Source of the DNA: Eledone cirrhosa
Lineage: Eukaryota
Length of the DNA: 64,000 nucleotides
Assembly: GCA_964016885.1 (NCBI GenBank)
Contig: OZ024764.1
Span: 3,038,001-3,102,000 of the forward strand
Direction: 5' to 3'
The number at the start of each line of letters is the position of its first letter. Position 1 is the stretch's first letter. The notes beneath the pieces were generated by a model that was not told the DNA's origin, did no database searches, and was given only the letters and a program-made list of their open reading frames with translations. Both the position numbers and the translations under genes were made by a program. Below, piece by piece: positions 1 through 64,000 of this stretch.

Positions 1-149
1 GTGGGTTGGTGAGACTATTTAACCCATAGATGGGGTGGTTGGCTGTGAACTCTGAGGAGTTCATCGGCCCTTTTTAACAGCTTTTGTTTTTTGTGCTGCT
101 AGGGTTCGACTCATACTGATGTTAAGGTATTGTTCTCAAAATAAATAAT

Positions 150-878
150 ACCTCACATAATATCTCACATAACATTTACATTACTCTATATATACTATTG
201 TATTTTCACAGTAAAGGCTTTACCTCACATAATATCTCACATAACTTTTACATTACTCTCTATATACTATTGTATTGTCACAGTAAAGGCTTTACCTCAC
301 ATAATATCTCACATAACATTTACATTACTCTCTATATGCTATTGTATTTTTACCGTAAAGGCTTTACCTCACATAATATCTCACATAACTTTTACATTAC
401 TCTCTATATGCTATTGTATTTTTACCGTAAAGGCTTTACCTCACATAATATCTCACAACATTTACATTACTCTATATATACTATTGTATTTTCACAGTAA
501 AGGCGTTACCTCACATAATATCTCACATCACATTTACATTACTCTATATATACTATTGTATTTTTACCGTAAAGGCTTTACCTCACATAATATCTCACAT
601 AACATTTACATTACTCTATATATACTATTGTATTTTCACAGTAAAGGCTTTACCTCACATAATATCTCACATAACATTTACATTACTCTATATATACTAT
701 TGTATTGTCACAGTAAAGGCTTTACCTCACATAATATCGACTCTATGAGAGTTTGATATTATCTATTTTGAGAACAGTACCTTAACATCAGTATGAGTGG
801 TTGATTATATCCAATTTGAACAGAATTAGGTGAGAGAATGCTGGCTGGTTGTGGCTGGTTTAAATGCTAAAGAGTTAA
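150..878 (+). mobile_element. TTAA-type (piggyBac-like) MITE with internal 72-bp tandem array, 5' end rearranged
   Basis: 72-bp unit (cacagtaaaggctttacctcacataatatc...) followed by the family 3' end taaatgctaaagag-TTAA. Confidence 0.7.
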
Positions 879-2578
879 TGACAGTGGTCCACATGTTTTT
901 AAATAATATTTATTGGTAACCCCACAATCTCATTTTTAATTCTACATTATATATATATAGGAAAAAAAATGTACATATATATATATATGATAATTCCCAC
1001 TTTATAGAAGAGGGCTAAATGCATGTATACATACATGGATATATGTATATCTGTGGTTGGTGTTAGGAAGGGCATCCAGCTGTAAAATACCCAGCCAAAT
1101 TTATAGTCCTCACTGGAGCAAGGCGTGACATGGCCAACTCTGGCCAGACTTACCTGCAGGCATGGACAAGCCGTCATCATCTATGTTTAACGTCCATCTT
1201 CCATGCTAGCATGGGTTGGATGATTTTGCTAGCTGAATCACCCGGCGTTGCTGTTCTTATTTAGATTAGTAAACAATAAATATAAAGATATGTTTTTTTT
1301 TTCTCATAATTATTTCAAAATATCTATATTTTTATTTAAAAAATAGCAAAATTGCAATGATCATAGAATTTAGAAATGCAAAGCTGTCAATCCTGAAGCA
1401 CCTCAGGGTAAACAATATTCATTGTGTAATTTATTTGTTGGTGTCCAAATGAATAAATTGTTGCTGCTTCTAAATCACGAGCAACCAACATAGAGTTGAC
1501 CGTGGGAGAAACGTAGTAGAGAGATGAAGTCCAGCTACCTTGAGGCATTGACTCTGAGGTTTGTTAATGGAAATAACAAAACTTAGTTTGACTGGAAACT
1601 GAAGCCTCTTAAATTCAACCTCACATACACTCACACACATATACTTGTCAGTCACCACATATGTATATGTGTGTAGATGTTTGTTTAATTCTCTATGTAT
1701 CTGATTAAATATTTACGTGAAGATGTGTCTGTGTATGTAACTTACTAAGGCCTAACGTATGTAACAAACGCACACACACACATACACACTCATATACCAC
1801 ACTCATATACAAAATGCGACATCGTCACATACACTCTCACAAACACACACACGCACTCACAAACACATACACACACATATACAAAATGTGACGTCGTCAC
1901 ACACACTCACAAACACACATACACTCACACACAGACACACACACACTCACAAACGCATACACACTCATATACAAAATGTGACGTCATCGTGTTATAAAAT
2001 GTTGTTTCCTTATAGTTGACTATAGAATATTTTAGATAAAATGTGATGTCGTCACACACACACTCACAGACATACAAACTGTGATGTCACATACACTCAC
2101 ACACAGACACACACCCACCCACAAGCATACACACTCATATACAAAATGTGACGTCATCGTGTTATAAAATGTTGTTTCCTTATAGTTGACTATAGTAGAA
2201 TATTTTAGATAAAATGTTATATTTTAATCCAAATGAAAATAAAAATTACATGTTAACCCTGGGGTCTAATACTAACCTTGGAAAATTTGATTTGATTTGG
2301 TCGAGCTGTAAGGCACAGACAGAGAGACAATAAATTATATATATATGTGTGTGTATATATATAGAATTGGTTTTATATGTCTCAGTGATATGTAGGGAAT
2401 CACATTTGTCTAAAAGTCCCGCCTATTACGTCTCCCTCTTTCTCTCTCTCTATCAAGCTCTCCCTCTCTCTCGCATTCTCTTTCACACTCTATCTCTTTC
2501 TCATATGCTCTCTCTCTCTCTCTCTCATGCACTCCCTGTCTTTATCTCTCTCACACTGTCTCTCTTTCTCTTTCCCAG

Positions 2579-2644
2579 GATGCTTGTCGTCTGCAGAAAA
2601 TAATGATGGACAAGAAGAAGGAACTGGAGAAATTTGAAGTCAAG
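2579..2644 (+). CDS. PBRM1: Polybromo-1 exon (end of bromodomain, probably BD3): DACRLQKIMMDKKKELEKFEVK
   Basis: Polypyrimidine tract + cccag acceptor, gtaagt donor, 66 bp, phase 0-0. Starts with DA, like the bromodomain helix-C exon at 25652. Confidence 0.85.
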
Positions 2645-2862
2645 GTAAGTAGACCCTGCTGCAGCTTAATTTATACACTATATATATATATATATATCCA
2701 GGGAGTGTAACTCAGAGTTACTGTAGGTTCACCCGGGAGAGCACTCAATGCTTAGGTTCCTTAGAATTAACCCACCAATCAAAACAAATTTCACTGACCA
2801 ACATATGAACATTAGACTTTCTCCTGCGCCATATATATTCATTCTGTCATTAATACCACAGA

Positions 2863-2945
2863 GGTTCGATGAGCCAATGATTAGAGTCGGGCTAGATCGA
2901 TACAGATCGAACCTTGAGCTGATCAGTAGTGAAACACATGTCACC
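2863..2945 (+). ncRNA. Degenerate hammerhead-like motif with long stem II
   Basis: GGU-UCGAUGA-[UGAUUAG...CUGAUCA]-GAAAC-ACAU-GUC-ACC; core deviates from CUGANGA. Confidence 0.4.
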
Positions 2946-2995
2946 AACCAATAAATGTAATGAAGGAGTAACCACTCATCCTTGTTTTAATATCT

Positions 2996-3026
<31 letters not shown>

Positions 3027-3111
3027 ATAATGAATTTGAACACTAAAATCCTTTGGTTGCAACGTTTCACGAAACATTTACTTCTTCGTTCACAGCAGAT
3101 TGATTTTTTTT

Positions 3112-3162
3112 AGTTTCAGAAGATCCCGTTAAGGGTGAAAGCAGCGATTCTTTGCTTAAACT
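3112..3162 (+). ncRNA. Variant hammerhead motif (CAGAAGA core); second copy at about 19179-19230
   Basis: AGUUU-CAGAAGA-UCCC.GUUAA.GGGU-GAAAGCA...UGCU-U-AAACU. Confidence 0.45.
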
Positions 3163-3204
3163 TTAATCTGTTATTTTAATAAATATATATATATATATAT
3201 ATAT

Positions 3205-3592
3205 GAAGGCGCATGACTTAGTGGTTAGAGCATTGGCCTTACAATCGAAAGGTTGTGAGTTCAATTCTCAGACCGGGTGATGTGTTGTTTCCTTGAGCAA
3301 GACACTTTATTTTACATTGCTCCAGTTTACTCAACTGTAGAAATGAGATGATAGGGACTGGTGTCCATATCATTCCACTGCAAAGTGGTCGTGGAGGTGC
3401 CACGGCAAAAAAGCACCCAGCCCACACTGCAAAGTGGTCGTGGAGGTGCCACGGCAAAAAGGCACCCAGCACTCACTGTAAATGAGGTTGGTGTTAGGAA
3501 GGGCATCCAGCTGTAGAAATCAAGCCAAAATCACTTCCCGTCCCACCCTTGCAAGCAGGGAAAAAGCGGACGTAAAATGAAATGATGATGAT
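3205..3592 (+). mobile_element. tRNA-derived SINE family A with RTE-type tail and (ATG)n end
   Basis: A box-like tgacttagtgg, B box gagttcaattc, CORE-like ccttgagcaagacacttta, tail shared with RTE ends. Confidence 0.85.
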
Positions 3593-3897
3593 ATAATATC
3601 AAAAGAAGCAACGGAGTTAAAGTCTCGCATTTATCCCTGTAATTTAATGAGCTCAAGGAATAAGTACCAGGCTCAATATAGAGAGGAGGAAACACAAAAG
3701 AGTATGTTTACAATAAGGCCACTAGAGTGACAAACATAAACTACAAAAGGTATGGGAAATACATTATAATTAAAAAGATAAATTAAAATGGAATAACTCA
3801 CCTTTATAACTAGATAACACCTGGACAAACTCACAGAGAATGTTTCATAGTAAACAGTGTAAGAATCATATCGACTCAGGGTTTATCAGCAGATGTG

Positions 3898-3927
<30 letters not shown>

Positions 3928-3929
<2 letters not shown>

Positions 3930-4136
3930 GGGTGGCCCAAAAATCACGCGGGTCGTATGGCCGCCATTTGAAAGATGTAATTTTTCGTAAGTAATGTAGA
4001 GGTGTGACAAGGATTGACGAGTGCAAAATAATTTACATTATATCCTTTAAGTTGTATCAAAATTTCATACATCAATCTGTACAATTCAGGAAGTTAATAA
4101 AAACTAAAACCCCTGTGTGACTGTTGGGTCACTCTA
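3928..4136. mobile_element. Tc1/mariner-type MITE
   Basis: Imperfect TIRs cagggtggcccaaaaatcacgc / gtgtgactgttgggtcactcta in a TA context. Confidence 0.55.
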
Positions 4137-4349
4137 TATATATATATAGAGAGAGAGAGAGATTACATGAAACAAAGTTCTGTTTAAATCATTTATTTGC
4201 TTACAATTGTTTCTTCCAAACCGAGGTTTGGAGTCTTCGGAGCAATTATTCAGTGATTTTTAACATACTTGACCTCCTTATCAACACAAGAGACATACAG
4301 AAACATATGTATATATTGACCCACAGTATGTTAAAAATCACTGAATAAA

Positions 4350-4396
4350 TGCTCCGAAGACTCCAAACCTCGGTTTGGAAGAAACAATTGTAAGCA
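4350..4396 (+). ncRNA. Minimal type-I hammerhead ribozyme (mirror copy on - strand at 4198-4244)
   Basis: UGCU-CCGAAGA-C-UCCAAACC.UC.GGUUUGGA-A-GAAAC-AAUU-GUA-AGCA; palindromic loop III. Confidence 0.7.
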
Positions 4397-4989
4397 AATA
4401 AATGATTTAAACAGAACTTTGTTTCATGTAATCTCTATATAACTGCTCTGTAAAACAACTGATGTTGTTACATTGAGCTATTTATCTTACTGGTAATAAG
4501 GTAGTAATAAATTACTGTCTTTCACTATTTAGGGTATAAAATATATATAACTATAAAAGGTTTTAGTATATACATAACCATAAATAGTATCCTTAATACG
4601 ATATATATATATACATACATATATACACACACATACACACCGTGTATACTCGTGAAAAAATCGAATTTTTAAGACCATTTTTTAAAGATTAAATTTATGG
4701 GGTCGACTGTTACATAGAGACTACTTGTGAAGGACTTGAAATTGAAGCAAGGATCTAAAGTACAATATCAGTAGTAGAACCCTGATTCCTAAATGAATAA
4801 AAACAAAAGCAATAAATTACTAATATTAACTGATTCTATGTATAAAAACACACATCCTGGTAAATAACAAAATCTATAAACAAGACCGTGTAGTTCTTAT
4901 AAATATTTACACTTGTTCTTTTACTTGTATCTATCAAACTTAACAGACTAGCTTAGTGTAATCAATTTATAGCTCATAAAAAAAGGATC

Positions 4990-5198
4990 AACCGACTTTT
5001 GTCAAATCGGACCGAGGAAACAATGTTTCCGTTGGTCTTTCCAGTTGCTAATACTATCTATCGGTCGCAACTCCAGGTAGAAGGAGCAACGTGAAATAAA
5101 GTGTCTTGCTCAAGGACATAACGCATTGCCTGGTCCAGGAATCGAACTTACAACCTCAAGATTGTGAATCCAATTCTCTAACCACTCAGCCACACACC
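4990..5198 (-). mobile_element. tRNA/CORE-type SINE with a different structured tail
   Basis: Reverse strand: tggctgagtgg A box, gttcgattcc B box, ccttgagcaagacactttattt. Confidence 0.7.
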
Positions 5199-5329
5199 CT
5201 GTATATTACTATGGGTAATATATCTACCGTTATGACACTACCTACTGTAATACTGAGCATATGGCCGATACCTGCACAGTGTGGTTTGTATCACAACTCT
5301 CCAATCACATTTTAGTAATGGTGATGTAG

Positions 5330-5912
5330 CATCCATCTTCTTGTCGCGTCCACAAGATTGTCAGTTGCAAAGCTTGGCTAGATGAGGTTCAGCCACAGCT
5401 GAACACATTGCTGTCCTTTCTCATTAAAATCTGCCAAGTCCAATACTGTCCAGGGGTGTTCCAGCAGGGGACATATCGGGTGCTGTGTAGTCTGTAGTTT
5501 GATGCTGCAGTCATACACAACGTCCCTATCCTTTAGAGTAAAGCCACTATATATAATATACCACACTATATATACACTATATATAATATACCACACTATA
5601 TACACTATATATAATATACCACACTATATACACTATATATAATATACCACACTATATATATATATATACAAGAATAAACGAGAGTCTTGTGCCCACAAGA
5701 GTGTCAGGTACAAAGCTTGGCTAGATGTGGTTCAGCTGAACACATTGCTGTCCTTTTTCATTAAACTCTGCCAAGTCCAATACTGTGCAGGGGTGTTCCA
5801 GCAGGGGGCCTGTCAGGAGGTGCTGTGCAGGGGTGTTCTAACAGGACATATCAGTAGGTGCTATGCAGGGGTGTTCCAGCAGGAGACATATCAGGAGGTG
5901 CCCTGTAGTCTG
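5330..5912 (-). mobile_element. Two 3' ends of an Ingi/Vingi-like LINE
   Basis: Reverse-strand peptide DC...QTTQH..CPLLEH.WT..DLA.FNE....C.Q.W resembles the C-terminal zinc-knuckle region. Copies at 5330-5545 and 5685-5912. Confidence 0.5.
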
Positions 5913-5964
5913 TGTTGTTCTCAAAACCTCGTAAATTCAATATCACATGAGATAATTGTCTAAG

Positions 5965-6458
5965 ATAAAACATTTACCACAAAAATACAATAGTAAATGT
6001 AGAATAATGTAAATGCTAAAGGGTTAATATTGTAGACTTGGGGCTTGTTAAACATTTACCACAAAAATACAATAGTAAATGTAGAATAATGTAAATGCTA
6101 AAGGGTTAATATTGTAGACTTGGGGCTTGTTAAACATTTACCACAAAAATACAATAGTAAATGTAGAATAATGTAAATGCTAAAGGGTTAATATTGTAGA
6201 CTTGGGGCTTGTTGAACATTTACCACAAAAATACAATAGTAAATGTAGAATAATGTAAATGCTAAAGGGTTAATATTGTAGACTTGGGGCTTGTTAAACA
6301 TTTACCACAAAAATACAATAGTAAATGTAGAATAATGTAAATGCTAAAGGGTTAATATTGTAGACTTGGGGCTTGTTAAACATTTACCACAAAAATACAA
6401 TAGTAAATGTAGAATAATGTAAATGCTAAAGGGTTAATATTGTAGACTTGGGGCTTGT
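5965..6458. repeat. 6 x 82-bp tandem repeat spanning a MITE terminus and its flank
   Basis: Unit contains taaatgctaaaggg-TTAA-tattgtagacttggggcttgtt. Confidence 0.9.
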
Positions 6459-6555
6459 TTCTGGTTTGGTGTGAAAAGGGTTTGTGATAGCACGAGTGTG
6501 AGTGCGTATCTAATTAAAAATGTTTCTCTCTACCTTGGCTGTTATTATTAATTAG

Positions 6556-6627
6556 GACAACGTTGGTCGACTGGTGAAGGGTGAACTACCACCACTGCTC
6601 AATTCTGAGTCAGACTTTCAAGTGTCG
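6556..6627 (+). CDS. PBRM1: Probable Polybromo-1 linker exon: DNVGRLVKGELPPLLNSESDFQVS
   Basis: attag acceptor, gtgagt donor, 72 bp open, phase 0-0, GC-richer than flanks. No domain motif to confirm it. Confidence 0.6.
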
Positions 6628-6655
6628 GTGAGTAGTTAACTATAGAAACGCCATA

Positions 6656-8096
<1,441 letters not shown>

Positions 8097-8606
8097 AGTA
8101 ATAAACAAAAGATATATACTATTTATTTCATTATATATATTTCAAATAATAAAGTACCAGTAATACACTGGGTAATTGCTGGCCTTGTGCCAAAAGTATA
8201 AACAATATATATATTTCAAAGATGCAAAGTTTTATGTATAACATAAACTAGAACATGTCCTCCTCAGACAATATATATATTTCAATATGAGATGTATAAT
8301 TGTACATGATATGCTGGTAGCCAACGAGCTGGACAGACAGTGACCAATAAATAATCATATGATTATATATATATATAAATTATATAACCAAACATTAGTG
8401 TGGTTCGTTGATTACTCAATGAATACAGTTTTACAATAGATTAGAAGCACTCAACAGTAAAGTTTTCCTGGAGTTTTTAATATTATTCAAAATATTGACA
8501 AATGAAAAATATTCTCATAATCAAAATATATACTTTATTATATATATTTCAAAGGTACTGTGTTGTTTTTTCAGTACGTAGCGGTATGTCATATATCAAA
8601 TCATAT

Positions 8607-8670
8607 ATTTTGTCTGATGAGGGCGTACTACAAAAACAACACAGTACCTTTGAAATATATATAATAAAAT
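8607..8670 (+). ncRNA. Minimal type-I hammerhead ribozyme inside fold-back 8484-8718
   Basis: AUUUUGU-CUGAUGA-GGGCGUACU...AGUACCUUU-GAAAU-AUAU-AUA-AUAAAAU. Confidence 0.7.
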
Positions 8671-10451
8671 ATATATTTTGATTATGAGAATATTTTTCAT
8701 TTGTTAATATTTAGAATATCTAGTTGAGAATAGTTACACTGTATCCTTTCTATATCATAAGAAGCTATATTAAAAGGGTTGGTGCCAGGAAGGTGATTTA
8801 CCTATAAAACATTGTCCTGGCCATCTCCAGGCAACTTGAGTAGATGTGGGCTTTGTAAGCTGTTGAGAAGGCACCCTGTCTAGGAGAGCAGTCACTTTGA
8901 ATGGATAAGACTGCACAGAGTAGCTGTGGGTTCTCTAAGCCTCAGAGAAGGCGCTCTGTCTAAGAGAGGATTCACCTTGAATAAATAAAACTGCCCAGGG
9001 TAGCTCTGTGCTCTGTTGTGCTGATGGCATGATAAAATACACCCAGTCCTTGCTGTAAATTGGTTGATGATTGGAAGGGCAACCAGCTACAGACAAAACC
9101 CTGGCAAAACCTATGGGAAACACAACATATAAGATTATGTATATATAAAGTAGTTTAGTTAATATGAAGTATTGTGAGATATTTAATAAACAACTGGTAA
9201 GTATTTCAGAAAGCCAGTAAAATGTGGTAGAAACATATAAGGTACAAATGATGACAATTAAAACCAAACAATGTAATGTTTTACCCAGTATATTTCGGGG
9301 TAAGCGACCCTTTTCAAATTGACTTCAATCTGTTTAGTTAATTAGAAGTATTTTGAGATGTGTAATAAATGACTGGTAAGGTTCAGAAAACTGGTACATC
9401 ATCATCATCATCATCATCGTTTAACGTCCATCTTCCACGCTAGCATGGGTTAGACGGGAGTTGTCCCAATCAAGGCAAGATTGGTCAGATGACCGTGACT
9501 CGCTCGTATAGAACTGTTTCTGGCAGTGGTAGAAATATATAAAGGGCAAAAGCCAAAATTGGTTCTGTATGAGCATGACATGGTCACCTGACCTAGCATT
9601 TGCTCACAGCAGGATATCTTGTCTAACCCATGCTAACATGGAAAAATCGACATTAAACGGTGGTGACAATGGTGATGATGACAAAGGATGACAAAGAAAC
9701 CAAAGAAATGTTTTACTCAGTATATTTCAACATATTTCAGAGCTAAAACCCCCTTGTCAAATTTAAAAAGGAAAATGGATCAAAACAAAACGATTGATGT
9801 GTTTTTCACATTTGAAAAGAGGATTTTAGCCCCGAAATATATTGAAATATACTGGGTAAAACATTTGTTTTGTTTTATTTGTTATCCTTTTGTCTTTTAT
9901 TTATTTATACTATATTGTATCAGCTTTCTGAAACTTGTAAGTCATTTATTATGCATATCATCATCATTTTATATGTTCTGCTCATAATTTGGCATTAATA
10001 ATATACTAGTTGGATGCCCTTCCTAACACCAGCACCACTTTACAGCATGGACTGGGTGGTTTCATTCGTGCTACCAGCACTAGAGAGGTTGTCTTACTGG
10101 ACTCAAGGGCCCTCTCCACCCCATACTATGGCATGGTTTTTAATAGCTGAATGCTATTACCATTACCTGCACTTTACAGCATGGACCGGGTACTTTTATT
10201 CATGCCACCAGCACTAGGGAAGTCGTCTTACTAGACTTAGGGGACTTCTATACCCCACACCATTCGGAGTGGTTGATATAGACGGGTTGCCTACACTTCA
10301 GTTTAAGGAACCTCCATCTGCCCCATGTCTGCTGAGTAGTACTGGGGCACACTGTTCAACTATATTCAACTATATGTGTGTATTTATGTACAGAAATATG
10401 TGTGTGTACAGTTTCTAGGTTGTTGGCATTAAAATTATTTGTGCATGCATA

Positions 10452-10890
10452 AACTATTGTATTGTCACAGTAAAGGCTTTACCTCACATAACATTTACAT
10501 TACTCTATATATACTATTATATATTCACAGTAAAGTCTTTACCTCACATAACATTTACATTACTCTATATATACTATTATATTGTCACAGTAAAGTCTTT
10601 ACCTCACATAACATTTACATTACTCTATATATACTATTATATATTCACAGTAAAGGCTTTACCTCACATAATATCTCACATAACATTTACATTACTCTAT
10701 ATATACTATTGTATTTTCACAGTAAAGGCTTTACCTCACATAATTATCTCATACAATACCGAATCTATGAGATTTTGATATCATTTATTTTGAGAACAAT
10801 ACCTTAACGTCAGTATGAGTGGCCAATTATAGCTAGTTTAAGCAGAGAGAGGTGAGAGAATTCTGGCTGGATATGGCTGGTTTAAATAGG
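10452..10890 (+). mobile_element. Truncated copy of the 72/60-bp-array MITE
   Basis: Same repeat unit and 3' unique region. Confidence 0.65.
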
Positions 10891-11101
10891 AATATTATAT
10901 TTCAATCAATCAATGAAAGATTTTTAGGGATTTATTCAAATTATCAATTATTTCACTACTAAGATAGTAACTTAAGTAGGTTTCTTATATAAAATTATGT
11001 TGGAAGGGTTTAATTTAAATAGTAACCTTTTAAAATGGGTGATATTGTTTCATAGAAGCAAAAGTTGGTTTCAAAAGGGTTACTGAAGAATTTTGAAGGG
11101 T

Positions 11102-11330
11102 TTAACCCTTTAATGTTCAAACTGACCAAAACTGACCAGAATTCTCTACTTCTTTCTGTTGAAACCGGCTGTAACTGGTCACTCAAACTGATGTTAAGGT
11201 ATTGTTCTCAAAATAAATACTTTCAAAATCTCATAGATTCGATATTATGTGAGATAATTATGCGAGGTAAAGCCTTTAGCATGAAAATACAATAGTATAT
11301 ATATAGAGTAATGTGAATGCTAAAGGGTTA
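11102..11330 (-). mobile_element. Single-unit form of the TTAA MITE
   Basis: TTAA-CCCTTTA ... TAAAGGG-TTAA with one repeat unit. Confidence 0.75.
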
Positions 11331-11502
11331 ACTAACATCATATCCTGCCAAGGTTAACTTTGCTTTTCATCCATACCGGGTCGATAAAATAAAGTACCAG
11401 TAATACACTGGGTAATTGCTGGCCTTGTGCCAAAAGTAGAAATAATTATTAATTGTTTCTTTACTGAGATAGTAACTTAACATTATGTTGGAAGATTTTA
11501 AA

Positions 11503-12512
11503 TTAACCTTTTAGCATTTATACCTGCCATTTCCAGCCAGAATTCTCTCACTTCCTTCTGTTCAAACCAGCTGTAACTGGCCACTCATATTTATATTAAG
11601 GTATTGTTCTCAAAATAAATAATATCAAAATCTCCTAGATTAGATAGTATGTGAGGTAAAGACTTTACTGTGAAAATACAATAGTATATAGAGAGTAATG
11701 TAAATGTTATGTGAGATATTATGTGAGGTAAAACCTTTACTGTGAAAATACAATAGTATATATAGAGTAATGTAAATGTTATGCGAGATATTATGTGAGG
11801 TAAAGACTTTACTGTGAAAATACAATAGTATATATAGAGTAATGTAAATGTTATGTGAGATATTTGTGTGAGGGTAAAGCCTTTACTGTGAAAATACAAT
11901 AGTATATATAAAATAATGTAAATGTTATGTGAGGTATTATGTGAGGTAAAGCCTTTACTGTGAAAATACAATAGTATATATAGAGTAATGTAAATGTTAT
12001 GTGAGATATTATGTGAGGTAAAGCCTTTACTGTGAAAATACAATAGTATATATAGAGTAATGTAAATGTTATGTGAGATATTATGTGAGGTAAAGCCTTT
12101 ACTGTGAAAATACAATAGTATATATAGAGTAATGTAAATGTTATGTGAGATATTATGTGAGGTAAAGCCTTTACTGTGAAAATACAATAGTATATATAGA
12201 GTAATGTAAATGTTATGTGAGATATTATGCGAGGTAAAGCCTTTACTGTGAAAATACAATAGTATATATAGAGTAATGTAAATGTTATGTGAGGTATTAT
12301 GTGAGGTAAAGCCTTTACTGTGAATATATAATAGTATATATAGAGTAATGTAAATGCTATGTGAGATATTATGTGAGGTAAAGCCTTTACTGTGAAAATA
12401 CAATAGTATATATAGAGTAATGTAAATGTTATGTGAGATATTATGTGAGGTAAAGACTTTACTGTGACAATACAATAGTATATATAGAGTAATGTAAATG
12501 CTAAAGGGTTAA
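11503..12512 (-). mobile_element. TTAA MITE with about 12 x 72-bp units
   Basis: TTAA-CCTTTTAGCATTTA ... TAAATGCTAAAGGG-TTAA terminal inverted repeats. Confidence 0.8.
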
Positions 12513-12944
12513 ATTAAAATCTTCCAACATAATTTTATATAAGAACCACACATTAAGTTACTATCTTAGTAATGAAATAATTAATAATTTTAGTAAATCT
12601 ATCAGTTTTTCATAATTTTTGACATAAGACCCTTGAGTTAAATTGCTATCTTAGTTATGAATAATTAACAATATTAATAATTAATAAAACACCACGGCTG
12701 ATGATTGAAGTAGAGGGTATTTCATTAGAAATAAGGCTTGTTGTTGTTGTTGTTGTTGCCTCAAACTGCTTTCAGTATTGTTATTGTTGCTTTCAGTCAG
12801 TTTACCTGACACCTTTGCCACCTCTCACTTGCAACATCTTTATATTTATCTTTAGATTTATTGTAAAACATGAATTTAATGGGGTGGAGTGGAGTTTTGG
12901 GCATAGTTTGGGCAGGGGTTCATTGTACAACATGAGTTTGAGGG

Positions 12945-13655
12945 GTTGTGCTGGGTTGAGCTGGGCTTAATATTTGAGGTTTATTGTGTTGGGTTGAGCT
13001 AGGCTTAGTATTTAAGGGTTTGTTGTGCTGGGTTTAGTATTTGGGGGTTTATTGAGCTGGGCTTAGTATTTGAGGTTTATTGTGTTGGGTTGAGCTAGGC
13101 TTAGTATTTAAGGGTTTGTTGTGCTGGGTTTAGTATTTGGGGGTTTATTGAGCTGGGCTTAGTATTTGAGGTTTATTGTGTTGGGTTGAGCTAGGCTTAG
13201 TATTTAAGGGTTTGTTGTGCTGGGTTTAGTATTTGGGGGTTTATTGAGCTGGGCTTAGTATTTGAGCTTTATTGTGTTGGGTTGAGCTAGGTTTAGAATT
13301 TAAGGGTTTGTTGTGCTGGGTTTAGTATTTGGGAGTTTGTTGAGCTGGGCTTAGTATTAATTGAGGTTTATTGTGTTGGGTTGAGCTAGGCTTAGTATTT
13401 AAGGGTTTGTTGTGCTGGGTTTAGTATATGGAGGTTTATTGAGCTGGGCTTAGTATTTGAGGTTTATTGTGTTGGGTTGAGCTAGGCTTAGAATTCAAGG
13501 GTTTGTTGTGCTGGGTTTAGTATTTGGGGGTTTGTTGAGCTGGGCTTAGTATTTGGGAGTTTGTTGAGCTGGGCTTAGTATTAATTGAGGTTTATTGTGT
13601 TGGGTTGAGCTAGGCTTAGTATTTAAGGGTTTGTTGTGCTGGGTTTAGTATTTGA
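12945..13655. repeat. 96-bp higher-order repeat of ~29-38-bp subunits
   Basis: gggcttagtatttgagg-type subunits; period 96. Confidence 0.9.
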
Positions 13656-14432
13656 GGGTGAAATGAAGTAGGGTGAGGTTTGGGGATAGTAGTTTTGGGG
13701 GCTTGTGCTGGGGTGAGATGAGGTGTGGTGTAGTTTGGGATTAGTTTTGGGGGGTTTATTGTACAACATGAGTTTGAGGGGATGGGGTGAAGTTTGGGGA
13801 TAGTAACTATCCCCCTCCTCAACATTTTGTCATGAATTTGTGAGGGGGTTGAGGGGTGGATATAGTAACAGAAGGTAGTACCAACATATGTGAAGGTGCG
13901 TGGCCTAGATGTTAGGGTGTTGGACTCCAGGCTGTGGGCTTGGTATTGTGTTTGTGGGTAAGACCCTTCATTTCGTGTTGATTTTCTTGATAGGTCTTGG
14001 GCCCTTATCATTAAAACACCCAAGCAATCTACTGAGATATAACCTTGTAGGGGGCCAGCTAAACCTACATAGGTGTGAACTGTAACAAATAACAGGACTC
14101 GGGTCCCTATCATTAAAACACCCAAGAAACCTGTTATGAGATAACCCTTGTAGGGGGCAGGCTAAACCTACATAGGTGTGAGCTGTAATATGACAGGACT
14201 GGGGTCCCTATCATTAAAACTCCTGAGGGACGTCCTATGAGATACAACCTTGTAGGTGAACTAAACTGGGGTCCCCTATCATTAAAACTCCCTAGAGACC
14301 TCGTAGGAGATACACCCTTGTAGTTGCTATGTACTCTGTTATTTATTGTCAGGGAAACTGGTAAAAACTTTAGTCTTTCTGGGGTTGGGACAAACTTTAA
14401 ACATGAAATTTTATGTACACACACACATATAT

Positions 14433-14467
<35 letters not shown>

Positions 14468-14813
14468 CATATACACATATACACACACACACATATATAT
14501 ATATACACTCACACACACACATATATATACACACACACACACACATATATATATACACACACACACATTGATATAGACACGTGCACACACACACGGTTAT
14601 AGACATACACATACATAACCACACACACACACACTGGCACTAATATGGACACACATAAACACACAAGCACACACACATACAATGACACACACAATCTGTT
14701 GTGTATCTTATCTTATGCTTCCTGTTTCTCTCTTCACCACCACCACCACCATGTTCATCATCATCATCATCACCACCACCACCACCATCACTGCTGTTGA
14801 TGACATGTTGTAG

Positions 14814-14996
14814 AAAATGGACCGTGACTGTTGGGGGGACGACGACCAGACTCCACGTGGCCTGAAATCCCGGAAGAGTCTTCTTGGTTCTGCTGACTTT
14901 GAGAAGAAGAAACTGCTACGTAGAAGCAATGCTGTCGGAGAGAATACTCTTCAGAAACGCCTATGGGCCCTCTATAAATCCGTCTATGATTTCTGT
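14814..14996 (+). CDS. PBRM1: Polybromo-1 exon: KMDRDCW...LQKRLWALYKSVYDFC (linker and bromodomain helix Z)
   Basis: tgtag/gtaagt, 183 bp, phase 0-0. Joins in frame to the next bromodomain exon. Confidence 0.9.
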
Positions 14997-15104
14997 GTAA
15001 GTACTACGTTCTTTTCTATAAATACTGTTAGTGGCAGGCATAAGTTACCTCTCCCTTTCTTTTTTTTTTTTTTTATGTAGGCACAAATGTAAATTAGCGC
15101 TTGC

Positions 15105-16847
15105 GGCCCGCCTGATGATGAGCTGTATCTCATGTGGCCTGCCTGATGATGAGTCCTATCTCATGTGGCCCGCCTGATGATGAGCTGTATCTCATGTGGC
15201 CCACCTGATGATGAGCCATATCTCATGTGGCCTGCCTGATGATGAGCCATATCTCATGTGGCCCACCTAATGATGAGCCATATCTCATGTGGCCCACCTG
15301 ATGATGAGCCATATCTCATGTGGCCCACCTGATGATGAGCCATATCTCATGTGGCCCACCTAATGATGAGCCATATCTCATGTGGCCCACCTGATGATGA
15401 GCCATATCTCATGTGGCCCACCTGATGATGAGCCATATCTCATGTGGCCCACCTGATGATGAGCCATATCTCATGTGGCCTTCCTGATGATGAGCTGTAT
15501 CTCATGTGGCCCACCTGATGATGAGCTGTATCTCATGTGACCCACCTGATGATGGGCCATATCTCATGTGGCCCACCTGATGATGAGCTGTATCTCATGT
15601 GGCCCACCTGATGATGAGCTGTATCTCATGTGGCCCACCTGATGATGAGCCATATCTCATGTGGCCTGCCTGATGATGAGCTGTATCTCATGTGGCCCAC
15701 CTGATGATGAGCCATATCTCATGTGGCCCACCTGATGATGAGCTGTATCTCATGTGGCCCACCTGATGATGAGCCCTATCTCATGTGGCCCACCTGATGA
15801 TGAGCCATATCTCATGTGGTCCACCTGATGATGAGCTGTATCTCATGTGGCCCACCTGATGATGAGCTGTATCTCATGTGGCCCACCTGATGATGAGCCA
15901 TATCTCATGTGGCCCACCTGATGATGAGCCATATCTCATGTGGCCCACCTGATGATGACCCATATCTCATGTGACCCACCTGATGATGAGCCATATCTCA
16001 TGTGGCCCACCTGATGATGAGCTGTATCTCATGTGGCCCACCTGATGATGAGCCATATCTCATGTGGCCTTCCTGATGATGAGCTGTATCTCATGTGGCC
16101 TGCCTGATGATGAGCTGTATCTCATGTGGCCCACCTGATGATGAGCCATATCTCATGTGGCCTGCCTGATGATGAGCCATATCTCATGTGGCCTTCCTGA
16201 TGATGAGCTGTATCTCATGTGACCTGCCTGATGATGAGCTGTATCTCATGTGGCCCACCTGATGATGAGCCATATCTCATGTGGCCTGCCTGATGATGAG
16301 CCATATCTCATGTGGCCTTCCTGATGATGAGCTGTATCTCATGTGGCCTGCCTGATGATGAGCTGTATCTCATGTGGCCCACCTGATGATGAGCCATATC
16401 TCATGTGGCCTGCCTGATGATGAGCCATATCTCATGTGGCCTTCCTGATGATGAGCTGTATCTCATGTGGCCTGCCTGATGATGAGCTGTATCTCATGTG
16501 GCCTGCCTGATGATGAGCTGTATCTCATGTGGCCTGCCTGATGATGAGCTGTATCTCATGTGGCCCACCTGATGATGAGCCATATCTCATGTGGCCCACC
16601 TGATGATGAGCCATATCTCATGTGGCCCACCTGATGATGAGCTGTATCTCATGTGGCCCACCTGATGATGAGCTGTATCTCATGTGACCCACCTGATGAT
16701 GAGCCATATCTCATGTGGCCTTCCTGATGATGAGCTGTATCTCATGTGGCCTGCCTGATGATGAGCCATATCTCATGTGGCCTTCCTGATGATGAGCTGT
16801 AACTCATGTGGCCCACTTGATGATGAGCCATATCTCATGTGGCCCGC
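15105..16847. repeat. 31-bp satellite, about 56 copies
   Basis: Unit ctgatgatgagccatatctcatgtggcccac. Confidence 0.97.
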
Positions 16848-16862
16848 TTCTCGAAAAAGGTT

Positions 16863-17028
16863 GTCAGTGGAAGGCTTATAACCTAGTGGCTAGCTAATAT
16901 AAATCTGTCTACCTTTACCGTGTCAGTGGAAGGCCCATAACCTAGAGGCTAGCTAATATAAATCTGTCTACCTTTATTGTGTCAGTGGAAGGCCCATAAC
17001 CTAGAGGCTAGCTAATATAAATCTGTTT
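16863..17028. repeat. 3 x ~59-bp tandem repeat
   Basis: gtcagtggaaggcccataacctagaggctagctaatataaatctgt. Confidence 0.9.
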
Positions 17029-17066
17029 ATGTTACTAATGCAACTACTATTATTATTGATTTAAAG

Positions 17067-17198
17067 GATACAAATGACAGATACCTGCGAGAAATCTTCA
17101 TGACCCTGCCACTGAAGAGGGACTATCCGGACTACTATCGGGTGATTATGGAACCCATTGATATGAACACCATTGAGATAAAAATCAAGACAGATAAG
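17067..17198 (+). CDS. PBRM1: Polybromo-1 exon, bromodomain ZA loop: DTNDRYLREIFMTLPLKRDYPDYYRVIMEPIDMNTIEIKIKTDK
   Basis: Canonical F..LP...YPDYY..I..PIDM motif; aaag/gtaagg. Confidence 0.95.
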
Positions 17199-17317
17199 GT
17201 AAGGGTCTGATTTTTGGGGGCTGGGAGGGCCTCCCCCCATCCGTGTCATTAAAATCTCCTATGGGATGAAACCTGGTATGAGGCCCACTGAACTTGCAGA
17301 GGTGTGAGCTGTAACAA

Positions 17318-17680
17318 TAATTGTTTCTACTATTGGCACAAGGCCAGCTATTACCCCAGTACATTACCGGTACTTTATTTTATCGACTCCGTAAGGATGA
17401 AAGGCAAAGTTAACCTCGGAGGGATTTGAACTCAGAATGGTAAGGGCCGTAACTCTATGCTGCAAAGCATGGTGTCCGACCCTCTACCGATATTGCCAAA
17501 CCTACTTTTGGCACAAGGCCAGCTATTACCCCAGTACATTACTGGTACTTTATGTTATCGGCCCCGTAAGGATGAAGGGCAAAGTTAACCTCGGCGGGAT
17601 TTGAACTCAGAATGGTAAGGGCCGTAACTCTATGCATCAAAGCATGGTGTCCGACCCTCTACCGATACTGCCAATCCACA
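17318..17680 (-). mobile_element. Tandem pair of SINE family B
   Basis: Reverse complement of the 26628-27015 unit, present twice. Confidence 0.75.
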
Positions 17681-17928
17681 CAATAATGTGTGTGTTATCA
17701 TTGTTTAATGCTAACATGGGTTAGACGAGTTGTCCCATCGCCAGACAAATCAGATCAGGTAACCATGTCCTGCCCTTATACAACTGATTCTGGCTTGGTT
17801 TTCTACGGCTGGATGCCCTTCCTAAAGTCGACATTTACAGCGTGGTCTCAGCACTTTTTGTTGTCATGTGTGTGTCTGTGTGTCATCATCATCGTTTAAC
17901 GTCCATCTTACACACACACATATATAAA

Positions 17929-17959
<31 letters not shown>

Positions 17960-18038
17960 GGAGGAGGTGAGTAATATTGTAGACTGAACACTTTCTTGTT
18001 CACAAGTGATTTTTAGGCCTCATATCATGTTATTACCT

Positions 18039-18108
18039 TATTTTATCTGATGAGAACACAATTTTTGTCCCAGGATGTTGTTGTTTTCGAAATGCGCATA
18101 ATAAAATA
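18039..18108 (+). ncRNA. Minimal type-I hammerhead ribozyme
   Basis: UAUUUUAU-CUGAUGA-GAACACAA...UUGUUUUC-GAAAU-GCGC-AUA-AUAAAAUA. Confidence 0.78.
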
Positions 18109-18787
18109 TATGGAACTTTTTTAACCATCTTTTAATTTCTTCTTTATATATATATATATATAGTTAAAAGAATAGAGGTGTAACACACAAGTTATTATAT
18201 ATTGGTAAACGGAATAGAAAATGCTGACAAATTGTTCACAGTTGAAAAATGGTTTAATTAGGAATAAAAGAGTATTAGTGATTGTATGGGTTAGTATTCA
18301 GTTGTGGTTTTAAGTTTTTACCAGTTGCACATTTCTAAATGCTTTTCAAAAATAATTTTGAGATAGAGTGTCCGTGTTGTTTGCTCTGATCTGATTAGTT
18401 TGGGGAATTCTACCTGTTTTTATGTTAAAAAAGTGGCTCCAATTTGCAAAAATTCTTGTGGTCAAAACAATTTTGATTGGTCGGTAGAGGTCATGTGAAT
18501 GTAAAAAATTGGTTTTGCGCCAAGATTGAGAAATGACTCTTTCACAACAAATATATGTGTGTGTGTGTGTGTGTGTGTGTAGTAGTAGTAGTAGTAGTAA
18601 GGTGTTCGATGTTGTGATAATGGTTAAAATTAGTTTTGAAAAGCATTTAGAAATGCGCAACCAGTAAAAACTTAAAAAGTTAAAACCACAACTGAATACT
18701 AACCCATACAATCACTAATACTCTTTTATTCCTAATTAAACCATTTTTCAACTGTGAACAATTTGTCAGCATTTTCTATTCCGTTTA

Positions 18788-18833
<46 letters not shown>

Positions 18834-19438
18834 AATAAGGACGCTGCGGAGTTGCAAATGGGTTACATATGAAAAAAGTTTGTCCTTCATCGGTGGTCTT
18901 CCAACCATCATAGGCATTTCATCGCTTTAAAGACCATATACCTCCGGTTGGTGCGAGCAACGGCTAAAAAAAGTCGTTGGGACACGTAAGAAGAAATTAA
19001 AAGATGGTTAAAAAAGTTCCATATATTTTATTATGCGCATTATATATATACACACACACATACACATATAAATATATATACACACACACACATATATATA
19101 TATATATAGTAATAATAAATGTGAAGACTAAAATCCGAAGAGGGCTCGATAAGGATTATATATATATATATATGTGTGTGTTTCAGAAGATCCCATAAAA
19201 GGGTGAAAGCAGTGATTCTTTTCTTAAACTTTAATCTGTACTTATAATATATATATATATATATTTATATTTAAAAGAGTTACAGTCTGTTGCAGCATAT
19301 GTACACTCTGCACACTTCAGCCATAACACTGGAATACAACCCAAACGAAACAGGCCTTGTAACAGTATCAAGTGTTTTGAACATCGCGCCACCTGTAACT
19401 GCTGTTACACACTTAACTAACACACAGATGTACACACA

Positions 19439-19800
19439 CAGTTGTCCCCTGGTACTTGCAGGGGTTATGTTCCTAGAGCACCTGCGAAGAGTGAAAAACC
19501 ACTAATATTGGACGTGGTCCATAAAAATGCCTATAAACATCAAAATATAACATAAAATATAATAAAAGAAGAGGGAGAGTCTTATACGAAGGGGCGTCCA
19601 ATAGGCGAGCAAATATGGTATATTGTTGTTGATAATTTAGTGTTAAAAAGCGTGAAAAAATATATATTGCCATGAAAAATAATTGCAGAAGATATTTACA
19701 ACTCCATAAATATTTGGTGGTTTCCACGAACAATTATTAGTTAAGTTCCAAGGAAAATTCCGTAAATAACTGGGACTTCGAATGCTGGGGGGGTACATTG
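19439..19800. mobile_element. Tigger/pogo-like MITE
   Basis: Starts cagttgtcccctggtacttgcaggggttatgttcc; degenerate inverted end gggggtacattg-TA. Confidence 0.5.
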
Positions 19801-19949
19801 TATATGTGTGTGGGTGGGTGTAACACCTGGGGAAAATCTTACGAGATACAACCTGATAGGAGGCCAGCTATTCTCCTCTACCCTTCACCCTTCACCAATC
19901 CATTCTCTGTTACTCATTCTCTTACTCTCTCTCTCTCTCCCGTCACCAG

Positions 19950-20128
19950 TACATCAGCGAACTGAAGTTAATTGCAGACTTTGAGTTGATGTTCAATAAT
20001 GCGCGACACTACAACGAGGAGGACTCTCAGGTGTACCATGACGCTGACACACTTGAGCGGGTTCTCAAGAACAAATGGAAGTCCCTGTTAGCTCACCAGG
20101 ACACTATGAAAAAAGCTACTGGTAAAAG
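19950..20128 (+). CDS. PBRM1: Polybromo-1 exon: YISELKLIADFELMFNNARHYNEEDSQVYHDADTLERVL...
   Basis: DF.LMF.NA..YN..S.VY.DA bromodomain motif; ccag/gtatgg; ends in phase 2. Confidence 0.95.
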
Positions 20129-20203
20129 GTATGGTTAAAATATATATATATATATATTAGAATTGGTGCTATGAAATAGCGATATATATATGAATGTATA
20201 TAT

Positions 20204-20542
20204 GGAGGCACATGGCTTAGTGGTTAGAGCAGTGGCCTTGCAATCGAAAGGTTGTGAGTTCAATTCTCAGACCAGGTGATGTGTTGGTTCCTTGAGCAAG
20301 ACACTTTATTTCACATTGCTCCAGTTTACTCAGCTGTAGAAATGAGATGATAGGGACTGAGGTCCCTATCAATCCACTACAAAGTGGTCGTGGAGGTGCC
20401 ACGGCAAAAAAGCACCCAGCACTCACTGTAAATGAGGTTGGTGTTAGGAAGGGCATCCAGCTGTAGAAATCAAGCCAGGATCAGTTCCCGTCCCACCCTT
20501 GCAAGCAGGGAAAAGTGGACGTATGATGATGATGATGATGAT
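20204..20542 (+). mobile_element. SINE family A
   Basis: Full-length, near-identical copy inserted in (TA)n. Confidence 0.85.
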
Positions 20543-20809
20543 ATGCATGTATATATAGTGTATTTTGCAATACACTGTATGCTTAATTAAAAGCATTTCG
20601 AAGACCTTACGCTATTGTTTTAGAGTAGTGACAGTCTCACTTACTTTAATTTTCAGCAAACAGGGGAGATAAAGCTGACAGAGCTCTGTTTCGCACTTTT
20701 TGGTGCTTATCAAAGCTAAGTACTCCACCTGTTTGATTCTTATAGAATTCTAGTAATAATCAGATTATTACTAATAATTCATGATTTTCAGCAAACAGGC
20801 GGAGTACTT

Positions 20810-20854
20810 AGCTTTGATAAGCACCCAAAAGTGCGAAACAGAGCTCTGTCAGCT
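20810..20854 (+). ncRNA. Type-I hammerhead ribozyme, U3:A8 variant (mirror copy on - strand at 20673-20717)
   Basis: AGCU-UUGAUAA-GCAC.CCAAAA.GUGC-GAAAC-AGAGCUCU-GUC-AGCU. Confidence 0.75.
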
Positions 20855-20981
20855 TTATCTCCCCCTGTTTGCTGAAAATTAAAGTAAGTGAGACTGTCAC
20901 TACTTTAAAACAATAGCGTAAGGTCTTCGAAATGCTTTTAATTAAGCATACAGTGTATTGCAAAATACACTATATATACAG

Positions 20982-21039
<58 letters not shown>

Positions 21040-21871
21040 TGACACCTCACAGTAAGAGTTTAATTCGTTCCATGACCGAGTTTGTTTTACGTTTTACTCC
21101 TTTTACAAATCAATTGTCCCTATTGAAATTAATTAAAATAAACAGTATTTCCCAGCCTTGAAGAAGCTACTTTTTTCCTAAAATAAGCCTAAAAAATCTA
21201 CCATGCGTCCTGGAGGCCAAAGGTTGTTTATTATTTTTTTTCAAATTTTTGGTTGTCAAAATTAGGGTGAGTCCTCAAGGATGAAGGGTCTTCGGTGCCG
21301 GCAAATCATCATCATTTTACGTCCGCTTTTCCCCGCTTGCCAGGGTGGGACAGGTCCTTTTCAGCATCTTTCTATTTGTCACGGTCCTTCATTATTTCCT
21401 CCGTGAACTTTTCAACAATCTGAGGTCTGCTCTCACCACCTCCGCCCATGTTTTTCGTGGTCTTCCTCTACTGGGATTTCTTGGCACTTCTTTACCCAGC
21501 GGTCATCCTCCATGTGCATCACATGTCCGTACCAATGTGGTAAATAATCCATTCCAGTCCCCCAAACCCCCCAAAATTTCATTTTTTATGGGTTTTAAAC
21601 CAGAAAAGGTTCAGTTACAAGGAAAATAACAATTATAAAAACATAATAAAAGAGAATGTAAAAGAAATATGTAAACTTAATAAAATTAATTGTATGAAAC
21701 TGGTACTGCAGATTTCCACTTGTACTACAAGATAAAACATTCACACAAGCCTTGGTTTGTACAGCTAATTACTGGTACTATGGGGCATAATTTTATGTAA
21801 GAACCTTTGTTAAGTTATGTTCCAAATGTGGTAATGAAATGGTAACAAAAGGGTTAATGTTTTTGTTTCAG

Positions 21872-22001
21872 CAAATCGCGTTCAAAGTGTGTATCCCCTC
21901 TGTGTATGAAGCTACAGGACTTGTTTGATACCATCAAGGATCATGCTGACTCCCGGGGAAGGATGCTGTCTGCTCCTTTCCTCAAGTTACCCCTAAAAAC
22001 T
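21872..22001 (+). CDS. PBRM1: Polybromo-1 exon: KSRSKCVSPLCMKLQDLFDTIKDHADSRGRMLSAPFLKLPLKT
   Basis: tttcag/gtgagt; phase 2-0 matches neighbours; GR.LS..F.KLP motif. Confidence 0.93.
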
Positions 22002-22023
22002 GTGAGTATTATTATTATTATTA

Positions 22024-24453
22024 TTTCTGTTCAAACCGGCCATAACCGACTGCTGATACTGATGTTAACATTTTGTTCTCAAAATAAATAACATCAAACT
22101 CACATAGATTTGATATTATGTGAGGTAAAGCCTTTACTGTGAAAATACAATAGTATATATAGAGTAATGTAAATGTTATGTGAGGTATTATGTGAGGTAA
22201 AGCCTTTAGTGTGAAAATACAATAGTATATATAGAGTAATGTAAATGTTATGTGAGATATTATGTGAGGTAAAGCCTTTACTGTGAAAATACAATAGTAT
22301 ATATAGAGTAATGTAAATGTTATGTGAGGTATTATGTGAGGTAAAGCCTTTAGTGTGAAAATACAATAGTATATATAGAGTAATGTAAATGTTATGTGAG
22401 ATATTATGTGAGGTAAAGCCTTTACTGTGAAAATACAATAGTATATATAGAGTAATGTAAATGTTATGTGAGATATTATGTGAGGTAAAGCCTTTACTGT
22501 GAAAATACAATAGTATATATAGAGTAATGTAAATGTTATGTGAGATATTATGTGAGGTAAAGCCTTTACTGTGAAAATACAATAGTATATATAGAGTAAT
22601 GTAAATGTTATGTGAGATATTATGTGAGGTAAAGCCTTTACTGTGAAAATACAATAGTATATATAGAGTAATGTAAATGTTATGTGAGATATTATGTGAG
22701 GTAAAGCCTTTACTGTGAAAATACAATAGTATATATAGAGTAATGTAAATGTTATGTGAGGTATTATGTGAGGTAAAGCCTTTAGTGTGAAAATACAATA
22801 GTATATATAGAGTAATGTAAATGTTATGTGAGGTATTATGTGAGGTAAAGCCTTTAGTGTGAAAATACAATAGTATATATAGAGTAATGTAAATGTTATG
22901 TGAGATATTATGTGAGGTAAAGCCTTTACTGTGAAAATACAATAGTATATATAGAGTAATGTAAATGTTATGTGAGATATTATGTGAGGTAAAGCCTTTA
23001 CTGTGAAAATACAATAGTATATATAGAGTAATGTAAATGTTATGTGAGATATTATGTGAGGTAAAGCCTTTACTGTGAAAATACAATAGTATATATAGAG
23101 TAATGTAAATGTTATGTGAGATATTATGTGAGGTAAAGCCTTTACTGTGAAAATACAATAGTATATATAGAGTAATGTAAATGTTATGTGAGATATTATG
23201 TGAGGTAAAGCCTTTACTGTGAAAATACAATAGTATATATAGAGTAATGTAAATGTTATGTGAGATATTATGTGAGGTAAAGCCTTTACTGTGAAAATAC
23301 AATAGTATATATAGAGTAATGTAGATGTTATGTGAGATATTATGTGAGGTAAAGCCTTTACTGTGAAAATACAATAGTATATATAGAGTAATGTAAATGT
23401 TATGTGAGATATTATGTGAGGTAAAGCCTTTACTGTGAAAATACAATAGTATATATAGAGTAATGTAAATGTTATGTGAGATATTATGTGAGGTAAAGCC
23501 TTTACTGTGAAAATACAATAGTATATATAGAGTAATGTAAATGTTATGTGAGATATTATATGAGGTAAAGCCTTTACTGTGAAAATATAATAGTATATAT
23601 AGAGTAATGTAAATGTTATGTGAGATATTATGTGAGGTAAAGCCTTTACTGTGACAATACAATAGTATATATAGAGTAATGTAGATGTTATGTGAGATAT
23701 TATGAGGTAAAGCCTTTACTATGAAAATACAATAGTATATATAGAGTAATGTAAATGTTATGTGAGATATTATGTGAGGTAAAGCCTTTATTGTGAAAAT
23801 ACAATAGTATATATAGAGTAATGTAAATGTTATGTGAGATATTATGTGAGGTAAAGCCTTTACTTTGAAAATACAATAGTATATATAGAGTAACGTAAAT
23901 GTTATGTGAGATATTATGTGAGGTAAAGCTTTTACTGTGAAAATACAATAGTATATATAGAGTAATGTAAATGTTATGTGAGATATTATGTGAGGTAAAG
24001 CCTTTACTGTGAAAATACAATAGTATATATAGAGTAATGTAAATGTTATGTGAGGTAAAGCCTTTACTGTGAAAATACAATAGTATATATAGAGTAATGT
24101 AAATGTTATGTGAGGTAAAGCCTTTACTGTGAAAATACAATAGTATATATAGAGTAATGTAAATGTTATGTGAGATATTATGTGAGGTAAAGCCTTTACT
24201 GTGACAATACAATAGTATATATAGAGTAATGTAAATGTTATGTGAGGTAAAGCCGTTACTGTGAAAATACAATAGGATATATAGAGTAATGTAAATGTTA
24301 TGTGAGATATTATGTGAGGTAAAGCCTTTACTGTGACAATACAATAGTATATATAGAGTAATGTAAATGTTATGTGAGATATTATGTGAGGTAAAGCCTT
24401 TACTGTGAAAATACAAAAGTATATATAGAGTAATGTAAATGCTAAAGGTTTAA
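22024..24453 (-). mobile_element. TTAA MITE with more than 30 x 72/60-bp units, filling almost the whole intron
   Basis: Same unit; ends taaatgctaaaggt-TTAA; explains ORF 22100-24457. Confidence 0.8.
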
Positions 24454-24559
24454 TCAAGCTCCAAATTATTTGAAAATGATAGGAGACTGTGTTTGATTAG
24501 AAATATGATAAATTTTGAAATGATACTAATGTAATGCCCCCTTTTTTTCCCTCCCCCAG

Positions 24560-24727
24560 GAATATCCTGACTACTATGAGGTTATTAAGAGACCAATTGA
24601 TATGCAACGTATCCAACAACGGGTTGCATCAAACCAGTACGAGTCTGTGGATGACATGGTTGCTGATTTTGTTCAGATGTTTGACAACGCCTGCAAATAT
24701 AACGAGCCAGATTCATTAATATACAAA
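24560..24727 (+). CDS. PBRM1: Polybromo-1 exon: EYPDYYEVIKRPIDMQRI...FDNACKYNEPDSLIYK
   Basis: Bromodomain core typical of PBRM1 BD5; cccag/gtgagt. Confidence 0.96.
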
Positions 24728-24734
24728 GTGAGTA

Positions 24735-25500
24735 CATTGGTGTTGGTGGTACTGGTGGGTTTAGTGGTGGTGGTGGTGGGGTTAGTGTTGTTATTGGTGG
24801 TGTTGGTGGTACTGGTGGGGTTAGTGTTGTTATTGGTGGTGGTGGTGGTGGGGTTAGTGTTGTTATTGGTGGTGGTGGTGGTGGGGTTAGTGTTGTTATT
24901 GGTGGTGTTGGTGGTACTGGTGGGGTTAGTGTTGTTATTGGTGGTGCTGGTGGTACTGGTGGGGTTAGTGTTGTTATTGGTGGTGGGGGGTGTGGGGGGG
25001 GGGGGGGTAGTGTTGTTGGTGGTACTGGTGGAGTTAGTGTTGTTATTGGTGGTGGTGGGGTTAGTGGTGTTGGTGGTACTGGTGGGGTTAGTGTTGGTGG
25101 TGGTGGTGGGTTTAGTGTTGTTGGTGGTACTGGTGGAGTTAGTGTTGTTATTGGTGGTGGTGGTGGGGTTAGTGTTGTTGGTGTTCCTGGTGGGGTTAGT
25201 GTTGTTGGTGGTGGTGGTGTTGGTGGTACTGGTGGGGTTAGTGTTGTTGGTGGTGGTACTGGTGGAGTTAGTGTTGTTGTTATTGGTGGTGGTGGTGGGG
25301 TTAGTGTTGTTGGTGGTACTGGTGATGTTGTTAGTGTTGTTAGTGGTGTTGGTGTGGTATGGTTAGTGTTATCATTAGTGGTGGTGTGGTATGGTTAGTG
25401 TTATCATTAGTGGTGGTGTGGTATGGTTAGTGTTATCATTAGTGGTGGTGTGGTATGGTTAGTGTTATCATTAGTGGTGGTGTGGTGATGTTGTTAGTGT
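24735..25500. repeat. (GGT/GTT)n low-complexity intronic repeat
   Basis: Direct reading. A similar tract lies at 27165-27960. Confidence 0.95.
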
Positions 25501-25651
25501 TGATCAAGAGGATAATTCATTTTGTTTGTTTTTATGTTATTTTTACTCTTGTTTTTGTACAATTTGTTTTCACCCCCTTTTTGTCTGTTAATTTTAATAA
25601 ATCCCTTTTTTTCTTATTTACTCTTTCCCCCCTCCTCCGCTGCGGTCCCAG

Positions 25652-25789
25652 GATGCATTGACATTGCAGAGAGTCTGTCTGGAGAAGAAGCTGGAGTTAA
25701 GCCTGGACGGCATCAACGAGGTACCAGATGTCCAGGCCATTGTTCAGGAACTGATGACTAACCTTTTCATCTCTGTCTACAACTACCAG
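25652..25789 (+). CDS. PBRM1: Polybromo-1 exon: DALTLQRVCLEKKLEL...VQELMTNLFISVYNYQ
   Basis: PBRM1-type VP.V...QEL..NLF.SV motif; cccag/gtcagt. Confidence 0.95.
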
Positions 25790-25929
25790 GTCAGTTGGGC
25801 TCCGCTTCACTTCAAATTATTTTCCTGTCACCTCACCCCCCACTCCACCCCACCCTTCCCCCCTCATTTACTCTCGCACTTTATTGGTCTCTTTTCCTCC
25901 ACATCTCTCTTTCACAATATATATATTTA

Positions 25930-25978
<49 letters not shown>

Positions 25979-26027
25979 ATATATATATGTATATATATAC
26001 ACACACACACATATATATTACATATGT

Positions 26028-26545
26028 TTTCCATGGTCTACCTCTACTGTGTCTTCCTTCCACTGGGATTTTTTGGCACTTCTTTACCCAGCGGTCATCC
26101 TCCATGCACATCACCTGTCCATACCATTGCACTCTTCTCTCCCACACACAACTTATCCCTCTTATACAGTTTCTCTCTCAAGTTTCACTACTATGCAGCA
26201 TCGCGCCCCTCACACAGGCATCATATAAGCAGCCTTTCATACGCAGGTAGAAAAACTCTTCTTTATCAACAGAGGAAGCAGCAGCTCCCTAAACTTCTTC
26301 CAACCCGTCCTTATTCTAGATACTATGACCTCGAAGCACCCTCCTCCCTTGCTAATCTGATCACCTAGGTACCGGAAGCTATCAACCACTTCTATAGATC
26401 CTACCTGCATTGGAAAAATATGTCCATCACTGACACTTCTACTGTCAAATTCCCCTGTACATCTACTGTATATGAAGTTTTCCCTACCTGTTAGTTTGTC
26501 TGCTATCCCGCTACATCTCTTGTGTACCCAGGATCTGACAATGCA
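26028..26545 (-). mobile_element. Decayed RTE-clade LINE ORF fragment
   Basis: IEVVDSFRYLGD...RIRTGWKKFRELL and RR..WYG.VM.MEDDRWVKK...GRP.KT. Confidence 0.85.
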
Positions 26546-26627
26546 GCAATACAATGAAGATATATATTAGTTTAACACAGTAGGGAAAGAGTCTTGATGT
26601 TTCTGATGTTAGTCCTTCATTATTAAA

Positions 26628-27015
26628 TTGTTGGATTGGCAGTATCGGTAGAGGGTCGGACGCCATGCTTTCCAGCATAGCTACGTCCGTCCCTTTACAA
26701 TCTGAGTTCAAATCCCGCCGAGGTTGACTTTGCCTGTCATCCTTACGGGGTCGATAAAATAAAGTACCAGTAATGCACTGGGTAATTGCTGGCCTTGTGC
26801 CTAAAGTAGAAACAATTATTTTCAGAGGGCGGTGGATTGGCAGTATCGGTAGAGGGTCGGACATGCTTTCCAGCACAGTTACGTCCCTTTACGATCTGAG
26901 TTCAAATCCCGCCGAGGTTGACTTTGCCTTTCATCCTTACGAGGTCGATAAAATAAAGTACCAGTAATACACTGGGGTAATTGCTGGCCATGTGCGAAAA
27001 GTAGAAACAATTATT
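26628..27015 (+). mobile_element. Tandem pair of SINE family B (Nin-domain-like)
   Basis: gagttcaaatcccgccgaggttgactttgcctttcatcc...gtcgataaaataaagtaccag twice. Other copies at 17318-17680 (-), 11340-11450, 31480-31650, 48755-48900 and 59540-59730 (-). Confidence 0.75.
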
Positions 27016-27072
27016 AAATTGTTGTTTGGAACATAACTTAACAAAGGTTCTTATTTCTATTGGTTGCTTTAG

Positions 27073-27161
27073 GATGAGGAAGGTCGTTGCTATAGCGATT
27101 CTTTTGCTGAACTTCCAGAACGAGATCCAGACGAGGAACTGGAAAGTGGGGAACAAAAAGA
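27073..27161 (+). CDS. PBRM1: Polybromo-1 exon: DEEGRCYSDSFAELPERDPDEELESGEQK
   Basis: D.EGRCYSDS is characteristic of PBRM1 BD6; tttag/gtaagt; ends in phase 2. Confidence 0.95.
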
Positions 27162-27994
27162 GTAAGTGTTGTTGTTGTTGTTGTGGTTAGTTGTGGTGGT
27201 GGTAGTGGCTTTTGAGGTGGTGATGGTGGTAGTGGTTTTTGTTTTTGAGGTGGTGGTGGTGGGTGTTGCCGGTGGTAGTGGTTGTAGTGTTGTTGTTGTT
27301 GTTGGTGGTGGTGGTGGCGGCGGCTTTTGAGCTAGTGGTTTGTGTGGTAGTAGTGGTTGTGTTGGTGATGGTGGTGGTAGTGGTTGTAGTGTTGTTGTTG
27401 TTGTTGTTGTTGATGGTGGTGGTGGCGGCGGCTTTTGAGCTAGTGGTTTGTGTGGTAGTAGTGGTTGTGTTGGTGATGGTGGTGGTAGTGGTTGTAGTGT
27501 TGTTGTTGTTGGTGGTGGTGGTGGTGGCGGCGGCTTTTGAGCTAGTGGTTTGTGTGGTAGTAGTGGTTGTGTTGGTGGTGGTAGTGGTTGTAGTGTTGTT
27601 GTTGATGGTGGTGATGGTGGTGGCGGTGGCTTTTGAGCTAGTGGTTTGTGTGGTAGTAGTGGTTGTGTTGGTGATGGTGGGGGTAGTGGTTGTAGTGTTG
27701 TTGTTGATGGTGGTGATGGTGGTGGCGGTGGCTTTTGAGCTAGTGGTTTGTGTGGTAGTAGTGGTTGTAGTGTTGTTGGTGATGGTGGTGGTAGTGGTTG
27801 TAGTGTTGTTGTTGATGGTGGTGATGGTGGTGGCGGTGGCTTTTGAGCTAGTGGTTTGTGTGGTAGTCGTGGTTGTAGTGTTGTTGTTGATGGTGGTGGT
27901 AGTGTTGTTGTTGTTGATGGTGGTGGTGGTGGTGGTGATGTTTGTAATGTTTGTGGTGGTGGCTAATTTAACATTCTATCAATTCAATTTACAG

Positions 27995-28037
27995 GAAACC
28001 ATTAACATTTGATCAAATAAAGAGAAACTTAAATAAG
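27995..28037 (+). CDS. PBRM1: Polybromo-1 43-bp exon: (E)KPLTFDQIKRNLNK
   Basis: tacag/gtgagt; phase 2-0; PLTFD.I motif of BD6. Confidence 0.92.
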
Positions 28038-28084
28038 GTGAGTACCTTTTTATCAGATCTTATTCTTCAACCACTTATTCCTGA

Positions 28085-28820
28085 GAGGGTCAAGGGGCCA
28101 GAGTCCTCAAACACTCGCCCCAGCAGGTTCTGTCAGAAGCAACCGTCTCCAACTGATCTGGTTTAATCCCCAAGTGAGACCAGCCAATCTCATGGATGAT
28201 ATCCAACCATTTTGCCAAGGTTCTACCGTTGAGATATTCTTTCCTGAGACATTCTAACCACATGTCTGTAGTATCAGAGCTGTGATCTCTCAATTCAGAG
28301 ATTCTCTCCTGAGACATTCTAACCACATGTCTGTAGTATCAGAGCTGTGATCTCTCAATTCAGAGATTCTCTCCTGAGACATTCTAACCACATGTCTGTA
28401 GTATCAGAGCTGTGATCTCTCAATTTAGAGATTCTTTCCTGAGACATTCTAACCACATGTCTGTAGTATCAGAGCTGTGATCTCTCAATTCAGAGATTCT
28501 TTCCTGAGACATTCTAACCACATGTTTGTAGTATCAGAGCTGTGATCTCTCAATACAGAGATTCTTTCCTGAGACATTCTAACCACATGTCTGTAGTATC
28601 AGAGCTGTGATCTCTCAATTCAGAGATTCTCTCCTGAGACATTCTAACCACATGTCTGTAGTATCAGAGCTGTGATCTCTCAATTTAGAGATTCTTTCCT
28701 GAGACATTCTAACCACATGCCTGTAGTATCAGAGCTGTGATCTCTCAATTCAGAGATTATTTCCTGAAACATTCTAACCCCATGTCTGTAGTATCAGAGC
28801 TGTGGTCTCTCAATTCAGAC
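28085..28820 (-). mobile_element. LINE 3' end whose inner segment is amplified as about 9 x 65-bp tandem repeats
   Basis: GR...KWLDII...ASDR..W peptide, followed by an array with period 65. Confidence 0.65.
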
Positions 28821-29053
28821 ACTAACGCACACTCTTAGCATTCCATTTTATGTTAACAAGACTACCTAACGGTTTGTCTTGTTTTCTCTCATTATTTTGG
28901 TATTTTTTACTATGGACTACCTTTTATTTTCTGTCTCTATATTTTGTACGCCTGAAGAAGGGCTAAAGCCTGACACGTCAAAGTTTCTTTCCCCATTTCC
29001 ATATAAAGCACAACACTAAGACTTTTTGTATCTCGATTTTGTCGTTTCCTTCA

Positions 29054-29385
29054 TCATCCGCTTCATCATCATTTTACGTCCGCTTTTCCCTGCTTGCAAG
29101 AGTGGGACAGTTTCTATTCAGCACAGTATCTCTCCACTTGTCACAGTCCTTTGTCATCTCCTCGGTGTAAAGAAGTGCCAAGAAATGCCAGTAGAAGGCA
29201 GACGCAGTAGAGGTAGACCACGAAAAACATGTGCGGAAGTGGTGAGAGCAGACCTCAGATCTCTGAAGCTCACGGTGGAGATGACGAAGGACTATGACAA
29301 ATGGAGAGATGCTGTGCTGAATAGGACCCGTCCAACCCTTGCAAGCAGGGAAAAGCAGACGTAAATTGATATATGATGATGATGA
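29054..29385. mobile_element. RTE 3' end with inverted duplication
   Basis: 29070-29163 is the reverse complement of 29275-29365. Confidence 0.8.
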
Positions 29386-29452
29386 TATATATAAATAAAA
29401 CACGTGACCTATTATTTCAGTTGATATATATATGTATGTCTTTTCTCAACAG

Positions 29453-29539
29453 GGTCGATATGTTAGGGTTGATCGATTCCAAGAAGATATGTTCAAAGTC
29501 TTTGACCGTGCCAGACAGTTGAGCAGGACTGATTCCCAG
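29453..29539 (+). CDS. PBRM1: Polybromo-1 exon: [29 protein letters not shown]
   Basis: caacag/gtcagt; RY.R.D.FQE.MF...RAR...RTDS of BD6. Confidence 0.95.
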
Positions 29540-29559
29540 GTCAGTATATATATCTCTCT

Positions 29560-29702
<143 letters not shown>

Positions 29703-29918
29703 GTTCAAGAGTAACCAATCTTAAAGAGAGAGATGGAGATATGAGAGGAGAGATTGAAATATTATATGGAGTAGCGAAACAATTGTAAACGGACATTATT
29801 ATTATTAATATTATTATTATTATTATTCTCTACATTCCTTACATCAAACTAAAATATGTTGACAATCTTTTAATAATGTCTTCCTTGTGAAGTTTGTGGT
29901 CTTGTTTTGCTTAACTAA

Positions 29919-29955
<37 letters not shown>

Positions 29956-30005
29956 AAAAATATATATAATCTTCCTTCCTCTCTGTATCCCCCCCCCCCC
30001 AAATG

Positions 30006-30036
<31 letters not shown>

Positions 30037-30158
30037 TCCTGTATATATATATATTCCTCTCTCTAACTTTCTATATATATACTCCTTCCTCTCTCCCCCT
30101 CTCTCTCTCTCTCAACCAATACTCTATTCCTCTGTATCTCCCCCCCCCCCCTCAAATG

Positions 30159-30225
<67 letters not shown>

Positions 30226-30509
30226 CTCCCTTTCTTTCTCTCCCCCTCTCTCTCTAACTCTATATATATACTCCTTCCCTCTCCCTCTCAACCAATACCC
30301 TATCCCTCTGTTCTCTCTCTCTATATATATCAAATAAAAAAGAAAATGTCACTCTACATGGCTGAATACAATAAATGTAATCTGAGTTTTTCGAATATTA
30401 ATAATGACATTCGATTAGTTTGCAATTATGCAAACAAGCCTCAATTTTATAGCCATGTCAGTAGAATGAACTCTTCATTCTTGCTCTTGTGTTGGCATGT
30501 GAACAGTGA

Positions 30510-30555
30510 GCTGTACTGATGAAGGGTGATACCCAGAAACATTAGTGTCTGCAGT
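30510..30555 (+). ncRNA. Type-I hammerhead ribozyme at the apex of a ~140-bp hairpin
   Basis: GCUGUA-CUGAUGA-A-GGGU.GAU.ACCC-A-GAAACA.UUAG.UGUC-UGCAGU. Confidence 0.75.
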
Positions 30556-30699
30556 TCTGTTCACATGCCAACACAAGAGCAAGAATGAAGGGTTCATTGT
30601 ACTGACATGGCTATAAAATTGAGGCTTGTTTGCATAATTGCAAACGAACCGAATGTCATTATTAATATTCGAAAAACTCAGATTACATTTATTATATCA

Positions 30700-31187
30700 A
30701 CATCATCATCATCATCATCATCATTTTACGTCCGCTTTTCCCTGCTTGCAAGGGTGGGACGGGAACTGATTCTGGCTTGATTTCTACAGCTGGATGCCCT
30801 TCCTAACACCAACCTCATTTACAGTGAGTGCTGGGTGCTTTTTTGCCGTGGCACCTCCACGACCACTTTACAGTGAGTGCTGGGTGCTTTTTTGCCGTGG
30901 CACCTCCACGACCACTTTACAGTGAGGGCTGGGTGCTTTTTTGCCGTGGTACCTCCACGACCACTTTTCAGTGTAGGCTGGGTGCTTTTTTGCCGTGACA
31001 CCCCCACGACCACTTTGCAGTGGAATGATAGGGACCCCAGTCCCTATCATCTCATTTCTACAGCTGAGTAAACTGGAGCAATGTGAAATAAAGTGTCTTG
31101 CTCAAGGAAACAACACATCAGCTGGTCTGAGAATTGAACTCACAACCTTTCGATTGCAAGACCAATGCTCTAACCACTAAGCCATGT
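30700..31187 (-). mobile_element. SINE family A with the internal unit repeated four times
   Basis: Reverse-complement copy with tandem gctgggtgcttttttgccgtggcacctccacgaccacttt units. Confidence 0.85.
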
Positions 31188-31233
31188 GTATATATATATA
31201 TATGTATATCTTCCTCTCTCCTCTCTCCCACAG

Positions 31234-31452
31234 CTCTACGAAGATGCCATAGAGATGCAGCTGTTCTTTATCAAGATCCGCGATGAGCTGTGCAAAAACG
31301 GTGAGATCCTGCTGACCCCAGCCCTCAGCTACACAGAGAAGCACCTACAGGCGGCCCTCGAGTCCGAGAAGAAGGAGAAGTTTCCAAAGGAACAGCAGGA
31401 TGAGGAGAAGAAACGAAACTCCGAGGCGGAAGACAAGATGGCTTCATCATCG
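31234..31452 (+). CDS. PBRM1: Polybromo-1 exon: LYEDAIEMQLFFIKIRDELCKNGEILLTPALSYT...
   Basis: FFIKIRDELCKNGEILL.PALSYT closely matches vertebrate PBRM1 as I recall it; cacag/gtgagt. Confidence 0.97.
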
Positions 31453-32536
31453 GTGAGTCACGAAATTATGGCCCTTTACACTCTCAGTTCAAATCCCGCC
31501 AGGGTTGAAAAAATGAAGTACCAGTAATGCATTATGGGTAATTGCTGGCCTTGTGCCCATAAGGGCGGTGAATTGGCAGTATCGGTAGAGGGTTGGACGC
31601 CATGCTTTCTAGCATAGTTACGTCCCTTTCCAGTCTGACTTCAAATCACACTTTATAGTGTGGACTGGGTGCTTTTTGTTGTGACACCTACATGACCCCT
31701 TTACAGTTTGGACTGGGTGCTTTTTGTTGTGACACCTACATGACCCCTTTACAGTGTGGACTGGGTGTTGTTTGTTGTGACACCTACATGACCACTTTAC
31801 AGTGTGGACTGGGTGTTGTTTGTTGCAACACCTACTTGACCACTTTACAGTGTGGACTGGGACACTTTTTCTGGTGTGTGTTTGTACCATCTTTTTTTTC
31901 TGTTGGTATTTAGAATTATTGTTGTTATGGTCCATTTTTGTAAACCTCATACCATTTAGTTGCTTGGACAAACCCACATTTCTCAGATATCATCCAGTGG
32001 GGGTTGTGATGCCTTTGACACAAGTGAAGTGTCCACCTAACCCTTATGCCCTTCCTATCTATAACACTAGGGAGGTGATTATGCCCTTGACACAACTAAT
32101 GGGTCCTCCTACGTCTGGATGCCCTTACTACAATACAATATGACCACAAGATATAACAAGGTTGGGGCCAGGAAATATTACCTCCAAAAGGACCCCACGA
32201 TGAGTCTGAGGTGTGTCATAGTTGGAGGAAGGGGGGTCCACCAGGTAAACCCTTTCTTTAGCTGGGAAGATGGCCGTATAGGAAACATTGCCTACATAAG
32301 GACACCATGATGAGTATAAAGGGTTTCATATGGTGGGGTGGGGTCCAGCAGGTAAACCCTTTCTTTGTCGAGGAAGTTGATCCTACAAGAAACAGGGCCT
32401 CCAAAACGACCCCCATGGAGGTGTGTTGAAAAGCGAACCCTTTCTTTAGCAGGGAAGATGAACCTACAAAGGACCCTATGAGGTGGCGTGGGGGATTGAC
32501 AAGGCAGAGCCTTTCTTCAGCAGGGAAGACAGCCCC

Positions 32537-33183
32537 TTAACCCTTTAGCATTTACATTACTCTATATATACTATTGTATTGTCACAGTAAAGGCTTTACC
32601 TCACATAATATCTCACATAACATTTACATTACTCTATATATACTATTGTATTTTCACAGTAAGGGCTTTACCTCACATAATATCTCACATAACATTTACA
32701 TTACTCTATATATACTATTGTATTTTCACAGTAAAGGTTTTACCTCACATAATATCTCACATAATATTTACATTACTCTATATATACTATTGTATTTTCA
32801 CAGTAAAGGCTTTACCTCACATAATATCTCACATAACATTTACATTACTCTATATATACTATTGTATTTTCACAGTAAGGGCTTTACCTCACATAATATC
32901 TCACATAACATTTACATTACTCTATATATACTATTGTATTTTCACAGTAAAGGCTTTATCCCACATAATACCTCACATAACATTTACATTACTCTATATA
33001 TACTATTGTATTTTCACAGTAAAGGCTTTACCTCACATAATATTGAATCTATGAGATTTTGAAAGTATTTATTTTGAGAACATTACCTTAACACCAGTTT
33101 GAGTGACCAGTTACAGCCAGTTTCAACAGAAAGAGGTAGAGAATTCTGGTCGGTTGTGGGCGGTTTGAACATTAAAGGGTTAA
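32537..33183 (+). mobile_element. TTAA MITE with about 7 x 72-bp units
   Basis: TTAA-CCCTTTAGCATTTA ... TAAAGGG-TTAA. Confidence 0.8.
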
Positions 33184-33238
33184 ATGTTTGTTGTTGTTGT
33201 ATCTTTATGCTATAACTCCCCACCTTGTGTCGTTGTAG

Positions 33239-33312
33239 GAGAGAATGGAGACCAGCATAAAATACCGGGAGCAGATTTATAGTATTGGGGATTTTGTTTA
33301 TATAGAACCAAG
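33239..33312 (+). CDS. PBRM1: Polybromo-1 exon, start of BAH1: ERMETSIKYREQIYSIGDFVYIEP
   Basis: Y..GD.VY.EP BAH motif; tgtag/gtaact; ends in phase 2. Confidence 0.93.
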
Positions 33313-33467
33313 GTAACTACACTCTCTGTCTCTCTCTCTTTGTATGTCTCTCTCTCTCTCTCTCGCTCTCCCTCTCATTCTGTCTCTCTCTCTCTCTCTC
33401 TTTGTATCTCATTCTCTCTCCCCTCTCTCTCTCTGTATATTTATATATATATATATATATATATATA

Positions 33468-33645
33468 GAGGTAGACCACAAAAAACATGGGCGGAGGTGG
33501 TGAGAGCAGACCTGAGATTTCTGAAGCTCACAGTGGAGATGACGAATGACCGTGACAAGTGGAGAGATGCTGTTCTGAATAGGACCCGTCCCACCCTTGC
33601 AAGCAGGGAAAAGCGGACGTGAAATGATGATGATGATGATGATGA
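33468..33645 (+). mobile_element. RTE 3' end
   Basis: RGRPQKTWAEVVRADLR...DRDKWR, (ATG)n tail. A related minus-strand piece lies at 21308-21533. Confidence 0.85.
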
Positions 33646-33792
33646 TATATATATATATGTTTATATATATCTGTGTGTGTTTTTCTCTCTCTCTCTTTTA
33701 TATCTCTCTCTTTCTTACCCTCCTTGTATCTGTCTCCTCTCTCTTTGTATGTCTGTGTGCATTTCACTCTCTCTCTCTCTCTTTCTCTGTGT

Positions 33793-33856
<64 letters not shown>

Positions 33857-33899
33857 AGAAATGTAGAAATCCACAATTAATGAAAACACCATGTTTTTT

Positions 33900-33959
33900 T
33901 TTCATTCTGACGACTGAAAGCAGATTTATTTGCTTTCAAGAAACCACTGGTAAATGAAA
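33900..33959 (+). ncRNA. Type-I hammerhead ribozyme (solo, sense to PBRM1)
   Basis: UUUCAUU-CUGACGA-C-UGAAAGCA...UGCUUUCA-A-GAAACC.ACU.GGUA-AAUGAAA. Confidence 0.8.
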
Positions 33960-34149
33960 TAATTATCTTATGTTGTTTATTACATAATTATATATATATA
34001 TATATATATAATAAATGTAATCGGAGTTTTTCGAATATTAATAATAACATTCGATTCGTTTGCAATTATGCAAACAAGCCTCAATTTTATAGCCATGTCA
34101 GTAGAATGAACTCTTCATTCTTGCTCTTGTGTTGGCATGTGAACAGTGA

Positions 34150-34195
34150 GCTGTACTGATGAAGGGTGATACCCAGAAACATTAGTGTCTGCAGT
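34150..34195 (+). ncRNA. Type-I hammerhead ribozyme, same sequence as 30510-30555, at hairpin apex
   Basis: Same core and stems, within fold-back 34009-34335. Confidence 0.75.
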
Positions 34196-35114
34196 TCTGT
34201 TCACATGCCAACACAAGAGCAAGAATGAAGGGTTCATTCTACTGACATGGCTATAAAATTGAGGCTTGTTTGCATAATTGCAAACTAATCGAATGTTATT
34301 ATTAATATTTGAAAAACTCAGATTACATTTATTGTATTCAGCCATGTAGAGCAAAAATTTTCTTTATTATATATATATATATATAAAGGTTTACATATAT
34401 ATATATGTTTTGCAACGGGTCACTTTGTGGCTCAATAAAAAGTTAATAAATTAAATAATCAGAGCTATATATCATAAAACATGTCTATAGAATCACCAGA
34501 TAAAATATATACCATTTCCTCTCCCAATTAGCATAATTAACCATATAAAAAATCGAATAGACCAAGCTATAAGAATAATATAGGGCTGGTTTCGGTTATT
34601 TGTTGGAGATTTCTTCATAGAAGCCTTTATTCTTATAGCTTGGTCTATTCGATTTTTTATATGGTTAATTATGCTAATTGGGAGAGGAAATGGTATATAT
34701 TTTATCTGGTGATTCTATAGACATGTTTTATGATATCATCATCATCATCGTTTAACGTCCATGTTCCACGCTTGCATGGGTTTGGACGGGAGTTTTCCCA
34801 CTTGAGGTAAGAGTGGTTGTCATTGCTCGCATAGGACTGTCTGGCGGGTTTTCTACAGCTGGATGCCCTTCCTAACACCAACCACATTTACAGTGTGGGG
34901 CTGGGAGGTTTTTACCGTGTTACTTACACGGCCACATTACAGCGTGGACTGTGTGTTTTTTTTGTCGTGACACCTACACGATCTCATTTGTTTCAGCCTG
35001 GATGTTGTGGCACCAACATAACTTTACATTGAAAGGGGCGGTGTGGATGGGGTGGGGTGGTGGGACGGGGGTGTATTTTGTTAGAGATGCCTACTGACTG
35101 TAGTAGGTTTTACT

Positions 35115-35428
35115 TTGTATTTAGGTAAGGCGGGTCTTCTCTATTACTGAGTACCGCCAAAGGTCTCGGTCCAGTGACATTGTCTTGGAGAGGTGTAAGT
35201 GTGTGAGGTCGGAGTTTATCAGGTCGTCCCAGGTTTTTCTGGGTCTGCCTACTCCGTGGCTACCGTCTATCTTTATTGCTCTGCACTTTGTTATACAGCT
35301 GTCGACTTTCATGCGCATCACGTGACCGTACCAACGTAGTCTTCTCTCGAGCAAACAACATCTGATCCCTCTTATTTCTAATTTTTTCCTTAGTTCGTTT
35401 ATGCTTTGCCGTTCACGTATTATTACGA
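35115..35428 (-). mobile_element. RTE-clade LINE 3' end (second family)
   Basis: RRLRWYGHVMRM...GRPRKTW...DRDLWR. Confidence 0.85.
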
Positions 35429-35469
35429 TATATATATATATATAACCTTCCCCAATTATATATTTCCAG

Positions 35470-35608
35470 GGAGAATGGTTTGGAACCTCACATCATGTGT
35501 ATTGAAAAGTTGTACCATGACAGCGCCGGTCTCCCAGTTCTCCATGGCAACTGGTTCTACAGACCCAACGAGACATTCCACCTAGCAACACGCAAGTTCC
35601 TGGAGAAG
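35470..35608 (+). CDS. PBRM1: Polybromo-1 exon, BAH1: ENGLEPHIMCIEKL...WFYRPNETFHLATRKFLEK
   Basis: WFYRPNETFHLATRKFLEK motif; tccag/gtattt. Confidence 0.97.
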
Positions 35609-36114
35609 GTATTTCTTCTTGTTCTTATTCTTGCTGCTCTTGTTGTTGTACATGTGTGTATTTCTGTTGTGTGTGCTTGTGTGTCTGTATGTGTGTGTTT
35701 TTTTTTGTATATATGTGTATCATATGTATATGTGTTTTCATGTATTTGTACATGTATGTTTGTATATATATATATATATATATTTACCCTTTTACCTGTT
35801 CCAGCCATGCTGGGGCACCACCTTTGAAAAATAATATAAATATATATATATATATATATGTGTGTGTATGTATGTATGTGTGGGTGTCTGAGTGTATATA
35901 TTTATCTGTAAGTGAGTCTGTCTATTTATTTATCTATCTATATGTGTGTATGTGTATATATATACACACACATACATACACACACACATACACACATACA
36001 TACGAGTGTGTGCTGAAAAGATCCTGATTTTAGGTAAAAGAAAATACTAGAGGATCACTTGATTATGATTTTATTCAATATATTCCTCTCTCAGATTCAC
36101 ACAAATATTGCAGC

Positions 36115-36660
36115 AGTCCTACCTCCCCTGTAAAGGTAACATCTCTACCTCCCCTGTACAGGTAACAGTTCTACTTTCCCTGTAAAGGTTACATCTCTAC
36201 CCTTTCACAGTCCTACCTCCCCAGTAAAGGTAACACCTCTATCCTTTCACAGTCCTACCTCCCCTGTAAAGGTAACAGTCCTACCTCCCCTGTACAGGTT
36301 ACAGTTCTACTTTCCCTGTAAAGGTTACATGTCTACCCTTTCACAGTCCTACCTCCCCAGTAAAGGTAACACCTCTACCCTTTCACAATCCTACCTCCCC
36401 TGTAAAGGTAACAGTCCTACCTCCCCTGTACAGGTTACAGTTCTACTTTCCCTGTAAAGGTTACATGTCTACCCTTTCACAGTCCTACCTCCCCAGTAAA
36501 GGTAACACCTCTACCCTTTCACAGTCCTACCTCCCCTGTAAAGGTAACAGTCCTACCTCCCCTGTACAGGTAACAGTTCTACTTTCCCTGTAAAGGTTAC
36601 ATCTCTACCCTTTCACAGTCCTACCTCCCCAGTAAAGGTAACACCTCTACCCTTTCACAA
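36115..36660. repeat. 136-bp higher-order repeat of 26-bp subunits
   Basis: cctacctcccctgtaaaggtaacagt variants. Confidence 0.9.
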
Positions 36661-36722
36661 TATCTTTAAAGCCAGGAACTTTTCAGCACCCTCCTTGTAT
36701 ATATTTGTATAACAGGTGAGTT

Positions 36723-37460
36723 ACACCCCACCACATTCTCACCAAACACCCACTACATTCCCACCACACTCCCCACATTCCCACCACACTCCCCACCACA
36801 CTGCCCACCACATTCTCACCAAACACCCACTACATTCCCACCACACTCCCCACCACATTCTCACCAAACACCCACTACATTCCCACCATATTCCCACTAC
36901 ATTCCCCACCATATTCTCATCACATTCCCCATCATATTCCCACCACACTCCCCACCATATTCTCACTACATTCCCACCACACTCCCCACCAAACACCCAC
37001 TACACACCCCACCACATTCCCCACCAAACACCCACTACATACCCCACCACATTCCCACCAAACACCCACTACATACCCCACCACATTCCCCACCAAACAC
37101 CCACTACATACCCCACCACATTCCCCACCAAACACCCACTACATACCCCACCACATTCCCCACCAAACACCCACTACATACCCCACCACATTCCCACCAA
37201 ACACCCACTACATACCCCACCACACTCCCCACCAAACACCCACTACATACCCCACTACATTCCCACCAAACACCCACTACATACCCCACTACATTCCCAC
37301 CAAACACCCCACCAAACACCCACTACATACCCCACTACATTCCCACCACACTCCCCACCAAACACCCACTACATACCCCACCACATTCCCACCAAACACC
37401 CACTACATACCCCACCACATTCCCACCAAACACCCACTACACACCCCACTGCACTCACCA
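36723..37460. repeat. C/A-rich minisatellite
   Basis: cccaccaaacacccactacataccccaccacatt units. Similar tracts at 45655-46060 and 48555-48720. Confidence 0.9.
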
Positions 37461-37534
37461 CCGTTGCCACCACCCAGACGTTGTGTTGTAACATGTCACG
37501 TTTTCTTTCTTTCATTCCATGTCCATAATGGCAG

Positions 37535-37639
37535 GAGGTGTTTAAAAGTGAATTCTCCACCACCATTCCACTCTCTCAGCTGCTAGGACCTAAATGTTAT
37601 GTCATGTTTGTCAAAGACTATTTCAAGATGAGGCCCCAG
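37535..37639 (+). CDS. PBRM1: Polybromo-1 exon, BAH1: EVFKSEFSTTIPLSQLLGPKCYVMFVKDYFKMRPQ
   Basis: EVFKS...KC.VMFVK.YFK; ggcag/gtaagt. Confidence 0.95.
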
Positions 37640-38067
37640 GTAAGTCCCTTCCGTCCTTTATCCCATCTCACCAACTCTAACCTCCTTTTATTCAACCATT
37701 CCTCTTTACCTCTTTCATTACCAACCTCGCTTGAAAACAGCCCCTGGTTCTATGATGTCACCTTCTTTCTTTTAAAGTGTTAAGTTATGTTCCAAACACC
37801 AACAGTGTCTTTCATTAGAAATATGGTAATGAAAGGGTTAAAGTGTTTATATTTATCTAGAAACCTTCCATCATAATTTTATGTAAGAACCTTTGTTAAG
37901 TTATGTTCCAAACATAATAACATGAAAGTTTAATAGAAATATTTCTAAATTCTTGATTATTTTCAAACTAAGTTATCTCGACCCTTTCTTTCTAAAGAGT
38001 TAAATGTATAAACTGTAGTATTTTTCCTTCATCTTCCATCAAACCCTGCTTCTGTTTCTTTATTTAG

Positions 38068-38142
38068 GGGTTTACTGATAAAGATGTTTATGTTTGTGAA
38101 TCACGGTACAACGCCCGACACAAAGCTTTTAAAAAAATTAAG
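38068..38142 (+). CDS. PBRM1: Polybromo-1 exon, end of BAH1: GFTDKDVYVCESRYNARHKAFKKIK
   Basis: DV.VCESRY...FKKIK; tttag/gtaatt. Confidence 0.95.
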
Positions 38143-38171
38143 GTAATTATTTTTGTTTTTCATTTTATTGG

Positions 38172-38614
38172 CCATATCCAGTTATATCTCGTTATAACTG
38201 GTTATGTCAAGTTATATCTGGTTATAACAAGTTATATCTAGTTGCACACAGTCATATTGAGTTATATCCAGTTATATTTGGTTGTAACCAGTTATATCCT
38301 GTTTTATCTGTTTATAACCAGTTGTATGTGGTTAGATCTGGTTATATCCAGTTAGGTCTGGTTATATCCAGTTAGGTCTGATTATATCCAGTTAGATCTG
38401 ATTATATCCAGTTAGATCTGATTATATCCAGTTAGGTCTGTTATATCCAGTTAGGTCTGTTATATCCAGTTAGATCTGATTATATCTAGTTAGATCTGGT
38501 TATATCCAGTTAGATCTGGTTATATCCAGTTATGTCTGATTATATCCAGTTAGATCAAGATTACATCCAGTTAGATCTGATTATATCCAGTTAGATCTGA
38601 TTATATCCAGTTAG
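38172..38614. repeat. 20-bp minisatellite
   Basis: ttatatccagttagatctga. Confidence 0.9.
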
Positions 38615-38629
38615 AAATTGTAACTATGT

Positions 38630-39010
38630 ATTAGTCAGTCTCTTCATACCGTGAGCAAAGAAAATCCAACTTGTTTATGGTCTAGGGCCCCCATTAGGTG
38701 AAAGACTTCATTTTTTCAGCTTTTTAGGGCTTTTTTTAGGTGTTACGTCTAGCCGATTTTCCCGAAATTTCAAGGCATATTATGCACATAAAAAAAATTC
38801 ATTTTCTTGATCCCCTAGGGCCCGCATTAGGTGAAAACCTGGATTTTTCCTGCTTCATCGAGGAAAATCTTAAAGATTATCCAGCCATCAGAGTATTCGG
38901 TTTATTTTCTTTACATATTGTCCAGGCATGCAGTTTTTCCACGATTAGGTCTGTTGGCGGCCCGCGTTCCAAAATACCTTATCCCGTGCAATGCTGGGTA
39001 CCACTGCTAG
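38630..39010 (+). mobile_element. Helitron-like 3' end
   Basis: Subterminal hairpin cccgtgcaatgctggg, then CTAG followed by T. The 5' boundary is a guess. Confidence 0.45.
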
Positions 39011-39099
39011 TATATATATATATATATATATATATATCTATTTATATATAATACATTATATAGAGAAAAAAACACAAAAAGGGGATATGTTTTCTTCTC

Positions 39100-39436
39100 T
39101 ATATACTCCTTCTGGCTGAGTTTACACTCGCAAAGATTCAGCCTGCTTTCTCCAATCGTCCCGGTCAAGCATGACATTTCTCAGTTCATCGAGGTTATCA
39201 ATGTCAGCATCTCTCAGCAGGGTATCAATGAATGAGATGGCCTGTCTTCCCACGCTACTTCGTCCGACTGACGGTTTCCAGAACACAAGTTGTGATGCTG
39301 TCTCTTCTGGATGACTGAAGCAGTGCCCAGCCAGTTTCATTTGTCTGCAGGCAACTTATTTTGAGACTGGGGGTAGTGATCTGTATAGTTCCTTATTTCA
39401 CAGCTTCTGTTGCCAAGAAATGTTGAGAGCCATTCT
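39100..39436 (-). mobile_element. LINE 3' end (RTE-like)
   Basis: KLAGHC..HPE...W.P..G....GR....DTL..D...M.DR..WR. Confidence 0.8.
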
Positions 39437-39547
39437 ATATACTGTATTATTGAGAGCACGGTAATTTATTCCTTGAGCTCATAAAATTACAGGGGATTAA
39501 CGCGAATCTTTAACTCCGTTTTTATATATGTATATATATATATATAT

Positions 39548-39930
39548 ATCATCATCATCAGCATTTTACGTCCGCCTTTCCCTACTTGCAAGGGTGGGAC
39601 AGGAACTGATTCTGGCTTGATTTCTACAGCTGGATGCCCTTCGTAACAACAACCTCATTTTACAGTGAGTGCTGAGTGCTTTTTTTGCCGTGGCACCTCC
39701 ACGACCACTTTACAGTGGAATGATAGGGACCCCAGTCCCTATCATCTCATTTCTACAGCTGAGTAAACTGGAGCAATGTGAAATAAAGTGTCTTGCTCAA
39801 GGAAACAACACATCACCCGGTCTGAGAATTGATCTCACAACCTTTCGATTGTAAGGCCAATGCTCTAACCACTAAGCCATGTGCCTCCATTGCAAGGCCA
39901 ATGCTCTAACCACTAAGCCATGTGCCTCCA
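39548..39930 (-). mobile_element. SINE family A with duplicated 5' head
   Basis: Reverse copy; first ~40 bp repeated at 39890-39930. Confidence 0.85.
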
Positions 39931-39998
39931 TATATATATATACATGAAGAAGTATATAAAGGAGAACAAACTGTTAAAACATGTTTATTTAAAAACAG

Positions 39999-40037
39999 CA
40001 CCTACGTACGTTTCGCCCGAAAGGGCTTTTCAGGGCA
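39999..40037 (-). ncRNA. Minimal hammerhead motif with G8A core change
   Basis: Reverse strand: UGCC-CUGAAAA-GCCC.UUUC.GGGC-GAAAC-GUAC-GUA-GGUG. Confidence 0.6.
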
Positions 40038-40258
40038 TAGAAAACTAAAGAGTGTTCCTTACGTGACCCAGAAGGGGTTTTAAAAATAAGTTCAGATCAC
40101 AGTTCATTCTTCGTAACCACATGCAAATAACTACATGTATCGCCTATCTCTTCTTCTCTCTCTTGATACTTAAATACTCTATCTCTCTCTCCCTCTATAT
40201 ATATATATATATATTTACGATATTAACAAATGGAAACTATATTTATAAAACCATATAT

Positions 40259-40321
40259 ATTTTATTATACATATTTCAAGGATACCAAGTTAAATTATGG
40301 TATGCCTTCATCAGACAAAAT
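40259..40321 (-). ncRNA. Minimal type-I hammerhead ribozyme
   Basis: Reverse strand: AUUUUGU-CUGAUGA-AGGCAUACCA...UGGUAUCCUU-GAAAU-AUGU-AUA-AUAAAAU. Confidence 0.75.
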
Positions 40322-40424
40322 ACAATATATACCAGTTTTATAAATAAACATTGACGTACCCTTTCAAAATGCGACCATTACTTTTGGAAGACATTTATAC
40401 ATATATATTCCTTCTGTTTTCCAG

Positions 40425-40583
40425 GTGTGGCAAGTACCGGCCAGTGAGTCGGTGAAGCTGAACGCACGAGACCAAGTTGTCTCCCCTGTGAGGGTGGCAT
40501 CTGTGTTTGCTGATAAATCGAAAGAGACTGAGAAGGATGATCTGGATGATGGCACATTCAACATCTTGGACAAGAATAGAGAG
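40425..40583 (+). CDS. PBRM1: Polybromo-1 exon: VWQVPASESVKL...VRVASVFADK...DKNRE
   Basis: W..P...RVASVFA inter-BAH motif; tccag/gtgagt; phase 0-0. Confidence 0.93.
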
Positions 40584-40698
40584 GTGAGTGAGGGTTGCAG
40601 TGGGGGAGTGAGTGAGTGAGTGAGGGTTGCATACCTACATAAATGTAGGTATGCACATGTACACACACACACACACACACACATATATACATATATAT

Positions 40699-41031
40699 GG
40701 AGGCACATGGCTTAGTGGTTAGAGCATTGGCCTTGCAATCGAAAGGTTGTGAATTCAATTCTCAGACCGGGTGATGTGTTGTTTCCTTGAGCAAGACACT
40801 TTATTTCACATTGCTCCAGTTTACTCAGCTGTAGAAATGAGATGATAGGGACTGGGGTCCCTATCATTCCACTGCAAAGTGGTCGTGGAGGTGCCACAAC
40901 AAAAAAGCACCCAGCACTCACTGTAAATGAGGTTGGTGTTAGGAAGGGCATCCAGCTGTAGAAATCAAGCCAGAATCAGTTCCCGTCCCACCCTTGCAAG
41001 CAGGGAAAAGCAGATGTAAAATGATGATGAT
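40699..41031 (+). mobile_element. SINE family A
   Basis: Full-length copy. Confidence 0.85.
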
Positions 41032-41047
41032 ATATATATATATATGT

Positions 41048-41080
<33 letters not shown>

Positions 41081-41301
41081 CGTATGGGTTATATCGAACA
41101 TTAATAATAATGTTTGATTCGTTTGTAAACAAACGGCCTTATTAGAAGCTGTGCTGGTGACCGATCGTCACCTGTGTGTTCAACACTGGCTTTGGGGAAC
41201 AATCAACATGTTTCTGGGCCATTACCCTTCACCAGGACCTCTGCCAGTCTGTTGAACAGTTACTATATATTTTCACCCATTCAACAGAGTGTCAGAGGTA
41301 T

Positions 41302-41344
41302 ACAGTCCTGATGAAGAGTAATGACCAAGAAACATGTTGATTGT
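41302..41344 (+). ncRNA. Degenerate hammerhead (inverted partner at about 41198-41242 on - strand)
   Basis: ACAGUC-CUGAUGA-AGAGUAAUGACCAA-GAAAC-AU-GUU-GAUUGU. The partner keeps stem II GGGU/GCCC but has CUGGUGA. Confidence 0.55.
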
Positions 41345-41405
41345 TTACAAACGAATCAAACATTATTTTAATATTCGATATAACCCATACGTACATATGC
41401 ATATA

Positions 41406-41714
41406 TCATCATCATCATTTTACGTCCGCTTTTCCCTGCTTGCAAGGGTGGGATGGCAACTGATTCTGGCTTGATTTCTACAGCTGGATGCCCTTCCTAA
41501 CACCAACCTCATTTACAGTGAGTGCTGGATGCTTTTTTGCCGTGGCACCTCCACGACCACTTTGCAGTGGAATGATAGGGACCTCAGTCCTATCATCTCA
41601 TTTCTACAGCTGAGTAAACTGGAGCAATGTGAAATAAAGTGTCTTGCTCAAGGAAACAACACATCACCCGGTCTGAGAATTGAACTCACAACCTTTCGAT
41701 CGCAAGCCCAATGC
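41406..41714 (-). mobile_element. SINE family A (5' clipped)
   Basis: Reverse copy. Confidence 0.85.
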
Positions 41715-42035
41715 TGTACTAACCCATGCTAGTGTGGAAGAACGGACGTAAAACGATGATGATGATGATGAGATATATATATATATATATATATATCATC
41801 ATCATCACCATCGTTTAACGTCCATCTTTCACGCTAGCATGGGTTTGGACGGGAATTGTCCCACTTGAGGCAAGATTGGTTGTCTGGCGGGTTTTCTACG
41901 GCTGGATGCCCTTCCTAACACCAACCGCGTTTACAGTGTGGACTGGGAGGTTTTTACTGTGTTACCTACACGGCCACATTACAGCGTGAACTTTGTGTTT
42001 TTTTTGTGTCGTTGCACCTACACGACCTCATTTAT

Positions 42036-42117
<82 letters not shown>

Positions 42118-42120
<3 letters not shown>

Positions 42121-42454
42121 CATGGCTCTGAACATTGATCAGTATACACTGAGGATGAAAAACTCAAAGCTGTCTGGGAGCATCCCAAAAGTCATCTCAA
42201 AAGTGACACAGAGGAGACTGAGGTTGGCTGGACATGCTCACCGACATCCAGGGTTGACATTGCACTCAGTGCTCCTTTGGGAGCCCCTACATGGACACAC
42301 TAGAAGAGGAAGACCAAGGTTAACGTATGTTGATGCCCTAAGGACAGACACTGGTCTGTTGGAGATGCAGGACATGGCAGCGATAATGAGGGACAGAGAC
42401 CGCTGGAGAGAACTCGTCCATGGATCTCGGGAATTTTACCCGCCTTAGAATAGA

Positions 42455-42456
<2 letters not shown>
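42118..42456 (+). mobile_element. LINE 3' end (RTE-like)
   Basis: RRLRLAGHAHRH...LLWEP.HG..RRGRP...D.L..DTG...DR.RWR. Confidence 0.82.
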
Positions 42457-42485
<29 letters not shown>

Positions 42486-42850
42486 TACAAATTTTAGTAC
42501 AGCATTAACGAAGCCTTAGTTTGCGGACAAGCTAACGAATGCAAATTCGGTCTGTAGCTTTAGCACTCGAATGGGAATAGTACCCCAGAGTAAGAGCAAT
42601 ACGTTTAGACAGCTTAGCAAATCAAATATAGTGATCGGCAGTCCAGCCGCATTACCACAGCAACGAGAATGGTTGGACTCAGGAAAAGATTTTAGACTGA
42701 CCTGGACATAATGGTGGGGCCAAATGCAACATATAATGCATATCGTATAGCATACGATATACATCACATACAGCACACAACATCAGCGCTAGGTTTCTGC
42801 AAATCCAAGATCGACAAATTCGGCTTGCAGGGTTCTGCAAGTTAATGGTT

Positions 42851-43298
42851 TCATCATCATCATCATCATCATCATTTCATTTTACGTCTGCTTTTTCCCT
42901 GCTTGCAAGGGTGGGACAGGAATTGATTCTGGCTTGATTTCTACAGCTGGATGCCCTTCCTAACACCAACCTCATTTACAGTGAGGGCTGGGTGCTTTTT
43001 TGCCGTGGCACCTCCACGACCACTTTACAGTGAGTGCTGGGTGCTTTTTTGCTGTGGCACCTCCACGACCACTTTACAGTGAGTGCTGGGTGCTTTTTTG
43101 CCGTGGCACCTCCACGACCACTCTGCAGTGGAATGATAGGGACCCCAGTCCCTATCATCTCATTTCTACAGCTGAGTAAACTGGAGCAATGTGAAATAAA
43201 GTGTCTTGCTCAAGGAAACAACACATCACCCGGTCTGAGAATTGAACTCACAACCTTTCGATTGCAAGGCCAATGCTCTAACCACTAAGCCATGTGCC
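42851..43298 (-). mobile_element. SINE family A with 3 internal units
   Basis: Reverse copy. Confidence 0.85.
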
Positions 43299-43519
43299 AT
43301 ATATATATACAAATGGAGGTTCAGTAGAATCGAAGCTGTGGCTGCAGCTAAGCTAACGAATGCAATCGGGATGTGCAGCTAAGCACTCAATAAGGTATTT
43401 TACCTTAAACATTACGTTTAGACAGCTTTGCAAATTGATGGGACCAAAGCAACGAGAAAACCAACTCAGGATAATTTGTACGCACATATATATATATATA
43501 TGTGTGTGTGTGTGTACTA

Positions 43520-45505
43520 TAAACTAAATATATGTGTGTGTTCTCTATACTAAATGTGTGTGTGTGTTCTTTATACTAAATGTGTGTGTGTGTGTACTCT
43601 ATAGTAAATATATGTGTACTGTATAGTATATGTGCGTGTGTGTACTCTAGTAAATATATGTGCGTGTACTCTAAACGAAATATATGTGTACTCTATAGTA
43701 AATATATGTGTACTCTATACTAAATATATGTGTACTCTATACTAAATATATGTGTACTCAATACTAAATATATCTGCGTACTCTATAGTAAATGTGTGTA
43801 CTATTTAGTAAATATGTGTACTCTACAGTAAATATATGTGTACTCTACAGTAAATATGTGTACTCTACAGTAAATATATGTGTACTCTATAGTAAATATA
43901 TGTGTACTCTACAGTAAATATATGTGTACTCTATAGTAAATATATGTGTACTCTACAGTAAATATATGTACTCTATAGTAAATATATGTGTACTCTACAG
44001 TAAATATATGTGCACTCTACAGTAAATATGTGTACTCTACAGTAAATATATGTGCACTCTACAGTAAATATATGTGTACTCTACAGTAAATATATGTGTA
44101 CTCTACAGTAAATATATGTGTACTCTATAGTAAATATATGTGTACTCTATAGTAAATATGTGTGTACTCTACAGTAAATATGTGTGTACTCTACAGTAAA
44201 TATATGTGTACTCTATAGTAAATATATGTGTACTCTATAGTAAATATATGTGTACTCTACAGTAAATATATGTGTACTCTACAGTAAATATATGTGCACT
44301 CTACAGTAAATATGTGTACTCTACAGTAAATATATGTGCACTCTACAGTAAATATATGTGTACTCTACAGTAAATATATGTGTACTCTATAGTAAATATA
44401 TGTGTACTCTACAGTAAATATGTGTGTACTCTACAGTAAATATATGTGTACTCTATAGTAAATATGTGTACTCTATAGTAAATATATGTGTACTCTACAG
44501 TAAATATATGTGTACTCTACAGTAAATATATGTGTACTCTACAGTAAATATATGTGTACTCTATAGTAAATATATGTGTACTCTACAGTAAATATATGTA
44601 CTCTATAGTAAATATATGTGTACTCTATAGTAAATATGTGTACTCTACAGTAAATATATATGTACTCTATAGTAAATATATGTGTACTCTACAGTAAATA
44701 TATGTACTCTATAGTAAATATGGGTGTACTTTATAGTAAATATATGTGTACTCTACAGTAAATATATGTACTCTACAGTAAATATATGTACTCTACAGTA
44801 AATATATGTGCACTCTACAGTAAATATATGTGTACTCTACAGTAAATATATGTACTCTACAGTAAATATATGTGTACTCTACAGTAAATATATGTGTACT
44901 CTACAGTAAATATATGTGCACTCTACAGTAAATATATGTGCACTCTACAGTAAATATGTGCACTCTACAGTAAATATATGTGCACTCTACAGTAAATATA
45001 TGTGTACTCTACAGTAAATATATGTGTACTCTATAGTAAATATGTGTACTCTACAGTAAATATGTGTGTACTCTACAGTAAATATGTGTGTACTCTACAG
45101 TAAATATATGTGTACTCTATAGTAAATATATGTGTACTCTACAGTAAATATATGTGTACTCTACAGTAAATATATGTGTACTCTACAGTAAATATATGTG
45201 TACTCTATAGTAAATATATGTGTACTCTACAGTAAATATATGTACTCTATAGTAAATATATGTGTACTCTATAGTAAATATGTGTACTCTACAGTAAATA
45301 TATATGTACTCTATAGTAAATATATGTGTACTCTACAGTAAATATATGTACTCTATAGTAAATATGGGTGTACTTTATAGTAAATATATGTGTACTCTAC
45401 AGTAAATATATGTGTACTCTTTAGTAAATATGGGTGTACTCTATAGTAAATATATGTGTACTCTATAGTAAATACATGGGTGTACTCTATAGTAAATATA
45501 TGTGT
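43520..45505. repeat. 22-bp (20/22) satellite, about 2 kb
   Basis: tatatgtgtactctacagtaaa. Confidence 0.97.
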
Positions 45506-45519
45506 CCCTATCTGTGTAG

Positions 45520-45607
45520 AACGTGGAACTAGAGGTGTACGGCCCAGAATATGCCGGAAGTATTTATTATGAACAATACAACACACCAACTGGTTGTTAT
45601 AAACTGG
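45520..45607 (+). CDS. PBRM1: Polybromo-1 exon: NVELEVYGPEYAGSIYYEQYNTPTGCYKL(G)
   Basis: tgtag/gtgagt; ends in phase 1; leads into the BAH2 GD.V motif. Confidence 0.9.
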
Positions 45608-46094
45608 GTGAGTTAACTTCTCTTGACTCTTCACTCTGCTTCTTGTCTATCACACACCATACCTCTCTCTACCACCACACCACTATACCACCACCACCAC
45701 ACACCATTACCACCACTACAACACATCTCTATACCATCACACCACTACACTACCACCACCACCTCTATAGCACCACACCACCACCACACCTCTTATACCA
45801 TCATCACACCACCACCACCACACCTCTTATACCACCATCACACCACACCTCTATACCACCACCACCACCACATCTCTATACCACCACCACACCATCACCA
45901 CACCACACCACACCACCACCACCACATCTCTATACCACCATCACACCACCACCACCACCTTTATACCACCACACCACCACACTTATACCACCACCACACC
46001 TCTTATACCACCACCACACCTCTATACCACCATCACACCACCACCACCACAACCTCACCATATTAACCCTCTGTCCTCCATCTCTACCCTCCAG

Positions 46095-46170
46095 GCGACT
46101 GTGTCCATATAAAGTCCACAGAAGAAAAACCCTTCATTGCTCGCATCGACAAAATATGGGTGACTGCAGG
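46095..46170 (+). CDS. PBRM1: Polybromo-1 exon, BAH2: (G)DCVHIKSTEEKPFIARIDKIWVTA(G)
   Basis: GDCV.I...P.IARIDKIW; tccag/gtaagt; phase 1-2. Confidence 0.94.
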
Positions 46171-46627
46171 GTAAGTGTTCACTTCCTTTTATTGCTACTT
46201 AGCCTTTCTTATATATATATATATATATATATACATATATATATTAATAAGAGGAATTCCAACTTTGTCTGATTTACTCGTTTTATTTACAATCCTTTAA
46301 AATTTATAATGGTATTATAATGAAATAGTATGATAGAATATTACATTTTAAGTGTTAATTGAACAAGTACTTTCATGCTTTCGCAATCTTCAGGTTCATA
46401 ATATGTGGTGACAGTTAAGTTTGCAATTTTCATATAAATGAAGTTAATATGCCCAAGGGTACTAAGTACCCCTAGAAATACATAGGTTGTCTATGATTCA
46501 AGGTTGTTCAATGGTATTAATTTGACATACCAGAACTATAATATTAAGATAAGCAGAACAAGCAAAATTCAACCAATTTTTTAAAATAAATTAAAAAATA
46601 TAATTTAAATATTTACCTATCCTTATG

Positions 46628-46709
46628 GCCCTTACTGATCAGTTTCGCTTTGTAAAACACCAGAAATCCAATGGATTTCTAATGGAAAATCAAAGTTCAT
46701 CAGAGAAGC
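46628..46709 (-). ncRNA. Type-I hammerhead ribozyme with long stem II
   Basis: Reverse strand: UUCU-CUGAUGA-ACUUUG...AGAAAUCC.AUU.GGAUUUCU...CAAAGC-GAAAC-UGAUCA-GUA-AGGG. Confidence 0.72.
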
Positions 46710-47259
46710 ATTTTCCTTTCCTAGGGCTAAAGACCCAGGAACGATAAAATATATCGCCTTCCGCCAGCTAACACGGATCTAATGAGGTCGAAATAGTGAC
46801 CCGTATGTGAACCAGTTTGAAGTAAAAGCGGGAAAACCATAGACGTGCTGTCTATATTACTACTAAAAAAATAGCAGCTAAATAGAACAACAGATTTGTT
46901 CTCTACATAACGGAGAATAATAAATGTAGTTAATATGCTCAAGGGTACTAAGTACCCCTAGAAACACATGCACCTGTTGGTTTTCACTTCAATTTATTAT
47001 AAATTTCCGGTTGGTTGGTTGGTTGGATAACTGGGAGGTTGTTTATATATTGTGAAAGTTCTTTTGTCACACATTCTTTGACCTCAGTGACTAGGTTTTT
47101 ATTTTGTGAGTTCACAGAATGTGTGATGAAAGAGCTTTAACAATATATAAACAATCTTCTGATTATCGAACCAACCAGAAACTTATAATAAATCGAAGTG
47201 AAAACCAACAGCTGCATGTGTTTTTATTGGCAGCATGACCCCTCAGAGTATAATATATA

Positions 47260-48260
47260 CTGCGTACGAAAGGCCGGTTATATGATGCCTGTGTTAGGAG
47301 CGCGATGCTGCATGGTAGTGAGACATGTGCAGCAACTGCAGAGGATATGCGACGGCTGGAGAGAAATGAGGCAAGCATGCTCCGTTGGATGTGCAGTGTA
47401 AATGTGCGTGAACGACCCAGCATAAATGAGAGAGAAACTGTGTCTGAGAGGGATAGAATGTAGTGTATGGGAGAGGAGACTGAGGTGGTATGGACATGTG
47501 ATGTGTTGAGAGAGAAACTGTGTCTGAGAGGGATAGAATGTAGTGTACAGGACAGGAGACTGAGGTGGTATGGACATGTGATGTGTTGAGAGAGAAACTG
47601 TGTCTGAGAGGGATAGAATGTAGTGTGTGAGAGAGGAGACTGCGGTGGTATGGACATGTGATGTGTTGAGAGAGAAACTGTGTCTGAGAGGGATAGAATG
47701 TAGTGTACGGGACAGGAGACTGAGGTGGTATGGACATGTGATGTGTTGAGAGAGAAACTGTGTCTGAGAGGGATAGAATGTAGTGTACGGGACAGGAGAC
47801 TGAGGTGGTATGGACATGTGATGTGCTGAGAGGGATAGAATGTGGTGTACGGGAGAGGAGACTGAGGTGGTATGGACATGTGATGTGTTGAGAGAGAAAC
47901 TGTGTCTGAGAGGGATAGAATGTAGTGTACGGGAGAGGAGACTGAGGTGGTATGGACATGTGATGTGTTGAGAGAGAAACTGTGTACGGGAGAGGAGACT
48001 GCGGTGGTATGGACATGTGATGCGCATGGAGGATGACCGATGGGTGAAGAAGTGCCAGGAAATGCCAGTTGAAGGAAGACGTGGTAGAGGTAGACCACAA
48101 AAAACATGGGCGGAGGTGGTGAGAACAGACTTCAGATCGCTGAAGCTCACGGTGGAGATGACGGAGGACCGTGACAAGTGGAGAGATGGTGTGCTGAATA
48201 GGACCCGTCCCACCCTTGCAAGCAGGGAAAAGCGAATGTAAAATGATGATGATGATGATG
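47260..48260 (+). mobile_element. RTE 3' fragment with internal 80-bp tandem expansion
   Basis: KGRLYDACVR.AMLHGSET...MLRWMC, then about 7 x 80-bp units, then MRMEDDRWVKK...GRPQKTW and tail. Confidence 0.88.
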
Positions 48261-48375
48261 ATATATATATATATATATATAAAATGGCTGACTGTATACT
48301 CTTGTGTTTTTCTATTTCATCCTTTATTTCTCCTATCATCTGAAACATTGACTTTTCCTAATTTTTCTTTGACAG

Positions 48376-48548
48376 GGGAAATATTTTCTTCTACGGTCCT
48401 CTATTTGTACGTCCATCTGATGTGGAGCACTCTCCAACTAGAATGTTCTACTGTCGTGAAGTATTCTACAGCTGCAAGGAAACCTCCTTTCCTGCCATGA
48501 CCGTCCTCGGAAGATGTGCTGTCCTTCATATTAAGGACTACTGCTCAT
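48376..48548 (+). CDS. PBRM1: Polybromo-1 exon, BAH2: GNIFFYGPLFVRPSDVEHSPTRMFYCREVF...GRCAVLHIKDYCS
   Basis: FYGP.F..P...EH.PT.MFY..EVF; gacag/gtaaat; phase 2-1. Confidence 0.95.
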
Positions 48549-48917
48549 GTAAATACCACCCACCCACCCACCCAACCACCCACGCAACCTACTACCCTAC
48601 CATCCAACCAACCATCCAACTTACCTACCACCCTACCATCCAACCACACAACCACCCAACCAACCACCCTACCATCCAACCAACAACCCTGCCACCCAAC
48701 CAACCACCCAATCAAACAACATACTTTGCAACATATAGTTACGACCCTTTATGTTCTGAGTTCAAATCCTACTAAGTTTAGCTTTGCCTTTCATCCTGAC
48801 AGGGCCGAGAAAAAATAGAGTCCCAGTAATGCACTGGGGTCGATTTAATTGACTGCCCCTTCCCCCCGAAATTGTGGGCCTTGTGCCTTAATCAGAAACC
48901 ACAATTTTTAAGGGGCA

Positions 48918-49265
48918 ATTTGAAAACAATTCCTTAACATCAGTATGAGTGGCCAGTGACAGCTGGTTTGAACAGAACAATGTGAGAGAATTCTGGCCAA
49001 ATATCGTTGGTTTAAATGCTAAAGGGTTATGTATTTACCCCAATGTACCCAAACCTCAAATTTAAGTGTACCTACCCTAATACACCCACATCAAACTTAA
49101 CCCTTTAGCATTTACGTTACTCTATATATACTATTGTATTTTCACAGTAAAGGCTTTACCTCACATAATATCTCACAAAATATCAAAACTATGAGATTTT
49201 GATGTTATGTATTTTGAGAACAATACCTTACCATCAGTATGAGTGGCCAGTTATGGCCAGTTTAA
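48918..49265 (+). mobile_element. Two partial copies of the TTAA MITE
   Basis: A 3' end at 48918-49028 and a single-unit copy starting TTAACCCTTTAGCATTTA at 49097. Confidence 0.65.
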
Positions 49266-49380
49266 TCAAATTCCTGGCCTTGCCCATAGTAGAAATCATT
49301 ATATGTAAATATTAACCTGTTCCCTGATTTTCTTCTTCTTTTTCTTCTGTTTCTCTCTTGTTCGGTACTGTCCACAACAG

Positions 49381-49478
49381 ACCGTATTACAGAAGTAGCA
49401 GAACAAAACGTGTACATATGTGAATCTAAATACCTTGAAACTGAACGCAGCATACGAAAATTGGCTAAGGGCCTTAAG
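49381..49478 (+). CDS. PBRM1: Polybromo-1 exon, end of BAH2: (Y)RITEVAEQNVYICESKYLETERSIRKLAKGLK
   Basis: R.TE..E..VYICES.Y; aacag/gtatat; phase 1-0. Confidence 0.94.
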
Positions 49479-49644
49479 GTATATCTAAAAGTTAGATCGG
49501 TTTAAGTATTATCTCCCCTTTTATTTATATTTTGTTTGTTTACTTTTTCATTTTTGTTTTATATATTTGTTTTTTTTGTATTTTCATTTACTTTTTAAAA
49601 TATATTTTTTTAATTTTAATATATTTTCAATGTGTCTAAAATTT

Positions 49645-50545
49645 AGTATCAGCAATGAAAACACTGGTAGAAACATTGTTTCCTTGGTCTGATCTGATGA
49701 TCAGCTCTTTTCTTCTGCCAGGAGTTGTGACTGACAGATAGTATCAGTAATGGAAAGACCAATGGAGACATTGTTTCCTTGGTCTGATCTGATGATCAGC
49801 TCCTTTCTTCTGTCAGGAGTTGTGACTAACAGATAGTATCAGTAATGGAAAGACCAATGGAGACATTGTTTCCTTGGTCTGATCTGATGATCAGCTCCTT
49901 TCTTCTGTCAGGAGTTGTGACTGACAGATAGTATCAGTAATGGAAAGACCAATGGAGACATTGTTTCCTTGGTCTGATCTGATGATCAGCTCTTTTCTTC
50001 TGTCAGGAGTTGTGACTGACAGATAGTATCAGTAATGGAAAGACCAATGGAGACATTGTTTCCTTGGTCTGATCTGATGATCAGCTCCTTTCTTCTGTCA
50101 GGAGTTGTGACTAACAGATAGTATCAGTAATGGAAAGACCAATGGAGACATTGTTTCCTTGGTCTGATCTGATGATCAGCTCCTTTCTTCTGCCAGGAGT
50201 TGTGACTGACAGATAGTATCAGTAATGGAAAGACCAATGGAGACATTGTTTCCTTGGTCTGATCTGTTGATCAGCTCTTTTCTTCTGCCAGGAGTTGTGA
50301 CCAACAGATAGTATCAGTAATGGAAAGACCAATGGAAACATTGTTTCCTTGGTCTGATCTGATGATCAGCTCCTTTCTTCTGCCAGGAGTTGTGACTGAC
50401 AGATAGTATCAGTAATGGAAAGACCAATGGAAACATTGTTTCCTTGGTCTGATCTGTTGATCAGCTCCTTTCTTCTGCCAGGAGTTGTGACTGACAGATA
50501 GTATCAGTAATGGGAAGACCAATGGAAACGTTGTTTCCTTGGACC
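49645..50545. repeat. 9 x 95-bp satellite derived from a SINE tail
   Basis: Period 95; matches the reverse complement of about 5005-5088. Confidence 0.92.
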
Positions 50546-51175
50546 TGTCAGACAATTGGTTCGGAACCCATTATTTATTTTTTTTGTTTCCTCTTGTTTC
50601 TTTTAACGTTTTACTTGTTCCAGTCATGAGACTAGCCATACTGGGGCAGTACTTATTTCATCAATCTTAATTTTTTTTTTCTTGCCGTACCATTAATGTA
50701 TATGTATATATGTGTGTATATATATATATGTACATATGAATATACCTGTGTGTGTGTATATATATAAACGTTTGTAGTTGTAAGGCCAAAATAATGCAGG
50801 TATGGTTATAGAATATAAATGCAAATGCAAAAGATATTGTTGACAAGTAGTCTTTTACCTTAAATTTATTTAAATATCTTTAATTTTCGAGATAATATCT
50901 CTTCTTCGGAGGGAAGTAAAGTGGTTAATCCAGCGTTCTAAATAGCTTACCAAGCTATTTAGAACGCTGGATTAACAACTTTACCTCCCTGCGAAGAAGA
51001 GATATTATCTCGAAAATTAAGGATATTTAAATAAATTTAAAGTAAAAGACTAATAGTCAACAATATCTTTTGCATTTGCATTTATATTCTATAACCATAC
51101 CTGCATTGTTTTGGCCTTACAACTACAAACGTTTATACCTCATTACACAATGCTTCAAGTGAACTATAACTTCCT

Positions 51176-51229
<54 letters not shown>

Positions 51230-51301
51230 TGAATAATATATATATATATAAGAGTGAATAATAACATGGTTGACAGTACAAAATAAGGATATTTATTTAC
51301 G

Positions 51302-51406
51302 GTCTTACAATTGTTTCAATGATAGAAATGTCTATAAATTGCTAAATACTGGAGAAAGTATAACTCAATTTACAATACATCTAAATTCAATCATTTCATC
51401 AGAGAC
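51302..51406 (-). ncRNA. Type-I hammerhead ribozyme with long stem II insert
   Basis: Reverse strand: GUCU-CUGAUGA-AAUGAU...AUCAUU-GAAAC-AAUU-GUA-AGAC. Confidence 0.78.
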
Positions 51407-51767
51407 AAATAAGAAATATAAAATATATGCGTAACAGTAAACTTGAAAATTCAAATTACTACATCAATAATATTATTAGTGATAAATAAATAAATAAATA
51501 AATAAAGGAAGGGGAACAGATGGAAATGAGAGAGAAAGAAAGAAAATGACGAAAGAAGGAACGAAGATATAGTTAAATATATAACCGGCAAAATTTACGA
51601 ACATCAAAATAAATAAATATAATATTAATAATAATAAAGATGTATACAGAAGAGAGATGAAGGGATATAGCATAGGAAGAGAGGAAGGATAAGTAAGGAA
51701 GATGAGAAAGAAATAGAGGAAACTTAAGAGGGATGAGGAAGCGGAGGGGGATAGAAATTAATCATGA

Positions 51768-51806
<39 letters not shown>

Positions 51807-51934
51807 AAAGTTCTATTTAAATTGTTGGGATACAACAAGCAAATATTTTTATAACTGATATAAAGCACTCAACAAATAATTGGAGTAAAAATACAATATT
51901 AACAAATGGAAACTATATTTATAAAACCATATTT

Positions 51935-51997
51935 ATTTCATTATACATATTTCAAGGACACCAAGTTAAATTATGGTGTGCTTTCATCAGATAAAAT
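51935..51997 (-). ncRNA. Minimal type-I hammerhead ribozyme (paralogue of 40259-40321)
   Basis: Reverse strand: AUUUUAU-CUGAUGA-AAGCACACCA...UGGUGUCCUU-GAAAU-AUGU-AUA-AUGAAAU. Confidence 0.75.
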
Positions 51998-52612
51998 ATA
52001 ATATAGAGCAGTTTTATAAATAAATATTGACATACCCTTAAAGAATGCAACCATTACTGTACATACATATATATATATAAACGTTGAACATATATACATG
52101 CCTATTTATTTGTTGTTGTTTTTAAATGTATACCCAATTACACCTCTCAAAGGCAATGACACACGACCGTGACCTCTGGCGTCACGCAGTAATACAGAGT
52201 ACCCGACCTCCCATGTGTATAAGCTGAAGCATATAGACAATATGCCCCCACACCCCCCACCGCAAGGCGGTCGTGGAGGTGCCACGGCAAAAAAGCACCC
52301 AGCCCACACTGTAAAGTGGACGTGTAGGCGCCACGGCAAAAAGGCACCCAGCACTCACTGTAAATGAGGTTGGTGTTAGGAAGGGCATCCAGCTGTAGAA
52401 ATCAAGCCAAATCAGTTCCTGTATGAGCAAAGCATGGTCAGCCGACCAGACACTGCCCACAACAGGACAACCCGTCTAACCCATGCTAGCGTGGAAGAAT
52501 GGACGTAAAACGGTGATGATGATGATGATATATATATACACATATATATGAGCGGAACAAGCAAACATTAAACAATCTTTTAAATAAATTAAAATATGAT
52601 TTAAATTCTAGT

Positions 52613-52692
52613 GCTATGACCGACGGTTTCGCTTATCAAAAGATTGGAAGTTCAGAGAATTTCCAATGGAAAGATATAGCTCTTCAGATAGC
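52613..52692 (-). ncRNA. Canonical type-I hammerhead ribozyme
   Basis: Reverse strand: GCUAU-CUGAAGA-GCU...AUUGGAA...UUCCAAU...AGC-GAAACC.GUC.GGUC-AUAGC. Full core, G10.1:C11.1 pair, GUC cleavage triplet. Confidence 0.85.
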
Positions 52693-53385
52693 TTTTCCAA
52701 ACCTACTAGACTTAAATCCACGTAGATGTAGACGTATCGCTTTCTGCCCGGTGAATGAATCAAGCCGTTAAAATGACCACCACACAAATGGGCCATTAGA
52801 AAAAGCGGGAATTATAGACTCGTTGATATTTCATTTTACTAGAAACAGCAGCATGATACAACATTTTTTTCTCTACATTAAGGAGAATTCAGATAAATGA
52901 TATAGATGTGGTAGATGTTCCAGTAGGTATTAAGTACCCACGGAAATATATATGGTGTCTATAATAGTGGTTGTTCTATGGTACTGATTTGAGATACCAG
53001 AACTGTAAATATGAGCAGAACAAGTAAACATTAAACAATCTTTTAAATAAATATATATATAGATATATATATAACGAAGAAAATGTGGTAAGGAACCAGT
53101 TGGACCATAACGCACCAAAGTACTCAATACTTAGGGTAGTAGAGTGGGTAATAGGAACGAGTAGGACCCCGACGGCTGAGCTCAAGCCGTTTCGACGTCT
53201 GAATTAGCCGTCGAAACGGCTTGAGCTCAGCCGTCGGGGTCCTACTCGTTCCTATATATATATAGGAGGTGAGTTTTATTGTAGCACAATAAAGCAATGC
53301 AAATATCGGATAAGTAGCACTCAAGAGTTTATAGGACTGGAGTATAAATAATGTAAAATCAAAAGATGGTTAAAAGAGTTCCATG

Positions 53386-53456
53386 TATTTTATTATGCGC
53401 ATTTCAAAAACAAATATCATCATGGGATGATATTTGCGTTCTCATCAGATAAAATA
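53386..53456 (-). ncRNA. Minimal type-I hammerhead ribozyme (family of 18039-18108) in fold-back 53347-53573
   Basis: Reverse strand: UAUUUUAU-CUGAUGA-GAACG-CAAAUAUCAUC.CCAU.GAUGAUAUUUG-UUUUU-GAAAU-GCGC-AUA-AUAAAAUA. Confidence 0.8.
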
Positions 53457-54190
53457 GGGAGACATGACATGAAGCTTAAAAAACACTTGCAAGCAGTGAA
53501 TGATATCTGTTTTTGAAATGCGCATAATAAAATACATGGAACTCTTTTAACCATCTTTTGATTTTATATTATATGTATATATATATATATATATAAATGA
53601 AAGGTATAGAAAACATTGTAGCAAAAAGCCAACAGTATTCCATAATATATAAAGTGACTATAGCGTCAAAATAGGAAAAATAGTTAACGTAAGATGTGGG
53701 AAAAATAAATCAAACTCATCTCAAAGAGAATCAGGATATAGATTCATCCACAGAATTTAGTGAAATCCAGAGAAAAATCAATAGAGCCTTAACTCTTGAT
53801 AAAATAAAGTTTAAAATACTCATCCTTCAATTTGGAAAAACTTCAAATGCTGTGTATAGTCTGAAAGACTATTTCACAAAAACTTTCGGTGGAGATGGTC
53901 ACGGTTGGAATCCGATCCTCAGCAGAGCTCAACTCGATAACCAAAATTCTCACAGACTAATATGCCAAAAAGGGAATTTAAAACAGGCTAGTTCACCATC
54001 ATGCGTGATTATGAAAAATAAAACGCACATGTGGAAGGACAGGGCTGGTGACGTCAGAATGAGACGAATGTTTGTTTACAAGAAACAACAGTCAAAAAAC
54101 ATTCCGAAAAAAAAAACTCTACAATAAGGAGTTCAGCAAAAAGCAATATTATCGCGGTTTTTTATTTAAAAAAAAAAATATATATATATA

Positions 54191-54245
<55 letters not shown>

Positions 54246-54347
54246 TTGTTGCTTTATTAGTTTTTCCTTCTCTTGCTTCTGAAAGATTTACTACAATGGA
54301 TAATTTCAAAATTCTAGAAATTTCTTCCACTTCTTCATCTCTTCCAG

Positions 54348-54419
54348 AAATACTCCCTGTCCCCTAAAGTCACTGACGACGAGTTATACTTCTTCAAGAA
54401 ACACATTGTCCCTCAGAAA
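54348..54419 (+). CDS. PBRM1: Polybromo-1 exon: KYSLSPKVTDDELYFFKKHIVPQK
   Basis: SLS.KV.DDE.Y.F.K.IVPQK PBRM1 motif; tccag/gtaagt. Confidence 0.94.
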
Positions 54420-54974
54420 GTAAGTAAAAGTGGTTGTTATTGTTGTTGTTGTTTTTCTTGTTATTGTTGTTGTTGTTTACTATCACTGAATGCTCTTCCT
54501 ATCACCAACCATTTTACAGAGTGTACTGGGTGTATTTATTGTGTAGACCACCAACACCACTGAAGAATCCTCTAAAAACCCTTTTGACATAATTTGTACA
54601 GCGAGAGACCGTCCTGTCATCAACTCTTTTACAGAGTGTACTGGGTGTATTTTACCATGTGGTCAACACTAGGGAGGGTGTGATATCATTAACACCAATG
54701 TATAGTCCTCTAAAACCTTTGTTTGGCAGGTTTTCTACAGTTATAGGCATTCCCAACATCAACTGTTTTACCATGTCACCAACACTAGGGAGGTTGTCAT
54801 GTCTTGTCACCACTGAAGAGTCCTCTCAACCGGCGTGGTTTCTGCAGTTGAATGCCCTAACCATCTTACAAGATGCACGCGGTGCGTTTTCATGGCACTA
54901 GTTCTACGGCATTTGATGTGTGAAGAATCCCCTCAATTTTTTGGTTTGGTTTCTTCTACTGGAAGACCTTCCTT

Positions 54975-55652
54975 ACACCTGCAGCTTTAGCTGGCCTCGT
55001 ACTTGGTTGTATCTTAGGGAGGTTTCTTGTCTGTTTTAATGATAAGGACCCCAGTCCTATCATGTTGTTACAGCTCACACCTATGTAGGTTTAGCTGGTC
55101 TCCTACAAGGTTGTATCTCATAGGAGGTTTCCCATCTATTTTAATGATAGGGACCCCAGTTCTATCATGTTGTTACAGCTCACACCTATGTAGGTTTAGC
55201 TGGCCTCTTACAAGGTTGTATCTCATAGGAGGTTTCTCTGGTGTTTTAATGATAGGGACCCCAGTCCTATCATGTTGTTACAGCTCACACCTATGTAGGT
55301 TTAGCTGGCCTCTTACAAGGTTGTATCTCACAGGAGGTTTCTCTGGTGTTTTAATGATAGGGACCCCAGTCCTATCATGTTGTTACAGCTCACACCTATG
55401 TAGGTTTAGCTGGTCTCCTACAAGGTTGTATCTCATAGGAGGTTTCCCATCTATTTTAATGATAGGGACCCCAGTCCTATCATGTTGTTACAGCTCACAC
55501 CTATGTAGGTTTAGCTGGCCTCCTACAAGGTTGTATCTCATAGGAGGTTTCCCATCTATTTTAATGATAGGGACCCCAGTCCTATCATGTTGTTACAGCT
55601 CACACCTATGTAGGTTTAGCTGGCCTCCTACAAGGTTGTATCTCATAGGAGG
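54975..55652. repeat. 6 x 105-bp tandem repeat (dispersed family; inverse copies at 13990-14322 and 17225-17315)
   Basis: Period 105; contains gatagggaccccagtcctatcat, also seen in SINE family A. Confidence 0.9.
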
Positions 55653-56522
55653 CAACAGGAATGTTTAAATGATGGAGGACCCCATACACTATGTGAATCG
55701 GTAGTTCTTGTGTTACGTTAAAATGCTCCCAGTGCTATCAGATTAGTGATTTATGTTTGGAAGGGGATCGAGCCATAGAAACTGCCAAAATAAGGGATGT
55801 ATGTGCTAGACGTTGTTCTGTGATTGATATTATCCTTCCAACCCTTACCAGCATGAGAAGCAGGCATAAAATGGTGATGATGATATATATTTACATACAT
55901 ATTCACACTGTAAGTGTGGTTGGTGTTAGGAAGGGCATCCAGCTGTAAAATACCCCCCCAGCCAATATACAGTTCCGTTTGAGCTAGGTACGATGTGGCC
56001 AAATGGCCAGACTTTATCATAATGTGGACGACCCATCTGACCCATGCAAGCATGGAAAAATATACAGTGATGATGATGATGATGATGAAGAGGACTTTTC
56101 AGTTATATATATATATGTATAGTTACTTGAGTGGGATTTCCTATTACAAAAAAAATGAGCCCTTGATGTTGAAACATAGAGGTAACTTATATATTTTTTA
56201 ATACATGGTTTTCACTGAATTTTCAAGGAACTAATAGTTTCATTGTCTGTGTTGATAAAGGTACACTCCTCCATTGTCAGAAGCTGCTTGTAAGGGCAGC
56301 AAAGATCTAATCTTCAGCTATATTTTATTTATATATATAATATATGTAATATATATATAGTATATATATGTGTATATATATGTATATATATATATGTATA
56401 TATAGTATATATATGTGTATATATATATATGTATATATGTATATATATATATATATTTATATTGTGTTTATACATAAGACTAACAGCTGGCGTTTTTTTG
56501 CTCTTCGATCTTTCTCTCCCCC

Positions 56523-56553
<31 letters not shown>

Positions 56554-56587
56554 TGTCTGCGGTGTCTGTCTGTGTGTCCTGAAATAG

Positions 56588-56770
56588 GAGCCGTCTCCAT
56601 TGTTACCGGAGGCCGTTGACACGGAAGAGCTGGAGGAGGAGGAGAAGCTGGAGTACCCCGTGGTGACAACCCCTAACAAGAGCCTGAACTTGTCCTACGA
56701 GGAGACACCCCTCCTGCCGGAGAAGCCCAACCGCAAGGAAAGCGGAGGGACTACCGATCGCACTCGAAAG
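56588..56770 (+). CDS. PBRM1: Polybromo-1 exon: EPSPLLPEAVDTEE...GTTDRTRK (3' boundary uncertain)
   Basis: PQK|EPSPLL junction is PBRM1-typical; GC-rich; aatag acceptor. Donor AAG/gtcact is weak, so the end is tentative. Confidence 0.8.
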
Positions 56771-56813
56771 GTCACTGGGAGTCCAGTTGAGTACTCTTCC
56801 TACCCCTCTCACA

Positions 56814-56848
<35 letters not shown>

Positions 56849-57813
56849 CTTATGTATAAATATACATACACATATAACAATATATATATATACTTATGTA
56901 TAAATATACATACACTTATATACTCATATATATATATATATATATACTTATGTATAAATATACATACACTTATATACTTATATATATATATATATATATG
57001 CTTATGTATAAATATACATACACTTATATACTTATATATATATATATACTTATGTATAAATATACATACACTTATATACTTATATATATATATATACTTA
57101 TGTATAAATATACATACACTTATATACTTATATATATATATATACTTATGTATAGATATGCATACACATATAACAATATATATATATATACTTATGTATA
57201 AATATACATACACATATATACTTATATATATATACTTATGTATAAATATGCATACACATATATACTTATATATATATACTTATGTATAAATATGCATATA
57301 CATATAACAATATATATATATATATACTTATGTATAAATATACATACACATATGTACTTATATATATATATATATATACTTATGTATAAATATACATACA
57401 CATATGTACTTATATATATATATATATATACTTATGTATAAATATACATACACATATATACTTATATATATAGATATACTTATGTTTATATATATATATA
57501 TATATAAGTATATATGTGTGTGTATAGTTATATCTATATCGATGTATATATATATAAATATATATATACATACTTATAAATATACCTACACATATATACT
57601 TATATATATATACATATGCTTATATATATATATATACATTTCTTTCTTCTTGTAAACCAAACAAAACATTAGTGTTGTTACTGTTGTTGTTGTTGTTTTA
57701 AGTACCCTGGTCAATTCTTAGCATCTAAGCCCCACAGTTCCCAGGGTGGGGGATATGTAGTTTGTTGTGGTAGCACTAGGGGTCTTCTGTGAGCAAATTT
57801 CAAGTACTCATTC

Positions 57814-59338
57814 TTAACCCTTTAGCATATATATTACTCAATATATACTGTTGTATTTTCACAATAAAGGCTTTACCTCACATAATTATCTCACATAACA
57901 TTTACATTACTCTATATATACTATTGTATTGTCACAGTAAAGTCTTTACCTCACATAATATCTCACATAACATTTACATTACTCTATATATACTATTGTA
58001 TTGTCACAGTAAAGGCTTTACCTCACATAATATCTCACATAACATTTACATTACTCTATATATACTATTGTATTGTCACAGTAAAGGCTTTACCTCACAT
58101 AATATCTCACATAACATTTACATTACTCTATATATACTATTGTATTGTCACAGTAAAGTCTTTACCTCACATAATATCTCACATAACATTTACATTACTC
58201 TATATATACTATTGTATTGTCACAATAAAGGCTTTACCTCACATAATTATCTCACATAACATTTACATTACTCTATATATACTATTGTATTGTCACAGTA
58301 AAGTCTTTACCTCACATAATATCTCACAACATTTACATTACTCTATATATACTATTGTATTGTCACAATAAAGGCTTTACCTCACATAATTATCTCACAT
58401 AACATTTACATTACTCTATATATACTATTGTATTGTCACAATAAAGGCTTTACCTCACATAATTATCTCACATAACATTTACATTACTCTATATATACTA
58501 TTGTATTGTCACAGTAAAGTCTTTACCTCACATAATATCTCACAACATTTACATTACTCTATATATACTATTGTATTGTCACAGTAAAGGCTTTACCTCA
58601 CATAATATCCCACATAACATTTACATTACTCTATATATACTATTGTATTTTCACAGTAAAGACTTTACCTCACATAATATCTCACATAACATTTACATTA
58701 CTCTATATATACTATTGTATTTTCACAGTAAAGGCTTTACCTCACATAATATCTCACATAACATTTACATTACTCTATATATACTATTGTATTGTCACAG
58801 TAAAGGCGTTACCTCACATAATATCTCACATAACATTTACATTACTCTATATATACTATTGTATTGTCACAGTAAAGGCGTTACCTTACATAATATCTCA
58901 CATAATATTTACATTACTCTATATATACTATTGTATTGTCACAGTAAAGGCTTTACCTCACATAATATCTCACATAACATTTACATTACTCTACATATAC
59001 TATTGTATTGTCACAGTAAAGGCTTTACCTCACATAATATCTCACATAACATCTACATTACTCTATATATACTATTGTATTTTCACACTAAAGGCTTTAC
59101 CTCACATAATACCTCACATAACATTTACATTACTCTATATATACTAGTGTATTTTCACAGTAAAGGCTTTACCTCACATAATTACCTCACATAATATCAA
59201 ATCTGTGAGATTTTGATATTATTTATTTTGAGAACAATACCTTAACATCAGGATGAGCAGCCAGTTACAGCCAGTTTGAACAGGAAGAGGTGGGAGAATT
59301 CTCGCTGGATATGGCCGGTTTAAATGCTAAAGGGTTAA
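57814..59338 (+). mobile_element. TTAA MITE with about 19 x 72-bp units
   Basis: TTAA-CCCTTTAGCAT ... ATGCTAAAGGG-TTAA. Confidence 0.8.
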
Positions 59339-59974
59339 CATGAATATCCAGGAAAAATGAAATTGAGGGAATTAATGCTTATAAAATTTTAATGATTTTC
59401 AAATCTTATAAAATCATGTCTACTGTCACCCTCAATTCCTGGCTGTCACCCTTGCCTAGTTGCTGAAATTCCTCATCTTCCTCACATCCTTTGGGGGTCA
59501 TTGCTGTCTTCACAATCACTTGTGTCGCTATCAATATAATTGTTTCTACGTTAGGCACAAGGACAGCAAAATACCCAGTGCATTACTGGTACTTTATTTT
59601 ATAGACTCCGTAAGGATGGAAAGCATAGTTAACCTCGGCAGGATTTGTACTCAGAATGGCAAGGGCCGTAAATCTATGCTAGAAAGCATGGCATCCGCCC
59701 CTCTACCGATACTGCCAATTCACCGCCCTACTGTCGCTATCATTATAATGAAAACCATCTAAGGCGTTGCTGGTGACACATGCCAGCCACATTGTTGGAA
59801 ACCCTTTATAGATGTCTCAGTTTTCACAGCACCCCAATATTTCCTACTTTTTAATTATAAATCTTTAACGTGCAATAATTAGCCCAAACCTGACCTTCAC
59901 CTTATAACACACACACTGATCTGGAGGGTCAAATTTTGGAAACAAATGTGCATTGTATATTAGAAAAAATACGG

Positions 59975-62900
59975 TATTTTTCTCTAAGTATATATATCAC
60001 ACATTATATACACACTATAGGGTATATATTCTTCTCTAAGTATATATATATATCTCACACAATATATACACACTATTGGGTATATATTCTTCTCTAAGTA
60101 TATATATCTCACACACACAATATATACACACTATTGGGTATATATTCTTCTCTAAGTATATATATCTCACACACACATTATATACACACTATAGGGTATA
60201 TATTCTTCTCTAAGTATATATATATCTCACACACACATTATATACACACTATTGGGTATATATTCTTCTCTAAGTATATATATATATATCTCACACATTA
60301 TATACACACTATTGGGTATATATTCTTCTCTAAGTATATATATCACACATTATATACACACTATAGGGTATACATTCTTCTCTAAGTATATATATTTATC
60401 TCACACACACAATATATACACACTATAGGGTATATATTCTTCTCTAAGTATATATATATATCTCACACAATATATACACACTATTGGGTATATATTCTTC
60501 TCTAAGTATATATATCTCACACAATATATACACACTATTGGGTATATATTCTTCTCTAAGTATATATATCTCACACACACAATATATACACACTATTGGG
60601 TATATATTCTTCTCTAAGTATATATATCTCACACACACATTATATACACACTATAGGGTATATATTCTTCTCTAAGTATATATATATATCTCACACAATA
60701 TATACACACTATTGGGTATATATTCTTCTCTAAGTATATATATCTCACACACACAATATATACACACTATTGGGTATATATTCTTCTCTAAGTATATATA
60801 TATCTCACACACACATTATATACACACTATTGGGTATATATTCTTCTCGAAGTATATATATATATCTCACACATTATATACACACTATTGGGTATATATT
60901 CTTCTCTAAGTATATATATCACACATTATATACACACTATAGGGTATACATTCTTCTCTAAGTATATATATTTATCTCACACACACAATATATACACACT
61001 ATAGGGTATATATTCTTCTCTAAGTATATATATATATCTCACACAATATATACACACTATAGGGTATATATTCTTCTCTAAGTATATATATCTCACACAC
61101 ACATTATATACACACTATAGGGTATATATTCTTCTCTAAGTATATATATATCCCACACACACATTATATACACACTATTGGGTATATATTCGTCTCTAAG
61201 TATATATCTCACACAATATATACACACTATAGGGTATATATTCTTCTCTAAGTTTATATATATATCTCACACACACATTATATACACACTATTGGGTATA
61301 TATTCTTTAAGTATATATATCTCACACACACATTATATACACACTATTGGGTATATATTCGTCTCTAAGTATATATATCTCACACACACATTATATACAC
61401 ACTATAGGGTATATATTCTTCTCTAAGTATATATATATCTCACACACACATTATATACACACTATAGGGTATATATTCTTCTCTAAGTATATATATATCT
61501 CACACACACATTATATACACACTATTGGGTATATATTCTTCTCGAAGTATATATATATATCTCACACATTATATACACACTATTGGGTATATATTCTTCT
61601 CTAAGTATATATATCACACATTATATACACACTATAGGGTATACATTCTTCTCTAAGTATATATATATATCTCACACAATATATACACACTATAGGGTAT
61701 ATATTCTTCTCTAAGTATATATATATCCCACACACACATTATATACACACTATTGGGTATATATTCGTCTCTAAGTATATATCTCACACAATATATACAC
61801 ACTATAGGGTATATATTCTTCTCTAAGTTTATATATATATCTCACACACACATTATATACACACTATTGGGTATATATTCTTTAAGTATATATATCTCAC
61901 ACACACATTATATACACACTATTGGGTATATATTCGTCTCTAAGTATATATATATATCTCACACTCACATTATATACACACACTATAGGGTATATATTCT
62001 TCTCTAAGTATATATATATCTCACACAATATATACACACTATAGGGTATATATTCTTCTCTAAGTATATATATATCTCACACATTATATACACATTATAG
62101 GGTATATATTCTTCTCTAAGTATATATATCACACACATTATATACACACTATAGGGTATATATTCTTCTCTAAGTATATATATATATATCTCACACATTA
62201 TATACACACTATTGGGTATATATTCTTCTCTAAGTATATATATCTCATTCACACATTATATACACACTATTGGGTATATATTCTTCTCTAAGTATATATA
62301 TATATCTCACACAATATATACATTATTGGGTATATATTCTTCTCTAAGTATATATATATATCTCACACTCACATTATATACACACTATAGGGTATATATT
62401 CTTCTCTAAGTATATATATATCTCACACACAATATATACACACTATAGGGTATACATTCTTCTCTAAGTATATATATATATCTCACACACAATATATACA
62501 CACTATAGGGTATACATTCTTCTCTAAGTATATATATATATATCTCACACACACAATATATACACACTATAGGGTATATATTTTTCTCTAAGTATATATA
62601 TCTCATTCACACATTATATACACACTATTGGGTATATATTCTTCTCTAAGTATATATATCTCACTCACACAATATATATGTACATTATTGGGTATATATT
62701 CTTCTCTAAGTATATATATATATCTCACACACACATTATATACACACTATAGGGTATATATTCTTCTCTAAGTATATATATATATATCTCACACATTATA
62801 TACACACTATAGGGTATATATTCTTCTCTAAGTATATATATATCTCACACACTATTGGGTATATATATATATACATACTATTGGGTATAGTGTTCTCTAA

Positions 62901-64000
62901 GTATAGTGTTCTCTACATTATATATATACACTATTGGGTATATATTCTCTAAGTATAGTGTTCTCTACATTATATATACACACTATTGGGTATATATTCT
63001 CTAAGTATAGTGTTCTCTAAGTATATATATACACTATTGGGTATATATTCTCTAAGTATAGTGTTCTCTACATTATATATATACACTATTGGGTATATAT
63101 TCTCTAAGTATAGTGTTCTCTACATTATATATACACACTATTGGGTATATATTCTCTAAGTATAGTGTTCTCTAAGTATATATATACACTATTGGGTATA
63201 TATTCTCTAAGTATAGTGTTCTCTAAGTATATATACACACTATTGGGTATATATTCTCTAAGTATAGTGTTCTCTAAGTATATATATACACTATTGGGTA
63301 TATATTCTCTAAGTATAGTGTTCTCTACATTATATATATACACTATTGGGTATATATTCTCTAAGTATAGTGTTCTCTACATTATATATACACACTATTG
63401 GGTATATATTCTCTAAGTATAGTGTTCTCTAAGTATATATATACACTATTGGGTATATATTCTCTAAGTATATATACACACTATTGGGTATATATTCTCT
63501 AAGTATAGTGTTCTCTAAGTATATATATACACTATTGGGTATATATTCTCTAAGTATAGTGTTCTCTACATTATATATATACACTATTGGGTATATATTC
63601 TTTAAGTATAGTGTTCTCTACATTATATATACACACTATTGGGTATATATTCTCTAAGTATATTGTTCTCTAAGTATATATATATCTCACACACTATTGG
63701 GTATATATATATATACATACTATTGGGTATAGTGTTCTCTAAGTATATATATACACTATTGGGTATATATTCTCTAAGTATAGTGTTCTCTACATTATAT
63801 ATATACACTATTGGGTATATATTCTCTAAGTATAGTGTTCTCTACATTATATATACACACTATTGGGTATATATTCTCTAAGTATAGTGTTCTCTACATT
63901 ATATATACACACTATTGGGTATATATTCTCTAAGTATAGTGTTCTCTAAGTATATATATACACTATTGGGTATATATTCTCTAAGTATAGTGTTCTCTAA
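59975..64000. repeat. AT-rich ~55-60-bp satellite running off the window end
   Basis: cacactattgggtatatattcttctctaagtatata; unit changes (gains gtatagtgttctct) near 62880. Confidence 0.97.

Follow-up and report, generated by a model that had tools for sequence, protein, structure and literature searches.

Hammerhead units of the Eledone cirrhosa genome are very probably dispersed copies of a protein-free retrozyme with two fixed start sites, likely reverse transcribed by Penelope-like elements

Penelope-like elements (PLEs) are described as favouring (TA)n targets and inserting as partial tandems that are truncated at the 5' end, bear a tail on one side and come with an inverted copy (PMC8557442). 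In vitro, the tail corresponds to the segment bounded by two RT start sites inside the RNA, and unprocessed RNA is used, hammerhead cleavage being dispensable (PMC11167929). A recent preprint (bioRxiv 10.64898/2026.07.22.740005) describes a relationship between animal retrozymes and PLE pLTRs, gives eight of nine Xenopus retrozyme dimers as lacking cleavage and leaves the mechanism open. The case for PLEs as mobilisers of animal retrozymes has so far been built on hammerheads in common, on co-occurrence and on homology to pLTRs; a circular RNA and reverse transcription over more than one unit were already proposed in PMC4209133.

In this study, we analyzed a window of 64,000 nucleotides of Eledone cirrhosa (GCA_964016885.1, contig OZ024764.1, positions 3,038,001 to 3,102,000), in which a sequence-only reading had pointed to two homologous, circularly permuted hammerhead units. 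Both lie on the minus strand. Unit 1 (46435..46964, subfamily f1) spans ~1.1 rounds of a 486-bp unit with its RNA-sense 3' end at a site termed A (tail-bearing), and unit 2 (52546..53052, subfamily f2) spans ~1.1 rounds of a 463-bp unit with its RNA-sense 3' end at a site termed B (tail-less); they are thus an A-end and a B-end copy of sister subfamilies. The proposed circular collinearity was confirmed, as global alignment of the two monomers scored -13 without rotation and 271 with unit 1 rotated by 107 bp (333 of 443 columns identical), compared with 11 for the best-scoring rotation of any of 30 shuffles. Terminal redundancy was also found in both units: the start of unit 2 recurs at a spacing of 463 (53009..53052), and unit 1 carries a direct repeat of 50 nt with 94% identity at a spacing of 486 (46434-46483 and 46920-46969, the latter being where its second round begins). 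The ~49 bp originally given for unit 1 hold for the repeat but not for the overlap, which is nearer 40 to 44 bp because the final ~5 to 10 bp are microhomology common to the adjoining palindrome. In line with the reading that the units lack a meaningful ORF, the longest ATG ORFs on the two unit circles have 40 and 60 amino acids. Their GC contents are low (33.5% and 34.6%, i.e., <45%). Unlike rod-like, highly paired circular RNAs of the viroid or HDV-like type, the units are 61% and 59% paired in circular MFE folds, of which only that of unit 1 lies clearly below mononucleotide shuffles.

The wider family was sampled as 171 arms from 122 genomic loci, belonging to three subfamilies with periods of 486, 463 and 459. 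These loci are a non-random sample of best BLAST matches (40 scored of about 1500 to 2400 candidates per search); 150 fetched loci were reduced to 122 by merging duplicates by sequence, arms of <45 nt or <80% identity were left out, and L035 and L040, a single duplicated insertion, are counted twice. The subfamilies are ~70 to 75% identical, collinear across the whole period and alike in end geometry. The 3' ends of the arms were located within 12 nt of A in 64 cases and of B in 100, with seven elsewhere. A and B together thus account for 164 of 171 arms, whereas uniform starts would place about 11% there. Among arms from loci found only with short hammerhead queries, 86 of 88 did so. Site B lies 86 to 93 nt downstream of the predicted ribozyme cut and site A, at an A-B distance of ~105 nt, ~105 nt further, giving a tail of 104 to 111 nt across the family. 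In unit 1, this tail (46435..46540, minus strand, ~105 nt, z -2.6) contains two conserved hairpins at about 46536-46506 and 46475-46453; site B, internal there (46537..46543, minus strand), is AT-rich and lies at the 5' foot of the first hairpin. The corresponding tail region of unit 2 is internal (52895..53008, minus strand, z -2.7), with the f2 site A near 52890-52900.

TA repeats adjoin 153 of the 171 3' ends, and both A and B ends show 3 to 5 nt of AT microhomology with the target. Copies are scattered over many contigs and comprise fractional rounds counted from a fixed end, either between TA runs or in inverted A+B pairs. Two-arm head-to-head insertions were A+B in 41 of 43 cases, and neither A+A nor B+B was seen. 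The 5' ends, by comparison, are scattered round the unit: 12 of 171 fall near the cut site (-8 to +12), where ~8 would be expected if uniform, and 10 of these 12 belong to f1. Positioning of the 5' ends by ribozyme cutting is not supported overall by these 12 arms; clusters of f2 ends at -20 and -11 trace back to query selection and to the unit 2 reference, which carries a deletion. More than half of the arms (89 of 171) are longer than one round, with a maximum of 2.45, and 145 of 171 read across the cut site, from which it follows that the template was a circle or an uncut multimer. This is in line with the original proposal that reverse transcription of a retrozyme-type unit went beyond a single round on a circular or head-to-tail RNA template.

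Each window unit carries, as had been noted, one predicted type I hammerhead on the minus strand with a long stem II (50-nt insert in both). In unit 1 it occupies 46627..46709 (core CUGAUGA, predicted cut 46633/46632) and in unit 2 52612..52693 (core CUGAAGA, predicted cut 52618/52617). The unit 1 hammerhead, with a palindromic stem III/loop 3 and an A-C mismatch at the first stem II pair, failed the strict motif scan owing to its weak stem I. Across the family, 59 of 71 core copies fit the strict motif, and 58 of these 59 have a stem II insert of 49 to 50 nt. The first stem II pair, termed highly conserved in PMC4209133, is weak in f1 and f3, A-C replacing G-C in 31 of 38 matched f1 copies. 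Thirteen aligned copies were 95.9% paired in the named hammerhead structure (34 to 42% when it was slid) and showed 33 double-sided changes compared with 13 in shuffles, where the 13 copies represent three clades and the control ignores relatedness. Rfam yielded no hammerhead at gathering score in the whole window and none at an E value of ≤10 in 46300-53700; the ribozyme call therefore rests on the motif scan together with covariation. Two complete hammerheads are present in 16 of 171 arms, which places the family under the "active" retrozymes as defined in the preprint (at least two consecutive complete hammerheads). The window copies have only one each and are likely inert dead ends.

As an ORF-less tandem unit, the element is a non-LTR retrozyme. 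It resembles the metazoan representatives (Cervera and de la Pena 2020, PMC7229834; Li, Clavereau and Pollet 2026, bioRxiv 10.64898/2026.07.22.740005) in its type I hammerhead, a GC content of about 34%, thousands of candidate copies, the occurrence of monomers and dimers, and co-occurrence with PLEs. With 459 to 486 bp, the unit exceeds the ~170 to 400 nt of invertebrate retrozymes (PMC7229834) and falls inside the 51- to 972-bp range stated in the preprint. It differs in its very long stem II and in that no long arrays were seen, and its cleavage and circles are predicted. PLE minimal hammerheads (Cervera and de la Pena 2014, PMC4209133) share the type I topology, a short helix I, a large helix II and a palindromic helix III/loop 3 suited to dimer cleavage, whereas here helix III has three pairs, stem II is much longer and many f1 and f3 copies have lost G10.1-C11.1. 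Plant LTR retrozymes, in contrast, carry type III hammerheads in LTRs round an internal region, a layout that the unit lacks.

With regard to insertion, endonuclease-bearing PLEs (PMC8557442, PMC3846280, PMC11167929) show the same two-site fixed 3' ends, 5' truncation, partial tandems, inverted 5'-truncated partner, one-end tail and (TA)n targets. The hammerhead lies about 90 nt upstream of a presumed RT start here, and likewise of the RT start in PAc (cut at +26, starts at +111 to 118). An autonomous PLE, however, has an RT and GIY-YIG ORF between pLTRs, while the unit has neither domain; the tail is longer than the 30 to 40 bp of published PLE insertions; and the AT microhomology contrasts with PAc, which starts at a site non-homologous to the cut DNA. 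Other families of the Eledone cirrhosa genome have tails of ~45 to 125 nt, and the two-ended pattern at TA recurs in the coding PLE families N1 (about +14 and +143 after its hammerhead) and N2 (about +120 and +165). Non-autonomous Chlamys elements such as MRC1 (PMC8557442) are similar in PLE mobilisation, pLTRs and multicopy head-to-tail insertions, but occur in green algae, belong to a clade without canonical hammerheads and have 3' sequence in common with known autonomous partners.

Taken as a whole, the units are very probably dispersed copies of a protein-free hammerhead tandem element of ~460 to 490 bp with two fixed start sites, likely reverse transcribed in trans by a PLE. The sequence-only reading had opposed a retrozyme to a partial tandem of Penelope pseudo-LTRs; the former holds for the element and the latter for the mode of insertion, so the either/or framing falls away. 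In its strong form, it would also take the different start points of the two units as a sign of entry anywhere on a circle. A circular RNA entered by RT at arbitrary points would give randomly permuted copies, which fits the 107-bp offset of the window copies and the seven arms ending away from A and B, but is hardly credible given how the remaining 3' ends, including those from short queries, cluster in all three subfamilies. Random permutation is ruled out on this sample, and the differing starts of units 1 and 2 reflect the two fixed sites at which copies in this genome begin. It is very improbable that the redundancies arose by local tandem duplication or satellite-type amplification without retrotransposed multimers: the window is minisatellite-rich, and local amplification of PLE ends is discussed in the preprint, yet the copies are dispersed on many contigs and run in fractional rounds from a fixed end, TA-flanked or as inverted A+B pairs.

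An improbable, though less remote, explanation sees in the units no independent element but the truncated 3' ends of a long, protein-coding PLE with tandem pLTR-like repeats, since their fixed ends, tail and inverted pairs match PLE termini. We found no coding parent in the 110 loci examined of 150 listed GIY-YIG (PF01541) loci, compared with 21 PLE matches for the Xenopus families in the preprint; the unit was present in three of the 110, each time as a separate insertion, and the anticipated objection that the units are simply termini of a long coding element was thus not borne out there. Profile searches against N1 and N2 ends gave weak matches only. In one locus, L122, an RT/GIY-YIG ORF is followed 1.5 kb downstream by a unit dimer of the same sense. 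This locus was rejected as coding parent, as the element stops at its own hammerhead, a ~230-bp TA run precedes the dimer and other N1 copies lack the unit. Furthermore, the period closes on itself without an ORF in three subfamilies, and the 5' flanks of 75 solo arms share no common extension (seven pairs matched, one of them a duplicated locus).

A rival that retains the same element and PLE machinery concerns the template, which may have been linear: either an uncut head-to-tail transcript from genomic dimers or from longer arrays, or several monomers between which RT jumped. We consider this quite possible, at somewhat short of an even chance. PLE protein favoured unprocessed RNA in vitro and hammerhead mutants inserted normally (PMC11167929), arms never exceed 2.45 rounds, the first stem II pair is weak in f1 and f3, and in some arms the two rounds differ by alleles that are both common. 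Of 291 within-copy differences, 49 fall at sites with two letters frequent across the family, compared with ~13 expected (15 of the 49 at homopolymer edges), and consequently some copies may have had two templates. Against a linear template, compensatory changes accompany the conservation of the ribozyme core, and near-dimers with two complete hammerheads persist in three old subfamilies; as linear, 5'-truncating copying shortens tandems, their persistence would call for circles, template jumps or unseen master arrays. Within-copy repeats of f1 are closer than the family median (0.024 versus 0.064), which fits circular and linear templates alike.

For the retrozyme copied by PLE machinery, the following course can be envisaged. 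By analogy with PMC7229834, ribozyme-strand transcripts of copies with two complete hammerheads would cut themselves into monomers, which would be ligated into circles; we give this an even chance. A PLE GIY-YIG endonuclease, presumed from the observed target bias, would nick (TA)n, and the RT would start inside the RNA at B or A, as the observed ends and the in vitro work (PMC11167929) suggest. It would then copy through the cut site for the 0.1 to 2.5 rounds observed, and these variable stops account for the terminal redundancy. Where both target strands serve as primers, one would use A and the other B, in keeping with the observed head-to-head A+B pairs. The mobiliser is likely a TA-targeting Neptune-type PLE of the same genome. 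More tentatively, the conserved two-hairpin tail on a self-cleaved, ligated circle of ~470 nt may set the two RT starts, one per nicked (TA)n strand, making the element a minimal circRNA parasite of such a PLE. If so, the copies record rolling-circle, two-primer target-primed reverse transcription, and the retrozyme circRNA model and the two-start-site mechanism of PLEs are linked in one small RNA.

The components are each already known, and titles and abstract openings in the literature yielded no description of the family or of two fixed ends in retrozymes; a repeat-library entry may exist. In three diverged subfamilies, the insertion scars of this ORF-less element display the complete PLE signature, and inverted pairs follow a near-strict A+B rule, which supports PLE-type target-primed reverse transcription. 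With 470 nt, the unit is also a suitable substrate on which circularity of the template can be addressed.

Several neighbouring elements adjoin the units. The A end of unit 1 meets, across a 4-bp TA remnant, a 5'-truncated 3' end of N2 with its own minimal hammerhead (46240..46432, minus strand). The truncated 5' end of unit 1 is fused to a palindromic, head-to-head repeat of another abundant family (46959..47255), whose left outer end it has replaced. Minisatellites are frequent in the window, and (TA)-rich DNA flanks unit 2 on both sides.

Unit 1 (46435-46964, minus strand) and unit 2 (52546-53052, minus strand) form a real two-unit feature that the sequence-only reading had observed correctly. 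The first ~50 bp of unit 1 recur at a spacing of 486 and the first ~44 bp of unit 2 at a spacing of 463, in agreement with the claimed terminal redundancy. The claimed cyclic collinearity was recovered as well: the unrotated monomers scored -13 in a global alignment versus 271 after rotation of unit 1 by 107 bp, with 333 of 443 aligned columns identical (best score in 30 shuffles, 11). As had also been noted, each unit carries one minus-strand type I hammerhead with a long stem II (50-nt insert in both) and a palindromic stem III/loop 3. The motif predicts cuts on the minus strand at 46633/46632 in unit 1 and 52618/52617 in unit 2. Neither unit holds a meaningful open reading frame (ORF), the longest ATG ORFs on the two circles being 40 and 60 aa, and no Rfam match to the hammerhead motif was found.

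Five DNA searches of the Eledone cirrhosa genome, each with ~1500-2400 first-look candidates of which the best 40 were scored and 30 fetched, yielded 150 loci, 122 of them distinct, with 171 copy stretches (arms). These fall into three subfamilies that are collinear across the whole period: f1 (type copy unit 1, period 486), f2 (type copy unit 2, period 463) and f3 (found in locus L122, period 459). The ribozyme-strand 3' ends lie within 12 nt of site A (64 arms) or site B (100 arms) and elsewhere in seven, while uniform starts would place ~11% of them in these zones; among loci from short hammerhead queries alone, 86 of 88 arms end at A or B. Site B is located 93 nt downstream of the cut in f1, 86 nt in f3 and 74 nt in unit 2, which carries a small deletion, and site A follows 104-111 nt past site B. 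TA repeats adjoin the 3' end in 153 of the 171 arms, and 5' ends are scattered. Head-to-head two-arm insertions pair A with B in 41 of 43 cases and never A with A or B with B. In copies with a second round, 3-5 AT bases are common to the terminal junction and the internal site. Since unit 1 ends at A and unit 2 at B, their 107-bp offset reflects an A-end versus a B-end copy and not random entry. Arbitrary entry on a circle as the cause of the differing starts thus did not hold in this sample (164/171 arms end at A or B): starts do differ among genomic copies, but at two fixed sites instead of being spread round the circle.

Fixed ends could also mean that the unit is the terminus of a long coding Penelope-like element (PLE). 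A PF01541 search gave 150 places in the genome, and among the 110 GIY-YIG loci examined no sequence-related coding parent was found. Only three contain the unit: in L122, the coding element stops at its own hammerhead, followed by a long TA run and then the dimer; L159 and L198 have their main arm on the opposite strand, at least 2 kb from the endonuclease. Among 75 solo arms, the 5' flanks have no shared extension, and in f1, f2 and f3 alike the unit forms a closed period that contains no ORF. On the loci and flanks examined, the coding-terminus explanation is thus unlikely, and we regard the unit as a non-autonomous element, as the retrozyme-type reading had it. The family matches the non-LTR retrozymes described in PMC7229834 and bioRxiv 10.64898/2026.07.22.740005; units 1 and 2 thus belong to a new family of a known element type. 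The L122 protein (P0001) has a reverse transcriptase (RT) domain (Pfam RVT_1, E 1.5e-6), a GIY-YIG match and a CxxxxCxxC linker, a feature of Neptune and Nematis according to PMC8557442; on these grounds it was called Neptune-type.

Regarding the template, 145 of the 171 arms pass through the predicted cut site, 29 of them twice or more. Because priming at B or A on a linear, self-cleaved monomer would give only ~90 or ~200 nt, the template was circular, uncut or altered by template jumps. The postulated circular or head-to-tail RNA agrees with this through-cut copying, with template jumps as a third option. Repeats inside a copy are closer to each other than the family median; 49 of 291 within-copy differences are between two common alleles versus ~13 expected, 15 of the 49 at homopolymer edges. 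Two complete hammerheads occur in 16 arms, neither window copy among them, and these could yield monomers. 5' ends fall near the cut site in 12 of 171 arms, without clear enrichment. A circle combined with more-than-unit copying was proposed earlier (PMC4209133, PMC7229834); we consider the chances that the RNA template was a circle evenly balanced.

According to PMC8557442, PLE insertions are partial tandems that are truncated at the 5' end, lie next to an inverted copy, carry a 30-40 bp tail at one end only and prefer (TA)n; rotifer Penelopes show the same anatomy (PMC3846280). In vitro, a PLE RT initiates at two internal sites of its own RNA, the tail being the segment between them, both strands of AT-rich DNA are cut and hammerhead cleavage is dispensable (PMC11167929). 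The family studied here shares the 5' truncation, partial tandems, inverted partner, one-sided tail and TA bias of the PLEs so described, whereas its tail measures 104-111 nt. Two coding PLE families of the same genome also have two ends at TA, at ~+14 and ~+143 (N1) and ~+120 and ~+165 (N2) from their own hammerheads, and other hammerhead families have tails of ~70-95 nt, so that a ~105-nt tail is ordinary in this genome. In the N1 locus L121, the ORF, frameshifted in this copy, begins just past the second end site. This locus holds a near full-length Neptune-type PLE (1280-7400; pLTR-ORF-pLTR, hammerheads 4979 bp apart), with both end sites present at internal AT-rich motifs. What the family adds is the complete PLE insertion signature on an ORF-less retrozyme, with a nearly strict A+B rule in inverted pairs.

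The hammerhead motif was matched in 59 of 71 core copies, 58 with a stem II insert of 49-50 nt. Across 13 aligned copies, stems I-III plus two tail hairpins are 95.9% paired (34-42% when slid along the alignment), with 33 double-sided changes versus 13 in shuffles, although the 13 rows represent three clades and hence few independent events. In stem I, one pair is C-G in one subfamily, A-U in another and G-C in the third. One of the two tail hairpins, which is almost invariant, has site B at its 5' foot; site A lies just 3' of the other. The first stem II pair, highly conserved according to PMC4209133, is A-C in 31 of 38 matched f1 copies and U-U in the f3 rows, which, judged from sequence, would count against strong ribozyme activity.

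Unit 1 is enclosed by exon-like stretches of a plus-strand BAH-domain gene (46097-46170 and 48380-48549, the latter with Pfam BAH E 3.8e-12), so that its minus-strand ribozyme lies antisense to the transcript of the host gene. Further stretches of this gene, which may be polybromo-1-like, lie at 35366-35824 and 49381-49478, with two BAH matches in all; a crude scan found no exon downstream of unit 2. The A end of unit 1 adjoins, across a 4-bp TA remnant, a truncated N2 3' end with a minimal hammerhead in the same sense (46240-46432, minus strand), possibly by a template switch from coding PLE to retrozyme. Its 5' end passes by microhomology into a head-to-head palindrome of another abundant family (46959-47255; 4453 first-look candidates), the outer end of which is missing; visual inspection of relatives reveals a hammerhead-like core, which is degenerate in the window copy. 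The unit 1 junctions reflect either template switching during insertion or later deletion.

The window contains eight strict hammerhead matches, including that of unit 2, versus 0-1 in 20 shuffles, so such elements are common here. Type I hammerhead motifs of other families lie at 8614-8663 and 18047-18100 (plus strand) and at 40314-40266, 51402-51306 (78-nt stem II insert), 51990-51942, 53448-53394 and, weakly, 8267-8132 (minus strand); several of these seven have a pair of fixed ends flanked by TA and separated by 85-95 nt. Long TA-flanked palindromes at 50763-51137, 53151-53255 and 53343-53577 (arms of 186, 50 and 78 nt) are likely inverted PLE ends. Elsewhere in the genome, a second retrozyme-like family that shares this anatomy is represented in L195 (4784-5900) by an unrelated hammerhead tandem (period 466) with an inverted arm and ends ~229 and ~299 nt past the cut, and L144 holds another tandem (period 598). 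The repeat landscape seems octopus-like. An octopus repeat annotation counts 31 Penelope-like families among its recent elements; neither ribozyme nor retrozyme is mentioned in its main text (PMC13282606). A partial tRNA match at 31127-31184 (Rfam, 30.5 bits) is likely the head of a SINE, and minisatellites of 22, 80 and 95 bp occupy 43591-45505, 47427-48022 and 49644-50542.
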